DNA of 64,000 nucleotides, from positions 32,001 to 96,000 of the forward strand of contig JBHLRP010000006.1 of the NCBI GenBank assembly GCA_048882485.1, in the 5' to 3' direction. Both the position numbers and the translations under genes were made by a program. The stretch comes from Candidatus Thorarchaeota archaeon (GTDB lineage: Archaea > Asgardarchaeota > Thorarchaeia > Thorarchaeales > Thorarchaeaceae). The notes under the pieces are model-generated. The model was not told the DNA's origin, made no database searches, and saw only the letters and a list, made by a program, of their open reading frames with translations. Positions 1 through 64,000 of this stretch are shown one piece after another (within the stretch, counting starts at the first letter, position 1; each line of letters starts with the position of its first letter).

Positions 1-777
1 ATAACCAGAAAGGGACAAGTAACAGTCATGATTCATAGCGGCTCAAGGGGACTGGGTCATCAGGTATGCAGTGATTACATCAAGACTATGACGCAGGCCA
101 TGGTGAAATACAACATACAAGTCCCAGACAGAGAGCTCTGCAGTGCGCCTACAACATCTCCGGAGGGACAAGCGTACCTCGGTGCAATGAGTGCAGCTGC
201 CAACTTTGCATGGGCCAATCGACAGACCATGATGCACTGGACACGTGAAGTCTTCACAAAGATCATGGGACAGTCGGCAGAGGACATGGAGATGAGGCTG
301 ATTTATGATGTTGCTCATAACATGGGAAAGGTAGAGGAGCATGATATCGAAGGGCAGAGAAGAAAGGTTGTTGTGCATCGAAAAGGCGCAACTCGTGCAT
401 TCCCCGCAGAGCATCCAGAAACTCCATCTGAATATAGTAGCATAGGACAGCCCGTCCTGATTCCAGGCACAATGGGAACGGCATCCTATATCCTTGTAGG
501 GAACCCAAAGGGCATGGAGCTGACATTTGGCTCAACAGCCCATGGAGCAGGCCGTTTTATGAGTAGAAGTCGAGCCAAGAAGCAGTTCTACGGCAAGGAG
601 ATTCAAAGCAGTCTTGCACAAGAGGGCATCATCGTGAAGGCTGCAAAGGGAATTGTGATTGCAGAAGAAGCTCCAGGCGCCTACAAAGATGTAGATGAAG
701 TTGTAAGGGTTTCTGACTCAGTCGGAATCGCTACCAAGGCTGTGAGACTTCGTCCCATTGGCGTCATCAAGGGCTAG
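1..777 (+). CDS. rtcB: RtcB tRNA-splicing/RNA ligase, C-terminal part (5' truncated by window edge)
   Basis: Motifs IHSGSRGLGHQVC, YDVAHN, HRKGATRAF, PGTMGT, STAHGAGR, EEAPGAYKD; frame is open back to base 1. Confidence 0.97.
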   Translation: MTRKGQVTVMIHSGSRGLGHQVCSDYIKTMTQAMVKYNIQVPDRELCSAPTTSPEGQAYLGAMSAAANFAWANRQTMMHWTREVFTKIMGQSAEDMEMRLIYDVAHNMGKVEEHDIEGQRRKVVVHRKGATRAFPAEHPETPSEYSSIGQPVLIPGTMGTASYILVGNPKGMELTFGSTAHGAGRFMSRSRAKKQFYGKEIQSSLAQEGIIVKAAKGIVIAEEAPGAYKDVDEVVRVSDSVGIATKAVRLRPIGVIKG

Positions 778-1704
778 GCCTTTACTACGCTCTTTTGAGG
801 CAATATCCAGTAAGACTAATGCGATTCCAATTAGAATCACACCAAAGCCAATCATAGTGAGCCCGGTTGGAATTTCGCCAAGAAAAATCACTGCGAGTAG
901 CGTAGCACCAATCGGCTCGCCTAGTACTGCAGAGGATACCACGTAGGCGGGCACCAAAGTGAGCAGATAGTTGTTTACTGAGTGTCCTAGCGCGGTTGGA
1001 AAGATGGCAAGGGCCAGAAATATGATGACTTCACGCGGGTCAAAGACAAGAACATTCAGGCCCAGTGCCAAGCAAAACGGCAGAGTGACAACTGCTGCGG
1101 ATAGATAAACAACCGAAGTGTACACCGTGATGGGCAATCCTTCAGCATACCTCCTTCCACCTATGAAGTAAACTGCTAGAAAGAAAGCACTAAGCAACGC
1201 AAGAGCATCACCAGTAAGCGCACCAAATCCTTCGGATATGAGGTCATTCCAGGCAAGAAGAATTGCGCCTCCCACTGCCACCAGAACTCCTGCCCATGAT
1301 TTCCTTCTCAGCGATTCACCGAGAACTAGTGTGGAAAAGATAGCTGTGAAAATTGGTGAGGTGTTCACAAGGACTACACTTGCGGCAACGGTTGTCATGA
1401 ATAGAGATGTAAACCAAGTAGAGAAGTGAAAAGAAAGGACAATGCCGATGGCTGCCAACCAAAACCAAGTTGTCTTGAGTTTCGATCCCCGAAATGCTTT
1501 GAGGTCCCCTCTGACTGCTCCGACACTTGCCATGATTATTGAGCCATAGAGTGTTCTCCAAAAGACGATTACCAAGGGAGGAGAGAGAATTGGATTGGTG
1601 AATCTGATTAGTATGCTTGCGCTCGAAACCATTGAAACAGCAAGAATCAGGAGCAGAACAGTGCGTGAATTGATGCCTGACTCAATCCTTGGCTGCTCAA
1701 TCAT
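718..1704 (-). CDS. EamA/DMT family transporter
   Basis: About 10 hydrophobic segments in two repeats, TSPIFT..LGE and LGEPIGA..LGE motifs; 3' end overlaps rtcB by 60 nt. Confidence 0.9.
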   Translation of the reverse strand: MIEQPRIESGINSRTVLLLILAVSMVSSASILIRFTNPILSPPLVIVFWRTLYGSIIMASVGAVRGDLKAFRGSKLKTTWFWLAAIGIVLSFHFSTWFTSLFMTTVAASVVLVNTSPIFTAIFSTLVLGESLRRKSWAGVLVAVGGAILLAWNDLISEGFGALTGDALALLSAFFLAVYFIGGRRYAEGLPITVYTSVVYLSAAVVTLPFCLALGLNVLVFDPREVIIFLALAIFPTALGHSVNNYLLTLVPAYVVSSAVLGEPIGATLLAVIFLGEIPTGLTMIGFGVILIGIALVLLDIASKERSKGLALDDANGTKSHSLGSDSD

Positions 1705-1717
1705 CTCAAAATCACAC

Positions 1718-2206
1718 TCAGGTTGTCATCGAGTTGCACGAAACACAGCGAAGTTGGTCCTTGGAAGCTTCAACGACCTGAGACTCACAAATGGGACAGT
1801 CATCAACAATGAGGTTAGCATAGTCAATTCTGTCCAGCACTTGCGTCACGTCATCGATATCCAGATAATTGAAGAGCGCCTTGCCTGGTGCTCCTTCTAC
1901 CATTTTTGATAGGCGACCGGATGTGGAGTCAAAGAACAGAAGGATTGGCTTTGATAGCTCAATTGCCAACATAATCTCCATTCCAACACCATGTGAAGGA
2001 CTTGAAACTTCTGCGACAAGAAAATCGCAGGCACGCACATTGCGAACGTCGCGTTCATAGATTTCTCCTGCATTTGCAGGAGGGTAGAATTGAGGGGCAA
2101 AGACCTCAACGCCTTTCTCTTCCAGCAGGTCAATGACAACTCTGTAGAAATCATCACGCCTATCTTCAGAATGGATTATCGGACCAGATAGATATGCCAA
2201 GGTCAT
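1718..2206 (-). CDS. Nucleoside 2-deoxyribosyltransferase/RCL-like N-glycosidase with C-terminal zinc ribbon
   Basis: AYLSGPI, IYERDV..V..CDFLVAEVS.PSHGVGMEI motifs; CPIC...CVSC at the C-terminus. Confidence 0.85.
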   Translation of the reverse strand: MTLAYLSGPIIHSEDRRDDFYRVVIDLLEEKGVEVFAPQFYPPANAGEIYERDVRNVRACDFLVAEVSSPSHGVGMEIMLAIELSKPILLFFDSTSGRLSKMVEGAPGKALFNYLDIDDVTQVLDRIDYANLIVDDCPICESQVVEASKDQLRCVSCNSMTT

Positions 2207-2237
2207 CTTTGACTTCACCACAATCCACAATTGCGAC

Positions 2238-2597
2238 CTATTCGCTTATCTCATCAGTCGGCGGCCTTTTTCTTAGTTCTGAAATGGATGGAAGGGACTC
2301 ATCGTCTTCTATGATTTCAAACCGTCCAGAGTGTCCAAGTGAGAGCTGCATCTTGCCCTGCCACTCCTTAGCCCAGCCGTCGGTGATTTTGATGACCAAT
2401 CCGGCAGAAAGCGCGGCGCCTTGACCAAAGCCCCATAGACTTAGAATAGTGGTTCCTGTATGGTCAGCCACAAGGACCTCAGTGAGCTGCGTCTTGCGAC
2501 CTCCTCGTGCTCGAACAATGCGGGGAGGTGCAACTGAAACTACCCGCACAATTAGATCAGATACATTCTTTCCTATCTCGACTTCATTCAATTTCAA
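2238..2597 (-). CDS. Single OB-fold ssDNA-binding protein (SSB/RPA-like)
   Basis: VADHTGT..LSLWG and I.DGWAKEWQGKMQLSLG OB-fold pattern. Confidence 0.85.
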   Translation of the reverse strand: MKLNEVEIGKNVSDLIVRVVSVAPPRIVRARGGRKTQLTEVLVADHTGTTILSLWGFGQGAALSAGLVIKITDGWAKEWQGKMQLSLGHSGRFEIIEDDESLPSISELRKRPPTDEISE

Positions 2598-2701
2598 ATA
2601 GTACTACCTCGCAGTGACCAGAGTGAGTGGAACGCATTACAAGATGGATATACAGTAGCAGTTGAGTCTTGCGATAGTCGTACTCAAATGAATAACAGGT
2701 G

Positions 2702-4453
2702 CTATTGGTCAGATTTGTCGGACTCATCATCTGTGGTGATGCCTAGAATGGCATCAATCTCATGAATGGCATCCAGATCCACTGAACCCATCTCATCAGA
2801 TTCATCATCATCTCGCCTTGAACGTTCAGAAACCCCCAGAAACATGGCCAATTCCCTCTTCGAGTCCTCGTCAAGGTCCTTCTCGACCTCTCCTTCTTCA
2901 CCATTGGGAGGAAGAACTTCATCGTGAGAGAAGGCTTCTAGCGCCGTATCAAGCTCTTCTTTTGACACTTTCTCAATCTCAGCACTGATTAGCTCGTCAG
3001 CCTCCAAAGCGTCAAAGATAAGGTCGATTGCCATTTGGCGCCCATTGTCCTCAGCAACAACCACTTCCTCTTTAGATGGCTCATCAGCAGCAAATTCGAT
3101 GTCCACCTGATTAGCTGCTTCCGAGATTGGTTCGCCCTCAATTTCCACGATTTCGATTTCTTCCTCGGGCAGCTCAACTGGCTCTTCAGGAATCTCTTCT
3201 TCCTCAACCACTTCAGTTGTGACGTCATCAGTTTCCTCAACTTTAAGGACTTTCAGAGTTTCCACTTCTGCAGGTTCGACTTCGACTATCCCTTCTGCCT
3301 CTGGTTCTTCCTGTTCAGCACTTTCATCTTGTAGGGCTTCAATTGGCTCGATTTCTGGAGGTTCAGCCTCCTGAGATGGTGCTTCATCAATCTCCTCAAC
3401 AACTTCTTCGATTATCTCGTAATCCTCTATATCCTCTATTACATGACCATCTTCGTCGACCAGAATCTCCTCAATTACCTCCACTTCCTCGTAGTCCTCA
3501 TCCTCTTCCTGCAAACGCGCAGCCCTTGCCTCCACTTCGGCGATGGCATCCTCAGTTGCTTCGTCTGCAAATCTAAGAAGTTGTCTCGCTGGTAGGTCAG
3601 GTAGGGCGACGCCAACATATGTTGCGGCAGCATTCATGAGAATCCGTAGCATCTCATCGCGTCTGCTCTTATCTATGGCCACCATTGGATAAGTAGGAAC
3701 TCCGAGAATTTTCTGCACAACTTCAGGTTTCATCACATTGGGCTTGTCCTGTTTGTTCGCGATTGCAAACAGAGGCACTTTGGGAGCGTCCCTTCTAATC
3801 AGTTTTAGAATATCCTTGCTAATGATAACATTACGAAGAGATGAGTCACAGACCAAGAAAATCACATCGGCACCGTGGAAGTAGAAACGCCATAGTTTTC
3901 TGAAGCGTTCCTGACCTGCGAAATCCCACAAAACCAGAGAATAGTTCCCAAAATGGATATTCTCCACTGTTTCCAGATTTAGAGCGATTGTTGGCACATA
4001 CTGGGTTGGCGGTGTATCTCCCAGAAGAAGATGTAGAGTGGTTGTTTTCCCGACACCTCCCTCACCCACCAAAGCTATCTTGAGTTTGGTAATTATCGAT
4101 GACTCAATAACAAATTCGTATTCATTTATCATAGTCTGTAACCCAGACTGAAGTATGCGACTCTTGATGGCCGTCGCTCCATCTCGCAGCTTATCAGCAA
4201 TCGCTCGTTCATCCTCTTGCGCATCTGTAACATAGACCAGCAAGAGGTCCTCGACTACCTCAATCGCCATGTACTTGTTGTCATCAATTACAAGTGGTAG
4301 CTCCGTGAAACTATCGGGAGAAGATTCCTTAATCTCACTTCTTGTCCCTAGAAACTCACGAATTTCGCCTTCTGGAACATCGATTGGCCAGTACTTTGAA
4401 CTTGCTAGAATCTGGCTTGTGGATATGCGTATCAGGTAGGTCTTGATGATCAA
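2702..4453 (-). CDS. Arf-like small GTPase with N-terminal longin/roadblock-like domain and long acidic C-terminal tail
   Basis: G1 GEGGVGKTT, G2 YVPTI, G3 WDFAGQERFRKLW, G4 NKQD; C-terminal half strongly E/D rich. Confidence 0.88.
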   Translation of the reverse strand: MIIKTYLIRISTSQILASSKYWPIDVPEGEIREFLGTRSEIKESSPDSFTELPLVIDDNKYMAIEVVEDLLLVYVTDAQEDERAIADKLRDGATAIKSRILQSGLQTMINEYEFVIESSIITKLKIALVGEGGVGKTTTLHLLLGDTPPTQYVPTIALNLETVENIHFGNYSLVLWDFAGQERFRKLWRFYFHGADVIFLVCDSSLRNVIISKDILKLIRRDAPKVPLFAIANKQDKPNVMKPEVVQKILGVPTYPMVAIDKSRRDEMLRILMNAAATYVGVALPDLPARQLLRFADEATEDAIAEVEARAARLQEEDEDYEEVEVIEEILVDEDGHVIEDIEDYEIIEEVVEEIDEAPSQEAEPPEIEPIEALQDESAEQEEPEAEGIVEVEPAEVETLKVLKVEETDDVTTEVVEEEEIPEEPVELPEEEIEIVEIEGEPISEAANQVDIEFAADEPSKEEVVVAEDNGRQMAIDLIFDALEADELISAEIEKVSKEELDTALEAFSHDEVLPPNGEEGEVEKDLDEDSKRELAMFLGVSERSRRDDDESDEMGSVDLDAIHEIDAILGITTDDESDKSDQ

Positions 4454-4610
4454 CTAGGTTTCACCATCTAATTGGCAAATCATGATATATTTCCGGTACT
4501 AAGTCTAGGTTTGAATGCTATTTTAAAGCATTCACGGTCAACCCTTCGTATTGGGCAATGCATTGACTTATACACGATTCTAAGGTGGCATAAGCAAATA
4601 GATTATGTTA

Positions 4611-4815
4611 GGACGCAGAGGCTCGCCAGGCGATCCTCCGCATCCGTCGGGCCTTCAGGCCGAACGCACGCGAAAATTCTCTTTGCGCAAGTATTGTTTG
4701 CAAGGGGATTCATCCTCTTGAAGCGTATGCTCCAAGAGTCCAATGCTAGAACTCGTAAGGGACCGTGTGTTGTGAATGCGAGTTCTTTTGACGGGGAAGT
4801 CGTGCGTTCCGCGAC
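4611..4815. ncRNA. Candidate structured intergenic RNA (unidentified)
   Basis: Nested stems: GAACGCACG(4662-4670)/CGTGCGTTC(4801-4809), AGAACTCGTA/TGCGAGTTCT, CAAGGGGA/TCCTCTTG, GGCC-TTCA-GGCC, and a hairpin at 4611-4645. Confidence 0.4.
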
Positions 4816-5001
4816 AAAGGCAGCCTACACCATAGAGTGCAGACCAATCGACACTTTGATGATGCAACATAAGAAGCTTTCTGGTTTCCGAAATAACGAA
4901 AAGACGGTTCATAGACGGTTAGTGGCCCCAAAAAAGGGCTCCTTTGGTAGAACAGCATATACTGTCGGCTATAAGGCACGAAACGGATTAGGAGCCTCCA
5001 T

Positions 5002-6141
5002 CTATCGCGGAAAGTTATCCCTCAGAAGTCGAAGGTGGTGATGAACCATCTCCATCGCCTTTGTATCATCAGGAGTTTTCTCCAGCTCAGTGACCAATGT
5101 CTGGAGGAAGTATTCAGGGAAGAAGAGCCTCACACGAATATCATTGAGAAGGAACAGCCATTTGTCATATTCACCAGATGCTCCCTTTCGTCTTCGTTCT
5201 GAAACCACTCTATACTTCTTCAATGTCTGAATAGCCTGCTTTAGTTCCTTCGGAGGAATGCCCAGGGTGGCTTCGAGCTCCGAGATGTTTACGGGTCTAC
5301 GTCTGAGCTCATTTAGAGTGTCATAGCAGTCTGGATCTGCAAGAATAGATGCCACTGATACTGTATCCTCCGGTGTCTTCTGCCATTCTGTGAGGAACTC
5401 AAGCACCTCTGACTTGTATTCTGCAGTGAGCTCAGGATCAAGCACAGATCCTGCAGATTCCATTGCCAGCAATGGAGGAGCACGAAACACCTCAAGGTCT
5501 TTTATCATGAATACACAGGTTCTGCCGATTTCATCGACCCATTCACTCTTTACAAGACCTAACTCTTCGAATGGAGCGATGATTGAATCGACTGACACAC
5601 TAGGTAGACCAGTAACCATCTTGAGCCATTCCTCAAGATCCTCTTTGGAGATGCCTCCCTTCCATAGTTTTGGAAATACTGCTCGTGAAATCTCATCTGA
5701 AAAGAGACGGGCTAGTCTGGATTCATCAGTCATGCCAGCGAGTCTAATAATTCGTCTGTATGTGTTGTCGAGCTCTGTCTTGAGCTCTGCATCTGTCATC
5801 GCCACGACTGCATTCGTCAGCGGTGATACGATGGAGGTGATTGCAGCCTCATAGATCTTGGGATCTTCAGAGGGCGTAAGAAGCAAACTGATGCAGTATT
5901 GCTCCTCTTCTCTCACAATCCCAGTGTAATAGGAGGCGACATTGTACTCTTCTCCTCCAATGCGAACACTGAGGGATGAGAAACCAGCTGTGGCGTCACC
6001 CATAGCGTGCGAGGTAAAAATCCTCATGATCTCGGTGTTCAAGTCTTCTCGGTAATAGTCCGCGAAGTCGGCTGGAACCTTGGCTTTCAGCACTGCGCCG
6101 ATTTTGCTGTCCCAGTCGATCAAGAGCATGGCAACGGGCAT
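5002..6141 (-). CDS. Asgard-type longin/uDENN-like protein with C-terminal winged-helix
   Basis: N-terminal LLIDWDSKIGAVLKAKVP resembles the uDENN/longin first strands; C-terminal ISELEATLGIPPKELKQAIQTLKKYRVV is HTH-like. Confidence 0.55.
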   Translation of the reverse strand: MPVAMLLIDWDSKIGAVLKAKVPADFADYYREDLNTEIMRIFTSHAMGDATAGFSSLSVRIGGEEYNVASYYTGIVREEEQYCISLLLTPSEDPKIYEAAITSIVSPLTNAVVAMTDAELKTELDNTYRRIIRLAGMTDESRLARLFSDEISRAVFPKLWKGGISKEDLEEWLKMVTGLPSVSVDSIIAPFEELGLVKSEWVDEIGRTCVFMIKDLEVFRAPPLLAMESAGSVLDPELTAEYKSEVLEFLTEWQKTPEDTVSVASILADPDCYDTLNELRRRPVNISELEATLGIPPKELKQAIQTLKKYRVVSERRRKGASGEYDKWLFLLNDIRVRLFFPEYFLQTLVTELEKTPDDTKAMEMVHHHLRLLRDNFPR

Positions 6142-6276
6142 TTTTCTATCTCCGGTCCCTGTATAGACTGGTCAATTGGAGCTAGTCTGAGACGTTCAGC
6201 GGTGAGTACCTAAAAAAGCTTGTCACTAGACGCTCCGCATAACGCTCTGGGGCTCCCTTTTGGAGCCATTTGGAAC

Positions 6277-6939
6277 TCAAGTTTTGCCATTTTTCTGCTC
6301 TCGAATGTACTCGGTGATATGATAATGTACCTCGGCGGTCACAAGCTCTATTGATCTTCTTGCGTCTATGAAAATGAAATTGCCCATGTCCTCCTCAATC
6401 ATCTCAAGGTATGCCTTTCGAACCCTGACCAAGCGGTCATATTGCTCAAACTGCACATTGAGCCGGCCCTTTCTTTCACTGACTCTTTTCAGACCGATTT
6501 CAATTGGGACATCAAGTATGAACACGATGTCCGGTTCTGGAGCCGATATCTCCTCTCGATTCCGCTTCAAGATGTCCTTCCAATATAATCCAGTGCTTGC
6601 GGACTGATAGGCTCCTGTTGCAAAGAAATACCTGTCCATGAGGATAATTTTCCCTGAGTCTAGAGCCGGTAGAATACGATTTTGGACATGCCACTCTCTA
6701 TCCCGAATAAACAACTCTAGCTCTTCTTCTGGGGTTAGTTCACCCTTGATAGAACGAGCACGAATCTCTTGACCCCAATCGCTCTCATCTGTTGGCTCTC
6801 TTAGCCTCTTGACATCATAGCCTTCGTCAATCATTACATCAACTAATCGGTCACATACAGCTGTTTTTCCAGCACCATCTATACCCTCCAGGACAAAGAG
6901 CATTCCTTTCACAGCTGAGATTTCTCCTACGTCATGCAT
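6277..6939 (-). CDS. tmk: Thymidylate kinase
   Basis: FVLEGIDGAGKT P-loop, LREPT, IILMDRY, AYQ, PEPDIVFILDV. Confidence 0.95.
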   Translation of the reverse strand: MHDVGEISAVKGMLFVLEGIDGAGKTAVCDRLVDVMIDEGYDVKRLREPTDESDWGQEIRARSIKGELTPEEELELFIRDREWHVQNRILPALDSGKIILMDRYFFATGAYQSASTGLYWKDILKRNREEISAPEPDIVFILDVPIEIGLKRVSERKGRLNVQFEQYDRLVRVRKAYLEMIEEDMGNFIFIDARRSIELVTAEVHYHITEYIREQKNGKT

Positions 6940-7084
6940 TAGAGTTCCGGACTCATTACAGTATTAGATGCTTCGGTCATGTAATGTATCCAGACAACAC
7001 CTTCTACTCACCTGTGAGTAGCTTCCTATCGCCATACAATGTTTATTAGGAACATGAATCAGTATTCACGTGAGGACCAAAGGG

Positions 7085-7290
7085 GATCTCAAGGTATTCT
7101 CTCGACGTGGACACTCGAGGTGAGAAATCGGTAGGGCATCCCCCTCCCATGTAACAAACTGCGATAGCGACTTGCGTCCAACCGCGTTCGTTCGTTCTTT
7201 GGGTCCCCTTTATAGGGGGGCCAAGGTCCCCTTGCAGAGTTCTCATGCCCCCGATTCGCTATTCCGAGTGTCCTCGACCCCGTTCGGATC
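7085..7290 (+). ncRNA. Candidate structured RNA upstream of the DUF4430/ECF operon (unidentified)
   Basis: GGACACTCG(7109-7117)/CGAGTGTCC(7265-7273), AATCGG..GGGCAT/ATGCCC-CCGATT, CTGCGA/TTGCAG, TTGG-TCCCCT/AGGGGG-CCAA; mismatches read as G-U pairs on the + strand. Confidence 0.5.
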
Positions 7291-7326
7291 TAGAGTAAAT
7301 CAGCAATGTTTATTACATAATTATCG

Positions 7327-7348
7327 TAGGATAGGTTAACCTATCCTA
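7327..7348. promoter_or_regulatory. Perfect 22-bp palindrome, candidate repressor operator
   Basis: TAGGATAGGTTAACCTATCCTA between an AT-rich TATA-like tract (about 7308-7322) and the start at 7363. Confidence 0.65.
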
Positions 7349-7362
7349 GGGATTGAGCAAGC

Positions 7363-7881
7363 TTGAACCGTCTGAAAATACTGATGCTTGTAATTGCATT
7401 AATTTTGATTCCAGTTGACGCTTCAAGCCACAGTGTAGCCACCTCGCACAATCTTAGACCAAATGCCAGTGGCGTGTCACTGCACATCGACTACGGTAAT
7501 GGGACCACATCAACATATACCGAAGTTGAAGGGCAAACTGTTCTTAATATCACCGAATCCGTGGCAATAGTTGGGGTGGACTGGACCGGCAATCTTGCCT
7601 TTGTATATTCCATCAATGGAGTGTCAAGCAAGGAAGAAACAGGACTCTGGTGGCAGTTCTGGGTCAATGGTGAATTCTCTTCAGTTGCTGCTAACCTCTA
7701 CGAAGTTCAGGACAATGATACGATAGTCTGGCGATTCACAGATTCCCAAGTGGAACCTCCATCAACCACACCGACCGATGGCCTTGAGCAGTATGCACCA
7801 CTCGCTGTTGCGTCCGCCGGACTTGGATCTTTGGGAATAGGTTTCTTGGTAGCGCTCTACCTAATGAGAAGAAGGAACTGA
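7363..7881 (+). CDS. DUF4430 (transcobalamin C-terminal-like) membrane-anchored protein
   Basis: Signal peptide, IDYGNG, FVYSINGV, WWQFWVNG..SSVAA..Y.VQDNDTIVWRF, C-terminal TM helix plus RRRN. Confidence 0.8.
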   Translation: MNRLKILMLVIALILIPVDASSHSVATSHNLRPNASGVSLHIDYGNGTTSTYTEVEGQTVLNITESVAIVGVDWTGNLAFVYSINGVSSKEETGLWWQFWVNGEFSSVAANLYEVQDNDTIVWRFTDSQVEPPSTTPTDGLEQYAPLAVASAGLGSLGIGFLVALYLMRRRN

Positions 7882-8636
7882 TGACAGATATGAAGAAACA
7901 TGCCATTCCATTCGTTCTTATTGCGCTCTTCTTCATTGCGCCAGCCGCAGGAGGCCCAACTGATTATAGTCCAAATCTCATGCCAAGGGATTCTGTTCCC
8001 ACTAGAATCACTTGGAATGTGATAGAAGCTCCTGAAGTGGCGTTTTCCCTGTGGTTCTCAGGGACTGAGAATTGGCTGGCTCAGGAAGGTAGTCAGATGA
8101 CGTTCAATATAACCGGTATCAATGGCGACGTAGAAGGGCAATTGGAACTTGGAAATGTGACCTTGACAGCAAATGACACAGACATAGCCAAGGATCTAAC
8201 TCTGGGCGTGTGGGGTCTCACTCCCTGGCATCCAGGCCTAGTAGTGAAAATTGGAGATAGCAACCTTGTGAGTCTGAACCAGACCGCATTCGCTGCTGCC
8301 GAGAGAGTTGCGGGCAACTATCTTAATGGTACAATGGTGTCATCCTTTGAACCGGTGGAGTCCAATGGAGCACTTTATGATTGTATCGTCTTCGAGTATG
8401 AACAAGACCCTACCGGATTTGGCGAACCACAAATGACCTCTCTTGCCTATGATACTGAAACGGGAGTTCTTGTAAAAGCTAACACTAGTTACTCGTTTGG
8501 GATTCCTTATACTCTGATTCTTGAGCTTGAAGGAATTCATATACCCACAGTAGACCCAGTTTTGCTCTGGGTGGGAGTAGCGATTGCTGGAGTGGTCCTA
8601 ATTATGGTTGCCGTTGCTATTAGAACCAGAAAATAG
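7881..8636 (+). CDS. Secreted/membrane-anchored hypothetical protein
   Basis: Signal peptide, beta-rich body (YDTETGVLVKA), C-terminal TM helix; translationally coupled to the upstream gene. Confidence 0.75.
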   Translation: MTDMKKHAIPFVLIALFFIAPAAGGPTDYSPNLMPRDSVPTRITWNVIEAPEVAFSLWFSGTENWLAQEGSQMTFNITGINGDVEGQLELGNVTLTANDTDIAKDLTLGVWGLTPWHPGLVVKIGDSNLVSLNQTAFAAAERVAGNYLNGTMVSSFEPVESNGALYDCIVFEYEQDPTGFGEPQMTSLAYDTETGVLVKANTSYSFGIPYTLILELEGIHIPTVDPVLLWVGVAIAGVVLIMVAVAIRTRK

Positions 8637-8653
8637 ATTGGAGTTGTGTAGAA

Positions 8654-9253
8654 TTGCAGTTGGAGATCAATCGGCAGGTTTCGATAACACGAAGCCGCCA
8701 GGTCGCCATAACTGCAATCATGACTGCGCTCGCGCTTGTGGGCAACTATGTCTTTGTTGCTATACCCAATGTAGAACTCGGGTCAGGGATTCTCTTTGTG
8801 ACCGCGTATCTCTTTGGATTTCAGACTGGTGCCTCATGCGCAGTGCTAATGGCGATTATTTTTGGATCCATTAATCCTTGGGGAGGGCTCATTCCTCAAA
8901 TCTGGATAACACAAGTAATCGGCTGGGTGTATATAACAGCCGCTGGTGCACTCATGGGGCGAAACAGAAGTGGTATTAGGCACTCCATTAGAGAGATTTG
9001 GCTACTTGGCTTTACAGGGGCATTCCTGACGTTCTTCTTTGATATGCTCACTAATCTTGGATATTCATGGGCATTTGGCATTCCCTATTGGCTTGCTATT
9101 GTTTCAGGATTGCCTTTCATGGCTGTTCATGTAGCATCAAATGCCATAATCTTTGGAGCTGTGACTCCCCGGCTGGACATTATTGTCCGGAGTCAATTTT
9201 CGTCACTAATATGGAATACTGAAGCAGAAATTTCGGGTCTGAGCGAAGAGTAA
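8654..9253 (+). CDS. ECF transporter substrate-binding S component
   Basis: AIMTALALVG..F.AIPNVE motif, about 6 TM helices, HVASNAIIF. Confidence 0.82.
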   Translation: MQLEINRQVSITRSRQVAITAIMTALALVGNYVFVAIPNVELGSGILFVTAYLFGFQTGASCAVLMAIIFGSINPWGGLIPQIWITQVIGWVYITAAGALMGRNRSGIRHSIREIWLLGFTGAFLTFFFDMLTNLGYSWAFGIPYWLAIVSGLPFMAVHVASNAIIFGAVTPRLDIIVRSQFSSLIWNTEAEISGLSEE

Positions 9254-9276
9254 AAAGTGAGCCTGGATAGAAGAAT

Positions 9277-9924
9277 TTGGAGCGGCCTGGCGTGTCTTGG
9301 AAAGAGAAATTCATTCAACTTGTAGGAGCAGCAGATGGCAGAGTGGCTCCCGCATTTGGACCTCATCATGCAGCAGTTGCTTTGGTGATGATTGGACGTG
9401 AACAACCACTCGGCAGATATGAACTCTGTCAGAATCTTTCCGTGGGAGAGGGAAGTGCGCGCACTCTTTTGAAGCGTCTAACAGAATCTGGGTATATATC
9501 TCCAGAGGGAAAGCAGGGGCAGAGGTTGACTGATAGAGGACAGGAGTTGTTTGATGAAATCTCTAGGGAAGTTCCCATAGGCCTATTCCTTGATGCACCA
9601 GCTCTTGTCATGTATAAGAGTGCATACGCAAATCTCGTTAGAAAAAAAGGAGATGATGTGAAGGACGGGATCCGGCAAAGAGATGAAGCTATCATTCAAG
9701 GAGGAGGGTATGATAGTGCAGGAGCTACTACTCTGATTATGAGAAACGGCTCCATCGTCTTGCCACCAGATGACTTTCATACACTCATCGAATATGAGAG
9801 AGAGACCCTTCTCATTCTTGAGAGCTTAAGACCTGAAGAAAATGATGTCATTATCATTGGGTCAGCGGATGACCCCAATCTTGCACGCGAAGTTTCAATG
9901 GCGGCTGTTATGACGCTTTTCTGA
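9277..9924 (+). CDS. Winged-HTH protein, DUF4443/DUF2111-like
   Basis: PLGRYEL...L.VGEGSARTLLKRL HTH; GIRQRDEAI..G..GATT motif. Confidence 0.75.
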   Translation: MERPGVSWKEKFIQLVGAADGRVAPAFGPHHAAVALVMIGREQPLGRYELCQNLSVGEGSARTLLKRLTESGYISPEGKQGQRLTDRGQELFDEISREVPIGLFLDAPALVMYKSAYANLVRKKGDDVKDGIRQRDEAIIQGGGYDSAGATTLIMRNGSIVLPPDDFHTLIEYERETLLILESLRPEENDVIIIGSADDPNLAREVSMAAVMTLF

Positions 9925-9935
9925 GAGGAATCAAA

Positions 9936-10763
9936 ATGCAGATGGACTTGTTTGGGAATGTCCCCGAAGTTGTGATTGATGTCCACGAAACAGGCGGAAA
10001 ACGAACAAATGCCGTCAAACAGCTAATGAGTATGCTTGACAAGGAAGAGATTTCCTACACTGTGGAGAAGATACCTATTGGAGACGTTTTGGGACCTGAG
10101 GGCATTGCAATAGAGAGAAAGACAGTGTCTGATCTTGTCAACACCCTAAAAGGCAGTGCAGCTGGAGTGCCTCGATTCACAAAGCAAATGGATGCACTGC
10201 TAGAGTACGACAAGCCATATCTTCTGATTGAGAACATTCTGGCAATTCGACGTGACCCCTTAAAGGGCTGTGTGTACGTTCCATTCAAGACAAAGCAGAC
10301 AAAGGGTAGACCATATGTCGTCACAATGGAAAGGGCGAGCTACATTCACCCAAGTTCTCTGGATGCCCTAATTGAAAGCGTCAGGGAGAGAGGAATTCAG
10401 ATAATCTCTGGGTTTAATGCGTCACACTCAGCAGGACTGCTATTTGGCATAATCACAGAACAGACTGAGAGCGAGAAAGGAAAGGGAAAGAGACTTCCAG
10501 TAATCAGAACTCGAAAAGGACTAGACTCAGTTGAGGATGAACAGGAATTCTTCATCGCGGGATTCCCTGGAATCAATGTAGTTCGGGCACGAAGTCTGCT
10601 AGAGAAATTCGGTTCCCCCATTGAGGTGGTCACAAGAACCGACGAATGGACTAAACTGCCTGGAATAGGACCAAAGACAGTTGTATCTGCAAAGAAATTA
10701 CTCTACTCAGACTACGTACCCCCTAAGGACGATGATGAGGTAAAAGCAGAAGAAAAGGACTAG
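9936..10763 (+). CDS. ERCC4-domain structure-specific endonuclease (short XPF/Mus81 type) with HhH repeats
   Basis: VVIDVHE, GD..IERKT.SDL, YLLIEN nuclease motifs; FPGINVVRARSLL and LPGIGPKT HhH. Confidence 0.88.
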   Translation: MQMDLFGNVPEVVIDVHETGGKRTNAVKQLMSMLDKEEISYTVEKIPIGDVLGPEGIAIERKTVSDLVNTLKGSAAGVPRFTKQMDALLEYDKPYLLIENILAIRRDPLKGCVYVPFKTKQTKGRPYVVTMERASYIHPSSLDALIESVRERGIQIISGFNASHSAGLLFGIITEQTESEKGKGKRLPVIRTRKGLDSVEDEQEFFIAGFPGINVVRARSLLEKFGSPIEVVTRTDEWTKLPGIGPKTVVSAKKLLYSDYVPPKDDDEVKAEEKD

Positions 10764-10829
10764 CTCGTAAGTTTTAAAAAGTGAAACTATTCTATGGTGA
10801 TAGAATACCTAAGAGAAAGGTGTCATCTC

Positions 10830-11918
10830 ATGGGAGACGTTCGCATAGCGATTGCAGGACTTGGGAACTGTGCATCTGCATTGATCCAAGGAGTGCATTA
10901 TTACAAAGACGCAAAGGCCGAGGATGAAGTACCAGGCCTGATGCATGTTGATTTCGGAGGATACTTCCCCAAAGATCTGAAGTTCGTGGCTGCTTTTGAA
11001 GCAAATAGGAGAAAAATCGGAAAGGACATCGCAGACGCAATATGGGAAGAGCCAAACTGCTGTGTGCCTTTCTATCGTGATGTCCCAAAGACGGGTGTGA
11101 AAGTCCTGCCAGGACCGATATCGGATGGAGTAGCGCCACATATGAGAGAATCGTTCTTCGCCTATGACGAGAACGAGATGGAATCTGTCGATGTTGTTGA
11201 GGAGATTAGAAGGTCCAAAGCAGATATGTTAGTTTCATATCTTCCTGTCGGCAGTGCAGAAGCTGCGAGAATCTACGCAGATGCAGCGATTGAAGCGGAA
11301 GTCGGTTTTGTGAATGCATTTCCTGAATTCATCGTTTCTGATCCGAATAGCCCCCACGCTCAAGCCTTTGAAAAGAAAGGAATTCCTGCTGCAGGAGATG
11401 ATATAAAGAGTCAGCTTGGCGCCACTATTCTGCATCGTGTTCTAGCTCAACTCTTTGACAAGAGGGGTTTAATCCTCCAAAACACATACCAGCTAAACAT
11501 AGGCGGAAACACAGACTTTGAGAATATGCAGGTCGAGAACAGACTTCAATCCAAGAGAATCAGTAAGACCGAGGCTGTCACAAGTTGTGTTGAGTATGAA
11601 CTACCTACAAAGATTGGGCCCAGTGACTATGTCCCGTTCCTTGAGGACAACAAGGTATGTTACATCAGTATGCGCTCCAAGGCTTTTGGCGACCTGCCAA
11701 TAGACCTTGACCTGAAGCTTTCTGTGCAAGATTCACCAAACTCAGCAGGAGTAATAATCGATGTTGCCAGAGCTGTCAAGATAGCTCTGGATCGCGGAGT
11801 CGGCGGCGAACTCTCAAGCATCAGCTCCTATAGCTTCAAACATCCAAGATACCAGATAGATGATTTTGAAGCAAGAAAGCGCGTTGATGAGTTCATCGAA
11901 GGAAAGCGCGAGAGATAG
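10830..11918 (+). CDS. ino1: Myo-inositol-1-phosphate synthase
   Basis: IAGLGNCASALIQG, SYLPVGS, GDDIKSQLGAT, YQLNIGGNTDF, DSPNSAG. Confidence 0.96.
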   Translation: MGDVRIAIAGLGNCASALIQGVHYYKDAKAEDEVPGLMHVDFGGYFPKDLKFVAAFEANRRKIGKDIADAIWEEPNCCVPFYRDVPKTGVKVLPGPISDGVAPHMRESFFAYDENEMESVDVVEEIRRSKADMLVSYLPVGSAEAARIYADAAIEAEVGFVNAFPEFIVSDPNSPHAQAFEKKGIPAAGDDIKSQLGATILHRVLAQLFDKRGLILQNTYQLNIGGNTDFENMQVENRLQSKRISKTEAVTSCVEYELPTKIGPSDYVPFLEDNKVCYISMRSKAFGDLPIDLDLKLSVQDSPNSAGVIIDVARAVKIALDRGVGGELSSISSYSFKHPRYQIDDFEARKRVDEFIEGKRER

Positions 11919-11984
11919 AAACAGAGAGGATGGAATCCATCTGGTCCAGTTTTTATATACTGGATCAGATAGCTCTTCCAAGAA

Positions 11985-13127
11985 CTAGAGTTCAGTGAAG
12001 CTCTTGACAGTCTTCTCATCGAGCCTCTTTATCACTTCAACCAGAAGCTGGACGGCATTCTCGATATCTGATAAATCAAGCATTCCGTGATGAGAATGAA
12101 TATGTCTTGTTGGAATTCCGATGAACAGCGAAGGGGCACCCATTCCTGTGATGTGGATAATTCCGGCATCAGTGCCTCCAGACTTCAGAAATGCTGGTTG
12201 ATGTCTGATACCTTTCTCCTCTGCAATATTTAAAACGAACTGACGGAATTTCGGATTTGGAATCATTGATCCATCTCCGGCGGAAATTGCTACGCCTTTG
12301 CCCATCTTCTGAACGAGGCCCTTGACTCCAGGCACATCACCAGAAATATCGACATCAAGCGCAAATCCAATATCAGGTAGAAGCATCTGCGCAGCTGTTC
12401 TGGCTCCTCTCAGTCCAACCTCCTCTTGAGTCGTGGATACTGCATAGACAATGTTTGGATGCGAGATGTCCTCCTCAGAGAGTCTTCTTAGAACCTCCAG
12501 CGCTATAAAGACTCCAATCCGATCATCGAATGCTTTTGCCACCGCTAGAGTGACTTCTCTTCCTTCTTCCTCTGCATTTTTGTCGTCTTCGCTCTTCTTC
12601 TCTTTCCGCTTTCGTTCCATTGTCCTGAAAATGGAATTTGGTACACCGGGATCACCAACTCGAATTCCTAGTTCCTTCACCTCTTTGGCTGAGTTGCAAC
12701 CGATGTCAATGAACATCTTCTCCTTGGTTACCACCTTGGAACGTTCTTCAGGACCCAAAACATGGGGCGGAGGAGCTCCTATGACACCGATGACTTTCTT
12801 GTTTCCTTGGGAAGGTTTGATTATGACCTCTTGCGTTAGTAGAGTCTGATCCCACCATCCTCCCAGTTGATGAAAACGGAGAAATCCATTCTTATCAATC
12901 TCTGTTATCACAAAACCAATCTCGTCAACATGCCCGGCCAACATGATTTTTGGGCCTTTGTCCCCTCTGCGGAACACAACTGAACCCAATCTATCATAAA
13001 GAACCTCATCGGCGTACTTGGCCCCGTAATCCCTGGCGATCTTCTGTGCCTCATGTTCATGGCCACTTGGCCCGAATGAATTGCATAAGGCTTCTAGGAG
13101 TTTGACATCAAGATTTTTTCCTGCCAT
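11985..13127 (-). CDS. M42 family aminopeptidase (TET/FrvX-like)
   Basis: GPSGHE, AGHVDEIG, KAFDDRIG, QEEVGLRGA, GGTDAG, RHIHS. Confidence 0.94.
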   Translation of the reverse strand: MAGKNLDVKLLEALCNSFGPSGHEHEAQKIARDYGAKYADEVLYDRLGSVVFRRGDKGPKIMLAGHVDEIGFVITEIDKNGFLRFHQLGGWWDQTLLTQEVIIKPSQGNKKVIGVIGAPPPHVLGPEERSKVVTKEKMFIDIGCNSAKEVKELGIRVGDPGVPNSIFRTMERKRKEKKSEDDKNAEEEGREVTLAVAKAFDDRIGVFIALEVLRRLSEEDISHPNIVYAVSTTQEEVGLRGARTAAQMLLPDIGFALDVDISGDVPGVKGLVQKMGKGVAISAGDGSMIPNPKFRQFVLNIAEEKGIRHQPAFLKSGGTDAGIIHITGMGAPSLFIGIPTRHIHSHHGMLDLSDIENAVQLLVEVIKRLDEKTVKSFTEL

Positions 13128-13223
13128 TGAACTCACTTCAGAATAGTTTCTGTAGAATGGAACTCTCGGGATTTGCAAATGGGTATAGTAGTTTCGGTCC
13201 ATGCACGAGAGGCGATAGACCTG

Positions 13224-13760
13224 CTAAATACTCGATTTAGCGAGCAGACTGAATGCTTCTTCCACGTTTTGGCCAGTCAATGCGCTGGTTTCTAGATAGG
13301 CAACCAGATTGTGTTCTTCAGCAAATTGCTTGCCCATCTCAGTTGTGATTATGCGTTCGTTTGCAAGATCAACCTTGTTGGCAAGGAGGATTATTGGAAT
13401 CCGTTCACCCAATGCATTTTCCGTTTCCTCAATCCATTTGGGAAGCTCAATGTAAGTACTCTTTCTTGTTGTGTCAAAAACAAGCAGGGCTCCTTTCGAC
13501 CCCCTATAGTAGCTTCCACGTATGAAATCGAATCGCTGCTGTCCAGCCAAGTCCCAAACCAAAAGTTTGACAACAACAGAGTTGCCGTTGTTATCTGGAA
13601 CAGCCACAGTCTTCACTGCAAACTGCGAACCAATGGTTACGATATACTGCTCGGAGAATTTCTGCGTAAGGAAACGATTTACGAGTGCGGTCTTGCCACT
13701 GCCACCAGCTCCAATCATGACAACCTTACGCATGAAATCAAATTCCGCAGCTTTCGCCAA
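13224..13760 (-). CDS. Rab-like small GTPase
   Basis: GAGGSGKT, TIGSQF, WDLAGQQRF..IR.SYYRGSKGALLVFD, NKVD, ETSAL. Confidence 0.93.
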   Translation of the reverse strand: MAKAAEFDFMRKVVMIGAGGSGKTALVNRFLTQKFSEQYIVTIGSQFAVKTVAVPDNNGNSVVVKLLVWDLAGQQRFDFIRGSYYRGSKGALLVFDTTRKSTYIELPKWIEETENALGERIPIILLANKVDLANERIITTEMGKQFAEEHNLVAYLETSALTGQNVEEAFSLLAKSSI

Positions 13761-13992
13761 GTTGGTCCCTCGTGAGATCGATTATAGTAGTGCATATCTC
13801 AACAGTGCACAATGCTTGAATCAATGAGAGCTGGGCTTTGACCATATTTAGCCTTTTATGGCATTTAATGGAGCAGCAAACCCATTCTCACATCAAAATA
13901 GGTTGGCGCCCTATTCATTGTTTCTAGTCTTAGTCTGGAAGAGATTATAACGGGTATTACCGGGGTGGTACCTGTCGGGAGGACAACGCAGC

Positions 13993-14178
13993 ATGCGGCT
14001 AATCACTGTTAAGATGAGTGAGATTTATGCGGATGGCTTGGACAAGCTGGTCGAGATTGGTATGTATCCCTCCAGGAGCGAGGCAATCAGAGTTGCAATC
14101 CGAGACCTATTGCGTCGCGAGCTGTGGCCAAGAGATGGAGGACCCCTCTTGATGGACGATGAAACCGTGTCAGGATGA
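13993..14178 (+). CDS. CopG/ribbon-helix-helix transcriptional regulator
   Basis: ITVKM...LDKLVEIGMYPSRSEAIRVAIRDLL. Confidence 0.9.
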   Translation: MRLITVKMSEIYADGLDKLVEIGMYPSRSEAIRVAIRDLLRRELWPRDGGPLLMDDETVSG

Positions 14179-14215
14179 GTTCTATTCCCCCCCAAAACAC
14201 AAATTAGTATAAATC

Positions 14216-14231
14216 TGTGAATCAAATCACA
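14216..14231. promoter_or_regulatory. Inverted repeat TGTGA-N6-TCACA just downstream of a TATA box, candidate operator
   Basis: TGTGAATCAAATCACA follows AGTATAAA (14206-14213) and precedes the ABC permease start at 14261. Confidence 0.4.
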
Positions 14232-14260
14232 CAGGGCGTACAATCGGAGGTTTCACGCCA

Positions 14261-14782
14261 TTGAATCTCAGAGTTCTTTTCAAGAGTATAAAATTCGCTT
14301 TCCGCGCCAAGAGACGTGTGTTTACTTTCATTGTAATCTATGCGTTTCTTATTGTAATGGTGTCACGCGGACTGGCCTCAGGAGTAGATCAACTCCTTTG
14401 GCTCTTTGCCGCATTTGTGTTGGCAACATTATATGCAGTCCTGATTGCACAGTCTAGGGCGAAGGATATCGCGATTCTCAAATGTGTTTCATGGAACAAC
14501 AACGACATATTCCTAATCATGGTTGGAGAAGTGGTTCTTGTATCACTCTCGGCATTTCTATTGGTGTTTCAAATAAGTGTCGAACTGCTGGGTTTAGTGG
14601 CTTACTTCGAGCCATTGTTTGACACAGGCTTTCTCGATGGTCTGCAAGCGTTGCTCGCAGTTCCCCTTGGGGACCTCATGGTTACTCTATTTGTAATTGT
14701 GGTATTGCAGCTACCAGGCCTATATATGGCGCAACGTAGAGCCATGATGATTGCACCAATGAGAGCACTGAGGGAGGAATGA
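14261..14782 (+). CDS. FtsX/MacB-type ABC permease (short, no large extracellular domain)
   Basis: SRAKDIAILKCVSW motif, 4 TM helices, C-terminal APMRALREE. Confidence 0.82.
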   Translation: MNLRVLFKSIKFAFRAKRRVFTFIVIYAFLIVMVSRGLASGVDQLLWLFAAFVLATLYAVLIAQSRAKDIAILKCVSWNNNDIFLIMVGEVVLVSLSAFLLVFQISVELLGLVAYFEPLFDTGFLDGLQALLAVPLGDLMVTLFVIVVLQLPGLYMAQRRAMMIAPMRALREE

Positions 14783-15462
14783 AAATGGCAAATGCAATAA
14801 TCCAACTCGAAGATGTAAACAAGGAGTTCGGCAAGGGAAAAAACACTGTTGCTGCACTAAAGGACATCAATCTTGAGATCCAACAAGGTGAATTCATAGC
14901 TGTTGTCGGACCGTCAGGCTGCGGAAAATCAACGTTGCTTCATGTTATGGCAGGTCTTGAACAACCGACAACAGGAAGAGTTCTTCTAGATGCTGTTGAT
15001 GTCACTCTAATTAGTGAGAGGGATCTCCCTAAGGTGAGGGCTCAAAAGATAGGGTTCGTCTTTCAGGCCTTCCTTCTCATCGAGGATCTCACCGCATATG
15101 AGAATGTTGAATCAGTCCTCTGGCCAAATGAAGAGCTGACAAAAGAAACCCAAGAAAAGATGGCCCTGGAAGTTCTCCGAGATGTTGACATGCTCGAGAG
15201 AAGGGATCACTTTCCGCGTCAGATGAGCGGCGGCGAACAACAGCGTGTGGCAATTGCGAGGGCTCTAGTGAACAGGCCTCCAATTCTCTTCTGTGATGAA
15301 CCCACCGGAAATCTAGACAGCAAGATAGGCGACAGCATCATGAAGGATATCGCGAATCTTGCCAGAGAAAAGCACATGACCGTCGTATTGGTCACACATA
15401 ATGAGGACCTGACCAAGTACGCTAAACGCGTTCTTCGGATGAAGGATGGAGCTATAAGATAG
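14779..15462 (+). CDS. LolD/MacB-type ABC ATPase
   Basis: GPSGCGKST, MSGGEQQRVAIARAL, DEPTGNLD, VTH. Confidence 0.95.
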   Translation: MKMANAIIQLEDVNKEFGKGKNTVAALKDINLEIQQGEFIAVVGPSGCGKSTLLHVMAGLEQPTTGRVLLDAVDVTLISERDLPKVRAQKIGFVFQAFLLIEDLTAYENVESVLWPNEELTKETQEKMALEVLRDVDMLERRDHFPRQMSGGEQQRVAIARALVNRPPILFCDEPTGNLDSKIGDSIMKDIANLAREKHMTVVLVTHNEDLTKYAKRVLRMKDGAIR

Positions 15463-15555
15463 TCTATGCAGATTGAGTTGCCTCGACCTGGCTGAACCAA
15501 AGCTTAAGATGGATAATCAGCCAGGTCTGCACATCTTTTTGGAGCGTAGACCAAA

Positions 15556-16386
15556 ATGCAAAAGGCCGACTGCAGCAAACAAGAGGAACTCGCCGAAGAG
15601 AAAGCTGCAGAAGGTTTCAATGAGTACTCGATGGAGCTCTTTGCATCAGCTGCAGAGTGTTGGAGACGTTGGGAGTTTTTTGCTAGAGCTGCCAATTGCT
15701 TCGAACGTGCCTACGAGCACGCAATGTTAGCTCATAAGTATTCAAGAGCAGCTAATGTAATGATTGAAGGAGGGTACTCATGGATCAAAGAGGGACAGCA
15801 TGAGAAGTTTGAGATTGACTGTCAAATAGCATCAGAAGCATACATCTTAGCCGCTGAGAATGAAAAGGATCCATCCTATTTTGTGGAAGGGTCCTTGTGC
15901 GCTATTACTGGCGGTGATATTGAGCTAGCAAAGCAGCTTATACATGCAGCCGCTGAAACTACGAAAGGCCAGATTAGAGAGCTGATTATCTTCGCACTGA
16001 TGTTGAGCGAATATCACTTCGGAGATGCAGACCTCTATATCGAAGAAGTTCTCCAAACAGCGGTTGATAGGAAAACTTTCCGCAAGGCGCATCAATACCT
16101 CTACTTGATTCTTACTGGTTTCATTCGCACATCATTGGAATCAGAAGCAGCTGTTACAATGACAAGTCTGGTTGAAAGCACTGGCATGAAAGAGGCAAAA
16201 CTAGCAAAATTGGTGAGAAAGGGCATTCAGGAAGGACTGATTCCTGCATACTATGATGCCGACTCGAGGGAGCTTGTTGTAGATACTGATAGATACGATG
16301 TTTCTGCACTCGCGAAAAGAAAAGGCCCAATTATGAGCCGGGACCTCGATGATCCTGGTGCATGGGACCTTGATTTGGGGGAGTGA
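15556..16386 (+). CDS. Alpha-solenoid (TPR/SNAP-like) protein with C-terminal PCI-like winged helix
   Basis: AAECW..AANCFERA repeats; C-terminal LAKLVRKGIQEGLIPAYYDADSRELVV resembles a PCI domain end. Confidence 0.6.
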   Translation: MQKADCSKQEELAEEKAAEGFNEYSMELFASAAECWRRWEFFARAANCFERAYEHAMLAHKYSRAANVMIEGGYSWIKEGQHEKFEIDCQIASEAYILAAENEKDPSYFVEGSLCAITGGDIELAKQLIHAAAETTKGQIRELIIFALMLSEYHFGDADLYIEEVLQTAVDRKTFRKAHQYLYLILTGFIRTSLESEAAVTMTSLVESTGMKEAKLAKLVRKGIQEGLIPAYYDADSRELVVDTDRYDVSALAKRKGPIMSRDLDDPGAWDLDLGE

Positions 16387-16536
16387 GTGCTACTGCAACA
16401 TCCGATTAACATTGATATTCGAATCATAGCATGATTGAAGTTGCATTCGCTGGCTTCACTAGCTGAAGGAGCAGCAAACGTTTTTAGTACGATTGCAGAT
16501 TCTCAATCGCCGGCTCCTATTGCAAAGGTGGTTTAG

Positions 16537-16758
16537 ATGGCTGAAGGCCTAAAGTGGTTGCAGTGCCCTGTCTGTAAGAAGACGATTTCTTGGAAAGTTC
16601 CAGACCAGGCACTCAAGAAAGTTACACGCTTTCCTGTGGCTATAGTCGTCAAACACGATGACCACAATCTGGTCTGTTATGTTGATAGTCATCTGCAACT
16701 CGCAGACACCGAGGTTGCAGCCGCCTATGTAGAAGGCAAATCAAAAGATGAGGATTGA
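16537..16758 (+). CDS. Small hypothetical protein with CxxC
   Basis: 73-aa ORF with GGTGG RBS and upstream TATA-like tract; CPVC and HDDH. Confidence 0.7.
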   Translation: MAEGLKWLQCPVCKKTISWKVPDQALKKVTRFPVAIVVKHDDHNLVCYVDSHLQLADTEVAAAYVEGKSKDED

Positions 16759-16775
16759 CTGTCCAAACCTGCTTT

Positions 16776-17339
16776 TCACTCCAGATCATTGTCCATAGCC
16801 CATTCAAGCACTCTCGATGCTTGCGCGCTGGCCATGCCCCAATTCATAAGTTTGTCAATCAAGCTGCGGATGCCAGACACCCAATCAGAGAGAACATCCT
16901 CAATCCTTCCTCTCAGGCCTGGCTCATGGACCTCTTTAAGAAATGGCAGTAGCTTATCGACCCAAGTCTGAGATAGGACCAATAGAGTTTCGAGTCTTGC
17001 AATCCACTCTTGTCGGGGCAAGCCACTAAGAGTCTGAGCAACAGCAAGATGATAGTCATACTGGGCGGTAATATACCTCAGGCGCCAGCTAATGACCTCA
17101 ATCAGAAGTGTGCGATAGTCGTTATTCGGTGCGGTTCTGACCAGAAGAGTAAGGAAACGTTCGGACATCTCGTCTGCAGACTGACTCGCTTCATAGTACA
17201 ATGCCATTGCCTGCTGATGCTGCTCATTAGCCAGAAGCTCATCGGCTTCACTCACGGCGCTCTTGAAACGGTCAAGCAGCTCGCGAGTAGTGTTGTCTGA
17301 GGAGGCTTCTGCATCATTTTGGTTCAGGTTCACTGGCAT
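16776..17339 (-). CDS. Hypothetical all-helical protein (MIT-like N-terminus possible)
   Basis: 187-aa ORF, amphipathic helices, AVSEADELL...QQAMALYYEA. Confidence 0.65.
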   Translation of the reverse strand: MPVNLNQNDAEASSDNTTRELLDRFKSAVSEADELLANEQHQQAMALYYEASQSADEMSERFLTLLVRTAPNNDYRTLLIEVISWRLRYITAQYDYHLAVAQTLSGLPRQEWIARLETLLVLSQTWVDKLLPFLKEVHEPGLRGRIEDVLSDWVSGIRSLIDKLMNWGMASAQASRVLEWAMDNDLE

Positions 17340-17503
17340 TCACCGTAGCTTAGTGGGTTTCTTACAGGACAAATAGACAGCCTGGATGACGGTTGCATCA
17401 TCGATGAAGTCCACACATCAATGTGGTCTCCCTGCGACAATTTTGTCCATTGGTTCCTCGCATGATTCGCAATTCTTCATGCCTTAGATGCCCTAAAAGA
17501 TGT

Positions 17504-18511
17504 CTATGATGTCCTCCCCATATCTAGAGCGGTGTCATTTAGCGGTGGAAGGTTATTCTTCTTGTAATCATCGGTAGATTCAGTCCAATGGATGAAATCA
17601 GATGATGGTGGATACTCAGAGTAAAGAAACGCCCTCATTGATTCCAGACACCGATTCTCAATTTCAAGCGACTCGGCAACACTTACAATTCGGTTGCCTG
17701 CGCTTTCTGCTGCCGCCCTGATGGGACGCAGCCAATCGAGCCACTCCGTTGATCTCATGAGATGATGGTCAACTACAACCAGTGGAAGCTCTGTGGCAAG
17801 TCTTGTCAGTGATAGAGATGCAGATTGTCTGTGATGCTCCTCGAATCTTCTCAAATAAATCGGAGGGCCACCAACCAGCAGTATGTCGGGAGAGGTTGAT
17901 ATGATATACTCCAAATCATCTTGAACTGTAGGACCTTGAAGGTCAGGGGCAAACAGCACAGAATGACCTTCATGCTCTATTGAAGTTGCGACTACGTATC
18001 CTAATTTCGTATTAGAGGGGCCATGTGATAGTGGCTTTGAACAGACGACTTTTGTTGCTCCGAATTCGAAAGTTTCACCATCACTCCAATGTATCTTCTC
18101 TGTAATTGGTTGAACATCCTTTTCGAAGTAGAATCCTCTGCGTCGCTGAGAGGGATTGATATTGTCTCTATTGTCCTTTGCAAGAATCACCTTTCCATCA
18201 AACAGCCTTTGGAGTTCCTCACGCGAACTTAAGTTGTAGCGGAAATCTGTAAATCCCGGACTAACATGGTCATAATGATAGTGAGATACTGAGAGAACAT
18301 CAGCCTTCCTTGACTCCACAAAGATTCTTTCGAGGCTCTTAATGAGTGTTTGATACTCAATTGGATGCGGCTCGAAACGCTCTCGCATTGCCAGGGCGGC
18401 AGAAGGATCAAGCACCATGTGTATATCGGGAGTCTTCACTAATGTGCAAAATGATCGCACTCCTAGACTTTCTGCGGCTAGGGGCACTACTTCTATTTCT
18501 CCAGTTTGCAC
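17504..18511 (-). CDS. UPF0282 family MBL-fold metallohydrolase
   Basis: PLAAESLGVRS, SHYHYDH, INPSQRRR, SHGP, DLQGP, GGPP.Y, DHHLMR. Confidence 0.88.
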   Translation of the reverse strand: MQTGEIEVVPLAAESLGVRSFCTLVKTPDIHMVLDPSAALAMRERFEPHPIEYQTLIKSLERIFVESRKADVLSVSHYHYDHVSPGFTDFRYNLSSREELQRLFDGKVILAKDNRDNINPSQRRRGFYFEKDVQPITEKIHWSDGETFEFGATKVVCSKPLSHGPSNTKLGYVVATSIEHEGHSVLFAPDLQGPTVQDDLEYIISTSPDILLVGGPPIYLRRFEEHHRQSASLSLTRLATELPLVVVDHHLMRSTEWLDWLRPIRAAAESAGNRIVSVAESLEIENRCLESMRAFLYSEYPPSSDFIHWTESTDDYKKNNLPPLNDTALDMGRTS

Positions 18512-18993
18512 TATACAGCCTTCCTATAGTAGTTGAGTTTGTATACTCTCTGATCATGTTCCAGCTCAGCTTCGTATACTTGAGCAGCGCTATTTACCGT
18601 CCTAAAACAGTCAAACATGAACCGATCAGAGGGTAGGAATTCGGATTGACGCGCATTGATCTCATCCAAAGTAAAGAGTGCCAGTTCACCTTCTCTATGC
18701 GATTCGTTGTAGTCGCTAATCTCTCCATGACCAACGAATATCAAAAAGTGATTCACAAGTTCTCCATCTCTTTGGACCAATCTTTCCGAAACAATCCCTC
18801 TGTACTCATAGTTAGTGAGAGAGGCCGCACCAGTTTCTTCTAGAACCTCTCGTTTTGCTGCTTCAAGTATATGCTCTCCAATCCCTACCTTGCCGCCCAC
18901 CAAGCTCCATAGGTTCTCGTATGGATAATTAGTGCGCTTCAAGAAGAGATACTGCCCTTTGCATCGGAGAATGCTAATCACTATTGGGATCAT
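18511..18993 (-). CDS. NUDIX hydrolase
   Basis: GGKVGIGEHILEAAKREVLEETG Nudix box. Confidence 0.9.
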   Translation of the reverse strand: MIPIVISILRCKGQYLFLKRTNYPYENLWSLVGGKVGIGEHILEAAKREVLEETGAASLTNYEYRGIVSERLVQRDGELVNHFLIFVGHGEISDYNESHREGELALFTLDEINARQSEFLPSDRFMFDCFRTVNSAAQVYEAELEHDQRVYKLNYYRKAV

Positions 18994-19107
18994 GGAAGCC
19001 ACTGGGAACTCCTCACACTGGGTTGTTTGGACAGCAGTTATTTCAACGAGCTCGGCTTTAAACCTAGGGGGTGATGAGGCGAACATTCAAAGCACCCGCT
19101 ACCTCTT

Positions 19108-20571
19108 GTGCTGTGGGTAGTAAACTTGGGCTCAGTAATCTCCAATGCAATTGCTTCTGCAGTTCTGTCAGAGATTATGCCTACTGATGAGGAGATTGAG
19201 AAACAGATTACAGTAATTGAAAGCCTCAAGTTCGCACTTGAACGCTACGCGACTGATAACGGCTTTCCATATCATTCAATTGAACCTCAGGGCTCAACAG
19301 GGAGAAAACAGACTCAGCTCAGGGGAGCTTCGGATATAGACCTCTTTGTGATTCTCTCACAAGACGATTACCCAGAGGAACTAAGTCAAGATCCGAAGAG
19401 GAGGAGAGATGCTATTGACAACCTCATGAACGGTATGGTGGAAAACTGGTTCAAACCCGCGCTTTCTGGAATCAAGGTCAATTCGCTTCAAAAGACATAC
19501 TCCCAGCATCCGTACTTGTCCCTTGAGATGATGGGGTTCGAGGTCGATATAGTGTCGTGCTTCTTCATTCCTCAGAGTGATTTGAAGAGAACTGGCCCAA
19601 TCACTGCGATGGACAGGACTATCCATCATTCGGAATATGTCTTCAATAACATAGGATTACTTAGAGATGATGTCAGGATTCTGAAATCATTTGTTCGCGC
19701 TTGTCATGCCTACGCTGATAGGTGCGCGGTTGGACAAATGGGATTTACAGGCTATGCCTTAGAGCTCCTAGTCATTTTGAAGGGTGGAGTTGATGAAGCT
19801 ATCAGAGCGATTCTTGAGCTCGATGTTATTCCTGTTGATCCATTCCATAGGAGTCTAGAGGATTTAGGAAAGATGCCAGCCTTTAGAGATGACAAAATCT
19901 TCATCATGGATCCTATAGATCCAGGTAGGAATGTCGCATCAAGTTTTGACAATAGATCTTTTCGGCTATTAAAGGTACTATCAGCCCGCCTAATTTCTGC
20001 AGCTGAGAAAGGGAATTCCAGCAAGGTCCAGGAGCTACTCTTGGAGAAACCAATACCGACCACTGCAGTGCCAAAATGGTTTGAAAAGCATAGTTCTGTC
20101 CACGAATTCAAATCAGATGGCTCGATTCACTATACGATTTTGAGAGACAAGATTCATAGCTTTGCAAGAAAAGCAGCTAACGAATTGTCTAGAGAGAATA
20201 CAGGAGAGCCTCGATTCGGTGAAATACTCACCGAGGTATACTTAGAGGGATCATCATACGCTGTTGGGTTCATAATAGAGAAACCTATGATATCGGAGAA
20301 ATACGAGAGAAAAGGTCCACCAATGTCACTGAAAAATGCCTCGGACAGCTTTCGTCAGGCGCATCCCGATGCTATCGAAAGAGATGGATATCTTTGGATA
20401 GAAGAGTTTCGTAGGTGGACCTCTGCAGAGGACCATGTTGCTTCACTTATAGAGAGTGTTTCTATCAATGGCCTTGCACTGACAAGCAAAAGCGAAACCT
20501 CTTCCAAGCTGCTGAATATCATGATGAACTGGGTACTTCTCGCTGAGCCCGACTTCCCATCATTGAAGTGA
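19108..20571 (+). CDS. cca: CCA-adding tRNA nucleotidyltransferase, archaeal class I (exact start uncertain)
   Basis: QGST.RK.TQLRGASDIDLFV, YSQHPY, VDIV.C, TAMDRTIHH, GFTGYALELL, DPIDPGRNVASS. Confidence 0.93.
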   Translation: MLWVVNLGSVISNAIASAVLSEIMPTDEEIEKQITVIESLKFALERYATDNGFPYHSIEPQGSTGRKQTQLRGASDIDLFVILSQDDYPEELSQDPKRRRDAIDNLMNGMVENWFKPALSGIKVNSLQKTYSQHPYLSLEMMGFEVDIVSCFFIPQSDLKRTGPITAMDRTIHHSEYVFNNIGLLRDDVRILKSFVRACHAYADRCAVGQMGFTGYALELLVILKGGVDEAIRAILELDVIPVDPFHRSLEDLGKMPAFRDDKIFIMDPIDPGRNVASSFDNRSFRLLKVLSARLISAAEKGNSSKVQELLLEKPIPTTAVPKWFEKHSSVHEFKSDGSIHYTILRDKIHSFARKAANELSRENTGEPRFGEILTEVYLEGSSYAVGFIIEKPMISEKYERKGPPMSLKNASDSFRQAHPDAIERDGYLWIEEFRRWTSAEDHVASLIESVSINGLALTSKSETSSKLLNIMMNWVLLAEPDFPSLK

Positions 20572-20605
20572 AAGTGTTTAAGGAGGGCCTTGTTCTTTCT
20601 GAGAG

Positions 20606-21691
20606 GTGGAGTTGGAATTGACGACTCATGGAATGTCCTTCATCCATCAACCTCTATCTGACACACATGCCCAACCATTCCCCAAGCCGAATATCGAAGC
20701 GTTTGAGAATCCGCTTAGAATTCAGATGGCTTACAAGTACCTTGAAGAGAATGGCGTGCTTAAAGGGATGAAGGTGTCCAAGGCAAATCGAGCAAAGTTT
20801 GATGATGCACTGCTAGTCCACTCACCATACCTCGTTCATACTGTTGAGATAATGTCTGACTTGGGAAGTGGATATCTTGGCGAATCGTCATATGCAAGTC
20901 CCGACTTACTTCGCTCTGCTCTGCATGCACTCGGCGGAGCAATTGAATCTGCAAAGCTAGTATCAGAAGGGAACACCAGACATGCCTTCGCACTAGTAAG
21001 GCCGCCTGGGCATCATGCATCGACTTCAACATCGATGGGTCTGTGTTATTTCAACAATGTTGCTGTTGCTGCGAAGACTGCTATGGCAAGAGATGACGTG
21101 AATCGAATCACGATTCTTGATATAGACAATCACTTTGGAAATGGGACGGCTGAGATATTCTATGCAGATTCGAATATACAGTATATCTCGATGCACGAGT
21201 ATGACTATGAGAATTTTGGCGTGGGACATTTTGACGAGATTGGGCATGGTGAAGGGAAAGGAAAGAACATCAACATTCCCCTCGTTGAAACGAGTCCTAA
21301 CATCTCATACGAGTCAGCATTAAAGCAGATTGTAACTCCAGCTTTGGAAAGCTTCAAACCTGACATCATAGCAGTTTCTGCTGGATTCGATGCCCACTAT
21401 GCGGATCCCGTAGGGAACATGGATGTTGATTCGAGAACATACTGGCTTATTGGAAACCTCGTAGAGAAGACGGTGTCTAAGCTGGGAATTAGAGGCTCAT
21501 TTTGGATTCTTGAGGGAGGATACAATCCATTTGTGCTTGGTTCAAGCATAAGAGCGAGTCTGGAAGGGCTACAAAACAGGAAACTCCCTCAACTCGATGA
21601 TCAGATCGATCGTGAGAAGCACAAGATGTTGATAGAATCCAATGAGGAGATTATTGAGAAGGTCCTAGAAACGGTTTCGCCCTATTTCTGA
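20606..21691 (+). CDS. Histone deacetylase/AcuC-family Zn deacetylase
   Basis: RPPGHHA, GLCYFNNVA, DIDNHFGNGT, SAGFDAH, LEGGY. Confidence 0.94.
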   Translation: MELELTTHGMSFIHQPLSDTHAQPFPKPNIEAFENPLRIQMAYKYLEENGVLKGMKVSKANRAKFDDALLVHSPYLVHTVEIMSDLGSGYLGESSYASPDLLRSALHALGGAIESAKLVSEGNTRHAFALVRPPGHHASTSTSMGLCYFNNVAVAAKTAMARDDVNRITILDIDNHFGNGTAEIFYADSNIQYISMHEYDYENFGVGHFDEIGHGEGKGKNINIPLVETSPNISYESALKQIVTPALESFKPDIIAVSAGFDAHYADPVGNMDVDSRTYWLIGNLVEKTVSKLGIRGSFWILEGGYNPFVLGSSIRASLEGLQNRKLPQLDDQIDREKHKMLIESNEEIIEKVLETVSPYF

Positions 21692-21794
21692 TGAAAGTGT
21701 GTAGCTAATTTGCGGTACTTCTGAATCGTTCCATGCACAACGTTTTAAGGCCAAGCAACTTCGGCGATTTCAGAACCAGCAATGGTGAGTATAT

Positions 21795-22082
21795 TTGGGT
21801 AAAAAGAGAAAATCCGGTGGCAGAAGCAAGGGCAGCGCAGGAAAGTCCAAGACAGTCCAGTGCTCAAAGTGCGGACGAATGGTCCCAGCTGACAAGGCCA
21901 AGAGATATACAAAGCGGGTTTCAGCTGTCGATCCACAGCTTGCACGTGAACTCCGCCAACAGGGGAGTTTCATTCAGACTCGCAAGACCACATCATACTA
22001 CTGCGTTAGCTGTGCAGTGCACTCTGGAAAGGTCCAGATTCGACAAGCATCTGAGCGGAAAACAAAACCTGGCCGCCGCTAA
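21795..22082 (+). CDS. rps26e: 30S ribosomal protein S26e
   Basis: KKRKSGGRSKG, VQCSKCGRMVPADKA, YCVSCAVH. Confidence 0.95.
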   Translation: MGKKRKSGGRSKGSAGKSKTVQCSKCGRMVPADKAKRYTKRVSAVDPQLARELRQQGSFIQTRKTTSYYCVSCAVHSGKVQIRQASERKTKPGRR

Positions 22083-22157
22083 TAGATCAAACACAACATG
22101 TCAGATATTATTGCCTCGCGAATATCAAAGGACCCATCATAATAGCTGGTTCTCCAA

Positions 22158-22760
22158 ATGATGGAACAAGTAACACATCTGAGATTCATTTTGTACATCC
22201 CAGAAATCTTTGAAGCTGGAAATTTCCATTTAAAAGACCTACCAGGATCAGGAAAGAGAATAGATGTTCTATGCCGCGCTCTAGCCGCATGTTTCGACTG
22301 GGGACCAGCAAGTCTTGATAAATCGAGTCTGGAGATTATCGCCCTTGATGACAAGACCTCTTGTCTTCGAATCAAAAACCCAAACGCAGAGATGCCAAGA
22401 GGTGAGGTTTGGTGGGCAGATGCAGTCAAGGATGCATTGAACGGAAACCCCCCTCCTTTCATAGGTGTTGAGAATAAGACCTTGAAAGACGTTATCATGG
22501 AAATCTTGGCCGGCAGGGAAGATAACCTGTGGGTGCTAGATGAAGGTGGAGAATCATTGGCTCAAGAAAAGAAGCCGTTATTCAATGCGCAGAACAGCTT
22601 CATTATTGGGGGCTATAGAGGGTTTGATTCCGAGGCGCTGAAAGCCTTTGAAGACCACAGCATTTATCGACTCTCTCTAGGAACAACTAGCTACCTTGCG
22701 AGTCATTGCATTGCAGCGATAATATCAATGTATGAGGAGATGATTCATGATGTCAGGTGA
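22158..22760 (+). CDS. trmY: tRNA pseudouridine-54 N1-methyltransferase (SPOUT)
   Basis: LKDLPGSGKRIDVLCR, LDEGG, FIIGG..GF, SLGTTSYLASHCI. Confidence 0.8.
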   Translation: MMEQVTHLRFILYIPEIFEAGNFHLKDLPGSGKRIDVLCRALAACFDWGPASLDKSSLEIIALDDKTSCLRIKNPNAEMPRGEVWWADAVKDALNGNPPPFIGVENKTLKDVIMEILAGREDNLWVLDEGGESLAQEKKPLFNAQNSFIIGGYRGFDSEALKAFEDHSIYRLSLGTTSYLASHCIAAIISMYEEMIHDVR

Positions 22761-23097
22761 AACTTCCGAAAAGCAGTCAAGAGCCGTAGAAAGACTAGTG
22801 AACAAACTGACCAAGGAGATGCTCTGGATATACATTCTTCGACTCCTCCAAGAAAGACCCCACTACGGGTATGAGATAAAGGAGCTCGTAACAAAGAGGT
22901 TCGGGTTTTCGCCTGCTACAGTGAGCGGCTATGCAATCATATATCGCTTGCAGAGAGACGGTCTCATACAGAGCCAAGCGTCCAGTGAATCAACAAGAAA
23001 ATACTACGAGATAACAGAGAAAGGCAGTGAAGCAATGAAGCTAGCCAGAGATTTCCTCTTTTCAACCATATCAAGAGTATTTGATATCACTGAATAA
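22747..23097 (+). CDS. PadR family transcriptional regulator
   Basis: ILRLL.ERP.YGYEIK, Y..LQRDGLI, RKYYEITEKG. Confidence 0.92.
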   Translation: MMSGETSEKQSRAVERLVNKLTKEMLWIYILRLLQERPHYGYEIKELVTKRFGFSPATVSGYAIIYRLQRDGLIQSQASSESTRKYYEITEKGSEAMKLARDFLFSTISRVFDITE

Positions 23098-23988
23098 TTA
23101 ACGAATAGTGATTTCCTCAAGCAGTTGCTTGGTTCTTTGTTGTACGACCTTGCTATCAAGTCTGAAATCTGTACCCCCTGAGGACTCAACAACAATACTA
23201 GCAACAGCTGAGGCAAAGGCTCCACATTCAGCAATTGAACGCTCTTCTATCATCTTTGCGGCAAAAGCGGACAAATATGAATCACCCGCACCAGTACCAT
23301 TCGCTGTATTAATCTTGTATGCAGGAATCCGGTAGAAATCCATCCCATCGAATACAATACTACCTTCATCAGAAAGGGTGACTATTCCTACTTCGGACCC
23401 AGATTCAACTAGCATCTCAACAGCCAGAAAAGGATCATCTTCACCAGTCAAGATCTTGGACTCTAAGCGATTTGGCTTCACAACATCAATGAGGTCCAGT
23501 ATTTCCTCTGCTACGCGATGATTCCCCATGAGCCGGACCCGATTGTCTTCGCTAACTCTCCTAAATCGGGGGTCGAGAAGAATGATTGAATCTGAAGATT
23601 CATGGAGCCACTCAATGAATTCAGCGTGAATCTCACGAAGCACGGGGCTTAGCAGAATCATCTTTGCATGGAGGAATTCGTCCGGAATATCGCGAATTCC
23701 TATTTCGCTCTTTGTTCCGACCAAGTTCGCGAATTTGCTTCCTTCTAGGTCTAGTGCAACTTGAAACCTACTGGTTTCAGCAGAGTTGGTCAAGAAGAAC
23801 TCGATATCGTGCTTGTCTAGAACCTCTGTTGCCTTGCTACGTAGCTCGCTGCCAACAGTTCCAACCAATGCGACATTTCCTACTCCCAGCTTCGCCGCCA
23901 CGACTGCAGCATACACAGCTCCACTTGCCAGTCGTATGGACTTTTCCTCGTAATAAGCTGGATTTCCAATCACGACAATGTCATACAT
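23098..23988 (-). CDS. PfkB/ribokinase family kinase
   Basis: VVKPNRLE, IVTLSDEGS, TGAGDSY. Confidence 0.88.
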   Translation of the reverse strand: MYDIVVIGNPAYYEEKSIRLASGAVYAAVVAAKLGVGNVALVGTVGSELRSKATEVLDKHDIEFFLTNSAETSRFQVALDLEGSKFANLVGTKSEIGIRDIPDEFLHAKMILLSPVLREIHAEFIEWLHESSDSIILLDPRFRRVSEDNRVRLMGNHRVAEEILDLIDVVKPNRLESKILTGEDDPFLAVEMLVESGSEVGIVTLSDEGSIVFDGMDFYRIPAYKINTANGTGAGDSYLSAFAAKMIEERSIAECGAFASAVASIVVESSGGTDFRLDSKVVQQRTKQLLEEITIR

Positions 23989-23992
23989 TGAG

Positions 23993-24721
23993 TCATTCTT
24001 CACCTTCCATTTGTAGGATGACTTTCCGTGCATATGCCAACCGCTGAACTACAGTGATGTGTGACAATATTCCGACGATTACAACACACAACGTAAGGAT
24101 GTTCGTTACTCCAGCTGTGACAAACAGATCCATAATACCAGCAGGTAGAAAAGCCAAGAATTCAAGCCAGATATTTGTGGGAGGCAGAGCCAGAAGGAGT
24201 ATCCCTGCGAAAGTCAGTATTAGCTTCTCCTGTCTCTCTGCAATTCCGACCGAGCAGCTTTCCATTCCTCCGACCGACTCGGCCTTGGCTCTCGAAAAGC
24301 TCGCCATGATCATTCCGAATAATGAGAACACTCCCCAGAACCATGGGAGATAGCTCTCATTTGGTGTTATTATCCACCAAGCTACCGGTGTCATGACTGT
24401 GGGCCCCATCATCAATCCTAGGATAAAGAGAAACTCAGCATATCTGTCGAGGGTATGGTCGAATGTTGCCCCGAACTTGGTCATTAGATTTGCCGCGCGG
24501 GCAACTGCTCCATCAAGCATATCCATAACGACAGTGAGGAGCATCAGAAGAAAGCCTCCCATGAGATCACCCAGGAAGAAAAAGTATGCGCTCACCAAAG
24601 CAACTAGCACCGTAAGTCCAGTTATCACATTTGGAGTAATTCCAGTCCTAGCTAGTAGTCTTCCCACTGGCATCATGACCTTCTGATATCTCTCTCTCAA
24701 TTTTCCAAGCATGAGCTTCAC
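23993..24721 (-). CDS. CDP-alcohol phosphatidyltransferase (archaetidylinositol phosphate synthase-like)
   Basis: ITPNVIT, DMLDGAVAR....TKFGATFDHTLDRYAE, SFSRAKAE, GIAERQE. Confidence 0.92.
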   Translation of the reverse strand: MKLMLGKLRERYQKVMMPVGRLLARTGITPNVITGLTVLVALVSAYFFFLGDLMGGFLLMLLTVVMDMLDGAVARAANLMTKFGATFDHTLDRYAEFLFILGLMMGPTVMTPVAWWIITPNESYLPWFWGVFSLFGMIMASFSRAKAESVGGMESCSVGIAERQEKLILTFAGILLLALPPTNIWLEFLAFLPAGIMDLFVTAGVTNILTLCVVIVGILSHITVVQRLAYARKVILQMEGEE

Positions 24722-24786
24722 ATTTCCAGGATTCGAGGTCGGGCTTCGCCGACCTGACTTGCGTTAATAAACGTGTTGTGGGCTGC

Positions 24787-26454
24787 TCAAAGCACACTCA
24801 TAATGCGATTGAGAACCCACTCATTACCAAGCAGGTTCAAGAAGCCGCCCAATCTTGGACCTGATTTTCGGGATATCAGAACCCTATAGAGAACGACAAA
24901 TGCTCTCTTGTCTTTTAGGCCCACTGAACGAGCGGTTTCAAAGACCTTGCTCTGCAATTCCTCATCATCAAGAGGCTCGCCCTTCAGGACCTCGGAGAAT
25001 TTTCGGAGAAATTCGCGGTCATTCTCAGTAATAGTATCAATAATTTCCGTAGGCACCGATTCTGAAACCTCAACCTTGTCACGTTCAGTTCCATACTCAT
25101 GGGCCCAAGTCTTTGCTTGATGCAGTCTGATGGGGATCAGCTCTTTTGCTTCAGGAGGTACAGTATCGAGACCATACTGCTTCTTGAGTACTTGCTCGCA
25201 TCGATCGAGAATACTCATAGACCCAAGAATATCCTCCATCTGTGAGGTTATGACTGCGAATTTGAATGGTAGTTTTGGAATATACTTCCCTGAAACCTCC
25301 CCAGCAAGACATAGAGGGTACAATAGCTGAATGTATTCGGCTCGCTCTTCGGTAGTTTCCTCAAGACCATAGTAAGCTCTCTCGAATCTATCAAACTCAT
25401 CCACCATGTCAGGAATTCGTTCAGGCTGCAAGTCAATTGCTCTCTCAAGAGGTGGTCGTAGCACGATATATCGATAAAGCTCAGGAGGCGCGATTGATAA
25501 CCAGACCCTTGGGCTGAATACAATACCTTCAGAGGTTGACATATCGCGTCCACCAATGCGGACCCACTCAAAAGGAACTTTCACTGGACCCTCCCAACCA
25601 AAGACTCGTCGAGATATCTCTAGACCAGTGTCGAAGGAGCCCCCTTTTACAGAGTGGTCTTTTCCTGCAGGCTCACATGTCACGTTTAGCACATACCATT
25701 TAGCTGGCCAATCAATTCGCCAGGAGAGTTTTACTTGAAGGCCATCAAGAGGCGCCTCATCACTGTGACCACATGACGGACATGAAAATGACGCCTTGTC
25801 AGTAACGGGATTATAGTCTGTGATTCTATTAACAACTATTTCCCCCTTCGCGCCTGCCTGAATACGTCCGCAGGAAGGACAGAATACAGAGGCAGGATAC
25901 CAATTCTTCATAGATTCAACATAGTCTGCCTTTTGTTCTTCATTGAAGTCACTGGCTACATATTCAATGAGTATCTCTCGAATGATTTCCGTGTTCTTCA
26001 AGCACAGCCTAATGGCTTCCAGCATTTCCGGAGTTTCGTATAGTTTGCTTTGCCATATCACTTCTGGATTTACACCAAATTGTGGGAATGTTTCTATGAA
26101 CTCATTGGCTGCATGAGCCGCGAAACTCTCACAACAACCAAACTCATCAGGAACTTGAGAATACGGTATTCCAAGCCAATCTTCAAGAGGGAGTGACACA
26201 CTTGCGGGAAATGAACGCACCGGATCATAGTCATCGGCAACAAAGAGAGTCCTGGCATTCTTTCCAGCTTCAATGAGTTTTCGCTTGATGACATCAGCTA
26301 TTATGAGCTCGCGGACGAAGCTAATGGGGATGCTACCACTTATGCTCTTCCCGGTAGAAACCAAGTACTCATCGACATCGCGTTCTAGAACAGTGTCGAC
26401 TACATCACTTATCCAGTGAATGCTGTAATCTTCATCTGGAACATCATCGGACAC
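24787..26454 (-). CDS. lysS: Class I lysyl-tRNA synthetase (catalytic signature motifs degenerate)
   Basis: ADDYDP.R, KLSWRIDWPAKW, EPAGKDH...GGS, SGPRLG; two CxxC pairs; HIGH position reads PISF and KMSKS position reads DMSTS. Confidence 0.88.
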   Translation of the reverse strand: MSDDVPDEDYSIHWISDVVDTVLERDVDEYLVSTGKSISGSIPISFVRELIIADVIKRKLIEAGKNARTLFVADDYDPVRSFPASVSLPLEDWLGIPYSQVPDEFGCCESFAAHAANEFIETFPQFGVNPEVIWQSKLYETPEMLEAIRLCLKNTEIIREILIEYVASDFNEEQKADYVESMKNWYPASVFCPSCGRIQAGAKGEIVVNRITDYNPVTDKASFSCPSCGHSDEAPLDGLQVKLSWRIDWPAKWYVLNVTCEPAGKDHSVKGGSFDTGLEISRRVFGWEGPVKVPFEWVRIGGRDMSTSEGIVFSPRVWLSIAPPELYRYIVLRPPLERAIDLQPERIPDMVDEFDRFERAYYGLEETTEERAEYIQLLYPLCLAGEVSGKYIPKLPFKFAVITSQMEDILGSMSILDRCEQVLKKQYGLDTVPPEAKELIPIRLHQAKTWAHEYGTERDKVEVSESVPTEIIDTITENDREFLRKFSEVLKGEPLDDEELQSKVFETARSVGLKDKRAFVVLYRVLISRKSGPRLGGFLNLLGNEWVLNRIMSVL

Positions 26455-26502
26455 CTGACTGTCACCACCTTCACCCTCGGGCCTGTGCTAAAGAAGATTG
26501 CT

Positions 26503-28356
26503 CTAGACAGAGAACTCAGTGACACGAAGTTCTGATTTACTCTGGAACAGGATGTATACTGGGACAGCGGCCAATACTACAACTATCAGAAGAGCAACAA
26601 GTGTTGTCACCATAGCGATTGGTAGATAGAGAAGAGAGGGCACCGCTGCTTCAGGAATCAGGAAGTATATGCTGAAGAGCGTCGCTGCAAATACTGCTGG
26701 AATCCCTGACTTCATTCCGATGTCAGTGCCCTCAGCAATCATGACTTTAACGATAAATGACGGTTTGGCACCGATTGATTTCATTATGATGTAGTCACGC
26801 AGCCTGCCAAATACGGAAACAAGCAGGTAATTCATCAGACTAAGAAAGGCGCTCAGCAATGCCATCACTGGGAGTGGTTGAAGCAACAACCAGAATGCAC
26901 CAATCGTTTCTAGGTTTTCTTCCAGGAGGGATTGTTGAAGGTAGATTTCAAATCCATAGTCATGTACAAGACTCTCAATCTGAGCTATTGCTGTAGAATC
27001 GTATCTTTCGAGTTGAACCAGGACGAGATTTGCTCCTGACGCGCCAAAGAGGGCTTGCATCAGTTCCAAGTCCATAAAAGCTACTTCTCCACCATTCAGA
27101 ATATCAAAAGCAATGGCACTGACATTGAGCGACGAGCCACTGACTTCCAGCTTTTGTACAAGAGGATCATCATACATTGTTGTGGCTATCTGGCCACCAA
27201 TCCATACATCTAGGTCTGAACTGACTTCCTGACCATCGAAGAACCAGTTTGACACCGTGGAATCCCAATTAAGACCGACAATCAATGCGGTGCCTTGTCG
27301 TCCTTGGCCAATGCTTTCATACTGCTCGAAAGTGGGATTCCATATGATGCCAGGGCCCTCACGTATGTTTGCATAGGATAGCAACCGCATGTCCACTGTT
27401 GCGACACCCGGCAACTCTGTCACATTTCCAATGAGATTTGAGGGAATCATGAAAGTGCTATCTATGTAGTCAAACGACTCGTCCAGCAGTTCGCCGCCAC
27501 TGAGAGAATATGCACCAAAGTATTGGTCCAATAAGTCGGGATCTCCAATGGCTACAACATCCGAACCCATTGATCTAATAATATATGCATCAGTAGTTGA
27601 TTCTACTACACCGCCGCCAATCCATAGCATAGATGCCAATGATATACTTAGAAATAGACTAAGCAATGTGCGACCAGAGCCTCCAATTCTACGCCCTGTA
27701 GCTTTAGTAGCTATTCGAAAAGGCAATCCAAGGGTGTCAAGATATCCCGCTCTTCGGATCTTGGACCCAATCTCAGGATTCAGTGCGGCTATTGGTGATT
27801 CATGGACGGTATCATAGATTGGCTTCTGTGCAGCAAAGAAACCGATGATAAGGTAGATCGCTGCATATGCGAGGACTTGGAGCCATGGGAAGTCAAGAGA
27901 GAAGCTAAGCGTTGGGATAAGTGATGCAAGCCACGCCAAACCAAGAATGTAGAATATTGCTCCTACAGCAATTCCAACTATCACACTGGTCCCAAGAAGA
28001 ATCAAGGCCTGAGCCATGAAGTGATCGAAAATAGTGTCCATCAATGTGCCAATTGATTTCATTAGCCCGATGTCCTTGCGTCGTGTGACAACCTCCAGAG
28101 AAATTGTGCTTGATACTACGACGACTCCAAGTGATAGAGCCAGCAAAAGCGTTGCCCAGATGAAGGTTTCGAAGAAGATTGTAAACGCACCTGTAGTCCC
28201 TCCCGAAGTGATAATGGAGGTCACGTCAAGCAAAGCATTGCCAAAAAGAAGAAGGAATGTAGTTGCGGCAACTACTGTTGATAAAGATGCAAAGACAAGC
28301 GTAGTCCTGAAGGGACGTCGTTTCAGGTCCTTTGATGCATAATCTTGCTCAGACAT
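26503..28356 (-). CDS. FtsX/MacB-type ABC permease (two permease repeats)
   Basis: RRKDIGLMKSIG and RLRDYIIMKSIGA motifs, multiple TM helices with an extracellular domain. Confidence 0.88.
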   Translation of the reverse strand: MSEQDYASKDLKRRPFRTTLVFASLSTVVAATTFLLLFGNALLDVTSIITSGGTTGAFTIFFETFIWATLLLALSLGVVVVSSTISLEVVTRRKDIGLMKSIGTLMDTIFDHFMAQALILLGTSVIVGIAVGAIFYILGLAWLASLIPTLSFSLDFPWLQVLAYAAIYLIIGFFAAQKPIYDTVHESPIAALNPEIGSKIRRAGYLDTLGLPFRIATKATGRRIGGSGRTLLSLFLSISLASMLWIGGGVVESTTDAYIIRSMGSDVVAIGDPDLLDQYFGAYSLSGGELLDESFDYIDSTFMIPSNLIGNVTELPGVATVDMRLLSYANIREGPGIIWNPTFEQYESIGQGRQGTALIVGLNWDSTVSNWFFDGQEVSSDLDVWIGGQIATTMYDDPLVQKLEVSGSSLNVSAIAFDILNGGEVAFMDLELMQALFGASGANLVLVQLERYDSTAIAQIESLVHDYGFEIYLQQSLLEENLETIGAFWLLLQPLPVMALLSAFLSLMNYLLVSVFGRLRDYIIMKSIGAKPSFIVKVMIAEGTDIGMKSGIPAVFAATLFSIYFLIPEAAVPSLLYLPIAMVTTLVALLIVVVLAAVPVYILFQSKSELRVTEFSV

Positions 28357-29098
28357 TAGAGGACAGCACTCCATTGTCCATAGTGAGATGACGGGCACCC
28401 TTTGTTCTGACGATAGCATTGTCATGCGTCATCACAACCACCGCCTTGCCAGACTGATGCAATATTTGTAGAAGGTCACGTACCATCTTTGCACTCTCTG
28501 TGTCCAGATTAGCCGTTGGCTCGTCAGCTAGGATAATTGGGGGATCATTCGCCATAGCTCTGGCAATTGCGACCCTCTGCTGTTCACCCGAGCTTAATTG
28601 CCATGGAAGATGATTAGTCCTTTCTTCAAGCCATACTCTCTCGAGCAGTTTGTGTGAGTCATTTTGAATCTCCTCCAGACTCTTGTCAGTCAATTGCATT
28701 GGGAACATGACATTCTCGAGTGCAGTGAGAGTCGAAATCAGATTATAGCTCTGAAATATGAAGCCAGTATTCGAGAGACGAAAAGTTGCCCTGAATGACT
28801 CATCATAGTCACCTATTGGAACATCCATAACAAACACTCGACCCTCTGTTGCATAGTCTATCGCACCGATGATGTTGAGAAGAGTCGTCTTGCCGGATCC
28901 TGATGCTCCTGTAATCGCTACGAAATCCCCCATCCCGACTTCGAGTGTGACCTTGTTGAGGGCGGTGATTTCTCGTCGCCCTAATGAGTATCTTCTCGAT
29001 ACATCTTGGAGCCGCACTGCAAACTTGACTCCGTCGCTGCTTACAGTTTCAACTGTGTCGTAGGTTTCATCTGCTACCCAGGCATCATCATCTGACAT
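28349..29098 (-). CDS. LolD/MacB-type ABC ATPase
   Basis: GASGSGKTT, LSSGEQQRVAIARAM, DEPTANLD, MTH. Confidence 0.95.
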   Translation of the reverse strand: MSDDDAWVADETYDTVETVSSDGVKFAVRLQDVSRRYSLGRREITALNKVTLEVGMGDFVAITGASGSGKTTLLNIIGAIDYATEGRVFVMDVPIGDYDESFRATFRLSNTGFIFQSYNLISTLTALENVMFPMQLTDKSLEEIQNDSHKLLERVWLEERTNHLPWQLSSGEQQRVAIARAMANDPPIILADEPTANLDTESAKMVRDLLQILHQSGKAVVVMTHDNAIVRTKGARHLTMDNGVLSSNV

Positions 29099-29200
29099 AT
29101 GTAAGGTCTCTCCTTTGCCAATCTGATACTACTATGCGAGATCATCATGACCTCATCTCAAGTCAACTCTGGTTGAAAGATAAATCTAGAGGTACTTCAA

Positions 29201-29992
29201 CTACTGTACTAGTAGGCCTAGAGAGTTTATCGAATTGCGAGCCCAATCACTGAGGATGAGAGGTTTCTCTCGTCCAAAGACACGAATAGTTCTGAGGATA
29301 TCAGCGTCAACGAGCCCACTAACATAGTAACTAACGAGGCTCTTGTCAACCGAAAGGGTCCTACTCAGTTCTGCCTGGGTAATTCTACCGTTGCTAGCAC
29401 ATTCTACCAAGATGGAATGAATGGTTGGATTCCTAGAGAATGCAGCCAATCGCAACACGTGATTCTCTGAGGAATAGCCCTTGAGGAACAAATGCCTGGA
29501 ATTACCATTCCTCACTGAAACTATCATGCCTTCATTCTCAAGATTGTTTAGATGGTACTGAAGAGCTCCCATTGCACACCCTATGCTTCTATGTAGTTCT
29601 CTAAGATGAATACCAGGATATGAAGAGATTTCATCAATAACACGATCACGTAGCTTCTCCAACCGTTCTTGGTCTCTTCTTTCAAGGGAGATAGTACCTA
29701 ATGCTAAGATGAAGGATCCTGGCAGAATTGAGTTAGATAGATAATCAATAGAAACGACTGAGGTTCCAATTTGAAACAAAAACGAACTGCAATCAACGGT
29801 TGAAGTATTGTGCAGCCATTGCATACTGGTTTGAAAGTCAATAACCGGCACCGCAGAGGAATCAGAAACCTCCTGAGCAATGATTTGAGTGCCAGTTGGG
29901 CCAAATCCAGAGAGAACTAGGCCAGTCAGACTTGTCGCAAGGAGAAGAAAGGACAGTCCTACTATGAAGTTCCTTAATGTCTTTGAGCCCAT
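29201..29992 (-). CDS. Membrane-associated double winged-HTH transcriptional regulator
   Basis: N-terminal hydrophobic segments; YPGIHLREL...GALQYHL..LE and ITQAELSR.L...KSLVSYYV. Confidence 0.82.
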   Translation of the reverse strand: MGSKTLRNFIVGLSFLLLATSLTGLVLSGFGPTGTQIIAQEVSDSSAVPVIDFQTSMQWLHNTSTVDCSSFLFQIGTSVVSIDYLSNSILPGSFILALGTISLERRDQERLEKLRDRVIDEISSYPGIHLRELHRSIGCAMGALQYHLNNLENEGMIVSVRNGNSRHLFLKGYSSENHVLRLAAFSRNPTIHSILVECASNGRITQAELSRTLSVDKSLVSYYVSGLVDADILRTIRVFGREKPLILSDWARNSINSLGLLVQ

Positions 29993-30074
29993 TGTCTATC
30001 TTCCGCCTGGAATAAAGTTTCTATCAATATCAATTAAGCGATTGGAATGATTAAGGAACGTACTATTTTTTAAC

Positions 30075-30623
30075 TTATCCACGTGCAGGATAAGTGAGGG
30101 TTATCTTGAACCTGCAGGCATCACCCTTGGCAGACATGCATGTCTCTTCCATAATGAGTAGCTTTTCATGCCCCATTCTATTGTAGTCTGTCAGGTACTC
30201 CATCACGGCTTCTATGAATCCTCTGAGGAAGTAGCATGATGGTTCTTCCGCCTCATAACCAGATGCATAGGGATTGTCTTGAATTCGAACAATCGCCTCC
30301 TCATCGAGAAACAGCTTGTACAGGTTCTCAATCTCAACGTCGCCAAATGGCACAATCAGTGTCTTTAGAGCCATTTTGAGAAACTCAACAATTCCCTTGA
30401 AATCGCTTGGGGGCTTTTGATTTGCTACTTTGAAATACTCACGCTGCGCCTCCAGACCAGCCAGTCGTCCAGCGCTGTAATAGAGATCTCTGACACGATC
30501 AGGGAACATTACCTCAATGCGATTTCCAAGCTTATTCCATGTCTTGGCGAAAAACGCTCTCATCAAGTCTTTTTCTTTGACTCGGCTTTGCCACCAAGGA
30601 ATAACAGGATCTCGTTTAGACAT
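30075..30623 (-). CDS. V4R/Bet3-fold protein
   Basis: LYYSAGRLAG, PSCYFLRGFIEA, EETCMSAKGDACRF V4R motif. Confidence 0.82.
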   Translation of the reverse strand: MSKRDPVIPWWQSRVKEKDLMRAFFAKTWNKLGNRIEVMFPDRVRDLYYSAGRLAGLEAQREYFKVANQKPPSDFKGIVEFLKMALKTLIVPFGDVEIENLYKLFLDEEAIVRIQDNPYASGYEAEEPSCYFLRGFIEAVMEYLTDYNRMGHEKLLIMEETCMSAKGDACRFKITLTYPARG

Positions 30624-30683
30624 TGTAGAGTCTCCGAAGCTGGAGGAACGCAAGGGCGGTGTTAAGTGCTTTGCTACGACTTG

Positions 30684-31157
30684 CTAGACAAGACGTATGT
30701 TCCAGGTGCAATTGTCAGCTCCAGTGGCTTTGCATAGCTCTTGGAAGACCTTGGCATCAACACCTTTGAACTCTAGGATTACCTCCAGAATCCCGCTGAA
30801 CGCCTCGCAATAGCCAAATCCTCTCATTCCCTCTAGCGTGATTTCCTGGCACCAAATGCAATCCCTATCAGCGACTCTTATAGAGCCCCGTGCAGATTTC
30901 AGATCCACATCAGTGGGTTTCCGATCAAAAAGCAACCTGTAGATGCCATCTATAAGCTTTGCAACATCCTCGCGGGTCATCACTGTATCCTTTGTCTTTG
31001 ATGCGAGCTCGGTTGTAAGGTAAAGATGAGACCCCATCTCCCTTCCCGTGTCGCGAAGCCGTTGATTAGCCTCATCTATGTTGCTGGTTTCTGATAGGAC
31101 TCTTTCAACCCATTGAGCATAAAGACTTACGAATAGTGGGTTTTCGACTTTTGCCAT
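30684..31157 (-). CDS. Bet3/TRAPP-like V4R protein
   Basis: KVENPLFVSLY...EANQRL...GREMG Bet3-like N-terminus; YCEAFSGIL, QELCKATGADNC. Confidence 0.82.
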   Translation of the reverse strand: MAKVENPLFVSLYAQWVERVLSETSNIDEANQRLRDTGREMGSHLYLTTELASKTKDTVMTREDVAKLIDGIYRLLFDRKPTDVDLKSARGSIRVADRDCIWCQEITLEGMRGFGYCEAFSGILEVILEFKGVDAKVFQELCKATGADNCTWNIRLV

Positions 31158-31181
31158 TTATGTGGACCTCACTCAAGTTGT

Positions 31182-32174
31182 CTAGATAGTCTTGCCAATC
31201 ATGTTGATACCAAACTTCTTGTTGCGAGCGATTGTCTGAATCACTTCAGCATTTTGAATGCCTAGTAGTTCTGCGATTTCCTCAGTAGTCCTACTGCCAT
31301 CACAGAGTCTCAATATCTCAAGATCCTCCCCTTTGGCCTTGGACAAGTCTCCGATAAACTTGGGACACTTCACAAATCGACCCATCGTGTCCTCAGAAAC
31401 AGCTACGGTTTCTTCATCACACAACGGAGCCTCCACCATACCCTTTGATGCAGCCCACTTGATAAGTTCAGCAACTCTCTCATTTGGCTGAAACATTGAA
31501 TCAGCAATTCCTGCAACTGTAGCAGAACCATCCACTAACATCAGTACATCAAAGCCGAAGTTCCCATGCACCTGCTTCATTTCATTGTGTAGATCTGAAT
31601 CCAGATTGAGGGCATCTCCGTAACTTGGACCTCGCTTCGGAATTGTAGTGGGCTGTACATTGAATGCTTCTGGAGGCTTGGCCGCTTCTTCTGCAATATG
31701 TTCGGGCTTTGTCTCAATCAGATCCTCAGGTTCCGGCACTACAAACTCAGGCTCACTAGCTTCAGGTGTCGTTGATGCCGCTTGCATTGCTATGCTTTCG
31801 AGTACTTTCAGGTTGGATTCTGCTGATTCCTCAAATTCATCAGGCGGCGGCGGAAGCTCAATGCCCTCCAATAATCTTAGAACATTCTTAGTCTTGGCAA
31901 TAGCAAGGCCAAGCTGCAACTCCGTGACATAAAGAACAGTCAGTATCCAATTCAAATCAACGGGAGAGAGGACCACTAGACCTCGGTCCGTGTCGATTGT
32001 CATGAGGCGCAAATCGGTCTTGTATAGATTGATGCTATCCCTGACTCTAGGGAATAGCTCTGAAGGAAAAGAGAAGCTCACAAACGGCCTGCCGGCTTTC
32101 GTCATCAGCGAATAGCCGAGCACCTGTTCATCGAATCTCAGTTTTGCGAGGGCTCTTTCCAAATCGCTGCTCAT
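31182..32174 (-). CDS. Roadblock/profilin-like N-domain protein with Pro/Glu linker and two wHTH-like domains
   Basis: VLGYSLMTKAGRPF..QLGLA; MLVDGSATVAGIA and LCDGSRTTEEIA; paralog of 34117-35100. Confidence 0.7.
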   Translation of the reverse strand: MSSDLERALAKLRFDEQVLGYSLMTKAGRPFVSFSFPSELFPRVRDSINLYKTDLRLMTIDTDRGLVVLSPVDLNWILTVLYVTELQLGLAIAKTKNVLRLLEGIELPPPPDEFEESAESNLKVLESIAMQAASTTPEASEPEFVVPEPEDLIETKPEHIAEEAAKPPEAFNVQPTTIPKRGPSYGDALNLDSDLHNEMKQVHGNFGFDVLMLVDGSATVAGIADSMFQPNERVAELIKWAASKGMVEAPLCDEETVAVSEDTMGRFVKCPKFIGDLSKAKGEDLEILRLCDGSRTTEEIAELLGIQNAEVIQTIARNKKFGINMIGKTI

Positions 32175-32399
32175 ATTTGCACCTCTATACCGTTTTAGAC
32201 CAATCTAGGCTTGCCTCTGCTGGTTTCCATCGGTGGTGGTCTGAAAAGCATTGTGGTTTTGCAAAGAGAGAATTCGTTGACAACTCAATGATTCCCATAG
32301 CTCTGATATAATACGGCCAATTGAATCCGAATCTAGGAAACCGTTAAGAGGGTCATTTATACGCCAAAGCACGACTCGAGGATATCAAGAGGCCACATC

Positions 32400-33038
32400 A
32401 TGAGAAATATGTTGGGTGGACTGCTGGCGGCAATCATTGGTTCGTGGCTACTGGTGTTCATTTTGAATCTGAGCCAGCCAGCCTATCCGCAAGAACTGAT
32501 ATTCCTGTGGGGGCTTCTTACAGGCAGTCAATACTTGAGTCACACCTACACCCTTCTTTCAGATCCTTTTGCTCTCGTATCGTATTCTGCTGTATGGGTA
32601 ATCATGGGTTTTATTATAGCTCCATTCTCGAAGTCTGGATGGAATTCAGTTAGAACTGCAGTCTGGACAGGTGTATGGGTCAGTGTTTGGGCATTGACCT
32701 CAATCCTCCTTTTGGATCCTGCTTTTTGGAGCGATCCAAATCGCAACTGGAGCCTTCTCATATTGTTGACATCAACGATAATGACTGCTAGTATCTCACT
32801 TTTGTCAGCATACCCAGCAGCTAGAATCATTCGACTAGCTTCTCGCGAGAGAGAGCTACCAATCCCGGAGAAGATAGAAACTAGATGCCAGTGTGGAGCG
32901 GTGTTCAAGTCAAAACCCATTGTGTGTTCTGAATGTGGTAGGACACTCCATAATGAGCGCACAATTGACGATAATGCCTACTTATCGTTCTCTGGTGATG
33001 CCTCCCCCGAGGATACCACCGACTACAGCAGCAATTGA
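32400..33038 (+). CDS. Membrane protein with C-terminal zinc ribbon
   Basis: 4 TM helices then CQCG...CSECG. Confidence 0.75.
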   Translation: MRNMLGGLLAAIIGSWLLVFILNLSQPAYPQELIFLWGLLTGSQYLSHTYTLLSDPFALVSYSAVWVIMGFIIAPFSKSGWNSVRTAVWTGVWVSVWALTSILLLDPAFWSDPNRNWSLLILLTSTIMTASISLLSAYPAARIIRLASRERELPIPEKIETRCQCGAVFKSKPIVCSECGRTLHNERTIDDNAYLSFSGDASPEDTTDYSSN

Positions 33039-33500
33039 ACTGTAGATTGATCCATAGAGCACTTTTTCAAGGAGATACATGGAAGGACCTCCAAATAGAG
33101 CCATGATATTAAAATCAGGCTGGATTGCAAAAACAAGCAACCATGTCAAAAACGCTCCAGCTATCACAGCGAATAGAGCAGCAAGAATCCCTGAAAGAAT
33201 GTCGCGAGCAAAAAGACCAGCCATTAGACCGCCAGTCCCCCATGCAAGCGCCATCAAGACGGTCCCGCCTTGTGCACCGGTTCCAAGAATGGCTCCAAGA
33301 CTTTCCATGCCAACAGGTGCAGGATATAACACAGTTGAAACAACTGCGAGCCGCAACTCCAAATCGGTATAGGATAGGAAATCGCCGACAATAGTCGACG
33401 AGATGAGATCTTCAGGCATGATTCCACCAAACGTCAATATGACGAAGGCGATTGCAAAGGCAGTGATTAAGCCTACAAACGTGCCAAGAAGCTGACCCAA
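32982..33500 (-). CDS. Gly-rich multi-pass membrane protein (start uncertain)
   Basis: Hydrophobic helices with GxxxG patterns; TTG start with GGAGG RBS near 33500. Confidence 0.7.
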   Translation of the reverse strand: MGQLLGTFVGLITAFAIAFVILTFGGIMPEDLISSTIVGDFLSYTDLELRLAVVSTVLYPAPVGMESLGAILGTGAQGGTVLMALAWGTGGLMAGLFARDILSGILAALFAVIAGAFLTWLLVFAIQPDFNIMALFGGPSMYLLEKVLYGSIYSSIAAVVGGILGGGITRER

Positions 33501-33607
33501 GCGCGGTCCTCCGATATGTCTACTATGCTCTTCTTGATTCGTGCTTTTATATACATATGCGCGACGGCACGGCAAAATTGCCTAGATTCGTGTCGCAATC
33601 GGTAATT

Positions 33608-34114
33608 TTATGGATATTTCCTCAGAGTCCAGGTACAGGCATCATCACCTAGTGCTTTGCAGGATTCTTGGAAGCTATCAGCCTTGAATCCTCTAAGCTC
33701 CATGACAGCGTCAAATACTCCGGAGACAATATTGCAGTATTGTAGGCCAGGCATATCGCTGACCTCAACTCCGGCACATATTGGACAATCATCATCCGTG
33801 AACTTAATGGTGTTCTTGTCGTCGCTGACCCAAATGTCTGTGAACTCTTGGCCAGAATTGACCTTGTATGCCAATCCAAGAGTGTTGGCGAACTCGTGAA
33901 ACTGGCCTGCGTGTTGCCGAATTCTATCGGCGTAGTCCATTAACAGAGTTTCACCCACCTTGAACCCAATCTGCTTCATCTTGCGATTGATTTCTTCCAC
34001 ACTCTCGCTACTCGCCATAAGTAAATTCATCATCTCTCTATAACTCGCTTGGAATAGAACCTTAGAGACCTTATCGGTCATGAATGACCAAGCAATCTTG
34101 CCTTTGATTCCCAT
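33608..34114 (-). CDS. Bet3/TRAPP-like V4R protein
   Basis: KVSKVLFQASY.....SVEEINRKMKQIGFKVGETLLMDY matches the Bet3 (TRAPPC3) N-terminal pattern; LQYCNIVSGV, QESCKALGDDAC. Confidence 0.85.
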   Translation of the reverse strand: MGIKGKIAWSFMTDKVSKVLFQASYREMMNLLMASSESVEEINRKMKQIGFKVGETLLMDYADRIRQHAGQFHEFANTLGLAYKVNSGQEFTDIWVSDDKNTIKFTDDDCPICAGVEVSDMPGLQYCNIVSGVFDAVMELRGFKADSFQESCKALGDDACTWTLRKYP

Positions 34115-34116
34115 TA

Positions 34117-35100
34117 TTATGACACCTCTGGTTCAGTGTCCATCTTCTTGCTTTTGCGTATGAAACGTAGCGTTTTGCCACGATAGGGAAGTATGCTCTG
34201 CAGAGCCTGGAAGTATGGAATACCAAGTTCGTGGGATATATCCTGAAGAGAGCGATTTCCATCACATAGAGACAGAAGATCTCGATGTTCTTTCTTTGCT
34301 TTCTTTAATTCGCCCTCAAAGATTGGCAGCTCAATAATCTCAACGGCGCCAGTTTCTTGCGTATCAGGACACTCCACTCGAACTATCTTTCTGGGTACAC
34401 ACCAGCGAATTACTCCAAGCGCTTCTTCGACTCCACGGCCAAGACTCTCAGCAATCTTGAAGATTGTCCGTTTCTCATCAGCCATCAGCAGGATATCGAT
34501 TCCAATATTTGCAAATCTGGCTTTGATTTCTTTGTTGAGATCGGATTCAAGAGTCATCGTTTCATTATACTTCTCTCCACGAAAGACAACACAACCATGC
34601 CTAATCTCTACTTCCGGTTCTGCTATAGCAGGTTCAACCTCAGCTACTGGCTTCAGCTCTGTTTCAGGCAATTCTGGTTCGATAACAGTTTCTGCAGCCA
34701 TAGTTCTCGCGGACTCCTCTACTTGAACTCGGAGAGGCGGCTCTGGTTGTGGAACAGGAGTAGGCGGTGGAGGTAGAATGACACTTTTCATCAGGTTGAT
34801 TACTTCCGTTGCCTTCTGAAGAGCCACTCCAAGCTGCAAGTCTGGCAGGAAAAGTACTGCAAGTACCCAATTCCCATCTACTCTAGACAGGATGACTGTG
34901 CCTTCTCCTGTCATGACATTCATCATCTTCAAAGAGTCTGAATGAATCCGCATAGCACCTTGTATTTGTGGAAGAACCTCATCAGGAAGAGAAAATGAGA
35001 GAAATGGCTGACCATCGTTCGTGATTAGAGCGTATCCGCTGACAGTATCATCAAATTTGAGTTTGGTCAAAACACGCTCTAATTCCAAGAAGACGTACAC
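34117..35100 (-). CDS. Roadblock/profilin-like N-domain protein with Pro/Glu linker and wHTH-like domains
   Basis: VSGYALITNDGQPFLSFS..QLGVA; LCDGNRSLQDIS; paralog of 31182-32174. Confidence 0.7.
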   Translation of the reverse strand: MYVFLELERVLTKLKFDDTVSGYALITNDGQPFLSFSLPDEVLPQIQGAMRIHSDSLKMMNVMTGEGTVILSRVDGNWVLAVLFLPDLQLGVALQKATEVINLMKSVILPPPPTPVPQPEPPLRVQVEESARTMAAETVIEPELPETELKPVAEVEPAIAEPEVEIRHGCVVFRGEKYNETMTLESDLNKEIKARFANIGIDILLMADEKRTIFKIAESLGRGVEEALGVIRWCVPRKIVRVECPDTQETGAVEIIELPIFEGELKKAKKEHRDLLSLCDGNRSLQDISHELGIPYFQALQSILPYRGKTLRFIRKSKKMDTEPEVS

Positions 35101-35130
35101 CTATTTTCCATTTGTAGTTGCTCGAAAGTA

Positions 35131-36249
35131 TCAAACACGGTTAACAAGTCTTTCGCCGAGAGACTCAAGGCTGGGTTCGGAACGAAGAAAAGCTATTGTT
35201 TCCGCACGGGTGGGGTGGGAGGCGTCCACAGAAGAAACGTATTGTGATGCGACTGCATTAGCAAGTGATAGTCGGTCGAAGTCCTCCAGTTTCTGAAGTG
35301 TGCCAAAGATGTCCCCTGCATTCCATGCATCTCCAGCCCCACATATAATCCGACTTACCACGTTAAATGTAGGAACCACAGTGAGTTTGTCATCCATGAT
35401 TGAAGCAGTGAAATGTTGGGTATGCAGATCAATCCTTGTTCCTGTTTCTGTTGATACCAACTTGGCGGCGGAGAGCCAGTGCTCAGGTTCTGAAGAAAGA
35501 TGTTCCCAATGGCTGCTCTTTCCACTGATAGCCCATGCAAACCAACGAGCTTCATTCTCATTCAGACTCACAATGTCAACCAAGCCCTCACCCAAGATGT
35601 TCCTAGCTAGCGGTTCAACTATATCCAAATTACCTGATGGGTCACCAACATCCATGAATCTGATGGCCTTGGAGGAGGCTCCAACCATCTCAAAAAGGTC
35701 ATGTGCAAGTTCAGGTGCATTAGGATTGTGGTTCAAGTTAAGTAGAGCGACTAGATTACTTGCTTGGATTGCTGACAAATCCCTCTCGGTGAGGTCTGAG
35801 AATGAGAACTCTGCAGCAGAGCCACTATCACTCACCATTAGATTCACTCGTCTACCCTCATGTTCAAGCTCTATTGATACTGTTGAAGATAATCTGCCGT
35901 CGGTGTGAACATGACTGAGATCAAGGTCGGAACTAACGAGTGTTGGAAGAATCGCTGAACCATAATCATCTGTCGTGATGATTAGCACAGGATTCAGACC
36001 AAGCGCTAGAAGGGCTGATGCGGTGTTTACAGAGTTGCCCCCTCGACGTAGGAACTGCTTGTTGCCTAGTAGATTTCCTCCACCCTGCTTCGCCAATGCT
36101 GTCAGACCTTTAATGAACTCATCAAATTGCCCTGCAATAACAAAATGATCAACATAGAAGTCTGGCAGAATTACAGGTCGTCCCACATCAATTGGCGTTT
36201 CCAGAGCTTTGATGAGCCGGTTGTACTCCAGCTCTATCGCCTCCATCAA
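35131..36249 (-). CDS. PfkB family carbohydrate kinase
   Basis: GGNSVNTASAL, SLNENEA, CGAGDAWNAG. Confidence 0.88.
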   Translation of the reverse strand: MMEAIELEYNRLIKALETPIDVGRPVILPDFYVDHFVIAGQFDEFIKGLTALAKQGGGNLLGNKQFLRRGGNSVNTASALLALGLNPVLIITTDDYGSAILPTLVSSDLDLSHVHTDGRLSSTVSIELEHEGRRVNLMVSDSGSAAEFSFSDLTERDLSAIQASNLVALLNLNHNPNAPELAHDLFEMVGASSKAIRFMDVGDPSGNLDIVEPLARNILGEGLVDIVSLNENEARWFAWAISGKSSHWEHLSSEPEHWLSAAKLVSTETGTRIDLHTQHFTASIMDDKLTVVPTFNVVSRIICGAGDAWNAGDIFGTLQKLEDFDRLSLANAVASQYVSSVDASHPTRAETIAFLRSEPSLESLGERLVNRV

Positions 36250-36264
36250 TGAACTGATGCAACA

Positions 36265-36729
36265 TCAGATCTTCTTTAATGCAGCCTTCACCATGGCTGT
36301 GATTCGGTTTTCATCAATGCCCGTTTTCTTGGCCACTTTATCAATCTCACAATATGCCAAATCGGATAATGACTTTATGCCAGCCTCTACTAGCTTCTGT
36401 GCCTCATCCTTTTTGACCGCTCGTAGTGATGACAGCTCTTCTACCGCCTTGTCATCTTTCTTTGTCCTTTTCGGCTTGGCTACTTCAATCTTGGTCATCT
36501 GAGCAACAAGTTCATCGAGGTCCTTGATATACTGCTTTAAAGCTTCCACGTTCTCTTCATGGGTCGTCTTCCGTCTGACATCTATTATGAGGCCCATCCG
36601 GCGTGCCTCTTCAATCGCCAGTCCAGCCTTCTTTGTTTCATCAATACTAAAACCTCGTCCGCGCCGTGGATCTGCTTTGCTAGGCGACTTAACGAGGGGT
36701 TCTGCTGCTATTTCAAAGGTCAAGGACAA
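36265..36729 (-). CDS. rpl13e: 50S ribosomal protein L13e with C-terminal HhH-like extension
   Basis: RRGRGFSIDE.KKAGL....ARRMGLIIDVRRKT.HEENVEAL; tail EAQKLVEAGIKSLSDLA. Confidence 0.9.
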   Translation of the reverse strand: MSLTFEIAAEPLVKSPSKADPRRGRGFSIDETKKAGLAIEEARRMGLIIDVRRKTTHEENVEALKQYIKDLDELVAQMTKIEVAKPKRTKKDDKAVEELSSLRAVKKDEAQKLVEAGIKSLSDLAYCEIDKVAKKTGIDENRITAMVKAALKKI

Positions 36730-36759
36730 TCACCAAATTCGGCACGCCAGCCTGAGGAC

Positions 36760-36816
36760 TACTTATTAGGCTTTCGAGATGGCAAGAGTCTGCATATTCG
36801 TGTACGCTAATAGGCA
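36760..36816 (+). repeat. Cassette site 1 (core A + right unit B')
   Basis: TACTTATTAG-GCTTT-CGAGATGGCA agagtc TGCATATTCG-TGTACG-CTAATAGGCA. Confidence 0.92.
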
Positions 36817-36987
36817 AATTAGTTTTCGAGGGATTTTAATGGTGCATAGATTATACAAAGAAGTACTCAATCGTAGATATATGAACCATTCATCACAAGC
36901 GTTATGGCAAGCACTCTCTGTTGCTAAAAGGATGCCCCCACCTACCAAACTAACTTCTCAATGGATATTGAGATAAGAGCGATGGTT

Positions 36988-37818
36988 CTATTCAAACTTT
37001 TCAAACTTATCTTTAGGCAATTTTGAAGACCGAAGCAAACCTTTCTGTTTCTCAATCTTCTCCTCTTGCTCATCTGAAGGTCGTATCAAACGTTTCTGCT
37101 CATCAATCTTCAACCTTCGCTCTTCAGTGAGTCTTGTTGGATCAATCTTCCCTTCACGAAGTATCTCCTTGAATTCATCGATGAGGTAATCCTTGATTGT
37201 GCAAAGTGAGCCACTTTCATACCTATCGCATTCTCGGATCATATCTGGAAAATAGTAAAAGCTTTCCCTCATCAAATAATGTATCGCCATGTCATCATCA
37301 TAATAGTCTGGTTCTTTTTCAAGAACAAACAAGTAATATTCCTCTATTATATGGACATCGAGAATATCATCACTATATGCAATCTTCTTTGGATACGATT
37401 TCGCATACTCCTTCAGGATACAGAAATCAACATCAGTCATAATAGAAGCGATATGTTCTGCTATAGACTTCTTCACAGTGCGAATAATACTCAACTGGCT
37501 ATCCAATGCCCCATCTTGAATGCGTTCTTTCAATTCAGCATCATAGATCCAATATCTAGAGAATTCAACTAGTCCTTCAAGTTCATCTTGAATCTTTGAC
37601 GGTAATTTCGAGAAGCTAGGAAAGGTTCTGAGAGCAAAGAATGAAGGTCCAGCCTTTTCATACTGCTCCTGTATCCCACGGTTCGTAGTCTTCTCATGTC
37701 GATTTCGATCAATCTTCTCGAGAATTGTGAGAATCGTACTAATCGAGTGGTCTTCATCTTTCGACTCTCGTGTTGGCGAGATTACACCTCTGTTGTCATC
37801 ATCGCTAATCTAATCCAA
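36988..37818 (-). pseudogene. Cassette 1 hypothetical protein; frame extends well upstream of the called TTG and contains one TAG
   Basis: ORF 36988-37533 frame stays open to 37809, preceded by TTG GAT TAG (TAG at 37810-37812). Confidence 0.5.
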
Positions 37819-37956
37819 CCCCCTGTACAAACGAGAAGTGCTCTACGATTTATGTCTTCCCAGCTCAGATGTGTTGCAATATCAACTCTGGTAGTATTAT
37901 ATGATATGTTAAAAGTGGAAGACAGAAGGGAGTTGCCAAACAGATTTATTCAGATG

Positions 37957-38013
37957 CGCGTTTAAGTATATATTAGTTGGCAGGAGTTCGCCTATTAGGC
38001 TTTCGAGATGGCA
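37957..38013 (+). repeat. Cassette site 2 (left unit B + core A)
   Basis: CGCGTTTAAG-TATATA-TTAGTTGGCA ggagtt CGCCTATTAG-GCTTT-CGAGATGGCA, then a partial B' arm CGCCGTTAG. Confidence 0.92.
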
Positions 38014-38041
38014 AGGAATCGCCGTTAGTTCATAGTGATTA

Positions 38042-38242
38042 CTAGCGTTTCATTGACAGGACAAGTGCCTCTGTCAATACTCCTAGAGCAAAGAGAGCAG
38101 CCAGAGGGAGAATGACGAATATGAAGGGGACTTCAGGGCTCATACCTGGAGGGTGAATGTCCAGAAGTATGAACACTATAGTAGCCACTATCAGAATGCC
38201 AGAGATCAGAATTAACTTTCTGGGTCTACTCATGGAGTCCAA
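38042..38242 (-). CDS. Cassette 2: small two-TM membrane protein
   Basis: 66 aa, two hydrophobic helices; similar to ORF 42381-42611. Confidence 0.7.
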   Translation of the reverse strand: MDSMSRPRKLILISGILIVATIVFILLDIHPPGMSPEVPFIFVILPLAALFALGVLTEALVLSMKR

Positions 38243-38341
38243 TTGATTTCCCTGTAGCCTTCACTCTTTGTACACATATGCTTTTGGACAACTCACAGTT
38301 CACTACGAAGAAGACTATCATTCGGAGCCTTTACTTAGATA

Positions 38342-38430
38342 GGCGTTTAAGTATATACTAGGAGGCAAAAGGCCGCTTATTAGGCTTTCGAGATGGCAAT
38401 GAAATGCGTATTATGTAGGAGTGACTGGCA
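38342..38430 (+). repeat. Cassette site 3 (B + A + B')
   Basis: GGCGTTTAAG-TATATA-CTAGGAGGCA aaaggc CGCTTATTAG-GCTTT-CGAGATGGCA atgaaa TGCGTATTAT-GTAGGA-GTGACTGGCA. Confidence 0.92.
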
Positions 38431-38566
38431 TTGACTGAGGCCGTTTGCTTTCCTGTAATACCTCCAGAACGAGCACTACCACCTGTGCTTGAGGATAGCA
38501 TTGCACGTTTGTGAATGAATCACATGACGCTCATTCTTGATTCTGAGTTTCTTGCCTATTAGTGGT

Positions 38567-39664
38567 TCAAGTTCTCCTCATTCTCAATAGAAACAAGCCA
38601 AGTATTGCTGCCCCCACAATCAATACTATGAGTATAGGATATAAAAGAGGTATGATTCCTGGATATGTCCTCGGAAATCTGTCTTCGTGTCCTGATGAAC
38701 CATCAATCAAGTATGTGCCAAATCCGAAATAATCATCCCAATAGTTGCCTAATTGATTTGAGTCATCCCAAGTGTTATTTGTTCCTCGATCGCGTGCATT
38801 GGACACTCCGTTTCGTAGAAAGTAATTCTCATAAAGCACATTTCCAGATCCTTCCAAATCAATCCCATACCCTGAGTTGTCAGAAAGGATGTTTCCAATG
38901 AATTTACAGTTCATCGCAAAAGCAGTTATGCCATAGGCACCAGAATCAGCAATATTGTTTTGTAGCACCTCAATCTGTGATATTTCATCCAGGTGCATTC
39001 CATGACTATTGCTTGAGTGAATTGAGTTTGAAATGATTCTTAAATTGGATGCATTACTGAGATGCATACCAGTCGATTGAGAGTCTGTAATTTGATTGTC
39101 TACAATACTTGTGTTCGTTGCGTCTATCATATCAATTCCTGAGTTCAACATCACATTACTAGAAAACGCACAATTATCAACACGGATTGCGTAGATGCCT
39201 TGACTTTGTTGTGACCGTACATCGTTACCAGTCATGTTAGTATTCTCGCACTCGACCAAAAGGACACACGCTGCATTCCCATCAATATCACAGTCCTCGA
39301 TGATACCGTTTTCGACATTTATGAGTTCGATAGCATTGTAGCCAAGTGCTGTGCTTTCAAACCAATAGGACTCCAGCTGACAGTTTCTAATGGTGAAATA
39401 TACAGTAGTATTGCTAATTGAGATACAAGAGGTGTTTGTAAAAATCCGTATATTCTCAATGATGAAGGGATGCGCGACAGAGCCATCCCCAGGCCACCCT
39501 TGTTCAGTGAAATTTGAGTCATCCGAAATGACTATTGGCGGATGATCTGTAGTAGCAATAGCGGCGTCAAGAGTTAATCGATTAATGGTGGTATATGCAA
39601 GAAAGGGTATTGAAACAATTACTAGTAGAATTGCAACTGATGTTACACGCCACACCGAATTCAC
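38567..39664 (-). CDS. Cassette 3: NosD/CASH right-handed beta-helix surface protein
   Basis: Signal/TM N-terminus, GWPGDGS...PFIIEN, repeated N.I..N..YGI coils, GNYWDDY, DRFP, C-terminal TM; AT-rich DNA. Confidence 0.88.
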   Translation of the reverse strand: MNSVWRVTSVAILLVIVSIPFLAYTTINRLTLDAAIATTDHPPIVISDDSNFTEQGWPGDGSVAHPFIIENIRIFTNTSCISISNTTVYFTIRNCQLESYWFESTALGYNAIELINVENGIIEDCDIDGNAACVLLVECENTNMTGNDVRSQQSQGIYAIRVDNCAFSSNVMLNSGIDMIDATNTSIVDNQITDSQSTGMHLSNASNLRIISNSIHSSNSHGMHLDEISQIEVLQNNIADSGAYGITAFAMNCKFIGNILSDNSGYGIDLEGSGNVLYENYFLRNGVSNARDRGTNNTWDDSNQLGNYWDDYFGFGTYLIDGSSGHEDRFPRTYPGIIPLLYPILIVLIVGAAILGLFLLRMRRT

Positions 39665-39833
39665 TATGACAATATATACTAATTCTGTTATTGAAGTTTA
39701 TCCCAGAAGATGCTCTAGATTTGTGAAGATCCCAATTCTTAATTGATTCCTTAAATTCTCAACAAAAGGCATCCTTGAATCGAATACGTAATAGTATCAC
39801 TATGGAGACAGGAATGATGATTTTGTTCAAATT

Positions 39834-39922
39834 CGCCTTTAAGCAAAGACTAGTTCGCAGGTTCCTGCTTATTAGGCTTTCGAGATGGCATTACTCTGCG
39901 TATTCGTGTACGCTAGAAGGCA
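39834..39922 (+). repeat. Cassette site 4 (B + A + B')
   Basis: CGCCTTTAAG-CAAAGA-CTAGTTCGCA ggttcc TGCTTATTAG-GCTTT-CGAGATGGCA ttactc TGCGTATTCG-TGTACG-CTAGAAGGCA. Confidence 0.93.
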
Positions 39923-39994
39923 AAGTCCAAAAAGTGACATAGGTTGATTCACTCTGTTCTGAGAGAGAAGAAGGAGGAAAAGGCATGACGGAAA

Positions 39995-40234
39995 GTGAAT
40001 AAGATGCATGAGGACAGAAGGAAGTGGTTAGCTGTAATTGTACTGGTTATTCCATTAATACTGATATTTCTCATATTTGCACCGTCATACTATGAAACTT
40101 TGACGATTGAAGGAAAACGTGTTTTTATGTTGGTGTTTCAGATTGTATTCCTATACACTTTAGGCGGTCTTGTGTTGCGTTGGCTTGAAGGTAGACATAA
40201 AGTAAAGGATGACTCAAACACGCCTTTGACTTAA
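39995..40234 (+). CDS. Cassette 4: small two-TM membrane protein
   Basis: 79 aa with two hydrophobic helices; its stop codon lies inside unit B of site 5. Confidence 0.7.
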   Translation: MNKMHEDRRKWLAVIVLVIPLILIFLIFAPSYYETLTIEGKRVFMLVFQIVFLYTLGGLVLRWLEGRHKVKDDSNTPLT

Positions 40235-40277
40235 CGCTAAGAGGAATTCTCGCGTGGATTAGGCTTTCGAGATGGCA
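40221..40277 (+). repeat. Cassette site 5 (B + A)
   Basis: CGCCTTTGAC-TTAACG-CTAAGAGGAA ttctcg CGTGGATTAG-GCTTT-CGAGATGGCA; lies between two convergent stop codons. Confidence 0.9.
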
Positions 40278-40289
40278 AAACAATATCAT

Positions 40290-41087
40290 TCACTTGATAT
40301 CCAGTCCGAAAACAGACTCGACTAATTCAGCAAATCGTGCGACAAAGCGAGCTGCAGGACCGCCATCAACCACATCATGGTTCATGAAGATACTGACACA
40401 GAGGTATTCTCTAGCCAAAATGCTATCATCAATGACAGCTGGCTTCATTGCGATACCTCCTAGCGCAAAAAGCACAGGAGAGATGCTAATGGGGATGGCC
40501 CATCCACTTTTTCCCTTGCCATACATTCCAACTGCTGTAACTGTGACTGTACCAAGGTGCTTCTTGACAAAAAAGGGGTCAGTTCTAAACTTTCGCCAAA
40601 ACAGGAAGTCACGCAGAAACTTTGGCAGTGCGAAAAGTCTTCGCATCATTTTTCGATTGATTGTATCAGAAATGTCACCATCTGTACGATATCGAACTGC
40701 CCATATTTCATCCTGGATCTCATGCACAGTTTTTTCATTGGCTTTTCTTACAATGTATGTCTGAGCTCCTATCTCTTCATCCACCTGTCTTTCAACCATG
40801 ACTGAAACATCTACATCTTTGAAAATGATCAATCGCTTCCCTTTTTTTATTGCATGAACATTTCTATGTTCGCTGACAGCTTGTGCGATGCACTTTGTTA
40901 TCCAAGCTGTAAAGGAGAGCTCTCTTCCTGAGCTGTCTTCGTACTCTTTAATTAGTTGACGGCCTTTTGTGACATCCACCTCTATTAGACCTGAAATATA
41001 GTGGGAACGAAGTCCTTGTTCCATTAATTCCACAACAATCTCACGCTCAAAGGGCTTTTCCTCATATTCTTCTATCAGGTCCATCAC
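40290..41087 (-). CDS. Cassette 5: stand-alone 2-oxoacid dehydrogenase acyltransferase catalytic-domain protein
   Basis: EVDVT, SFTAWITKCIAQA, GTVTVTAVG, MNHDVVDGGPAARF; no lipoyl domain. Confidence 0.88.
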   Translation of the reverse strand: MMDLIEEYEEKPFEREIVVELMEQGLRSHYISGLIEVDVTKGRQLIKEYEDSSGRELSFTAWITKCIAQAVSEHRNVHAIKKGKRLIIFKDVDVSVMVERQVDEEIGAQTYIVRKANEKTVHEIQDEIWAVRYRTDGDISDTINRKMMRRLFALPKFLRDFLFWRKFRTDPFFVKKHLGTVTVTAVGMYGKGKSGWAIPISISPVLFALGGIAMKPAVIDDSILAREYLCVSIFMNHDVVDGGPAARFVARFAELVESVFGLDIK

Positions 41088-41165
41088 AATCCTAGCAATG
41101 AGGATTGTAGCTTCAACGTATTACTGTTTTGTCCAACCAAAAAGCTCGAGAGGTTTGTTTAGACG

Positions 41166-41221
41166 TGAGATTAAGTATAAAGCTGGGACAATCAATCGCC
41201 GCCTAGGCTTTTGAGCTAGAT
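41166..41221 (+). repeat. Cassette site 6 (degenerate)
   Basis: TGAGATTAAG-TATAAA... then CGCCGCCTAG-GCTTT-TGAGCTAGAT at about the expected spacing. Confidence 0.6.
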
Positions 41222-41355
41222 AATGAAAAGGCAGGAGCATCTGAAACATTACTGTATCAGATAGAGTCATAGCGGCAGTTTTGCATAGTTGCCTGCGCTG
41301 AGAGGAATAATAATAGGACGCATTACATCTACTGTGAGAAGGAGGGGTCCACACA

Positions 41356-42180
41356 ATGAAGTGTCGAATAGGAAATTCCGAAGTTCACTATGAAATGTAT
41401 GGAGAAGGCAGACCAATCATCAGCTTACATGGTTTCACTCTAGACCACCGTTCGATGGTCGGCAGCATGGAACCTATCTTCGAGAGTAGAAATGGTTGGA
41501 AACGGATATACCTAGACTTGCCAGGACACGGTCAAACTCCAGGTCAGGAATGGATTAAGAACTCAGATAACATGCTGCAGGTTGTAATAGACTTCATTGA
41601 CAATGTGATTCCTGACACGAGCTTCGCAATTGCAGGCTTGTCTTATGGTGGTTATCTAGCGCGAGGTTTAGTTCATAATAGACCAAAGCAAGTACTTGGA
41701 CTACTACTAATCGTTCCTAGGATTATTGGCCGCTCAGAAGATAGAATACGTCCTGAAAAGGCTGTGCTGGTGAGAGATGAAGAGTTTCTTTGCAGCCTTG
41801 AAGAAGAGGAACGCGAGAATTTTGTAGAGGTAGCAGTAATCCAAACTGAAGACATTTGGCCTCGCTATGCAGAGGAGATTGTACCTGCTGTTCAGATATC
41901 AGACACACAATTTCTAGGACGCTTGCAACCTGGTGATGATGATTTCAGCTTCGAAGTCGATTCTCTCTCTGTCATTTTCAGTGGTCCGACCCTCATTCTG
42001 GTAGGCCGACAAGATCATTGGGTGGGATATGAAGACGCTTGGAGAATCTTGGAAAAATATCCTCGCGCAACATTCGCGGTCTTGGATAGAGCAGGTCATG
42101 CTTTGCAGCTTGAGCAGACTGAGTTGTTCAATATGCTTGTATCTGAGTGGCTTGATAGAGTAGAAGAAGCTGAGAAGTAA
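41356..42180 (+). CDS. Cassette 6: alpha/beta hydrolase
   Basis: LHGF, YLDLPGHG, GLSYGG nucleophile elbow, GRQD, AGH. Confidence 0.92.
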   Translation: MKCRIGNSEVHYEMYGEGRPIISLHGFTLDHRSMVGSMEPIFESRNGWKRIYLDLPGHGQTPGQEWIKNSDNMLQVVIDFIDNVIPDTSFAIAGLSYGGYLARGLVHNRPKQVLGLLLIVPRIIGRSEDRIRPEKAVLVRDEEFLCSLEEEERENFVEVAVIQTEDIWPRYAEEIVPAVQISDTQFLGRLQPGDDDFSFEVDSLSVIFSGPTLILVGRQDHWVGYEDAWRILEKYPRATFAVLDRAGHALQLEQTELFNMLVSEWLDRVEEAEK

Positions 42181-42274
42181 ATGAGGCCTCCGTGGCAGAC
42201 ACTCCTCACTCCTCTATGCTGCTATTGCGCCACACATTCCACTGTTGCTATGACGATTACATGCACTAGGATCT

Positions 42275-42299
42275 TGACCTATCACTTTTCGAGATAGCA
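42275..42299 (+). repeat. Cassette site 7 (degenerate core)
   Basis: TGACCTATCA-CTTTT-CGAGATAGCA in the gap between two convergent genes. Confidence 0.5.
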
Positions 42300-42380
42300 G
42301 TAGCTTGACGTCTATGCAGGCTTGTAAAGCGGATATCATGAGCATATGGGAGGTTTGTTGATTGTGATGTCTTCCTCTTA

Positions 42381-42611
42381 TCACTCCCGTTTCCTCGTCA
42401 ACACTGCTGCCATCGCCACCATTGTTAATGGAATGACTATACTCAGAGGCAGTATGATGAACAACAGGGGCATTTGGATGTCGATTCCCTGGGGAATCAT
42501 TTCCAGTAGCACATACACGATGGTGATAGCAAGCAGAGCTGTCATCACAATCAGGATCCCACCCCAAAGATATGCCCACCATGGCGCTCTGCCCAACGAG
42601 CCTTTCCCCAT
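42381..42611 (-). CDS. Cassette 7: small two-TM membrane protein
   Basis: ATG at 42611; GILIV..TIVYVLLE.IPQG...MPLLFIILPL similar to ORF 38042-38242. Confidence 0.7.
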   Translation of the reverse strand: MGKGSLGRAPWWAYLWGGILIVMTALLAITIVYVLLEMIPQGIDIQMPLLFIILPLSIVIPLTMVAMAAVLTRKRE

Positions 42612-42858
42612 GTATTCCTGATGAGTTCCTACCTTACTTGGTTGACGCAAGGAATTCAACTTATTCACTCTGATACTCGCTCTTTGCACACATATGCTTT
42701 TGCTCAAACCATTGTTCACTCCAAGATGCCATCATTTTGAAGCCATCTGAATGTGCGCCTATGCCTGAACTATGATGCAGAAGTTTGTCCATTGAAATCC
42801 GGTTGGATGCTATCTCCACTCGGTTTAGGCTAGTGTATACGGAGAAACGGTTCTGAAA

Positions 42859-43551
42859 TCAAAGAATGATGGTTCTCCGACTATCCAGCCAGAATGCAAC
42901 CAAAGCAAACAATGCGTATAGGATTTCTGACACCAAGGCGACAGTCAACATGTCTGGAAAGGTTTGGAAAGGAGTGATGATTATGAAGATGACAAGCGCA
43001 AACAGGAATGCAGATATGCCATATTTGCCCAATAGTCCGGTTCCTGAAGTGGTTGAATAGAAGTATATCAAGCCACCACCCAAGAGAATGATGGTCTCCA
43101 GTAGTATCGTTGCCGGAATGCTATTCCATAGGCCCAGTCCTATTTTCATGTCTATTCCAGGAATCAATAGCAAATCCGGTGTATGAACAAGAAAATCCAA
43201 GAGGTAATGAGATAGAACACCAACACCAAAGAGAAGAGCTGTTCTGTTTTTATAGGCGGCAGTTGCTGTTGAACTCCTCAAAGCAATGTACCTAACGAAA
43301 AGGAACACAGCCGCAGTCCAAGCAAGTGATCCAACTAGACTATGGGTAATTGGGAGATCATAGAGGTCAAAGGAATTAGCAGCTGTAAAACCTGGAGCAA
43401 TCCGAGCGTTCTCGATTCCCAAGGGAAGGAAGATGAAGAAAGCAATATCCACCAGCTGCACAGCGATAAAAAGGAAGCCAAGTGATATTCCCGGGGCATA
43501 TTTCTTTAGACCTAGAGCTATTCCATAATGTCCTATAAACACAAGAGTCAA
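42859..43551 (-). CDS. Membrane-bound metal-dependent hydrolase (YdjM/LexA-inducible-like)
   Basis: FIGH, QLVD, ITHSL, LSHYLLDFLVH motifs, multiple TM helices. Confidence 0.82.
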   Translation of the reverse strand: MTLVFIGHYGIALGLKKYAPGISLGFLFIAVQLVDIAFFIFLPLGIENARIAPGFTAANSFDLYDLPITHSLVGSLAWTAAVFLFVRYIALRSSTATAAYKNRTALLFGVGVLSHYLLDFLVHTPDLLLIPGIDMKIGLGLWNSIPATILLETIILLGGGLIYFYSTTSGTGLLGKYGISAFLFALVIFIIITPFQTFPDMLTVALVSEILYALFALVAFWLDSRRTIIL

Positions 43552-43594
43552 GCCTCAGACCTGAATAAAAGTATTGACATTTCAAATTGGCTCT

Positions 43595-44410
43595 TCAGAA
43601 ATCCTCAAGCGAAGTCTGTTTGATTGAGATGAAATTCTCCATCAGTTTCAGCTTCTGGAGCTGGCGTGGTGTGATACGTTCCATTAATTGTAGCATCTGT
43701 AGTGCATTGAATGGTGAATTTCCACTGAAATGATTGTTCCAGTACCCTAGAACCAACTCCGTCCGATTCATGATATCTTCTAGACGAGGCTTCCAAGCCA
43801 TTAGCTCTTCTTCGGAGTAGAGGTAGTTGTACCACGGATTCACTCCATGGCCATGCCAGCGCACATACGCGAAATCAGTTGTGACACGCAAATCAATTGG
43901 GAGTTTGGGCTCATCAACAATAACGTAGGCCACCCCATAGTCCTCAAGCAACCTTGATGTCTTCTGAGACAGCCAGCTCTCATCCCTGAACTCAATGGCA
44001 TATCGAAAAGATGAGTCGAGCTGCGAGAGGAAGGCTTCAAGGTCTGCCATCTTCGATATATCCCAAGGAGGAAGTTGAATGAGCAAAGCCGCAATCTTGT
44101 TCTGAATCGGACTCATAAGTGAAAAGAACGATTTCAGTACTTCACCCCCTTCTCCTAATAGATTCATCCGACTGTCATGTGTCACTTTCTTGGGGAGCTT
44201 GGCTGTGAAGAATTTGCCCTCTTTGAGTGAAGCCAGATGCTTTATGAAATTAGGTTGCGGGAGAGAATAAAAGGTTGAGTTAATTTCCGCAGTTTCAAAG
44301 ATTGCAAGATACTGTTGAAGGAGTGATTTTCCTGAGTAATAGAACACATCCTTCCAATCACTCTCATATGACCAACCACTTGTGCCAATATGGAGTCCTT
44401 TTCTTGACAT
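43595..44410 (-). CDS. DUF72 family protein
   Basis: IGTSGWSY, EINSTFY, KLPKKVTH, LIQLPP, AIEFRDESW, YVRWHG, YLYS, WNN. Confidence 0.93.
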   Translation of the reverse strand: MSRKGLHIGTSGWSYESDWKDVFYYSGKSLLQQYLAIFETAEINSTFYSLPQPNFIKHLASLKEGKFFTAKLPKKVTHDSRMNLLGEGGEVLKSFFSLMSPIQNKIAALLIQLPPWDISKMADLEAFLSQLDSSFRYAIEFRDESWLSQKTSRLLEDYGVAYVIVDEPKLPIDLRVTTDFAYVRWHGHGVNPWYNYLYSEEELMAWKPRLEDIMNRTELVLGYWNNHFSGNSPFNALQMLQLMERITPRQLQKLKLMENFISIKQTSLEDF

Positions 44411-44509
44411 TGTCACAATATGTTGATGGAATCAAATGGGTTTCTATCTTCCGGCATTGAAGAAGAGATTCATAAGAAACAAGAACTGCGATGCAAGTGT
44501 GAATGACCA

Positions 44510-44821
44510 ATGAAAGTAGAGAAGATCAAAGCCGAGTTCAATAATCTCGTGATACATATGGGCAGCTTTCGTGACAAGGGCTTCAAGATGAAGTGTGATG
44601 TTTCCTACGAAGACCTTCTTTTGGTCATGGATGGAGGGAAAAAGATAGCTCGGCTTCACGCTCGCAACATTAACAATGTCCATCTGGAGAAGAAAGCCAT
44701 TCGCATAGCTGCATTGAATTTTGAGATTTCAGAGGGCGAGGAAGTGAGCGTCGCCAGTGGTTCAATACGATTGGAGCTCGGTAACGAATCCGAGGTGTGG
44801 TATAAGGAACTCTGGGGCTGA
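44510..44821 (+). CDS. Hypothetical protein, possible PH-like fold
   Basis: 103 aa of short beta strands ending in helix ESEVWYKEL. Confidence 0.6.
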   Translation: MKVEKIKAEFNNLVIHMGSFRDKGFKMKCDVSYEDLLLVMDGGKKIARLHARNINNVHLEKKAIRIAALNFEISEGEEVSVASGSIRLELGNESEVWYKELWG

Positions 44822-44890
44822 ACACTCCAGCTGGAACATCTTAAATATGGGGCAATATGAGCCGAATCTCGTCGAATGGTGGTGATTCGG

Positions 44891-46198
44891 ATGTCTGAAC
44901 AGATAGAATATGTTGAGCTTCGATTTGTGGACATCTTGGGCCGAATGAAAGCCATGATTGTACCCTGTAATCCAGCAGACACTCTTGATGAACTAAGAAA
45001 GGACCCTATTCTATCAGAGGGAACGAGTCTGGATGGAAGCTCAGTGACTGGACTCTCAATGGTTGAGGCTTCAGACCTTCGCCTTATGCCTGACCCAGGC
45101 TCTTTGATTGAACTCCCATATTCACTTCAGAGAACTGCTGCTGTAATGTGTTCTGTAAACGAGAAAGGTGGCAAAGAGGGCAGAGAATCGCTCTATCCAT
45201 TGGACAGCAGAGGGACTCTTTACACAGTCTGCAAGAAACTGTTACCTGGAAATCTTTCTCTGAGGGTCAAGATTGAACCCGAATTCCACTTCATCAAGCG
45301 AAACGGAGACCTATTCGATGCGGCTGGATATGCTGATACCTATCCACAGAATCCAGGTACAGATATCCTTCTTGAAATTGCCTCCGCAATTCGAGGCATG
45401 GGCATGAAACCTCGAGTGATTCACCATGAAGTGGGAGAGGCGCAACAGGAGATCGAGATTTCACATGCTGATGTTCGGCAGATGGCCGATTTCATATTGA
45501 CCTTCAAGAATCTCGCTCGGACGGTTGCAGCAAGTCGAGACATTGACATTTCTTTCATGCCAAAACCGTTCGAAGGAGCGGCGGGTAACGGGCTTCATTG
45601 TCATCTTCAACTATGGGATGGTGACAACAATCTTTTCGGCATGGAAACTGATGATTTTCTTTCAGATACTGGAAAGAGCTTCATTGCAGGTCTTCTTAAG
45701 CATGCTCCGGCCCTAACAGCAATAGCGAATCCAACAATCAACTCCTACAAAAGGCTAGTACCGCATCATGAGGCTCCGGTATACATTTCGTGGGGCTTTA
45801 GAAACAGAACGGTTCTTGTTCGAGTGCCTCTCTTTAAAACAAAGGATGAAGCAGCAGTAGAACTGCGATCTCCGGACGCCACGACTAATCCATATCTCTT
45901 ATTCTCAGCAATTGTGGCCGCTGGAATGGATGGTGTGAATCAAGAGATGAAACCGCCCGACCCTAGGAGTGAGGACATCTTTCATCTCTCTGATACAGAG
46001 AGGGAGTCATTCGGAATCAAGATGCTCCCGTCTTCTCTTAGGGAGGCTCTAGATCATCTTGAGAAAGATGAAGTTGTACGAGATGCCATTGGATCCAAGT
46101 TGATTGACGCCTTCATCCGGGTGAAACGTGATGAATGGAGAGAGTATGTCAATTATGCCATCACTGGTTGGGAATGGTCGAAGTATCATTCATTCTAG
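44891..46198 (+). CDS. glnA: Glutamine synthetase family protein
   Basis: FVDILG, DGSS, EPEF, HHEVG..Q.EI, FMPKP....GNGLHCH, NSYKRL.P..EAP, NRT..VRVP, ELRSPD..NPYL. Confidence 0.9.
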   Translation: MSEQIEYVELRFVDILGRMKAMIVPCNPADTLDELRKDPILSEGTSLDGSSVTGLSMVEASDLRLMPDPGSLIELPYSLQRTAAVMCSVNEKGGKEGRESLYPLDSRGTLYTVCKKLLPGNLSLRVKIEPEFHFIKRNGDLFDAAGYADTYPQNPGTDILLEIASAIRGMGMKPRVIHHEVGEAQQEIEISHADVRQMADFILTFKNLARTVAASRDIDISFMPKPFEGAAGNGLHCHLQLWDGDNNLFGMETDDFLSDTGKSFIAGLLKHAPALTAIANPTINSYKRLVPHHEAPVYISWGFRNRTVLVRVPLFKTKDEAAVELRSPDATTNPYLLFSAIVAAGMDGVNQEMKPPDPRSEDIFHLSDTERESFGIKMLPSSLREALDHLEKDEVVRDAIGSKLIDAFIRVKRDEWREYVNYAITGWEWSKYHSF

Positions 46199-47361
46199 TG
46201 AGTTCTGAAGTACGTCGCCAGTCTATCAAAGGCTTCATCCACTGCTTCAGGAGTAAGGGGTCCAATTGATATGCGAAGATGAGATTCACCAGCCTCTCCG
46301 AAGACATGTCCAGGCAGGACAAGCAGCTTCGTATCTCGAAGTATATCGAGCACTAGCTTTCGAGAGTCAGTACAACCAATCACTCTTGGAAACATGTAGA
46401 AAGTCCCGGCGGTCCTTGTTGTGTTGAGTGTTTGTATCTCATTGATTCTAAGGTAAGCAAGGTCTCGCAAAAGACTCAGTTTATCAATCTCTTCCTGAAT
46501 CTCGTCCAATCCATGTTTCAGTATTTCGAGGGCAAGCATTTGCCCAGGAGTTGGAGCGCAGATAGTGACTGTGTCTTGGACTTTAAGAAACTCCTGCATG
46601 AATTCGTCAGACCCCATTACATATCCAACTCTCCACCCGCTCATTCCAAAATCCTTGCTGAAGCTGCCCAGAGATATCACACGATCATGTGCGTCAGATC
46701 GGGACCGTGGGCTGTAATGTGTGGCACCCTCAAAAACAAGTCGGCCGTATGTTTCATCAGATATCAAGTATAAGTCCTTGTCAATACAAAGGTCAACTAG
46801 AGCATCAATGTCTTCTTGGGAGTATACGGCGCCCGTCGGATTGTTTGGTGTTGTAATGAAGATTGCACATGTTTCCTTGTCCACAGCAGATTCAATAGCC
46901 TCATAATTCAATTGGAAGTCATTGCTTACAGGAACCTCAGTTATCTCGCCTCCAGCGAGGTGGACAGCCATGACGGAATTGAAGTAATATGGAGAAGGCA
47001 TTATCACCTTATTACCAGATGACAGTATCGTGAATATTGCTCCAGTAAAGGCTGCATTTGCTCCAGCAGTAATAGACAGCTCCTTCTCCGGGTCTGCTTG
47101 GATACTCCAATTCTGACGAAGGTATATCGCCAACTCCTCCCTAAGCTCAAGATGGCCTTGATCAGGAGTATATCTGTGGGTTGCTGGATGGAGTAGGGTA
47201 TCGCCAAATGACTTCAGTGCATCAGTAGGAGGTATATGTCCTGGAAGCCCTTGAGCAAGATTTAGGAAGTCTGGTGATGCAATATATTTTTGAGCTGCTT
47301 CAATCAGTTTCAAGATTGGAGGGGGCATGATTTTGTCAGTGCGGAATCTCATCTGCAACAC
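46195..47361 (-). CDS. Class I/II PLP-dependent aminotransferase
   Basis: NLAQG, PNNPTG, SDETY, SFSKDFGMSGWRVG. Confidence 0.93.
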   Translation of the reverse strand: MLQMRFRTDKIMPPPILKLIEAAQKYIASPDFLNLAQGLPGHIPPTDALKSFGDTLLHPATHRYTPDQGHLELREELAIYLRQNWSIQADPEKELSITAGANAAFTGAIFTILSSGNKVIMPSPYYFNSVMAVHLAGGEITEVPVSNDFQLNYEAIESAVDKETCAIFITTPNNPTGAVYSQEDIDALVDLCIDKDLYLISDETYGRLVFEGATHYSPRSRSDAHDRVISLGSFSKDFGMSGWRVGYVMGSDEFMQEFLKVQDTVTICAPTPGQMLALEILKHGLDEIQEEIDKLSLLRDLAYLRINEIQTLNTTRTAGTFYMFPRVIGCTDSRKLVLDILRDTKLLVLPGHVFGEAGESHLRISIGPLTPEAVDEAFDRLATYFRTH

Positions 47362-47511
47362 ATCTGAATGTCAGACCCATATGAAACACATAGCGGGTAG
47401 TGATAAAGGCGTATTGGCGTCGCCAGAATTCTAGCTTAACCACTACTAATGTAATTGTCCATGTCAAGCTTAATATTGGACCATGCTTCTTCAAGCTCGG
47501 TGTTCTCAGCT

Positions 47512-48294
47512 ATGGGTGAAGAGTGCGAAGCCAAGATACTAGGGTCTCCAGAAGCACAGGTTGTGCAGACAGAACTCCATCTTTCAATGAAATCTCCTCT
47601 TCTGGTATGCTGCTTTCCATCCGCGGGAGTCATTGGGACAATTGCGGCTAACACGATGATTGAACAGTTCAAAATGGTAGAGGTTGCCCATGTCAGGTCC
47701 AGATACATGCCATCTGCCGCAGTTTTTCTCGATGGCAGACTAAGGCATCCTTTTCGGATTTATGCCAGTGAGGAGAAGAATCTCATTGTTGTCACTGCGG
47801 AACTGCCTGTTGCCGAGGAAGGAATGTATGTGGTGAGTTCAGCCCTTTTGGACTGGGCAACAACGATGGGAGTCAAAGAAACTGTGATTTTAGACGGAAT
47901 TCCGGTGCAGGGTATTCCAACTAATAGAAAGGTTCTCTTTGCTGCTGAAGAGGAGAAGATTGCTGAGCTTGAGGAAGATGAAGAGATGGAAATACTCCAG
48001 AAAGGCATCATAACCGGAATTGCTGGCTCCATCCTTTCAGAGACCTTATGCCGCGATTTGGTGGGCTTTGCATTATTGACTCCTGCGATACCTATGATGC
48101 CAGATCCGGAGGGTGCAGTCCAAGTTCTGAAAGCTCTCAACAGACTCTACGATGTGGGAGTAGAAGTCTCAGAACTAGAGGATAGTGCTGAGCAGATACG
48201 CAAGAAAATGGAAGAAGTTGCCCAGCAGGTGGATGGCATCAGAAGACAACAGCCAGGCCCCTCAAGGGGCGGCTATGAAAGGATGTATGCATAG
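47512..48294 (+). CDS. PAC2 family proteasome assembly chaperone (PbaA/PbaB-like)
   Basis: FPSAGVIGTIAA, HPFRIY, GIITGIAG, PDPEGA, C-terminal MYA. Confidence 0.88.
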   Translation: MGEECEAKILGSPEAQVVQTELHLSMKSPLLVCCFPSAGVIGTIAANTMIEQFKMVEVAHVRSRYMPSAAVFLDGRLRHPFRIYASEEKNLIVVTAELPVAEEGMYVVSSALLDWATTMGVKETVILDGIPVQGIPTNRKVLFAAEEEKIAELEEDEEMEILQKGIITGIAGSILSETLCRDLVGFALLTPAIPMMPDPEGAVQVLKALNRLYDVGVEVSELEDSAEQIRKKMEEVAQQVDGIRRQQPGPSRGGYERMYA

Positions 48295-48298
48295 GGCT

Positions 48299-48859
48299 TC
48301 ATTTGTCAGTGCAGGTATCATACGCCTCTTTGGCGCCTGCGGCATTTCGAGTGCCAACCTTCCCAGGCCAGTTATCACAGATGACCTTCTGTATGCTGTC
48401 TAGCTTCACTAGTCCAGTGGCCTTGGCAAAAGCACCAAGCATTGTTGTATTGACGACCGGGAGCCCTGCAACCATGAGCTTATGTTTCAGAGCGATGCCT
48501 GTGCCATCGTAAGTATAGACATGACCTTCAATATCCAGTTCTGATGCACGCTTCTGAGTATTTACAATGACCTTCCCATTTTCTTTAAGGCCCTCAGTGA
48601 CATCAATCACATCGATGATTCCAGCATCCAATACTGCTACAATGTCTGGTTCGTAGATCTGACTCCTCACGTTAATCGGACTGTGAGATATCCTTGTGAA
48701 CGCCTTTACAGGAGCGCCACGACGCTCAGAACCAAAGAACGGGAAAGCCTGCACTCCCTCATAACCATCAATATATGCAGCTTTAGCTAGAAGCTCTGCG
48801 GACGTCACGCCTCCTTGACCTCCACGGCCATGCCACCTGATTTCAATCATCTTTCCCAT
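48299..48859 (-). CDS. porG: Pyruvate/2-oxoacid:ferredoxin oxidoreductase gamma subunit
   Basis: EIRWHGRGGQGGVT, QAFPFFGSERRGAPV, NTTMLGA. Confidence 0.92.
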   Translation of the reverse strand: MGKMIEIRWHGRGGQGGVTSAELLAKAAYIDGYEGVQAFPFFGSERRGAPVKAFTRISHSPINVRSQIYEPDIVAVLDAGIIDVIDVTEGLKENGKVIVNTQKRASELDIEGHVYTYDGTGIALKHKLMVAGLPVVNTTMLGAFAKATGLVKLDSIQKVICDNWPGKVGTRNAAGAKEAYDTCTDK

Positions 48860-48978
48860 TTTCAAGACTCCTGTGTTCTTCAGAGGTCAAGCACTGGCGC
48901 GTAAAGCGAGGATAAAGGAGTTTCGCTAAGACTATATGCAATTTGATTCGGATTTCCGAGTTGCTGGAGAGCGAAGAA

Positions 48979-49788
48979 ATGGATGAGTTCATCCAAGCTA
49001 ACAAGCACATGTGGGAAGGACGTGTCGATGTCCACAAGGAAAGCAAGTTCTATGATGTAGAAGGCTTCCTGAAAGGAAAACAAACCTTGGACCCAATTGA
49101 GTTGGATGAAATCGGAGATGTAGACGGAAAGTCACTGCTGCATCTAATGTGTCATTTTGGAATGGACACTTTGTCTTGGTCTAGGCTAGGTGCTGAGGCA
49201 ACAGGTGTAGACTTCTCTGAGAAAGCCATCAAACTGGCTGGAGAACTTGGTAACCGGATTGGCGTAAAAGCACGGTTCATTGCTTCAGACATCTACGAGC
49301 TGCCCGGTTTGCTCGATGATGAGTTTGACATCGTCTTTACTTCAGGTGGCGTTCTAACTTGGTTGCCAGACTTGAAGAAATGGGCGCAGGTAGTGACCAA
49401 ATTTGTGAAGCCAGGTGGATTCTTCTACATCCGTGAGTTTCATCCATTTCCCTATGTGTTTGATGATGATGAGGGTGTAACAGGTCTTAGACTGAGGTAT
49501 CCTTATTTCACACCTGAGGAGCCCCTGAAGTTCGAAGATGGCTCAACATATGCGGACCCAGACGCAAAGATTGAGAAGACTGTAACATATGAATGGAATC
49601 ATAGCTTCTCAGCACTCATCAACTCCCTCATCGACGCGGGCCTAAGAATTGATTTCTTCAACGAGTTTCCGTTTACAACATGGAAAGCATTGCCATTCCT
49701 AATAGAACGAGAAGATGGGAGGTGGGTCTTGCCTTCGCATCAGGAGAGCATGCCACTGATGTACTCTCTCAGAGCTACAAAGCTCTAG
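48979..49788 (+). CDS. Class I SAM-dependent methyltransferase
   Basis: LLHLMCHFGMDT, TGVDFS, FDIVFTS.G.L.WLPDL, KPGG. Confidence 0.9.
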   Translation: MDEFIQANKHMWEGRVDVHKESKFYDVEGFLKGKQTLDPIELDEIGDVDGKSLLHLMCHFGMDTLSWSRLGAEATGVDFSEKAIKLAGELGNRIGVKARFIASDIYELPGLLDDEFDIVFTSGGVLTWLPDLKKWAQVVTKFVKPGGFFYIREFHPFPYVFDDDEGVTGLRLRYPYFTPEEPLKFEDGSTYADPDAKIEKTVTYEWNHSFSALINSLIDAGLRIDFFNEFPFTTWKALPFLIEREDGRWVLPSHQESMPLMYSLRATKL

Positions 49789-51164
49789 ATATGCCCCTCC
49801 AGAGCGCTGATTACACCTTCGGCAGAGTTAGCAGCCTGCTGTAGACCAACCCCTGCTCCCGCAGTATCAGTTCCAACGATGTATAGTCCCTTGACAGGTG
49901 TTTCTGGACCTGGTCGGTCCAAATCTGTTTGACCTGGTATCAGGGCGGCCCTCGTTGCGTAGGAGGATTGGATATGTTCCATTTCAATGTGGTCTAGGAC
50001 TTCAGGATGGTATAATGCAAGTCCATTTTTCTTCACTGCATCAATAATGTCCTGTGGTCTAGCCTTCTCAGGCAGAATAGCAGCAATGCCAATTAGCTCT
50101 TTGCCTTCAGGCGCGCATGAAGGGTCAAAACTCGATACTGAAACCATCCAGAAATTTGGAGTTGGATGAACGATCACCCTTGACTTTCTATCACCAATCA
50201 CAATTTGATCCAATCCTAACCACAATGTGACTCCCCTAGTTGGTTCCATGTGACTCCAACGTTCAAAGAAACTGGCTATCTGGCCATCATCGGATTGAAT
50301 AATCTTGGGCATCGACTTTAGTGGAATATTACTAACTACCAAGTTATGTTCCAGTGTTCTACCCGATACAACGAGATTCTGAATTGATCCATGTTTTTCC
50401 GTGATTGCTTCTACTGGTGCATTCAAAACATAGTCACCATCGATGGCATCAACCACGCGATTAACTAATCCTTGCATTCCTCCTATCGCCAAAGCCTCAT
50501 CATACTCAGCACCTCCTAATAGGAGCCTTTTTGCTGATTGTAGCTTATTACTCTCCTTATCAGTGTCCTTCAATGTGCGGAGAGCTTCATAGGCTGAAGC
50601 TCTATTGATTGGAACTCCCGCAGCCATGTAAATTGCGCTCTGCATTACATCAAGCATAACCTGATTCGTGGCACCTTCCGACTCCATATACTCCTGGAAA
50701 GTGATGTCCTTGTATCTCTGCATCTCCTCAAGCTTCATGGTTTTAATCTTGGCACCAATCCTTGCCAAGCCTAGGCGCCCTTTTGCTCCCGTCAAAGGCC
50801 ACCTGAGAGTCTCTCCAACACTCGATGGAATCGTGCCAACTTTGTCATGAACCCTGAAGAACCATCCCTCATGCAGCACAAACATGGGTGGTGGATCTAG
50901 ATACGTCCGCAGAAACCTTGCGAAGGCACCTCGCTTTACCCGAGTGATAACGTGCAGGCCCTGATCCACACGATAGCCATCGACCCAGTAGCCATGCCAA
51001 ACACCCCCAATGCGATCAGCCATCTCAAGCATTAGAACCTTCTTACCTTTAGCTGTAAGTCCAAGAGCAGTAAGCAAGCCTCCAGCTCCTGCTCCACAGA
51101 TGATAGCATCATATTTTGAGGTGTCAACTTGGTCGATTGTGATTTCTCGCATGGTCTGGCTCAA
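49785..51164 (-). CDS. Phytoene desaturase-like FAD-dependent oxidoreductase
   Basis: GAGAGGL, LEMADRIGG, VDQGLH, GGMQ.LV, TPVKGLYIVG. Confidence 0.85.
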   Translation of the reverse strand: MSQTMREITIDQVDTSKYDAIICGAGAGGLLTALGLTAKGKKVLMLEMADRIGGVWHGYWVDGYRVDQGLHVITRVKRGAFARFLRTYLDPPPMFVLHEGWFFRVHDKVGTIPSSVGETLRWPLTGAKGRLGLARIGAKIKTMKLEEMQRYKDITFQEYMESEGATNQVMLDVMQSAIYMAAGVPINRASAYEALRTLKDTDKESNKLQSAKRLLLGGAEYDEALAIGGMQGLVNRVVDAIDGDYVLNAPVEAITEKHGSIQNLVVSGRTLEHNLVVSNIPLKSMPKIIQSDDGQIASFFERWSHMEPTRGVTLWLGLDQIVIGDRKSRVIVHPTPNFWMVSVSSFDPSCAPEGKELIGIAAILPEKARPQDIIDAVKKNGLALYHPEVLDHIEMEHIQSSYATRAALIPGQTDLDRPGPETPVKGLYIVGTDTAGAGVGLQQAANSAEGVISALEGHI

Positions 51165-51213
51165 AAATGCTCGGAGTCGTGCCCACTTAAGCAGTGCGCT
51201 AGAGGTTTCTCAC

Positions 51214-52317
51214 TTAAAGCAAATCAACAACTCGATTCTTGTTTGCGGATTCGTAGGCTGCATCCACGACCTTGTGTGCAGAAATGGCATCAAGGAAATT
51301 CGGAGATGGTTCTTCATCTGCTTGAACCGCTTTGATGAATGAATAGCTCAAGGCTGAGAATCTCTCTGTTCCTACATTTGTCAGGGCATCAAGAGATTCT
51401 GGAGCCATATTCTTGGAATGGAGACCAAGAGCTTCTAGCAGCGCTAAATTAGCTTGGGGCTCATCAATTCTCACAGGAAGCTCATTCTGAAGATGGTACT
51501 CCAACCAACGATTGCCTGTTTCAAGATTTATGGTTATGAGGCCTTTTTCAAAGAAGAATTCGATGCTACGTTCATTCTGTCGATCGACCTGATGCCAGAT
51601 GGAAACAAGTGTGCTAACAACGCCATCCTTGTGGGTCATTACAAGCGAAGCTTGATCCTCAACCTCTCTCTCTGAGAAGAAGCCGATCTTGGCGTAAACA
51701 CTCGTTATCTCTCCGAAGAACCACTGTAGAATGTCTAGGTCGTGAATACTGTGCTCAATGAGAGTCCCTCCACCCGCAATGGACTTGTCTCCTCTCCATT
51801 GTGTGTAGAACCCATAATCTACTGGAAACCGCTGGTCATCTCGAATGTGAGCATGCATAGGTCGGCCGAATTCCTTGGTTTCGGTGAGTTTCTTAGCATA
51901 GAGCAGGAAGGGGTCAAAACGAAGAACAAGTCCCACTCCGGCTTTGATATCTTCACTCTTTGCCACAGCGAAAAGGTCTCTCGCCTGAGGACAACTATGT
52001 GCCAATGGCTTCTCACAGAAAACATCCTTGTGTGCCCTTGCCGCAGCCGTCACAATGTCAATATGCTTGTTTGTCGGTGTGCAGACATAGACCAAGTCAA
52101 CATTCTCGTCATTAATGAGATCGTCATAGTTTTCATATGTCTTATCCACTTCATAGAGATTAGCTGCGCGTTGCAAGGACTCCTTGTCAATATCACAAAG
52201 TGCAGCAATCTCTACATTAACAAGCCCGGCTTCACGAAGCGCCGCAATTCCTAGAAGATGCATCTGGCCAACGTTGCCGGTCCCAATTAAACCCAAGCCA
52301 GTCTTTGTTCTGCTCAA
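51214..52317 (-). CDS. Gfo/Idh/MocA family oxidoreductase
   Basis: GLIGTGNVG, VCTPT..H, FCEKP, GGGTLIEHSIHDLD. Confidence 0.93.
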   Translation of the reverse strand: MSRTKTGLGLIGTGNVGQMHLLGIAALREAGLVNVEIAALCDIDKESLQRAANLYEVDKTYENYDDLINDENVDLVYVCTPTNKHIDIVTAAARAHKDVFCEKPLAHSCPQARDLFAVAKSEDIKAGVGLVLRFDPFLLYAKKLTETKEFGRPMHAHIRDDQRFPVDYGFYTQWRGDKSIAGGGTLIEHSIHDLDILQWFFGEITSVYAKIGFFSEREVEDQASLVMTHKDGVVSTLVSIWHQVDRQNERSIEFFFEKGLITINLETGNRWLEYHLQNELPVRIDEPQANLALLEALGLHSKNMAPESLDALTNVGTERFSALSYSFIKAVQADEEPSPNFLDAISAHKVVDAAYESANKNRVVDLL

Positions 52318-52426
52318 AGGGTTTCAACTGCCATTGTTCGCTTCCCTCGGGTGCATATGAGTGTTCTGAAACCTATATTCTCCCTGGGAAGGGAACGACT
52401 AGTATTAATAAGCATCAGATATTCGA

Positions 52427-54289
52427 ATGATGTATCAGGAGCCTAGTTCAGTGACTTCAGTAGACGAGCTATTGTTGCAGGCCAAGAGTGCCCTTCAAGA
52501 GGGCAGAAGAGAGGCTGGTGCAAAATTGCTTGATGAGGCTGCAGGTGTCTTTGCAGCGCAGGAAGTCCATGACAAGGCGGCTATTCTATATGAACGCGCA
52601 GCTCTGATCTATAGAGAGGTCTATCTTGCCTATGAATCGTTCAAGGCTTTTGAGAATGCAACATTGATGTTGATTCGACAGCCAAATACTCCAGAATTGC
52701 AGCAGAAGATTGTTGACCTCAATACACAGGCTGGAGATACAGCTGAGGAAACCACTGATTACAAGAGAGCAGCTGATTTCTACTTTCGCGCATCAGATTT
52801 TGTAATTGATGATGAGGCGAAGCAACAACTCACTATGAAAGCAGCGGATGCACTTGAAAGCTTGGCAGATACAAGAGAAGAGGAAGACGACCTTGAAAGC
52901 GCTGTCAGTCTGCTCAAGAAAGTTGGTCGACTCTATTACACGTGTGGGGACGATGAACTGGGGAAGAGGATAAACGATAGGGCGGCCAAAATCGCTCAGA
53001 AATGGGCTCAGAAAGCTAAGGAAACCGGTGACCTTCTCTCAGCTGGAAACGCTCTCGCTGAAGCAGCGCAGATCATGCAGACCGAAGGCGAATCGCCTGA
53101 AGCCACAAGACTGATGATGGAGGCAGGAGAGCTTTACGAAGCTGTGAGTCTATTTGAGAAAGCTGGCAACATCTATGACGCTGCACAGGAATCTTATCAG
53201 ATGCTACGACAGACATCAGGACGACGAACAGCTATCACAAAGGCAGCTGAAGCCTATCTTAAGATGGAAGGTAAGCCTCAGGTACTTGCACCTTTGCTGA
53301 TTAAAGCAGGAAATCTCTTCCTTGAGATTGGACTTGATGTGAAAGCAAAATGGGCATTCAAACGCGGCAACGAACTATTTGGTGTGCTTGCACAGAAAGC
53401 TGGCGAAAACGACGAAATAGACTCGCAGATGCAGCACCTGAGATTTCAAGCACTATGTCTCATGAAATGGGGTAGAGATGAAGAAGCTGATAGGCTATAT
53501 ACAGACGTGATTGAGTATTACCTCGGTCAAGCAGAACTTGAGAGAGACAACAAGGAGGCATACGGTCTAGCCTTGGAGGCTGCGTCTGATGTTCTTAATG
53601 AGGCACAACGCCATGAGGAAGCTAGAGCGCATCTCGAAAGGGCTCTTGAGATGTTTGTGGACCTTGCGGAGGAATTTGCTTCCTCAGAAATGTTGGATGA
53701 GAGTTCAAGAATATATAGCAAGGCGGCTGACTGCGCGAAGAAACTGGGCTATGATGAAAAGAGTGTATCCTACCATGAGATTGCCAGTGTCAAGGCAGAA
53801 GAGGCAGCCAACTCCTATATGGAAATGGATGTTAAGGAGTTGGCAATAATATGGCTGAGAACAGCTGGAACGGAAGCCCTCAAGACTGGAAAGGAGGATC
53901 TGTTGGATAGAGCCATAGGTCTATTGAGAGACTCAGCTGACGGTTTCAAGTCTATTGATGCAATGAGTGATGCATTTGAGGATTTATTCACGGTTTTTGA
54001 AACGTTGTTTCTGCATCGTTCTGACAATAAGGATGAGATTACGAAGGTATTGTCTGAAATGGATGAGTTGGCTCGTGCAACACAGGACTACAAAATGCAT
54101 TCCCTCATGACTGTCATCAACTCGGTGGAAAAGGGCAATCCAACAGCAGCCTTGCTCACACTTCAAGAGAGAGAAGAAGAGCTTTTGTCGCTCCGTGAAC
54201 GGCTACTTGCATTGATTAGGCATTCAAAGGAAGTTAGGGCGCCCGAGGATGTAGAAGCAACCGGAAGAACTCATTGGCTCTACAAATAG
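52427..54289 (+). CDS. Alpha-SNAP/TPR-like solenoid protein
   Basis: 620 aa of helical repeats of the type KAAILYERAA, RAADFYFRAS, KAGNIYDAA, SSRIYSKAADC. Confidence 0.75.
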   Translation: MMYQEPSSVTSVDELLLQAKSALQEGRREAGAKLLDEAAGVFAAQEVHDKAAILYERAALIYREVYLAYESFKAFENATLMLIRQPNTPELQQKIVDLNTQAGDTAEETTDYKRAADFYFRASDFVIDDEAKQQLTMKAADALESLADTREEEDDLESAVSLLKKVGRLYYTCGDDELGKRINDRAAKIAQKWAQKAKETGDLLSAGNALAEAAQIMQTEGESPEATRLMMEAGELYEAVSLFEKAGNIYDAAQESYQMLRQTSGRRTAITKAAEAYLKMEGKPQVLAPLLIKAGNLFLEIGLDVKAKWAFKRGNELFGVLAQKAGENDEIDSQMQHLRFQALCLMKWGRDEEADRLYTDVIEYYLGQAELERDNKEAYGLALEAASDVLNEAQRHEEARAHLERALEMFVDLAEEFASSEMLDESSRIYSKAADCAKKLGYDEKSVSYHEIASVKAEEAANSYMEMDVKELAIIWLRTAGTEALKTGKEDLLDRAIGLLRDSADGFKSIDAMSDAFEDLFTVFETLFLHRSDNKDEITKVLSEMDELARATQDYKMHSLMTVINSVEKGNPTAALLTLQEREEELLSLRERLLALIRHSKEVRAPEDVEATGRTHWLYK

Positions 54290-54329
54290 ATACTTCACAA
54301 AGATAACTCCTATTGTATTTGATAAGAAG

Positions 54330-54758
54330 GTGAGTTGGATGGCGACATATCATAAGTCACTCACATTGAACACGAAGGGGAATTGCGATATAATCGACAT
54401 AACAGGGAGGGTTGAAGACATTTTGAGAGAGAGTGGTTTTACAGCAGGAATATGTACCGTGTTTTGTCCTGGTTCAACAGCTTCCATAACAACAATTGAG
54501 TATGAGGGAGGCCTTCTGAAGGATTTTCCAGATGCATTAGATCGACTTGTGCCAGAGGACATCACTTACGAACATCATCTCCGCTGGGGTGATGGTAACG
54601 GTCATTCTCATGTGAGAGCATCATTGATGGGCCCAAGCCTAACCATACCATTTACAGGCCACTCATTGACCTTGGGAACATGGCAGCAAGTGGTGTGCTG
54701 CGATTTCGACAACAAAGCCAGGAATAGAAGAATCGAGATTATGCTCATAGGCGAGTAA
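54330..54758 (+). CDS. YjbQ/UPF0047 family protein
   Basis: DIIDIT, GSTASITTIE, YEHH...DGNGHSHVRASLMGPS, LGTWQ. Confidence 0.93.
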   Translation: MSWMATYHKSLTLNTKGNCDIIDITGRVEDILRESGFTAGICTVFCPGSTASITTIEYEGGLLKDFPDALDRLVPEDITYEHHLRWGDGNGHSHVRASLMGPSLTIPFTGHSLTLGTWQQVVCCDFDNKARNRRIEIMLIGE

Positions 54759-55028
54759 TCAGAACAATTCAGATTCTTCATCTAGGTCCCACTCAAGCTG
54801 TCTGATACTAGTGGGAACAGGGCTTTCATCTCGTATTTTGTAAGCCAAGTAGTGGATGCGTAGTGAACGCCTTAGTCGATGAAGCTGGAATGGCATATTC
54901 CAATCCGGATTCTTCTGTCTGTATTCAAGAGTGTCCATGAGATTCCTGATGGTGTCTAGCTCACGTTTAACCTGTGCCTTCACATCATCAAGATCACGGT
55001 CAATCGTAAGCGCGCCTCCGTTTGTCAT
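54759..55028 (-). CDS. Hypothetical protein
   Basis: 89-aa ORF with AGGTG RBS, fills the gap downstream of nob1. Confidence 0.6.
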   Translation of the reverse strand: MTNGGALTIDRDLDDVKAQVKRELDTIRNLMDTLEYRQKNPDWNMPFQLHRLRRSLRIHYLAYKIRDESPVPTSIRQLEWDLDEESELF

Positions 55029-55088
55029 CTGGAAACACCTTACTCACTACTCTCTGTAATCCATTAAACTAGGAGTATAACCATGGTA

Positions 55089-55610
55089 TTACTCAGAGCA
55101 GTTGATCTTTTCCCTTTTCTTTGGTTTTCTTCGCATTTCAGTGCCGCACACGGGACACTCCAAATGGGATATGCTCGCGGATTCCTCATTTCCGCATCCA
55201 GGGCATTTTAGCACCCAGGTGATCTTCTCCTTCATTCTCCCTGTTGGATCTGATGTGCGAAGACCGAGGGCGGCTGCAGTGTTAAGCAATGCCAAATCAC
55301 TAGATACAACACTAACTTCGTGGCCAAGGTGCTTTTGCTTAAGGCCCAGTGATATCAGTTCCAAATCCTCTTGGCTTAATACACCATAGTCACCGATTTC
55401 GCGTGCCTTCTTCTCAGTCTTTTCAATTGAATCAGCATCTGGCGATGCAATTCGTAATCTGTCCGTCGAGAGAAGATTCTGAACCCTGTTTTTGCTTGGT
55501 CGGTTTTGAATCTCATCAATCACTGACTGAGTTGTAATGAAAGCTAGGTTTGGATTCTTCGTCGTCCATTGAGAGAGCAAGGCTCCAGTGTCGAGTACGT
55601 AGATATGCAA
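55089..55610 (-). CDS. nob1: Nob1 rRNA maturation endonuclease (PIN + zinc ribbon)
   Basis: YVLDTGA, VIDEI, GD..VLSQEDLE, SSDLALLN.A, W...CPGC...CPVCG. Confidence 0.9.
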   Translation of the reverse strand: MHIYVLDTGALLSQWTTKNPNLAFITTQSVIDEIQNRPSKNRVQNLLSTDRLRIASPDADSIEKTEKKAREIGDYGVLSQEDLELISLGLKQKHLGHEVSVVSSDLALLNTAAALGLRTSDPTGRMKEKITWVLKCPGCGNEESASISHLECPVCGTEMRRKPKKREKINCSE

Positions 55611-55621
55611 AAACGAGCCAC

Positions 55622-56500
55622 CTAGAGAGTTCGTGGGACGAGACGCGTATTGATTCGGTCCCAGTAGTTGTCATACAATCGGATGAAACGAGATACACCC
55701 TTTGCCTTCTTGACCCAAACAGTTTCTGAAGGCTCTACATTCCAACGTGTCTGCCCATCAATCACTGCCAAGCCGGCAGCCCCGGGTTTTACTAGTTCCA
55801 TCTCGAGAACGCTACTATCCGGAATCACCACCGATTTCAGCTCAAAACGCGGCGGGCAAACTGGAACAAAGATGAATCCATTGACATTTGGAGAGAGAAT
55901 TGATCCTCCCGCAGCAAGGGCGTATGCTGTTGAACCGCAGGGCGTCGCCACCATTGCGCCATCAGCTCGGCCATAGTCAATTCGAACATCGTCGAGATGA
56001 ACCTGAAATGTCAATAGCCTGCCGGGTATTCTTGAAACCACATAGACTTCATTGAGTGCGTTCTCGAATTCTCTATCGCTAACCCCAGATGCGATATTTG
56101 CATTCACTTCCAAAACGCACTGATTTTTGATAACTTTCTCAAGTGCACCCAATGCAGTTGTAGTGCTAGCTTCGGTCAGGAACCCGACATTTCCCCGATT
56201 AACACAGAAAAGCGGAGTTTCACGGTCCTTCAGCCTAGATAGAGCATAAAGTATAGTTCCATCACCGCCGATGGTCACCACGAAATCAACATCCATGTCT
56301 TCAATTGGAGTAGGAACAGCGTTTTTTGCCGTGACGCTGCATGAGCCTGGATCAACCTGAACATCAATATCTTTGGTGAGAAGGAGCTCTGCTATGCGAT
56401 TTGCAATGCGTTCAATCTCGATACGGCCGGGCTTGCAAACGAGACCAACAGCTCTGCGGTCACTGAGAATTTTCGGACTCTCAACAATCAAGGCTGGCAC
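55622..56500 (-). CDS. ppnK: NAD kinase
   Basis: IGGDGTIL, GNVGFL, ALNE, ADG..VATPCGSTAYALAAGG, IDGQ. Confidence 0.94.
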   Translation of the reverse strand: MPALIVESPKILSDRRAVGLVCKPGRIEIERIANRIAELLLTKDIDVQVDPGSCSVTAKNAVPTPIEDMDVDFVVTIGGDGTILYALSRLKDRETPLFCVNRGNVGFLTEASTTTALGALEKVIKNQCVLEVNANIASGVSDREFENALNEVYVVSRIPGRLLTFQVHLDDVRIDYGRADGAMVATPCGSTAYALAAGGSILSPNVNGFIFVPVCPPRFELKSVVIPDSSVLEMELVKPGAAGLAVIDGQTRWNVEPSETVWVKKAKGVSRFIRLYDNYWDRINTRLVPRTL

Positions 56501-56637
56501 TTCCGACTGGTCCTGACTACAGTTCCCTTTTACTCTTGTTATTGCCCTGATTATCTGAAAACTCGATTTCCCGCAAAGTATTTAGATGATGCAGAAGGTG
56601 TTGGGATGAATCTGCCTACAAGGCTTGGTGGTGTATT

Positions 56638-57036
56638 GTGAGCATTCAGAAAAAGACCGCGAAGGGATTGAAACCAGGGAGTTATTTCCTAATTGATGGA
56701 GAACCATGTAGAGTGATATCCATAGAGAAGTCAAAGCCTGGAAAACATGGTTCTGCAAAGGCCAATATCACAGCAGTGGGTTTCTTCGATAATAGAAAAC
56801 GGAATGTCATAATGCCGGCAGATCGTCAAGTGGATGTGCCCCTGATTGATAAAAGAAGCGCTACCATCATTGCAGACATGGGAGAGACTTTGAGTCTGAT
56901 GGATACAGGCGAGCCCTACGAAACTTATGAAGTAGCAAGACCCACAGATGAGGAGATGGCTACCAAGATCGCACTCAATGCTGAAGTTGAAGTCTGGGAT
57001 GTAATGGGCACAAAGGTCATCACCAGGGTGAAGTAG
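56638..57036 (+). CDS. eif5a: Translation factor aIF5A
   Basis: IDGEPC, SKPGKHGSAKA hypusine-site motif. Confidence 0.96.
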   Translation: MSIQKKTAKGLKPGSYFLIDGEPCRVISIEKSKPGKHGSAKANITAVGFFDNRKRNVIMPADRQVDVPLIDKRSATIIADMGETLSLMDTGEPYETYEVARPTDEEMATKIALNAEVEVWDVMGTKVITRVK

Positions 57037-57136
57037 AAGGTTTCAGCGCGCTCTTCACAGTTCATCCAGACCAGTGGATACTATTCATTTATCACCCACG
57101 GAGTCAGATTGCCAAATGACATCCGGAGTTGATCCT

Positions 57137-57577
57137 ATGGGCTCGGAAGAGAAACTTGGCAAGTACGATATGAAAATAATAAAGGAGCTCTTGGAAAACT
57201 CGAGAAGTCCACTCAGGGATATCGGAAAACGAGTCAAACTTAGCGCTAGTTCTGTGAGAAATAGAATGGCTCGCTTAGAAGCCATGAATGTGATTAAGAA
57301 ATACACAGTTGATGTTGATTGGAGAAAGCTAGGATATGATATAGAAGTAATTTTGCTGATTTCATCTTGGATGACGGCGTCCAGAGAGATTCACGAAACC
57401 CTCTCACAGTTTGAACAAGTGAGTAGGGTCTATTGGACTGCTGGCACAGCTAATCTAGTCTGCTTTATCCGTGTAGAAACAATGCAGGAACTATCCGCAT
57501 TCATAACAGAGAATTTGGAGAAACTGCGTGGTATTGAGAGGGTCGAGAGTCTATTTATCATGCCAGTGCCAGAATGA
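57137..57577 (+). CDS. Lrp/AsnC family transcriptional regulator
   Basis: D.KII..L..NSR....DIGK...LS.SSV.NR..RLE...VIKKY...D..KLG. Confidence 0.93.
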   Translation: MGSEEKLGKYDMKIIKELLENSRSPLRDIGKRVKLSASSVRNRMARLEAMNVIKKYTVDVDWRKLGYDIEVILLISSWMTASREIHETLSQFEQVSRVYWTAGTANLVCFIRVETMQELSAFITENLEKLRGIERVESLFIMPVPE

Positions 57578-57675
57578 GGTGGTAGCACGGGCGAGATTTG
57601 ACTAGAGTGTTCTCCTTGGCCAATCAAAGCAATCACATGGATATAAGAAGATGTAGATATATTGGGGCCTATTGA

Positions 57676-58062
57676 GTGAACCAATTGAAGAAGGACTTCC
57701 TAGTATTATCTCTCATATTAGGCCTGATAGGAACTACTGCAGTTGTCATATCGTCAAGCCGTCAAATCAATGTGCCAATTCCTTAAGATGTGGAGGGTAA
57801 ATTGGGCGAGAATTTGATTAGAAGTATACAATATGGGACATGGGGATTAATGCATGATTGTCGCATTGCGTGTAATTCCTTAGAGGGGATGTTCACGGTC
57901 ATAGATTTTCTGAACAATGAATCTGTGGAGGATTTCTACTATCGACTACCATATCCTAGGATACATGTATTCCTCACAGCTGAGCAAATCTACACGATTG
58001 CTAGAATGGCTGAAGTGACAAGTATTCGGCATCCATCAACAGTTACTGTTGTCACGCCATAG
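57676..58062 (+). pseudogene. Secreted hypothetical protein interrupted by an in-frame TAA
   Basis: GTG at 57676 encodes a signal-peptide-like segment in frame with ORF 57790-58062; TAA at 57784-57786. Confidence 0.5.
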
Positions 58063-58074
58063 GATGTAAAATAA

Positions 58075-58191
58075 TGGTGCGGAGGGCGAGATTCGAACTC
58101 GCGAACTTCTACAAGATTCCCCTGCAATCACCAGGGTGAACGCATCAGGGACCTGAGCCCTGCGCCTTTGACCAGGCTTGGCAACCTCCGC
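58075..58191 (-). tRNA. tRNA-Leu(CAG) with encoded CCA and 29-nt intron (58117-58145) at position 43/44
   Basis: GCGGAGG/CCTCCGC acceptor stem, D arm GCC-AAGCCTGGTCAAA-GGC, CAGGG-CTCAGGT-CCCTG anticodon arm, long variable arm, GCGAG-TTCGAAT-CTCGC T arm, BHB motif at insert junctions. Confidence 0.93.
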
Positions 58192-58256
58192 ATTCGAACA
58201 ACTCGGAATTCGCGACTTATGATAAGGATTTCTATAAATCGTGGACCGCGAGCGAT

Positions 58257-59009
58257 TTAGCCATGAACTCGTGCTTCTTTCATTTGACGTCTGAGACTTG
58301 TCCAATCACCCATTTTGTCGAGTACTATCCTGTCCGATAGCGCATCTTCAACAGCGCCGTCAAACACAATCCTTCCTTGATCAATGACGGCAACGGAATC
58401 CGCCCAGTTTTCTAGAAAGAAGCGGTTATGGGTTGTGTATAGAATGCTAATCCCCTCCTGCCGGAGATCTCTAATGATGTCCACAATCCCTGTAATCATT
58501 GGAAAGTCTAACCCTGCGAATGGCTCATCCAGAATCAGGATACTGGGGTGCATTGCAACAATCCCTGCCAGTGCTACTCTCTTCGCCTGGCCGTGACTCA
58601 TCTCGTTTACGGGTCTATCAATGAAATCACTCATTCCCACTTTCTCCAGAGACCACTCCACCCGTTTTGCCACCTCTTCTTCACTCAATCCTAGATTCAT
58701 CGGACCAAATGCAACGTCTTCCCACACAGTTGGGGCAAATAGCTGATCATCTGGATTCTGAAAGAGAAATCCTATGTTTTGTCGAATCTCCCATAGGTTT
58801 TCACGAGTGACCTTTCTATCGTGGACAAAGATTGCTCCAGAATACGGCTCTAATAGACCCATTATCAGCTTGAACAGCGTGGTCTTTCCAGAACCATTCT
58901 GACCTACAACTGCCTTCTGTTCTCCCATATGTAGCTGAAGGCTGATGTCTTCCATCTTGAATTCGTCATATCTGAAGTACACTTTGCTTACATCAATTGC
59001 ACAAGTCAT
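58257..59009 (-). CDS. ECF ATPase CbiO/NikO
   Basis: GQNGSGKTT, FQNPDDQLFAPTV.EDVAFGP, MSHGQAKRVALA, LDEP. Confidence 0.93.
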   Translation of the reverse strand: MTCAIDVSKVYFRYDEFKMEDISLQLHMGEQKAVVGQNGSGKTTLFKLIMGLLEPYSGAIFVHDRKVTRENLWEIRQNIGFLFQNPDDQLFAPTVWEDVAFGPMNLGLSEEEVAKRVEWSLEKVGMSDFIDRPVNEMSHGQAKRVALAGIVAMHPSILILDEPFAGLDFPMITGIVDIIRDLRQEGISILYTTHNRFFLENWADSVAVIDQGRIVFDGAVEDALSDRIVLDKMGDWTSLRRQMKEARVHG

Positions 59010-60784
59010 ATCATAATTGCCTCCAAAACTGGTGGTATTAGGAATATCATCGCCATTAGAAGAGAAATGATTAGAATGGGCAGCACCGAGTCTGACCGCC
59101 TGAACCCTCCACTGGTGACCATCATGCCTTTTCCAAAGCCTCTCAAAGTCATCGAATCGTAGACCATTGCACTTCGGTCAAAGGCTCTATCAATTGTGGT
59201 GCCAGCTAGATAACCCATTGAACGAATTCGATTCAAGCCTGTTCCGCGTTCATAGCCCCGAAGTGATTGCGCCTCCTGCATTCGATTTCGCTCTTCAATG
59301 AATAGAGGAACATATCGGAACATAATGAGCATGGAGCCAAGAATTGCAGTAGGAATTTTGAGCGTCTTGAGAGCACCTATGAATTCACTCAGAGTCATAT
59401 GGGACAGAGCTGCTAGAAAGGTCAGTAGGATAGCAAACATCCGCATTCCTAATAATACTCCAAGGAATAGTCCCTCCCAATATGCATGGATGTGACCCCA
59501 TGGAAATTGTAGGGTGAAGAGAATTGTACTGCCAAATAGAAATGGCTCAAGAATAATCCAGAAGAGAATGATTGCTTCGAACTTGGCTGCCATTGAGATA
59601 GATCTTCTCCAATTTGTACCTGACATTACGCCAGTACCCAAAACCAGAACGATGAGAATAGATAGCATGATGATGCTGTTCTGAATCGTAATGGCTATTG
59701 CTAATGCAATAGCAGAAACCAGGATTCCGGCTGGAGAGAATGGTGTGGGAGATCGTTTTCCTTCTGCGAATGGCAACAGAAACTTACCTGTTTCCGGCCC
59801 ATGAGAACGTGAGTCGTGTGCAGCTCTTCGAAATAGAATGAGCCCCAATCCTAGGGCGGCAAGAATGCCGATGGATCCGGTGACCATGTCAATCACAGGG
59901 CCCTCGCCAAACTGAGACCAGATTCCTGGAAAGCCAACCTCTGGGTCGGTTATGCCAGCAAACTCAAAGAAGGCCCATTCAAAGCCATCTGGATTTTCAG
60001 ATGCAAACCCGCTGAAAATGGCCAGTCCCACCAAGGTAATGGTGAGCACTGTTGATGCAATCAAGGGTTTTAGCGAGGTCTCCTTCTTCAAGGGTTCACT
60101 ATCCTGATCTGGCTCTTCAGACGTAGTCATTTCTCGCGATTCAGATGGCCTCAAGAAGGATACTAGACTTGGTTTTGCCTTGACAAAATAGAGGAGTATC
60201 ACTGTGGTCAGTATTGCTTCTCCAATTCCTATGATAACATGAACAGAAGTCAGTGCAAGCAGAACCTCAGTCCCAAAGCCAGGTATTGTGAGCAGCTGGA
60301 GGCCTAGTAAGAACGCAGCGCTAACAGTCACTATGAATGACGCAGCAGCCGCTGAGAATAGAGTAGCCACCTTCTTGTTTGATACTCTTGTCGCAACTCT
60401 GAAAAACATGAAAGCAAGACCATATCCCAAAAAGACTGCGAATACACCCATGTTGAAGAAGTTGAGTCCGAAGGTGATAATGCCTCCATCGCCGTAGAGT
60501 GCTTGTACGAAAAGCACAAGCGCCATAATCAAAGCTGCGACCCATGGGCCCACCATTATAGCGAGAAGAGTTGAGCCAACAAGATGGCCACTTGAGAATG
60601 GCGGAACTGGGAAATTAATTAGCTGAGCTGCGAAAATGACTGCTGCAAGAACTCCCATGTAGGGCACCAATCGGTCATCGAACTTCTTGTTCACTACCCG
60701 CAACGACAGAACTATTGTAGCCCCACTGACTATTAGCAGAAATATCTGTAGCCAGAGTGGTACTATGCCGTCGGGTACATGCAA
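59006..60784 (-). CDS. Fused Ni/Co ECF transporter NikM-NikN(PDGLE)-NikQ
   Basis: N-terminal MHVPDG, SSGHLVG, QAL..GDGG; middle ASENPDGFE; C-terminal T component FRYVPL..EE..RM..AQ.LRG, SMTLRGF. Confidence 0.9.
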   Translation of the reverse strand: MHVPDGIVPLWLQIFLLIVSGATIVLSLRVVNKKFDDRLVPYMGVLAAVIFAAQLINFPVPPFSSGHLVGSTLLAIMVGPWVAALIMALVLFVQALYGDGGIITFGLNFFNMGVFAVFLGYGLAFMFFRVATRVSNKKVATLFSAAAASFIVTVSAAFLLGLQLLTIPGFGTEVLLALTSVHVIIGIGEAILTTVILLYFVKAKPSLVSFLRPSESREMTTSEEPDQDSEPLKKETSLKPLIASTVLTITLVGLAIFSGFASENPDGFEWAFFEFAGITDPEVGFPGIWSQFGEGPVIDMVTGSIGILAALGLGLILFRRAAHDSRSHGPETGKFLLPFAEGKRSPTPFSPAGILVSAIALAIAITIQNSIIMLSILIVLVLGTGVMSGTNWRRSISMAAKFEAIILFWIILEPFLFGSTILFTLQFPWGHIHAYWEGLFLGVLLGMRMFAILLTFLAALSHMTLSEFIGALKTLKIPTAILGSMLIMFRYVPLFIEERNRMQEAQSLRGYERGTGLNRIRSMGYLAGTTIDRAFDRSAMVYDSMTLRGFGKGMMVTSGGFRRSDSVLPILIISLLMAMIFLIPPVLEAIMI

Positions 60785-60828
60785 TTTTCTCTTCTCTCCA
60801 AGATTATTTCTGAACGAAGCCTTTATGT

Positions 60829-60855
60829 GTGTTACTTTTCATCAATTCGTGCCAC
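60829..60855. promoter_or_regulatory. Candidate NikR operator
   Basis: GTGTTAC-N13-GTGCCAC between divergent nikM and nikR; second GTGTTAC half site at 60870-60876. Confidence 0.6.
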
Positions 60856-60894
60856 TCATAGAGTCGGTTGTGTTACTTACGTTCGGTGGTGTGA

Positions 60895-61344
60895 TTGTTG
60901 TCAAAAGAACATGAGTTGAAACGGTTCGGAGTATCAATACCAACAGACCTTCTCAAACAGTTCGACGCTCTTGTCAAAGCCAAGCGATATGTTGGGAGAT
61001 CTGAAGCCATAAGAGATGCCATGAGGCTATTCATCTCCCAATGGGAGATTGAGAACAATCAAGAAGGCAATGCGGCTACTCTTAGTGTTGTCTACAGGCA
61101 TAGAGCCAAGCTTATGGCTGAGTTGACAAACACACAACATGACTCACCTGCGAACGTGATATCCACTATGCATGTTCATCTCACACCATCCCACTGCATG
61201 GAGGTGCTTACTCTAAATGGATCGCAGGAAGACATCCAGAAACTCGCAGACCGAGTGAGTGGGCTATCCGGCGTTGAGTTCACGAAGCTCTTTTCATTTG
61301 TGATACCGGAGTCCTCAGAGAACGACCATGCCCATCATCATTGA
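60895..61344 (+). CDS. nikR: Nickel-responsive regulator NikR
   Basis: RFGVSIP..LL..FD...RSEAIRDAMR RHH; QH, STMHVHL...HCMEV; His-rich tail. Confidence 0.95.
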   Translation: MLSKEHELKRFGVSIPTDLLKQFDALVKAKRYVGRSEAIRDAMRLFISQWEIENNQEGNAATLSVVYRHRAKLMAELTNTQHDSPANVISTMHVHLTPSHCMEVLTLNGSQEDIQKLADRVSGLSGVEFTKLFSFVIPESSENDHAHHH

Positions 61345-61350
61345 GAGAAA

Positions 61351-61842
61351 CTAGTTCATCTCACTGATAACCTCAAACATCCGCGACATATCAGGACAAG
61401 CATTGCTAGTCACTTTCAAGACCTCAATATGGCGGAGTCTTCCTTCCTTGTCCACCAAGAAGACTGCCCTCTTCCCATACCCTTCTTTGGGCACAAAACA
61501 ATCATACTTCAATGTTGCATCTCCAAGAGGAACATAATCAGCTAGAACGGGAAAACCCAAATCACCTACTTCATCCAGCCATTGCCTGTTTTTCTCCACT
61601 GAAGCCATGTTGATAGCCAATACTTGTGTATCAGCAGCCTCAAACTGAGTGAGATACTCCTGATAGAATGTGAAGCTGTCCTTGCATCCTGAATTCAAAT
61701 CACCTGGATGCAGGGCAACTAGAACATTCTTCCGTCCCCTGAAATCGGAAAGACGAACACTCTTGCCATTCTGGTCTGGTAGGTTGAAGTCAGGCGCTTC
61801 TTCTCCAAGGTTCAGACACACATTCTGTTCTCGCAATAGCAT
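61351..61842 (-). CDS. Peroxiredoxin/AhpC-TSA family redoxin (start uncertain)
   Basis: GEEAPDFNLPDQNGK.V.LSDFRG, HPGDLNSGC, RAVFLVDKEG. Confidence 0.88.
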   Translation of the reverse strand: MLLREQNVCLNLGEEAPDFNLPDQNGKSVRLSDFRGRKNVLVALHPGDLNSGCKDSFTFYQEYLTQFEAADTQVLAINMASVEKNRQWLDEVGDLGFPVLADYVPLGDATLKYDCFVPKEGYGKRAVFLVDKEGRLRHIEVLKVTSNACPDMSRMFEVISEMN

Positions 61843-61968
61843 CTTTTGAGTCACTTCGAATCGTTTGGTATTAAGAAGCTGGTCTATACTTATCAAGTTA
61901 ACTATTGTTATTGTGCTTATAGGGATTATGGACATAGTCAAAAGCGGGAAATGGATGAGTTCAAGGCG

Positions 61969-62946
61969 ATGACTACTAATCCGCTAATTGAGATTGCAGA
62001 CGGGATTCAGCTCTTCATCCCCCCTCCAGACAGAATCGCAGGGTGGAGAAGGTCAGGCAATGTAGTCATCCTAGACATCAACAAGTCCTTGTTCCTCATA
62101 GATTCTGGAGGGCCTTCAGCAAGAAAGCAAATCAAATCCATAGTCCGGTCATTTCTTGCAGATGGAAGCCAGGACATCTACTGTGTACATACTCATGGCC
62201 ATATCGACCACATGGCGGGAGCGCATCCACTGCAGGAATCCTTCGGAGCAAGCATATGGGCTCCTAAAGAAGCAGTCCCATTTGTGATGAAGCAATCACC
62301 GATCTTTCTAGAGAGGGAACAGGATTCGCTCGTGGTTTCGTTTAGTGAACTTTTCACGGCGCCATCATGGTTTGTTAGAGGTGCGATGTGGGCAACATTG
62401 GGACGCAATCGACCTCTTGTTGATGTGAAGCCAATCAGCAGATGCGACAGTTTGGATGAAACTGGATTTCGCCCAATTGCACTCCCGGGCCATCATTTCG
62501 GGCACACCGGATTCTACAGTGATGAGGAAGGAATACTGGTTGCTGGAGACCTCATGGATCCACGCCACAAGATGAAACCAATTCTGACTTCGCCATCGTC
62601 AGACTTTGTGGAGTTGAGAGATTCTCTAAATATTACAAGACAACTGGCGCCATCCACAATTCTACCCGGTCACGGATTTCCTATTCAAGGAGATGATGAA
62701 ATCCAACAGGCCATTGAAAAAGCTGAGGCGATAATGGATGGGGCTTTACAGGCAGTGATTGAGATTCTGGAAAAAGCCCCTGTCACACTCGCAGAGATTT
62801 CCAATAGGATGGTGAGAAAAGGAATTGGTCCGGGAGATGTCTTCAGAAGAATGTTCATCCATAGCATTCTAAGACATCTAATGGAAACAGGGAAGGCGTC
62901 TAGACAAACCAAGGCAAGAGGGAAGACAGTGTTCTCTCTCCAATGA
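61969..62946 (+). CDS. MBL-fold metallohydrolase with C-terminal wHTH
   Basis: LIDSG, HTHGHIDH, PGHH.GH, AGD, PGHG. Confidence 0.9.
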   Translation: MTTNPLIEIADGIQLFIPPPDRIAGWRRSGNVVILDINKSLFLIDSGGPSARKQIKSIVRSFLADGSQDIYCVHTHGHIDHMAGAHPLQESFGASIWAPKEAVPFVMKQSPIFLEREQDSLVVSFSELFTAPSWFVRGAMWATLGRNRPLVDVKPISRCDSLDETGFRPIALPGHHFGHTGFYSDEEGILVAGDLMDPRHKMKPILTSPSSDFVELRDSLNITRQLAPSTILPGHGFPIQGDDEIQQAIEKAEAIMDGALQAVIEILEKAPVTLAEISNRMVRKGIGPGDVFRRMFIHSILRHLMETGKASRQTKARGKTVFSLQ

Positions 62947-62948
62947 AA

Positions 62949-64000
62949 CTAGGAGTCTGTTTCTTTAAGCGCAGACCGCAGGATTTTGCCATCTTCAGCA
63001 ATAGGCAGTGATTCTCGGATAATTACCTCTTTTGGTTTCTTGTATGATGCCATCTTTCCTGTACACCATTCGAGAATCTCATTCTCAGTTATATCTGATC
63101 CCGGCTTGGGTACAACAAATGCACGCACCACTTCTCCCCATGTTCTATCCGGAATGCCTAAAATCACTGCAGATTCAACATTTGGATGCTGAGAGATCAA
63201 CTCCTCAACCTCTGCTGGGAAGACTTTCTCACCTCCAGAAAAGATCACCTCACTCTTCCGTTCCACATAATAGTAATTGCCCTCCTCATCAGTTCTGAAT
63301 AGGTCTCCAGTCCGAAACCACTCACCCTCAAAGGAGTCTTTGGTCATGGCTTCATCATCATGGTAGCCGCTCATGAGAGAGGGGCTTCGATATATCGCCT
63401 CACCCACCTCTCCAGGTTTCACATCGTCTCCCATTTCGTTGACTACTCTCATCTCAACGCCGCTGATTGGCTTTCCTATGTACCCCTCTGTGATTCTGGG
63501 AATGTCATCAACAGTGAGGAAAGAATAGATGGCTGCGCCTATATTCTCAGTCTGACCGTAGCCATCGACTAATACGGTATCCGGGAATCGTGCTAGAATC
63601 TCCTTCTTCATAGAAGCTGGCATTTTCGATCCTCCTGAAGAAAGCAATGTTACAGAGGTCATGTCATGAGATTCCAAATCTGGGTAGTCCAGGAGCATTC
63701 TAAACTGGGTGGGCACCATGAATACTGCTGTTATCTTCTCCCGTTCAATGATTTCAAGAATTTCCAGAGGTGAGAAGCTCAAAGACTTTGGAAAGACAAC
63801 TGGTCGCTTCATTGCAGCCATGATAATAGCTGGCATGAATCCTGACAAGTGGTACAACGGTGTAGGAACAAGGAACTTGAGCTCGTGCTCTGTAGGGAGA
63901 AGTGCAGATTCTGGAACTTTGCCTTCGAAAATGAGACTAAGACCGTGGTCGGGTATCAGCGTACAGGCATCAAGCAGAGCTTGATGGGAGAAATTTGTCC
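62949..64000 (-). CDS. Acyl-CoA synthetase/AMP-binding enzyme (5' truncated by window edge)
   Basis: GYGQTE, GE...RSPSLMSGY, WFRTGDL, SGGEKVFPAEVE, GKILR; frame open to the window end. Confidence 0.93.
   Translation of the reverse strand, partial: TNFSHQALLDACTLIPDHGLSLIFEGKVPESALLPTEHELKFLVPTPLYHLSGFMPAIIMAAMKRPVVFPKSLSFSPLEILEIIEREKITAVFMVPTQFRMLLDYPDLESHDMTSVTLLSSGGSKMPASMKKEILARFPDTVLVDGYGQTENIGAAIYSFLTVDDIPRITEGYIGKPISGVEMRVVNEMGDDVKPGEVGEAIYRSPSLMSGYHDDEAMTKDSFEGEWFRTGDLFRTDEEGNYYYVERKSEVIFSGGEKVFPAEVEELISQHPNVESAVILGIPDRTWGEVVRAFVVPKPGSDITENEILEWCTGKMASYKKPKEVIIRESLPIAEDGKILRSALKETDS

Follow-up and report, generated by a model that had tools for sequence, protein, structure and literature searches.

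The first of a series of repeat sites beside the ribosomal protein gene rpl13e in a Thorarchaeota genome is probably (at roughly 0.7) the left, attL-type junction of a site-specific integration into the rpl13e promoter, and the cassettes stacked beyond it would form an array that was built by an integrase whose gene is now broken here. The sequence analysed (hereafter the window) is a single stretch of 64,000 nucleotides, whose genes near the locus carry TRAPP/V4R, SNAP-like, L13e and eIF5A domains and mark an Asgard-type archaeal chromosome.

Results

Repeat Sites and Cassettes Between rpl13e and DUF72

A 21-mer core, ATTAGGCTTTCGAGATGGCAA, is present without mismatch at 36765–36785 (site 1), and five copies were found on the plus strand of the window (starting at 36765, 37994, 38379, 39871 and 40258, the fourth with one mismatch), while 0 copies were expected in 100 shuffles. 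The 3.96-Mb genome holds no copy beyond these five at the rpl13e locus. Core A of site 1, which we call the anchor, is the identity block common to all junctions and spans 36762–36785 (plus strand); it is delimited by the repeats and by the left-flank homology with seven relatives' loci, which ends at 36782–36788 (BLASTN of the window array against relatives). To its right lies B' (36786–36838, plus strand), an element-derived arm that reaches the start codon of an integrase gene. The stretch 36759–36818, which includes the first part of this arm (36786–36818), is 88% identical to 39865–39924 of site 4, and the whole arm is homologous to the flank of the anchor in two relatives (G046 and G049).

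Sites 2 to 5 have a ~60-nt left arm, B, in common as well as a right arm B', and a profile of this B-A-B' unit aligned with them from model positions 2–17, whereas site 1 was aligned only from model position 59–60. The rpl13e-side matches in relatives, assigned by coordinate, start at model positions 50–61, with the sole exception of locus L006 (position 33). The place held by B at internal sites is filled at site 1 by X (36724–36761, minus strand), the part of the rpl13e upstream region that separates the TATA box and the start codon. This leader includes the Shine-Dalgarno motif GGTGA and is conserved with relatives; the B-A-B' profile does not align over X. The original prediction, that site 1 consists of A and B' without a left B, is thus borne out both by the start of the profile match and by the conserved rpl13e leader on the left flank. 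Twenty-three full B-A-B' units were aligned; they come from many genomes, and although the genes they enclose are unrelated, B and B' are conserved.

Site 2 (37945–38060, core 37994–38014) was recognised by repeat family, core match and profile, as was site 3 (38320–38440, core 38379–38399), at which a NosD/beta-helix cassette starts. Site 4 (39811–39934, core 39871–39891 with one mismatch), identified by repeat family and profile, carries a B' of the same type as that of site 1. Site 5 (40199–40337, core 40258–40278), at which an acyltransferase cassette starts, has lost the TATA part of the core, TGG replacing CTT. Further to the right are a decayed sixth site with B and a degenerate core (41141–41215; nhmmer E 8e-4 and sequence inspection) and possibly a decayed seventh with a degenerate core and a B'-like stretch (42270–42332; a weak match, nhmmer E 0.017). 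All these sites are on the plus strand; the best-preserved ones are near the anchor, and the sixth and seventh, which are farthest from rpl13e, are the most degraded. The units measure 365–1945 nt between cores and mostly hold one ORF each, and no transfer, replication or mobilisation genes were seen in Pfam scans of the window and of the relatives' arrays. The right border of the interval is a conserved DUF72 gene (43595–44416, minus strand; Pfam PF01904), which adjoins the core in relatives with an empty site. Because rpl13e and DUF72 are about 6.9 kb apart in the window and 67–151 nt apart at these empty sites, the whole of 36786 to 43594 is inserted material.

The Core and the Promoter of rpl13e

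The rpl13e gene encodes ribosomal protein L13e with a C-terminal extension (36265–36723, minus strand; Pfam PF01294, E 2.3e-12), its start being set by alignment. As first called, the ORF was counted from its first TTG and spanned 36265–36729. The window reads GGTGA-TTGTCC-TTG-ACC-TTT-GAA, in which the Shine-Dalgarno motif (36730–36734) is separated by 6 nt from the start; close relatives also have GGTGA and 6 nt, and their ATG-AGC-TTC-GAA aligns with TTG-ACC-TTT-GAA of the window. Because the relatives' ATG aligns at this place, 6 nt past GGTGA, rpl13e most likely starts with the TTG at 36723 and not with that at 36729. The core had been predicted to lie 31–55 nt upstream of the rpl13e start; the distance is 36–56 nt when counted from 36729, 31–55 nt corresponding to a slightly wider core, and it is the start codon that had to be revised.

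On the minus strand, 36775 to 36760 reads GAAAGCCTAATAAGTA, in agreement with the original reading; a BRE/TATA-like element, GAAAGCCTAATAAG, occupies 36762–36775 (minus strand) and is likely the promoter of rpl13e. It scored 13.7 bits with an independently built 14-nt matrix, which was obtained by expectation-maximisation on the 70 nt upstream of 18 tRNA genes (all that ARAGORN found in the genome) and whose consensus, GAAAAGTTTATATC, consists of a purine-rich BRE followed by a TATA box. The same score was obtained at sites 3 and 4, and only three positions of at least 13 bits exist among the ~128,000 of the window; sites 1, 3 and 4 rank 13–15 genome-wide. Site 2 scored 9.4 bits, and site 5 fell below 7 bits because TGG replaces CTT. 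Throughout the genome 25 positions reached at least 13 bits (three of them training sites), and 21 of the 25 are intergenic, while intergenic sequence makes up ~14% of the genome by crude ORF calling. A de novo motif search in 893 crudely called upstream regions was dropped, as it yielded only coding-like, low-information motifs.

The TATA-like octamer (36762–36769) lies 39–46 nt upstream of the revised start codon, so that 38 nt separate the end of the TATA box from the start codon. The usual distance from TATA box to transcription start in archaea is 23–27 nt. Transcription of rpl13e would start ~23 nt downstream of the TATA box, near 36738–36742, and the 38 nt allow a leader of ~15 nt that carries GGTGA.

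The Core in Related Genomes and at Empty Sites

At no more than two mismatches, the 20-mer core was found in 50 of the 87 genomes of the order, with 1–5 copies each and spread over 8 of 17 genera. All of these are MAGs related to one another, so that the counts are not independent, and contig ends often interrupt the locus. The reversed control pattern was found in none of the same 87 genomes. Loci were fetched from 30 relatives, and in 26 of them the core lies beside rpl13e, 36–43 nt from the first aligned L13e codon; the other four are array-internal or right-hand pieces. L13e identity in the 26 loci is only 49–67%. Thirty of the 37 genomes without such a core have L13e, and equally far upstream of it stands CTTATTAGnCTTTC or a sequence close to it, with the right half of the core, GAGATGGCA, variable or absent; a related motif is present upstream of rpl13e even in distant genera. 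Across 56 anchors, CTTAT and CTTTC are invariant and keep a fixed distance from the Shine-Dalgarno motif and the start codon, and GAG(A/G)TGGCA is 80–90% conserved. Conservation is 80–100% across the core and drops to ~40–50% immediately to the right of GGCA.

The gene order at the locus is conserved (pfkB, rpl13e, the core, DUF72, glnA and an aminotransferase gene). Both flanking genes are present in 34 of the relatives' loci, 15 of which are empty sites with a gap of 67–151 nt between rpl13e and DUF72, while the gap in the remaining 19 is 238–4271 nt. The DUF72 stop codon lies ~25–35 nt to the right of the core at the empty sites. If the attachment site is part of the rpl13e promoter, the core should stand upstream of rpl13e in array-free relatives as well, and the check came out in favour of the original prediction: the core is present with at most two mismatches at six of the 15 empty sites (L006, L007, L008, L017, L019 and L025) and with 3–5 mismatches at four more. 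The right half GAGATGGCA is missing at five of the 15. Judged by these alignments, the universal part of the core is its left half only (CTTATTAGnCTTTC, the TATA/BRE part). The proposal that the attachment site is the bare A within the rpl13e promoter holds for its location in the promoter region, as the 50 genomes, the 26 loci and the empty sites all show, and has to be restricted as to its extent. Because five of the 15 empty sites are without the right half, the target may be narrower than A, or the right half may be a scar derived from the elements.

The core could also be conserved for a reason other than basal promoter function, for example as the operator of a regulator of rpl13e or as part of an unannotated RNA, the elements making use of its invariance only. 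The right half, which lies upstream of the BRE and is not needed by a basal promoter, fits this explanation, being conserved in many genomes including some empty sites. However, no Rfam family matched 36000–42000 at E <= 1 and no tRNA was found in the window by ARAGORN, so the core is not part of a known RNA gene, and its left half agrees with the BRE/TATA consensus of this same genome and is correctly spaced from the start codon. We consider an operator or RNA of this kind improbable. Such a function would be compatible with integration into the promoter and does not exclude it.

Breakpoints and Movement of Cassettes

The limits of homology between arrays fall on the edges of the core. Besides the left-flank homology described above, homology begins at 37994 for cassette 2, runs through 39890 for the NosD cassette and spans 39867–40275 for cassette 4; for the acyltransferase cassette it begins at 40257/40258 in three loci and at 40265 in a fourth. 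The NosD cassette, whose protein is 99.5–99.7% identical across genomes, stands third in the window, while G067 has it in first place, adjoining rpl13e. In G065 the acyltransferase cassette comes straight after it, and no counterpart of the window's cassette 4 lies between the two. Unrelated cassettes are found at the same site in different genomes, the insertion is always at the same core edge, and X-A is intact beside rpl13e in every occupied locus examined. Public metagenomes gave matching results in the parts of the window that their contigs cover. Contigs from four runs of four studies stop matching the window at 38375/38376, and the unmatched sequence before this point resembles the rpl13e leader in contigs X4, X5 and X8 (the loose end of contig X6, with 11 letters, is too short to tell), while other metagenome contigs diverge just past the cores at 36784 and 38412/38413. 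Since breakpoints fall on core edges, the NosD cassette changes its position and independent contigs agree, gain, loss and reordering of cassettes at the core are well documented by sequence comparison. The interval between rpl13e and DUF72 is a hot spot of strain-level variation that also breaks MAG assemblies; of 20 stretches fetched around cores, 8 were truncated because their contig ended within 4 kb of the core.

Among the cassettes compared, the core polymorphisms GATGG and GATAG did not travel together with either arm. No contig representing a free or extrachromosomal B-A-B' was found, and the extra core contigs of G033, G031 and G017 are the DUF72/glnA side or the rpl13e side of the same locus. 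A right junction (B-A-Y) left no core remnant beside DUF72 in the window at up to 9 mismatches, and no B-A site was recognisable at up to 7 mismatches between the integrase gene of G086 (see below) and DUF72. The expected right junction is therefore missing or decayed at both places.

The Integrase Gene at the Anchor

The B' arm of site 1 runs straight into the 45-codon N-terminal stub of an Xer-like tyrosine integrase, which is followed by a stop (36839–36976, plus strand; E 1.3e-9, 51% identity to residues 1–45 of the G086 integrase); the stub alone has no match in Pfam. One PF00589 tyrosine recombinase, the integrase of G086, was identified by Pfam among 68 ORFs of the relatives' arrays. 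Its gene (PF00589, 86 bits) begins ~56 nt to the right of the anchor core and is cut by a contig end; a second contig of this genome opens inside the same gene and runs on to DUF72, glnA and the aminotransferase gene, the two pieces overlapping over 130 residues at 99% identity. The same layout is found in G082. The integrase gene at the anchor looks intact in G086 and G082, where it is split over contig ends and its continuity is taken from the 130-residue overlap. The protein has ~290 residues, and R, H-x-x-R and Y motifs that look like the catalytic ones of a tyrosine recombinase are visible by eye in the G086 translation. Homologous broken remnants stand at the same place in G046 and G049. 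As read from the sequence, the B' found at site 1 is not a generic cassette arm but the arm that precedes an integrase gene. Since it leads into an integrase stub, and two relatives have an apparently intact gene in this position, site 1 would be the left junction of a decayed integrase-bearing element.

The N-terminus of the integrase was matched in only 17 of the 87 genomes at E <= 1e-5, and few of these matches are strong. No PF00589 match exists in the window's own genome (90.5% complete), while 14 of 14 control genomes have one, and no integrase was detected by a Pfam scan of 48 ORFs at 23–64 kb of the window. Two short integrase remnants were found in the genome, the stub and one other of 39 residues. 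Because its own genome is without PF00589, the array is probably frozen here, or is moved in trans by something outside the bin. Three integrase paralogues with 26–49% identity (G041:C29, G066:C413 and G031:C55) were considered as cognate enzymes and rejected, since no core lies beside them.

The array might also have formed without a dedicated recombinase. The core would then be the rpl13e promoter copied before accessory genes, cassettes would be exchanged by homologous recombination between the 23-nt repeats (together with B), and the integrase would be a coincidental passenger. Breakpoints at core edges are equally expected from recombination between short repeats, and the scarcity of the enzyme, with no intact gene in the window's own genome and no strong match in most array-bearing genomes, agrees with this explanation. 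However, an integrase or its stub lies at a fixed distance to the right of A-B' in three genera (intact in g16, remnants in g1 and g12), and promoter copying would not explain why B and B' are conserved around unrelated genes in the 23 full units; the use of always the same core edge, with unrelated cassettes at the same site in different genomes, also speaks against it. We judge this explanation unlikely and retain site-specific integration.

The best family match of the integrase, and its best NCBIfam match, is archaeal XerA (NF040815), which could point to a Xer/dif-type (IMEX-like) system with dif-like repeats and cassettes inserted by the host's XerA. The score is 89 bits against a cut-off of 220, however; the window's own genome lacks the PF00589 match that every control genome has, the exchange is at a promoter core, and the site is tied to rpl13e across the order. 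A system of this type was rejected as very improbable on these grounds.

Small, mostly single-gene cassettes beside an integrase gene are also what a classical integron or CALIN would show, in which an attC array is recombined as folded single strands by IntI. The core site of integrons is ~7 nt long, unlike the identity block of 23 nt found here. Nor do the sites fold: eight single-strand DNA folds (four sites, both strands, DNA parameters) gave z-scores of -1.60 to +0.62. The IntI models scored 46.4 bits (TIGR02249, cut-off 265) and 31.9 bits (NF011946, cut-off 435). Although integrons have been reported in Asgard MAGs (PMC9668308), an integron is hardly credible here and was rejected, as the sites form no attC hairpins and the enzyme is not of the IntI type.

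Downstream Copies of the Core

It had further been proposed that the downstream copies of A act as leftward promoters, and that the cassette genes are mostly on the minus strand and start ~110–200 nt to the left of an A copy. Both proposals are weakly supported. In 29 cassettes bounded by two cores (four from the window and 25 from relatives; some recur in several genomes, and the counts are not independent), the longest ORF is on the minus strand in 20 and on the plus strand in 9, and 14 of the 20 minus-strand ORFs start 89–207 nt to the left of the next core. Three of the five core copies in the window keep a full-scoring TATA box, but sites 2 and 5, with the lower scores given above, do not. 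The core TATA box as a cassette promoter would mean leaders of 100–180 nt; no other matrix match of at least 8 bits lies between B and the NosD or 66-aa genes.

Discussion

A Proposed Mechanism

The ancestral locus would have consisted of rpl13e, X-A, ~30 nt and the stop codon of DUF72. Read on the minus strand, the left half of the core would serve as the BRE/TATA box of rpl13e, with the right half extending ~9 nt further upstream, beyond the BRE. The acting enzyme, as we infer from its position, would be the small Xer-like tyrosine integrase; it would recombine an incoming B-A-B' with the chromosomal core, the cassettes presumably passing through a circular B-A-B' form. The crossover would fall inside the shared core, so the X-A side would stay with rpl13e; and because B' would take the place only of what precedes the BRE, the promoter, from the BRE onward, would be rebuilt unchanged each time. 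The predicted regeneration of the rpl13e promoter by integration follows from the anatomy, in which the X-A side always stays with rpl13e. Repeated integrations and subsequent decay of the integrase gene would leave a tandem stack of small, integrase-less cassettes (36786–43594), and recombination from core to core would add, remove and reorder them.

A further possibility, which we put forward tentatively and find rather doubtful, is that the locus is an archaeal functional analogue of the integron made from different parts. The promoter of a ribosomal protein gene would be the place where an Xer-like integrase takes up small circular cassettes. As the core itself would be a strong BRE/TATA box, the adjoining cassette gene would receive, with each capture, a new rpl13e promoter copy on its upstream side, and the result would be a self-expressing platform of accessory genes. 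The expression of the integrase could depend on the junction in front of its gene, which would be B-A-B' in the free form and X-A-B' at the anchor. If the junction copies are active promoters, the locus would be a compact system of gene capture and expression in Asgard archaea, and the problem solved by integrons would have been solved a second time, independently. The integrase and its site of ~130 bp would also offer a defined recombination system, open to experiment, from those archaea that are the closest to eukaryotes.

Comparison With Known Systems

Invariant sequences, among them tRNA genes and housekeeping gene ends, are the preferred targets of site-specific integrases. It would be unusual for such an enzyme to use an attachment core that is at the same time the BRE/TATA box of a ribosomal protein gene. 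Archaeal integrases of the SSV and pNOB8 types are tyrosine recombinases that target tRNA genes, with an att core identical to a conserved chromosomal sequence. The locus described here resembles them in this identity, but it does not have a tRNA gene as its target, integration leaves the integrase gene in one piece, and it holds an array of many cassettes instead of one provirus or plasmid.

The likeness to integrons consists in small, mostly single-gene cassettes at one fixed site beside a tyrosine recombinase gene, with order and content varying between close relatives and, in the window, with the best-preserved sites close to the anchor. The parts differ: attC hairpins are absent, the integrase is not IntI, the core has 23 nt and is flanked by B and B', the integrase gene is found on that side of the anchor where the cassettes are, and the anchor is a housekeeping promoter. 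Whereas integrons rely on one Pc, each junction here can carry its own copy of the promoter. IntI/attC integrons are described as enriched in Asgard MAGs in PMC9668308, in whose main text the terms 'Thorarchaeota' and 'ribosomal protein' are absent. Among the full texts searched, none mentions Thorarchaeota along with integrase and gene cassettes, and the texts or supplements of other papers on Asgard mobile elements could hold relevant material.

The nearest described behaviour is that of integrative elements which accrete in tandem, together with their decayed derivatives, at a single att site. For IME/CIME elements of the ICESt1 type, the relevant passages of PMC5704250 describe a tyrosine integrase that targets the end of a housekeeping gene, which is rebuilt by the direct repeat; decayed elements lose the integrase gene and keep the att sites, and newcomers enter the att site beside the target gene, so that tandem stacks arise. 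The targets listed in these passages include the 3' ends of rplL, rpmE, rpmG and rpsI, with 5' ends used 'more rarely' (PMC5704250). The array described here shares with these elements a tyrosine recombinase gene adjoining the att junction, an identical core at every junction, a target gene that is kept and an empty site in relatives. It differs from the bacterial IME/CIME elements in its archaeal host (Thorarchaeota), in a target that would be a BRE/TATA promoter and not a gene's or tRNA's 3' end, and in its very small units (365–1945 nt), most of which hold a single ORF.

Repeat organization of the B-A-B' sites

At three full sites of the array (window positions 37945-38060, 38320-38440 and 39811-39934), a similar module, GCGTwTwA ... 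GGCA, recurs in the left arm B, the core repeat A and the right arm B'. Because these modules follow one another at a spacing of ~31-32 nt, the site resembles three direct repeats. A further motif, TGCGnATTA, lies 7-17 nt right of the core in most anchors (the rpl13e-side sites) occupied by cassettes, and is absent from empty sites. The repeated modules and TGCGnATTA could be integrase binding sites. A search of the whole genome of the window's own assembly (90.5% complete) yielded no match to the tyrosine recombinase family PF00589, XerA included, while the same search matched this family in all 14 control genomes. In the same genome, only 18 tRNA genes were identified by ARAGORN, a count that may reflect both the incomplete assembly and archaeal tRNAs that are split or carry introns.

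Flanking genes

The L13e gene (36265-36723, minus strand) encodes a protein that is extended at its C-terminus, and this extension weakly matches AF1548-like_C/DUF4332. At the rpl13e locus of some genera of the order, the match is limited to the N-terminal ~70 residues of L13e. In two relatives' genomes (G077 and G078), the match to the C-terminal part falls in a separate, longer ORF at another location. Two adjacent paralogous gene sets (30075-32174 and 33608-35100) each pair a TRAPP/V4R-like protein with one of ~330 aa that weakly matches the winged-helix domain HTH_47.

Variation and small ORFs within the array

One contig from a public metagenome run (X4) skips 1754 nt of the window (41117-42872); another population therefore lacks this stretch, in which an alpha/beta-hydrolase gene lies together with an ORF of 122 aa. 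The array also carries a 31-nt direct repeat (37618-37648 and 42843-42873, 84% identical), the second copy of which coincides with the right edge of this stretch. Neither the 122-aa ORF (42214-42582, minus strand) nor a 66-aa ORF (38042-38242, minus strand) has a Pfam match, and each matched the arrays of 10 relatives by tblastn (36-98% identity). Since around half of the loci hit by one ORF are also hit by the other, the two may represent one small-protein family.

What the first reader, a model, noticed from the sequence alone, without database searches (positions are those of the whole stretch)
36760..43560. Integron-like gene cassette array delimited by an unfamiliar repeated site, anchored at rpl13e
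Seen: the 20-mer ATTAGGCTTTCGAGATGGCA recurs exactly in cores at 36760, 37989, 38374, 39866 and 40253, with degenerate copies at 41197 and 42275, all in the same orientation. Each interval (0.4-1.5 kb) holds one unrelated gene: hypothetical protein, 2-TM peptide, NosD beta-helix, 2-TM peptide, stand-alone acyltransferase, alpha/beta hydrolase, 2-TM peptide, then a membrane hydrolase. Genes face both ways while the sites keep one orientation, and site 5 sits between two convergent stop codons, where a promoter or operator makes no sense. Spacers are gene-sized, so this is not CRISPR, and the sites lack the GTTRRRY/RYYYAAC ends and long hairpin of integron attC. Inference: a site-specific recombination platform that captures single-gene modules in tandem, comparable in logic to integrons or Xer/pdif modules but with its own site. 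I do not recognise it as a described system.
Basis: partly seen in the sequence, partly recalled or inferred. Interest (0 to 1): 0.95.

Follow-up and report, generated by a model that had tools for sequence, protein, structure and literature searches.

The report
Integrase-built gene cassettes at rpl13e promoter
In this Asgard archaeon (Thorarchaeota), small one-gene modules are stacked and reshuffled at a short DNA site just in front of a ribosomal protein gene, and relatives carry the likely enzyme, a small DNA-cutting-and-joining integrase, right next to that site, so this is an integron-like gene-capture system built on the host gene's own probable promoter.

Summary
The array is real. The 20-mer occurs five times, only here in the genome; two decayed copies have weak support. 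The 23-bp core lies at a fixed distance before rpl13e in most family genomes. Twelve loci are empty (site directly beside DUF72); others hold different modules, and the same modules recur in other slots, some across genera. A ~290-aa Xer-like tyrosine integrase with all six catalytic residues starts ~80 bp from the site in four relatives, once as a complete 1.86-kb site-int-cargo-site element. Cassette 1 here begins with 45 codons of that integrase. Best reading: the modules are integrase-deleted satellites of a small integrative element, accreted in tandem (CIME-like). It is not an integron: no IntI, no attC fold. The core reads as the rpl13e BRE/TATA on the bottom strand (inferred). The same integrase clade and arms build arrays at other cores, two of them also promoter-placed. 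Recombination, circles and transcription are not shown. The scan noted this array in another genome and integrase-less arrays at other Thorarchaeota anchors.

The parts
36265..36729 (-). rpl13e, fixed anchor gene (with C-terminal HhH-like extension)
   Evidence: Pfam PF01294; next to the site in 65 loci
36761..36783 (+). Site 1, anchor core (attL-like); bottom strand reads as BRE+TATA of rpl13e (inferred)
36784..36838 (+). Right arm of integrase type, with TGC motif and leader of int
   Evidence: near-identical to the arm before intact integrase P0003
36839..36976 (+). Integrase 5' remnant, 45 codons then stop
   Evidence: 80% identical to P0003 residues 1-44, E 1e-24
36988..37809 (-). Cassette 1 cargo: hypothetical protein, 273 open codons, first canonical start at 37533
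   Evidence: no Pfam hit
37940..37989 (+). Left arm (distal AGAT..GCG-TTTAAG motif, proximal GCA-N7-GC)
37990..38012 (+). Site 2 core
38042..38242 (-). Cassette 2 (385 bp): small membrane peptide
   Evidence: homologous module in G001, G016, G065
38325..38374 (+). Left arm
38375..38397 (+). Site 3 core
38567..39664 (-). Cassette 3 (1492 bp): NosD/beta-helix surface protein
   Evidence: same 1492-bp module in G005 (97.7%) and in slot 1 of G011
39817..39866 (+). Left arm, second type
39867..39889 (+). Site 4 core
39995..40234 (+). Cassette 4 (387 bp): 2-TM peptide
   Evidence: 389-bp module 90.5% identical in G076, another genus
40254..40276 (+). Site 5 core, between convergent genes
40290..41087 (-). 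Cassette 5 (943 bp): stand-alone E2-type acyltransferase domain
   Evidence: 942-bp module in slot 1 of G009
41150..41220 (+). Left arm plus decayed site 6 (core 41198-41220)
   Evidence: nhmmer E 0.21; module boundary matches G009
41356..42180 (+). Cassette 6 (1078 bp): alpha/beta hydrolase
42277..42298 (+). Decayed site 7 (1 nt short)
   Evidence: nhmmer E 1.1; following unit matches a complete cassette of G005
42381..42719 (-). Small membrane protein, older unit
42859..43551 (-). YdjM-like membrane hydrolase, oldest unit; site-bounded in G009
43595..44416 (-). DUF72 gene, fixed far border; adjoins the site in empty loci

Best explanation
The repeat is the attachment site of a family of small Thorarchaeota integrative elements that encode a ~290-aa Xer-like tyrosine integrase. 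The chromosomal target is a 23-bp core 38-41 bp before the rpl13e start, overlapping its probable BRE/TATA. An element is laid out as core, right arm, int, cargo, left arm, core. Internal deletions leave both arms and one cargo gene, giving 0.4-1.5-kb integrase-less satellites. When an intact element supplies integrase in trans, satellites excise and re-insert at any core copy, so they stack in one orientation and change order, and the oldest sites decay at the DUF72 end. Each insertion regenerates the core, so rpl13e keeps its promoter. SHOWN: empty and filled loci, shuffled site-bounded modules, integrase beside the site, remnants at cassette starts, intact catalytic residues, no hairpin. 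INFERRED: that this integrase does the recombination, circular intermediates, action in trans, promoter function, a crossover within core positions 5-17, and transfer between cells.
For: Core (up to 3 mismatches) in 59/86 family genomes, 0 for the reversed control. Anchor-to-DUF72 gap 12-85 bp in 12 loci and up to 6814 bp here. 43 complete site-to-site modules of 385-1965 bp; shared modules occur in different slots. A module is 90.5% identical across genera where the flanking housekeeping DNA is 63% identical. Integrase starts ~80 bp right of the anchor in G109, G018, L152/153 and L160; L153 is a full 1858-bp site-int-cargo-site unit. Twelve units carry int or an int 5' piece at that position, ten at E<0.01 and including window cassette 1. 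G093 unit 1 keeps the int 5' end and the 3' end of the gene that ends the 9-11-kb elements of L156/L157, as expected of an internal deletion. Catalytic R130 K156 H221 R224 W247 Y257 are invariant, and the fold is a tyrosine recombinase, top hit XerA 5hxy. Flanks switch allegiance across the core: left positions track the left arm, positions 20 onward track the right arm.
Against: No integrase gene was found in G000 (genome 90.5% complete), and an intact or long int sits at only 4 of 65 anchors. No circle or excision joint at a site appeared in four runs, which were contigs only. In G018 and G109 no right-hand core was found before DUF72. The core is a poor inverted repeat, and position 19 does not track the right arm, so the crossover is not pinned. 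How cargo first enters between the arms is unexplained.
Confidence: 0.8

Rival explanations
1. A true integron analogue: a sedentary recombinase plus attI-like anchor captures free cassettes that were never part of an autonomous element.
For: Single-gene modules, one site orientation, decay away from the anchor, and int directly beside the anchor in four loci.
Against: int is missing from most anchors. It also sits behind an internal-type left arm (P0003), leaves remnants in slot 2, and lies inside the site-bounded unit in L153. No conserved tyrosine recombinase in the family (29/86).
Confidence: 0.08
2. Short-homology or host recombination between copies of a portable rpl13e promoter builds and shuffles the array; the integrase element is only one passenger.
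For: The core is a 19-23-bp identity block. The left part is conserved even where the right part is absent. G000 has many other integrase-less arrays according to unchecked scan notes.
Against: Modules carry conserved arms outside the core (GC(A/G) left in 29/45; TGC/CGC right in 47/96 filled sites versus 0/12 empty ones). The same arms flank the integrase and recur at loci with different cores.
Confidence: 0.07
3. Non-autonomous transposons (MITE- or casposon-like) that duplicate a long target on insertion.
For: In L153 both sites share the host's variant over 19 bp, and some core variants are shared within a genome.
Against: No terminal inverted repeats (own ends 0.34 versus other ends 0.35 identity). 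Core positions 1-4 follow the module's left arm, not the host. The associated enzyme is a tyrosine recombinase.
Confidence: 0.04
4. A transcription-factor operator or promoter shared by a co-regulated gene cluster.
For: The core looks like BRE/TATA, and 27 of 43 modules have their longest ORF on the strand it would drive.
Against: It is confined to one locus, sits between convergent stops, keeps one orientation, and bounds modules that change order.
Confidence: 0.01

Closest known systems
CIMEs and tandem accretion at att sites (ICESt1/ICESt3-type; reviewed in PMC5704250)
   Same: Elements that lost their integration genes but kept attL/attR, stacked in tandem by site-specific integration of later elements at the same site.
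   Different: Units here are single genes of 0.4-1.5 kb shared and reshuffled across genera. The target is an intergenic, promoter-placed site, not a gene 3' end. No conjugation genes were seen in the complete 1.86-kb element. The host is an Asgard archaeon.
Tycheposon-built islands of Prochlorococcus (10.1101/2020.12.28.424599)
   Same: Transient integrase-bearing elements, successive insertion at one site pushing older units outward, fragmented integrases left behind.
   Different: Those use tRNA/tmRNA ends and build loose islands. Here the site is not a tRNA and each unit is a compact arm-bounded module.
Integrons, including archaeal ones (PMC9668308)
   Same: Tandem arrays of short gene modules separated by same-orientation recombination sites; tyrosine recombinase beside the first site.
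   Different: No IntI, no folded attC; the integrase is mobile and mostly absent; genes face both ways.
Xer/dif and pdif modules (own knowledge; PMC9771954 listed, not read)
   Same: Xer-sized two-domain recombinase; single genes between short sites.
   Different: No dif core motif; the recombinase is element-borne and far below the XerA cut-off; arms extend beyond the core.
Yucahu-i and mini-Yucahu of Atabeyarchaeia (PMC11529989)
   Same: Asgard tyrosine-integrase element with a short att motif and a smaller excisable derivative.
   Different: 11-bp AT-rich motif, plasmid-like 10.9-kb element, no multi-cassette array described in the passages read.

Membership tests
Integron | IntI integrase with the IntI-specific domain | tested here: not met
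   TIGR02249 38-54 bits against a cut-off of 265, partial stretches only
Integron | attC sites that fold as single-strand hairpins | tested here: not met
   45 internal sites, both strands, mean z +0.09 to +0.26; 1 of 270 folds below -2
Integron | RYYYAAC...GTTRRRY frame | tested here: not met
   0 of 45 sites and 0 in the array; the frame is rare in this DNA anyway. IntegronFinder itself was not available.
Integron | Tandem array of short gene modules in variable order | tested here: met
Integron | Sedentary recombinase gene outside the mobile units | tested here: not met
   int lies inside the site-bounded unit (L153) and is missing from most loci
CIME / tandem accretion | Units keep att ends but have lost the integrase of a related autonomous element | tested here: met
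   int remnants at unit starts and shared arms
CIME / tandem accretion | Tandem stacking at one chromosomal site, with empty sites in relatives | tested here: met
CIME / tandem accretion | Parent is a conjugative or mobilizable element (ICE/IME) | tested here: inconclusive
   only PF00589 called in the int-bearing loci; no dedicated relaxase search run
CIME / tandem accretion | Excision and mobilisation by the helper's integrase | not testable with these tools
   needs raw reads or an assay; contigs showed no joint at a site
Xer/dif, pdif | Conserved host XerA/XerCD orthologue | tested here: not met
   NF040815 88-98 bits against a cut-off of 220; PF00589 in 29/86 genomes, 8/23 near-complete ones
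Xer/dif, pdif | dif core ATAA-N6-TTAT | tested here: not met
   0 of 45 sites
tRNA-anchored islands (tycheposon type) | att site within a tRNA/tmRNA gene | tested here: not met
   no Rfam match of note; no tRNA gene called near the array
MITE / casposon | Terminal inverted repeats | tested here: not met
Tyrosine recombinase superfamily (the enzyme) | R-K-H-R-H/W-Y catalytic set and core-binding plus catalytic fold | tested here: met

The most novel reading that the evidence does not exclude
A retargetable gene-capture system of Thorarchaeota. One integrase clade reads constant outer arms while the 12-13-bp inside of the core is taken from the host, preferentially the BRE/TATA of housekeeping genes. 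Every cassette junction is then also a promoter, one cassette pool feeds several loci, and related enzymes may explain the integrase-less arrays at other anchors in this phylum.
Probability: 0.35. Interest if true: 0.9.

Novelty: new variant of a known kind. Interest (0 to 1): 0.76.

Why it matters
It gives Asgard archaea a concrete route for gaining and swapping single accessory genes, with a named candidate enzyme and a defined site that can be assayed. Integration at a core promoter rather than a tRNA or gene end is unusual (own knowledge; the paper searches found no description), and would protect the site from loss and might express the cargo. The same integrase clade sits at four different cores with shared arms, which suggests a small recombinase with changeable target interiors. 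That is of mechanistic and tool interest, and a lead for the many integrase-less arrays noted in Thorarchaeota.

Tried and rejected
Tyrosine and serine recombinase searches in the own genome were blank; a profile of the new integrase found only the remnant here and two weak distant pieces on C1 and C17 with no repeats around them. Rfam found nothing. attC folding, the attC frame, the dif core and terminal inverted repeats were all negative. Reads: no RNA holder listed. Four DNA runs were contigs only and gave no joint at a site, which is no evidence either way. The crossover could not be pinned. A left-arm-only scan of the genome found no further convincing sites. I first read the unit in G067 as an integrase-only cassette; this was an offset error, and the match is to the 177-aa HExxH gene. 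The Atlas search for that protein gave only a weak Peptidase_M78 lead (0.89). In viral contigs the best relative was 41% identical and was not examined further. Literature searches found no description of this system.
Full report
OBSERVATION. The 20-mer occurs five times on + at 36765, 37994, 38379, 39871 and 40258, against 0.00 expected, and nowhere else in the 3.96-Mb assembly within 3 mismatches. It is part of a 23-bp core, GCTTATTAGGCTTTCGAGATGGC. Internal copies have a ~50-bp left arm, and filled sites often have a TGC about 8 bp to the right, giving an outer symmetry GCA-N7-GC...GC-N7-TGC. The decayed copies at 41198 and 42277 are weak alone but fall at module boundaries seen in relatives. 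Units measure 1229, 385, 1492, 387, 943 and 1078 bp, then 1312 bp to DUF72. The array is 42% GC against 46% in the flanks. Family relatives are Ca. Thorarchaeota.

COMPARISON ACROSS RELATIVES. The core is found in 59 of 86 family genomes. I analysed 65 anchor sites and 45 internal sites. The rpl13e-DUF72 interval is empty in 12 loci (12-85 bp) and holds up to 6.8 kb here. Of 43 complete site-to-site modules, several recur with the same ends in other slots. The acyltransferase module is slot 5 here and slot 1 in G009. The NosD module is slot 3 here and in G005, with other neighbours, and slot 1 in G011. The 387-bp module is 90.5% identical in G076, another genus, where the neighbouring housekeeping DNA is 63% identical. 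These genomes are related and not independent, so the counts are descriptive.

THE ENZYME. G000 has no recognisable tyrosine or serine recombinase, but a family-wide search put one beside the anchor in G109. The same gene starts ~80 bp right of the anchor in G018, in JGI contigs L152/L153 and in L160. L153 is complete: rpl13e, site, int, two or three small ORFs, site, DUF72, 1858 bp between sites. The protein has 291-297 aa and invariant R130, K156, H221, R224, W247, Y257. Its model (pLDDT 83) matches XerA, XerH, lambda Int and Cre folds. It is far below the cut-offs for XerA (88-98 vs 220) and IntI (38-54 vs 265). It belongs to a small well-supported clade (97/96) with few close relatives among 1.8 billion representatives. 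Cassette 1 of the window begins with 45 codons 80% identical to integrase P0003, behind nearly the same right arm. Twelve units have int or an int 5' piece at this position. G093 unit 1 retains the first gene's start and the last gene's end of the 9-11-kb elements in L156/L157. Inference: cassettes are internal-deletion satellites of the element. In G018 and G109 the assembly breaks inside int, so its rarity may be partly technical.

THE SITE. It does not fold and lacks the attC frame, the dif core and terminal inverted repeats. Positions up to 4 follow the left arm and positions 20 onward follow the right arm. In the L156 element the repeat ends at position 17. The exchange therefore probably lies in positions 5-17, with a 6-7-bp spacer near GCTTTC (inferred; position 19 does not fit cleanly). 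On the bottom strand the core reads GAAAG-CC-TAATAAG. Its TATA-like part lies 38-41 bp from the rpl13e ATG in 52 of the 56 loci where a start could be scored. That agrees with the genome-wide peak of TATA-like words 35-39 bp before SD-anchored starts and with a TATA about 28 nt before the transcription start (PMC8553660, abstract). This part is kept even in genomes that lack the right end of the core. I infer it is the rpl13e promoter; no RNA data were available.

OTHER LOCI OF THE SAME CLADE. Close integrases or their remnants sit ~80 bp from three other cores, each repeated. One lies before a conserved 96-aa gene (L157, L163; 35/86 genomes; two copies in G000 on C3). One lies before an acyl-CoA dehydrogenase (L164, L180; 27/86 genomes, up to six copies). 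One bounds a 10.9-kb element (L156). All begin GC-N-TAT and differ inside. The acyl-CoA arrays use the same left-arm motif and share cargo families with the rpl13e arrays. G008 has an rpl13e-type core between two cores of the 96-aa type. P0003 sits behind an acyl-CoA-type core yet groups with the rpl13e integrases, with moderate support (90/95). The 96-aa and acyl-CoA cores also read as BRE/TATA before a divergent housekeeping gene; the L156 core does not. This is the basis of the novel case, and it is untested.

MECHANISM. Element circle (left arm, core, right arm, int) recombines with the chromosomal core. Deletion removes int and leaves a one-gene satellite. Later helper elements supply integrase in trans, and satellites excise and re-insert at any core, giving same-direction stacks in varying order with decay at the far end. 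Variation, modules, enzyme position and remnants are shown. Catalysis, circles, action in trans and promoter activity are inferred. No circle joint was seen, but only contigs were available.

KNOWN SYSTEMS. It works like an integron but fails the membership tests. It matches the CIME accretion scheme (PMC5704250) and the tycheposon island model in logic. It differs in target (a promoter-placed intergenic site), unit size, cassette sharing, and a common arm set across different cores. Archaeal integrons are defined by IntI and folded attC (PMC9668308). The passages read from the Asgard mobile-element paper describe no such array (PMC11529989). Earlier scan notes record this array in another genome and integrase-less arrays at tRNA, rRNA, DUF35 and nrdD anchors; these are unchecked, and I did not test whether this integrase clade serves them. 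Verdict: real, a new variant of a known kind, interest 0.76.

Noticed in passing
G000 contig C3, 143429 (minus strand), outside the window: Second small array in this genome: two copies of the core before the conserved 96-aa gene, 879 bp apart, enclosing one 210-aa gene.
   Followed up: partly
L088 (G008:C375): Mixed array: an rpl13e-type core between two cores of the 96-aa type; the first unit joins an int 5' piece to the gene and left arm of window cassette 4.
   Followed up: partly
L164, L168-L179: Arrays of up to six copies of a third core before an acyl-CoA dehydrogenase gene, with the same left-arm motif; an int remnant is at the first site in G100.
   Followed up: partly
L157:18705-19238 and L156:20254-20787: A 177-aa HExxH protein ends the 9-11-kb elements and leaves fragments in rpl13e cassettes; possibly an ImmA/IrrE-like regulator (only a weak Atlas lead).
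   Followed up: partly
L165 (G016:C413), L181, L184: More distant integrases of the wider clade sit by other 24-26-bp direct repeats, one before a long gene that looks like a Hef-type helicase (by eye, not searched).
   Followed up: no
L141 (G018:C17): A second, 95% identical copy of the rpl13e-type integrase in G018 leads into a 20-kb accessory region that lacks DUF72.
   Followed up: no
window 36265-36729; L045, L046, L086: rpl13e carries a C-terminal HhH-like extension, with a long linker insertion in some genomes; distant genera have only the ~70-aa N-terminal part.
   Followed up: no
window 30075-35100: Duplicated pair of a V4R/TRAPP-like gene and a ~330-aa gene upstream of the pfkB-rpl13e block, conserved in the family.
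   Followed up: no
left arms, e.g. window 37961-37970: The arm's TTTAAG word is the reverse of CTTAAA, the most enriched hexamer upstream of SD-anchored starts in this genome (13 vs 0); the arm may hold a second promoter, direction unknown.
   Followed up: no

What the first reader, a model, noticed from the sequence alone, without database searches (positions are those of the whole stretch)
38342..39922. Each junction is a triplet of dyad-symmetric units at 31-32 bp period, resembling tyrosine-recombinase core plus accessory sites
Seen: sites 3 (38342-38430) and 4 (39834-39922) parse as B(10-6-10) + 6 bp + A(10-5-10) + 6 bp + B'(10-6-10). All arms fit roughly (T/C)GCnTnnnAG on the left and CTAnnnnGCA on the right, i.e. 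imperfect inverted arms. The A spacer GCTTT is invariant and asymmetric in sites 1-6, whereas B/B' spacers vary (TATATA, CAAAGA, TTAACG, TGTACG, GTAGGA) and the linkers are conserved in length only. Established: tyrosine recombinase sites (dif, loxP) are inverted arms around a short asymmetric spacer whose identity is needed for strand exchange and sets direction. Inference: A is the crossover site and B/B' are helically phased (about three turns) accessory binding sites for the same protein, possibly controlling integration versus excision.
Basis: partly seen in the sequence, partly recalled or inferred. Interest (0 to 1): 0.85.

Follow-up and report, generated by a model that had tools for sequence, protein, structure and literature searches.

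The report
Promoter-targeting integrase cassette sites, Thorarchaeota
These repeats are the joints of a stack of small swappable gene cassettes that an undescribed tyrosine recombinase of Asgard (Thor-) archaea most likely inserts into the promoter of a ribosomal protein gene; the enzyme is broken in this genome but intact at the same spot in relatives.

Summary
The two triplets are real: dyads B(10-6-10), A(10-5-10), B'(10-6-10), centres 31.5 bp apart. But only sites 3 and 4 of seven are complete. The genome is a Thorarchaeote. A is the conserved BRE/TATA-like promoter of rpl13e and occurs alone at empty loci. B and B' are the right and left ends of 0.4-3.6 kb cassettes that relatives carry in other orders. 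Homology switches inside A (between -5 and +10 of the spacer), never in B or B'. Relatives encode a 291-aa tyrosine recombinase (intact catalytic residues; not XerA, not IntI) starting about 70 bp behind A-B'. This window keeps only 46 codons of it, and its start motif follows 19 of 34 strong B' ends. The same family uses other A spacers at other loci, including a second array at an acyl-CoA dehydrogenase promoter. Best reading: bare A = attB, B-A-B' = attP-like composite, built by tandem accretion of integrase elements and their deleted derivatives. Binding and directionality are inferred, not shown. The scan noted similar Thorarchaeota arrays before, without an enzyme. No paper found.

The parts
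38342..38367 (.). Site 3 unit B (10-6-10 dyad), right end of cassette 2
   Evidence: travels with the left cassette
38374..38398 (+). Site 3 unit A (10-5-10 core, spacer GCTTT 38384-38388), crossover unit
38405..38430 (.). Site 3 unit B' (left arm strong, right arm weak), left end of cassette 3
38330..38340 (+). Conserved TTTAYTTAGAT motif left of B (also 37945-37955; variant at 39822-39833)
39834..39859 (.). Site 4 unit B, right end of cassette 3
39866..39890 (+). Site 4 unit A (spacer 39876-39880)
39897..39922 (.). Site 4 unit B', the best-scoring B' of all sites collected
36265..36729 (-). rpl13e (eL13 with C-terminal HhH domain); fixed left anchor; the start is probably TTG at 36723, behind the RBS GGTGA
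36760..36784 (-). Site 1 unit A = attL core; on the minus strand BRE-like CGAAAG and TATA-like TAATAAG about 41 bp before the rpl13e start
   Evidence: promoter role inferred from position and family-wide conservation
36791..36816 (.). Site 1 unit B', left end of cassette 1
36839..36976 (+). 5' remnant (about 46 codons) of the cassette integrase
   Evidence: tblastn E 9e-14; profile E 3e-13
36770..37998 (.). Cassette 1 (1229 bp): integrase remnant plus a minus-strand ORF without Pfam match
37957..38013 (+). Site 2: B (37957-37982) and A (37989-38013); B' decayed
37999..38383 (.). Cassette 2 (385 bp): 66-aa membrane protein, shorter than relatives (136-142 aa)
38384..39875 (.). Cassette 3 (1492 bp): NosD/beta-helix protein gene 38567-39664 (-); 97.7% identical over exactly 1492 bp in G005, first in the array in G011
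39876..40262 (.). Cassette 4 (387 bp): 79-aa membrane protein (+); position 1 in L130/L133/L145, position 3 in L072
40221..40277 (+). Site 5: B (40221-40246) and A (40253-40277); no B'
40263..41206 (.). Cassette 5 (944 bp): stand-alone E2-type acyltransferase domain 40290-41087 (-); position 1 in G009
41166..41221 (+). Site 6: decayed B-left and A
42275..42299 (+). Site 7: decayed A (right half only)
43595..44416 (-). DUF72 gene; fixed right anchor, next to A in empty loci

Best explanation
The sites are hybrid attachment sites of a family of small integrative elements of Thorarchaeota. The chromosomal target (attB) is the bare A dyad, which coincides with the rpl13e promoter. An element's own site (attP) is B-A-B'. 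An element-encoded 291-aa tyrosine recombinase recombines A with A, giving attL = A-B' (followed by the integrase gene) and attR = B-A, and restoring the promoter. Repeated insertion at the same site stacks elements. Most have lost the integrase by internal deletion and carry one or two cargo genes. Where two elements with intact ends meet, a full B-A-B' triplet appears (sites 3 and 4). B and B' are most likely non-exchanging binding sites for the same enzyme, three helical turns from the core, that favour integration or choose partners as TnpI's DR1/DR2 do; B' may also repress the integrase gene. SHOWN by comparison: empty and filled loci, cassette borders in A, different orders, integrase gene position, shared arm motif. 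INFERRED: catalysis by this enzyme, binding to B/B', directionality, circular intermediates, promoter activity. Odds: A is the crossover core of this integrase about 0.9; B/B' bind it about 0.75; they steer direction about 0.5.
For: Empty loci with A alone between rpl13e and DUF72 (L104, L105, L131). L131 (empty) against L158 (filled, 1858 bp): 19-bp shared core duplicated at both ends. Linkage: positions -6 and further left follow the left flank, +11 and further right follow the right flank. Whole-cassette homology from A to A in other orders. Integrase directly behind A-B' at rpl13e in L158/L151, L101, L180 and L192. Invariant R124, K150, H215, R218, W241, Y251; PF00589 E 5e-24; best fold match XerA, core-binding plus catalytic domain. 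The integrase start motif follows 19 of 34 strong B' ends against 2 of 98 others (Fisher P 7e-12, sites not independent). Close integrase homologues at other loci are preceded by the same A-6-B' geometry with other spacers: CATTT, TTAAT, AGAGA, TCCTT. Arms kept while the spacer changes with the target is the signature of a tyrosine-recombinase core.
Against: No intact copy of the enzyme in this assembly (90.5% complete). Many cassettes without a recognisable B' still occur at different positions, including position 1 (cassette 5), so B' may be dispensable. Position +9 of A follows neither flank, so the cut site is not resolved. A-right hardly matches the arm consensus. Two integrase-bearing rpl13e loci (G018, G109) show no attR. 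No circular or excised form was seen. No replication or transfer gene lies in the 1.86-kb element, so its vehicle is unknown.
Confidence: 0.75

Rival explanations
1. A is the crossover core, but B and B' are transcriptional elements: B' is the integrase's autorepression operator, and B (TTTAAGTATA) a TATA-like promoter or operator; they play no part in the synapse.
For: B' lies 25-50 bp before the integrase start and is best kept where that start is kept. B contains an AT-rich TATA-like stretch. B' is lost from many mobile cassettes.
Against: B-to-A and A-to-B' distances are fixed at 31.5 bp across arrays and targets. B is far from any integrase gene in the integrated state. B' persists in cassettes without any integrase frame. 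Cargo orientation is unbiased (27 minus, 21 plus).
Confidence: 0.13
2. B and B' are bound by a separate host or element protein (an architectural or directionality factor), not by the integrase.
For: The extra TTTAYTTAGAT motif left of B suggests a further factor. Lambda-type attP sites carry sites for other proteins (PMC8371274).
Against: B and B' arms match a matrix trained on A-left arms alone. No second conserved gene accompanies the integrase.
Confidence: 0.07
3. Host XerA acts on dif-like sites, as with pdif modules or IMEXs.
For: B can be read as a dif-like 11-6-11 dyad. The closest solved fold of the enzyme is XerA.
Against: Breakpoints lie in A, not B. No PF00589 match in this genome or in 12 of 16 genus genomes searched. 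The linked enzyme fails the XerA model that true XerAs pass (89 against 270 and 285; cut-off 220).
Confidence: 0.03
4. An integron: IntI with attI and hairpin attC sites.
For: Polarised array of single-gene cassettes in variable order; integrons occur in Asgard genomes (bioRxiv 10.1101/2022.02.06.479319).
Against: No significant hairpin on either strand (z from -0.94 to +0.97); no GTT crossover; TIGR02249 45 against a cut-off of 265; enzyme collinear with XerA without the IntI insertion; cargo not co-oriented.
Confidence: 0.01

Closest known systems
Tandem accretion of ICEs/IMEs and CIMEs at one att site (Streptococcus ICESt1 family; review PMC5704250)
   Same: Site-specific elements stack at one target; decayed members lose the integrase but keep attL and attR.
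   Different: Units are only 0.4-3.6 kb (median 0.9 kb, 48 types) with no conjugation or mobilisation module. The target is a promoter, not a gene 3' end. Deleted units recur near-identical in other genomes and orders. Archaeal host.
Lambda-type attP x attB (as described in PMC8371274)
   Same: Simple chromosomal site, complex element site with extra sites on both sides, short identical core (15-19 bp here).
   Different: The extra sites are core-like inverted dyads, not arm-type sites. The 291-aa enzyme has no N-terminal arm-binding domain. attP is about 100 bp, not 240 bp.
Tn4430 TnpI/IRS (PMC2847244)
   Same: A tyrosine recombinase with a core plus adjacent binding motifs for the same protein that control selectivity and order of exchange.
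   Different: TnpI's DR1/DR2 are direct repeats on one side and serve resolution. Here the extra units are dyads on both sides, split between attL and attR. Their function is untested.
Integrons and CALINs, including archaeal ones (Ghaly et al., bioRxiv 10.1101/2022.02.06.479319)
   Same: Works like one: polarised, variable array of single-gene cassettes, often with no integrase nearby.
   Different: No attC hairpin, no IntI, integrase is itself cassette-borne, cargo in both orientations.
XerA/dif and pdif modules (own knowledge; PMC8371274 for XerA)
   Same: Enzyme size and fold; dyads with 6-bp spacers.
   Different: Not a XerA by NCBIfam; dif-like B units do not exchange; several targets with different spacers.

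Membership tests
Tyrosine recombinase (integrase family) | Catalytic R-K-H-R-(H/W)-Y residues and fold | tested here: met
   R124, K150, H215, R218, W241, Y251 invariant; PF00589 above cut-off; Foldseek XerA E 1e-10. Applies to relatives' intact copies; the window holds only a remnant.
Tyrosine-recombinase att system | Empty site and filled site with duplicated core at both ends | tested here: met
   L131 against L158; L104 and L105 empty
Tyrosine-recombinase att system | Inverted arms around a short spacer that is identical between partners and differs between targets | tested here: met
   GCTTT in 76 of 80 sites; other spacers with like arms at other targets; A-right arm is degenerate
Tyrosine-recombinase att system | Strand exchange at the edges of a 6-8 bp overlap | tested here: inconclusive
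   Mapped only to -5..+10; +9 follows neither flank
TnpI-like accessory-site control | Recombinase binds the flanking motifs and they bias the reaction | not testable with these tools
   Only shared motif and fixed phasing shown
ICE/IME-CIME tandem accretion | Integrase-less units keeping att ends next to integrase-bearing relatives | tested here: met
   Integrase start motif or remnant behind B'
ICE/IME-CIME tandem accretion | Conjugation or mobilisation module in the autonomous element | tested here: not met
   The complete 1858-bp element holds only integrase and short ORFs
Integron | IntI with its specific insertion | tested here: not met
   TIGR02249 45 against 265; collinear with XerA
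Integron | attC hairpin with RYYYAAC/GTTRRRY cores | tested here: not met
   No folding above shuffles; no such cores at the crossover
Integron | Co-oriented cassette genes | tested here: not met
   27 minus and 21 plus, P 0.47
XerA/dif | XerA orthologue | tested here: not met
   NF040815 85-93 against 220; controls 270 and 285; no PF00589 match in G000
tRNA- or ncRNA-targeted islands | Repeat is part of an RNA gene | tested here: not met
   No tRNA in the window; no Rfam match at E up to 1

The most novel reading that the evidence does not exclude
A self-contained integron analogue of Asgard archaea: one integrase family reads the BRE/TATA region of housekeeping promoters as its landing site; symmetric, three-turn-phased dyads for the same protein set direction; single-gene cassettes are excised, reordered and passed between different promoter arrays by swapping only the core, with the enzyme supplied in trans by a visiting element.
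Probability: 0.3. Interest if true: 0.87.

Novelty: new variant of a known kind. Interest (0 to 1): 0.7.

Why it matters
It gives a named enzyme and a defined site for a gene-collecting hotspot in Thorarchaeota, relatives of the eukaryote ancestor, whose routes of gene gain are poorly known. A compact 291-aa recombinase with a 25-bp target, a natural series of different spacers and possibly built-in directionality can be tested in vitro at once. Targeting of promoters and split core-like accessory dyads were not found in the papers searched. It also offers the missing enzyme for at least one array that this scan reported without one (acyl-CoA dehydrogenase promoter).

Tried and rejected
No intact tyrosine recombinase in the own genome by PF00589 (E up to 10) or a local profile; only remnants at window 36839-36976 and C1:203391-203498. 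Core not found in viral contigs; viral relatives of the integrase only 23-32% identical. RNA gene, tRNA and attC hairpin rejected. The idea that each A copy drives the cargo gene to its left is not supported by orientation. The sigma-70 scan is not applicable to archaea and was at chance. The joint 38398 to 40258 in three runs is not an excision in this strain: that contig differs at 43 of 276 letters and its loose end is an rpl13e-type flank, so it is another Thorarchaeote with cassette 5 in first place. No RNA holder listed. No attR found within the fetched DNA for integrases in L188, L189, L195, G018 and G109. Many metagenome pattern hits were chance matches in bacterial genes and were left out. 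The GC-skew minimum near 38-39 kb was not taken as evidence for dif or an origin. No complex prediction was run.

Full report
Observation. The 20-bp core occurs five times in the 3.96-Mb assembly, all between 36765 and 40278, and nowhere else at up to three mismatches. Decayed copies follow at 41207 and 42285. A matrix trained only on A-left arms recovers B-left, B-right and both B' arms at fixed offsets, 31.5 bp centre to centre, well above background, but finds nothing at the B position of rpl13e-proximal sites. The title overstates: only sites 3 and 4 are full triplets, and A-right keeps only the outer GCA of the arm motif. Contigs of other runs reproduce the region.

Context. Record titles of matching loci name Thorarchaeota. 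A single A lies about 41 bp upstream of rpl13e in 21 of 36 family genomes searched. On the minus strand it reads like BRE plus TATA, followed by an RBS; promoter function is inferred. Between rpl13e and a DUF72 gene, relatives hold from none to several modules. L104, L105 and L131 are empty.

The modules are discrete and mobile. Cassette 3, bounded by the two sites of the finding, is 97.7% identical over exactly 1492 bp in G005, where other neighbours flank it, and is first in G011. Cassette 4 is first in L130, L133 and L145 and third in L072; cassette 5 is first in G009. Across 80 sites, positions -6 and left follow the left flank and +11 and right follow the right flank; +9 follows neither. 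So exchange happens within -5..+10 of A, and B and B' never exchange. B is a cassette's right end and B' its left end; a triplet is a composite of two neighbours.

The enzyme. This genome has no PF00589 match. In L158/L151 the first module (1858 bp, A to A) encodes a 291-aa tyrosine recombinase that starts 71 bp after the spacer, right behind B'. The same arrangement is at rpl13e in L101, L180 and L192. L158 differs from the empty L131 by this insert and a 19-bp core duplication. The catalytic residues are invariant, the model (pLDDT 84) matches XerA best and has no arm-binding domain, and the family fails the XerA and IntI cut-offs that control XerAs pass. It is a small, distinct family (13 proteins at E up to 1e-20). 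Cassette 1 of the window keeps the first 46 codons. The integrase start motif follows 19 of 34 strong B' ends but only 2 of 98 other ends, so many cassettes are internally deleted integrase elements that carry cargo.

Other targets. Homologues 54-67% identical sit behind the same A-6-B' geometry with spacers CATTT, AGAGA and TTAAT. A second array with spacer TCCTT lies just upstream of an acyl-CoA dehydrogenase gene, again reading like BRE plus TATA, mostly in genus g5. It has the same B ends, integrase 5' pieces behind B' (L170, L177), and cassette bodies up to 91% identical to those of rpl13e arrays. Ends and cargo therefore move between targets while the core changes.

Mechanism. Bare A acts as attB and B-A-B' as attP; integration gives A-B' plus integrase on the rpl13e side and B-A on the far side, and restores the promoter. 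Repeated insertion and deletion of the integrase build the array, as in CIME accretion (PMC5704250). B and B' most likely bind the same enzyme, as TnpI binds DR1 and DR2 (PMC2847244), and bias the reaction; B' may also repress the integrase. Binding, direction, circles and the transfer vehicle are not shown. Against a strict need for B': cassettes without it also occupy first positions.

Comparison. It works like an integron but is not one: no attC fold, no IntI, no co-orientation. It is not XerA/dif and not an RNA-gene island. It has the asymmetry of lambda attP x attB (PMC8371274) with core-like dyads instead of arm sites. Searches of the paper library found no description; that library is incomplete. 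Earlier AI notes of this scan describe comparable Thorarchaeota arrays without an enzyme, and none matched the integrase; they are not counted as support.

Verdict.

Noticed in passing
G000:C3:143420 (- strand): A-like dyad (spacer GATTT) with a B'-like left arm, at the locus where L189 and G004 carry the integrase: a second target site in this genome.
   Followed up: partly
G000:C1:203391-203498: C-terminal fragment of the same integrase family (47% over 36 aa), with no site recognised nearby.
   Followed up: partly
L263 (G018:C17:1-20000): A 96%-identical integrase copy is followed by mostly unknown ORFs, a TIR-domain protein, two weak HNH hits and a D5-like primase/helicase: possibly a larger replicating element that supplies the enzyme.
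   Followed up: partly
L193:1-100, L194:1-75, L196:1-98: More distant integrases (about 45%) are preceded by a different long inverted repeat rather than A-B'.
   Followed up: no
G000 and genus g1: No XerA-like recombinase found in this genome, and no PF00589 match in 12 of 16 incomplete genus genomes searched; Thorarchaeota may lack XerA.
   Followed up: partly
window 36265-36729: eL13 carries a C-terminal helix-hairpin-helix-like extension (weak HHH_5/DUF4332 hits); some relatives have longer linkers.
   Followed up: no
window 40290-41087: Stand-alone E2-type acyltransferase domain; divergent copies from co-occurring organisms pile up on it in sediment runs, and G011:C60 has two.
   Followed up: partly
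window 36988-37810: The cassette 1 frame stays open about 90 codons upstream of its first ATG/GTG/TTG; the start may be non-standard or lost. No Pfam match.
   Followed up: no
L136, L146, L112, L128, L077: GCTTT-type sites with cassettes on contigs without rpl13e, next to other core genes (for example a membrane oxidoreductase-like operon): secondary or rearranged arrays.
   Followed up: partly
L239 (G078:C50:1139): A canonical B end followed by yet another core (spacer CTCTT) at a further locus.
   Followed up: no
window 41207-43590: Hydrolase, small membrane protein and YdjM-like genes beyond site 6 recur in relatives' arrays and look like older cassettes with decayed sites.
   Followed up: partly
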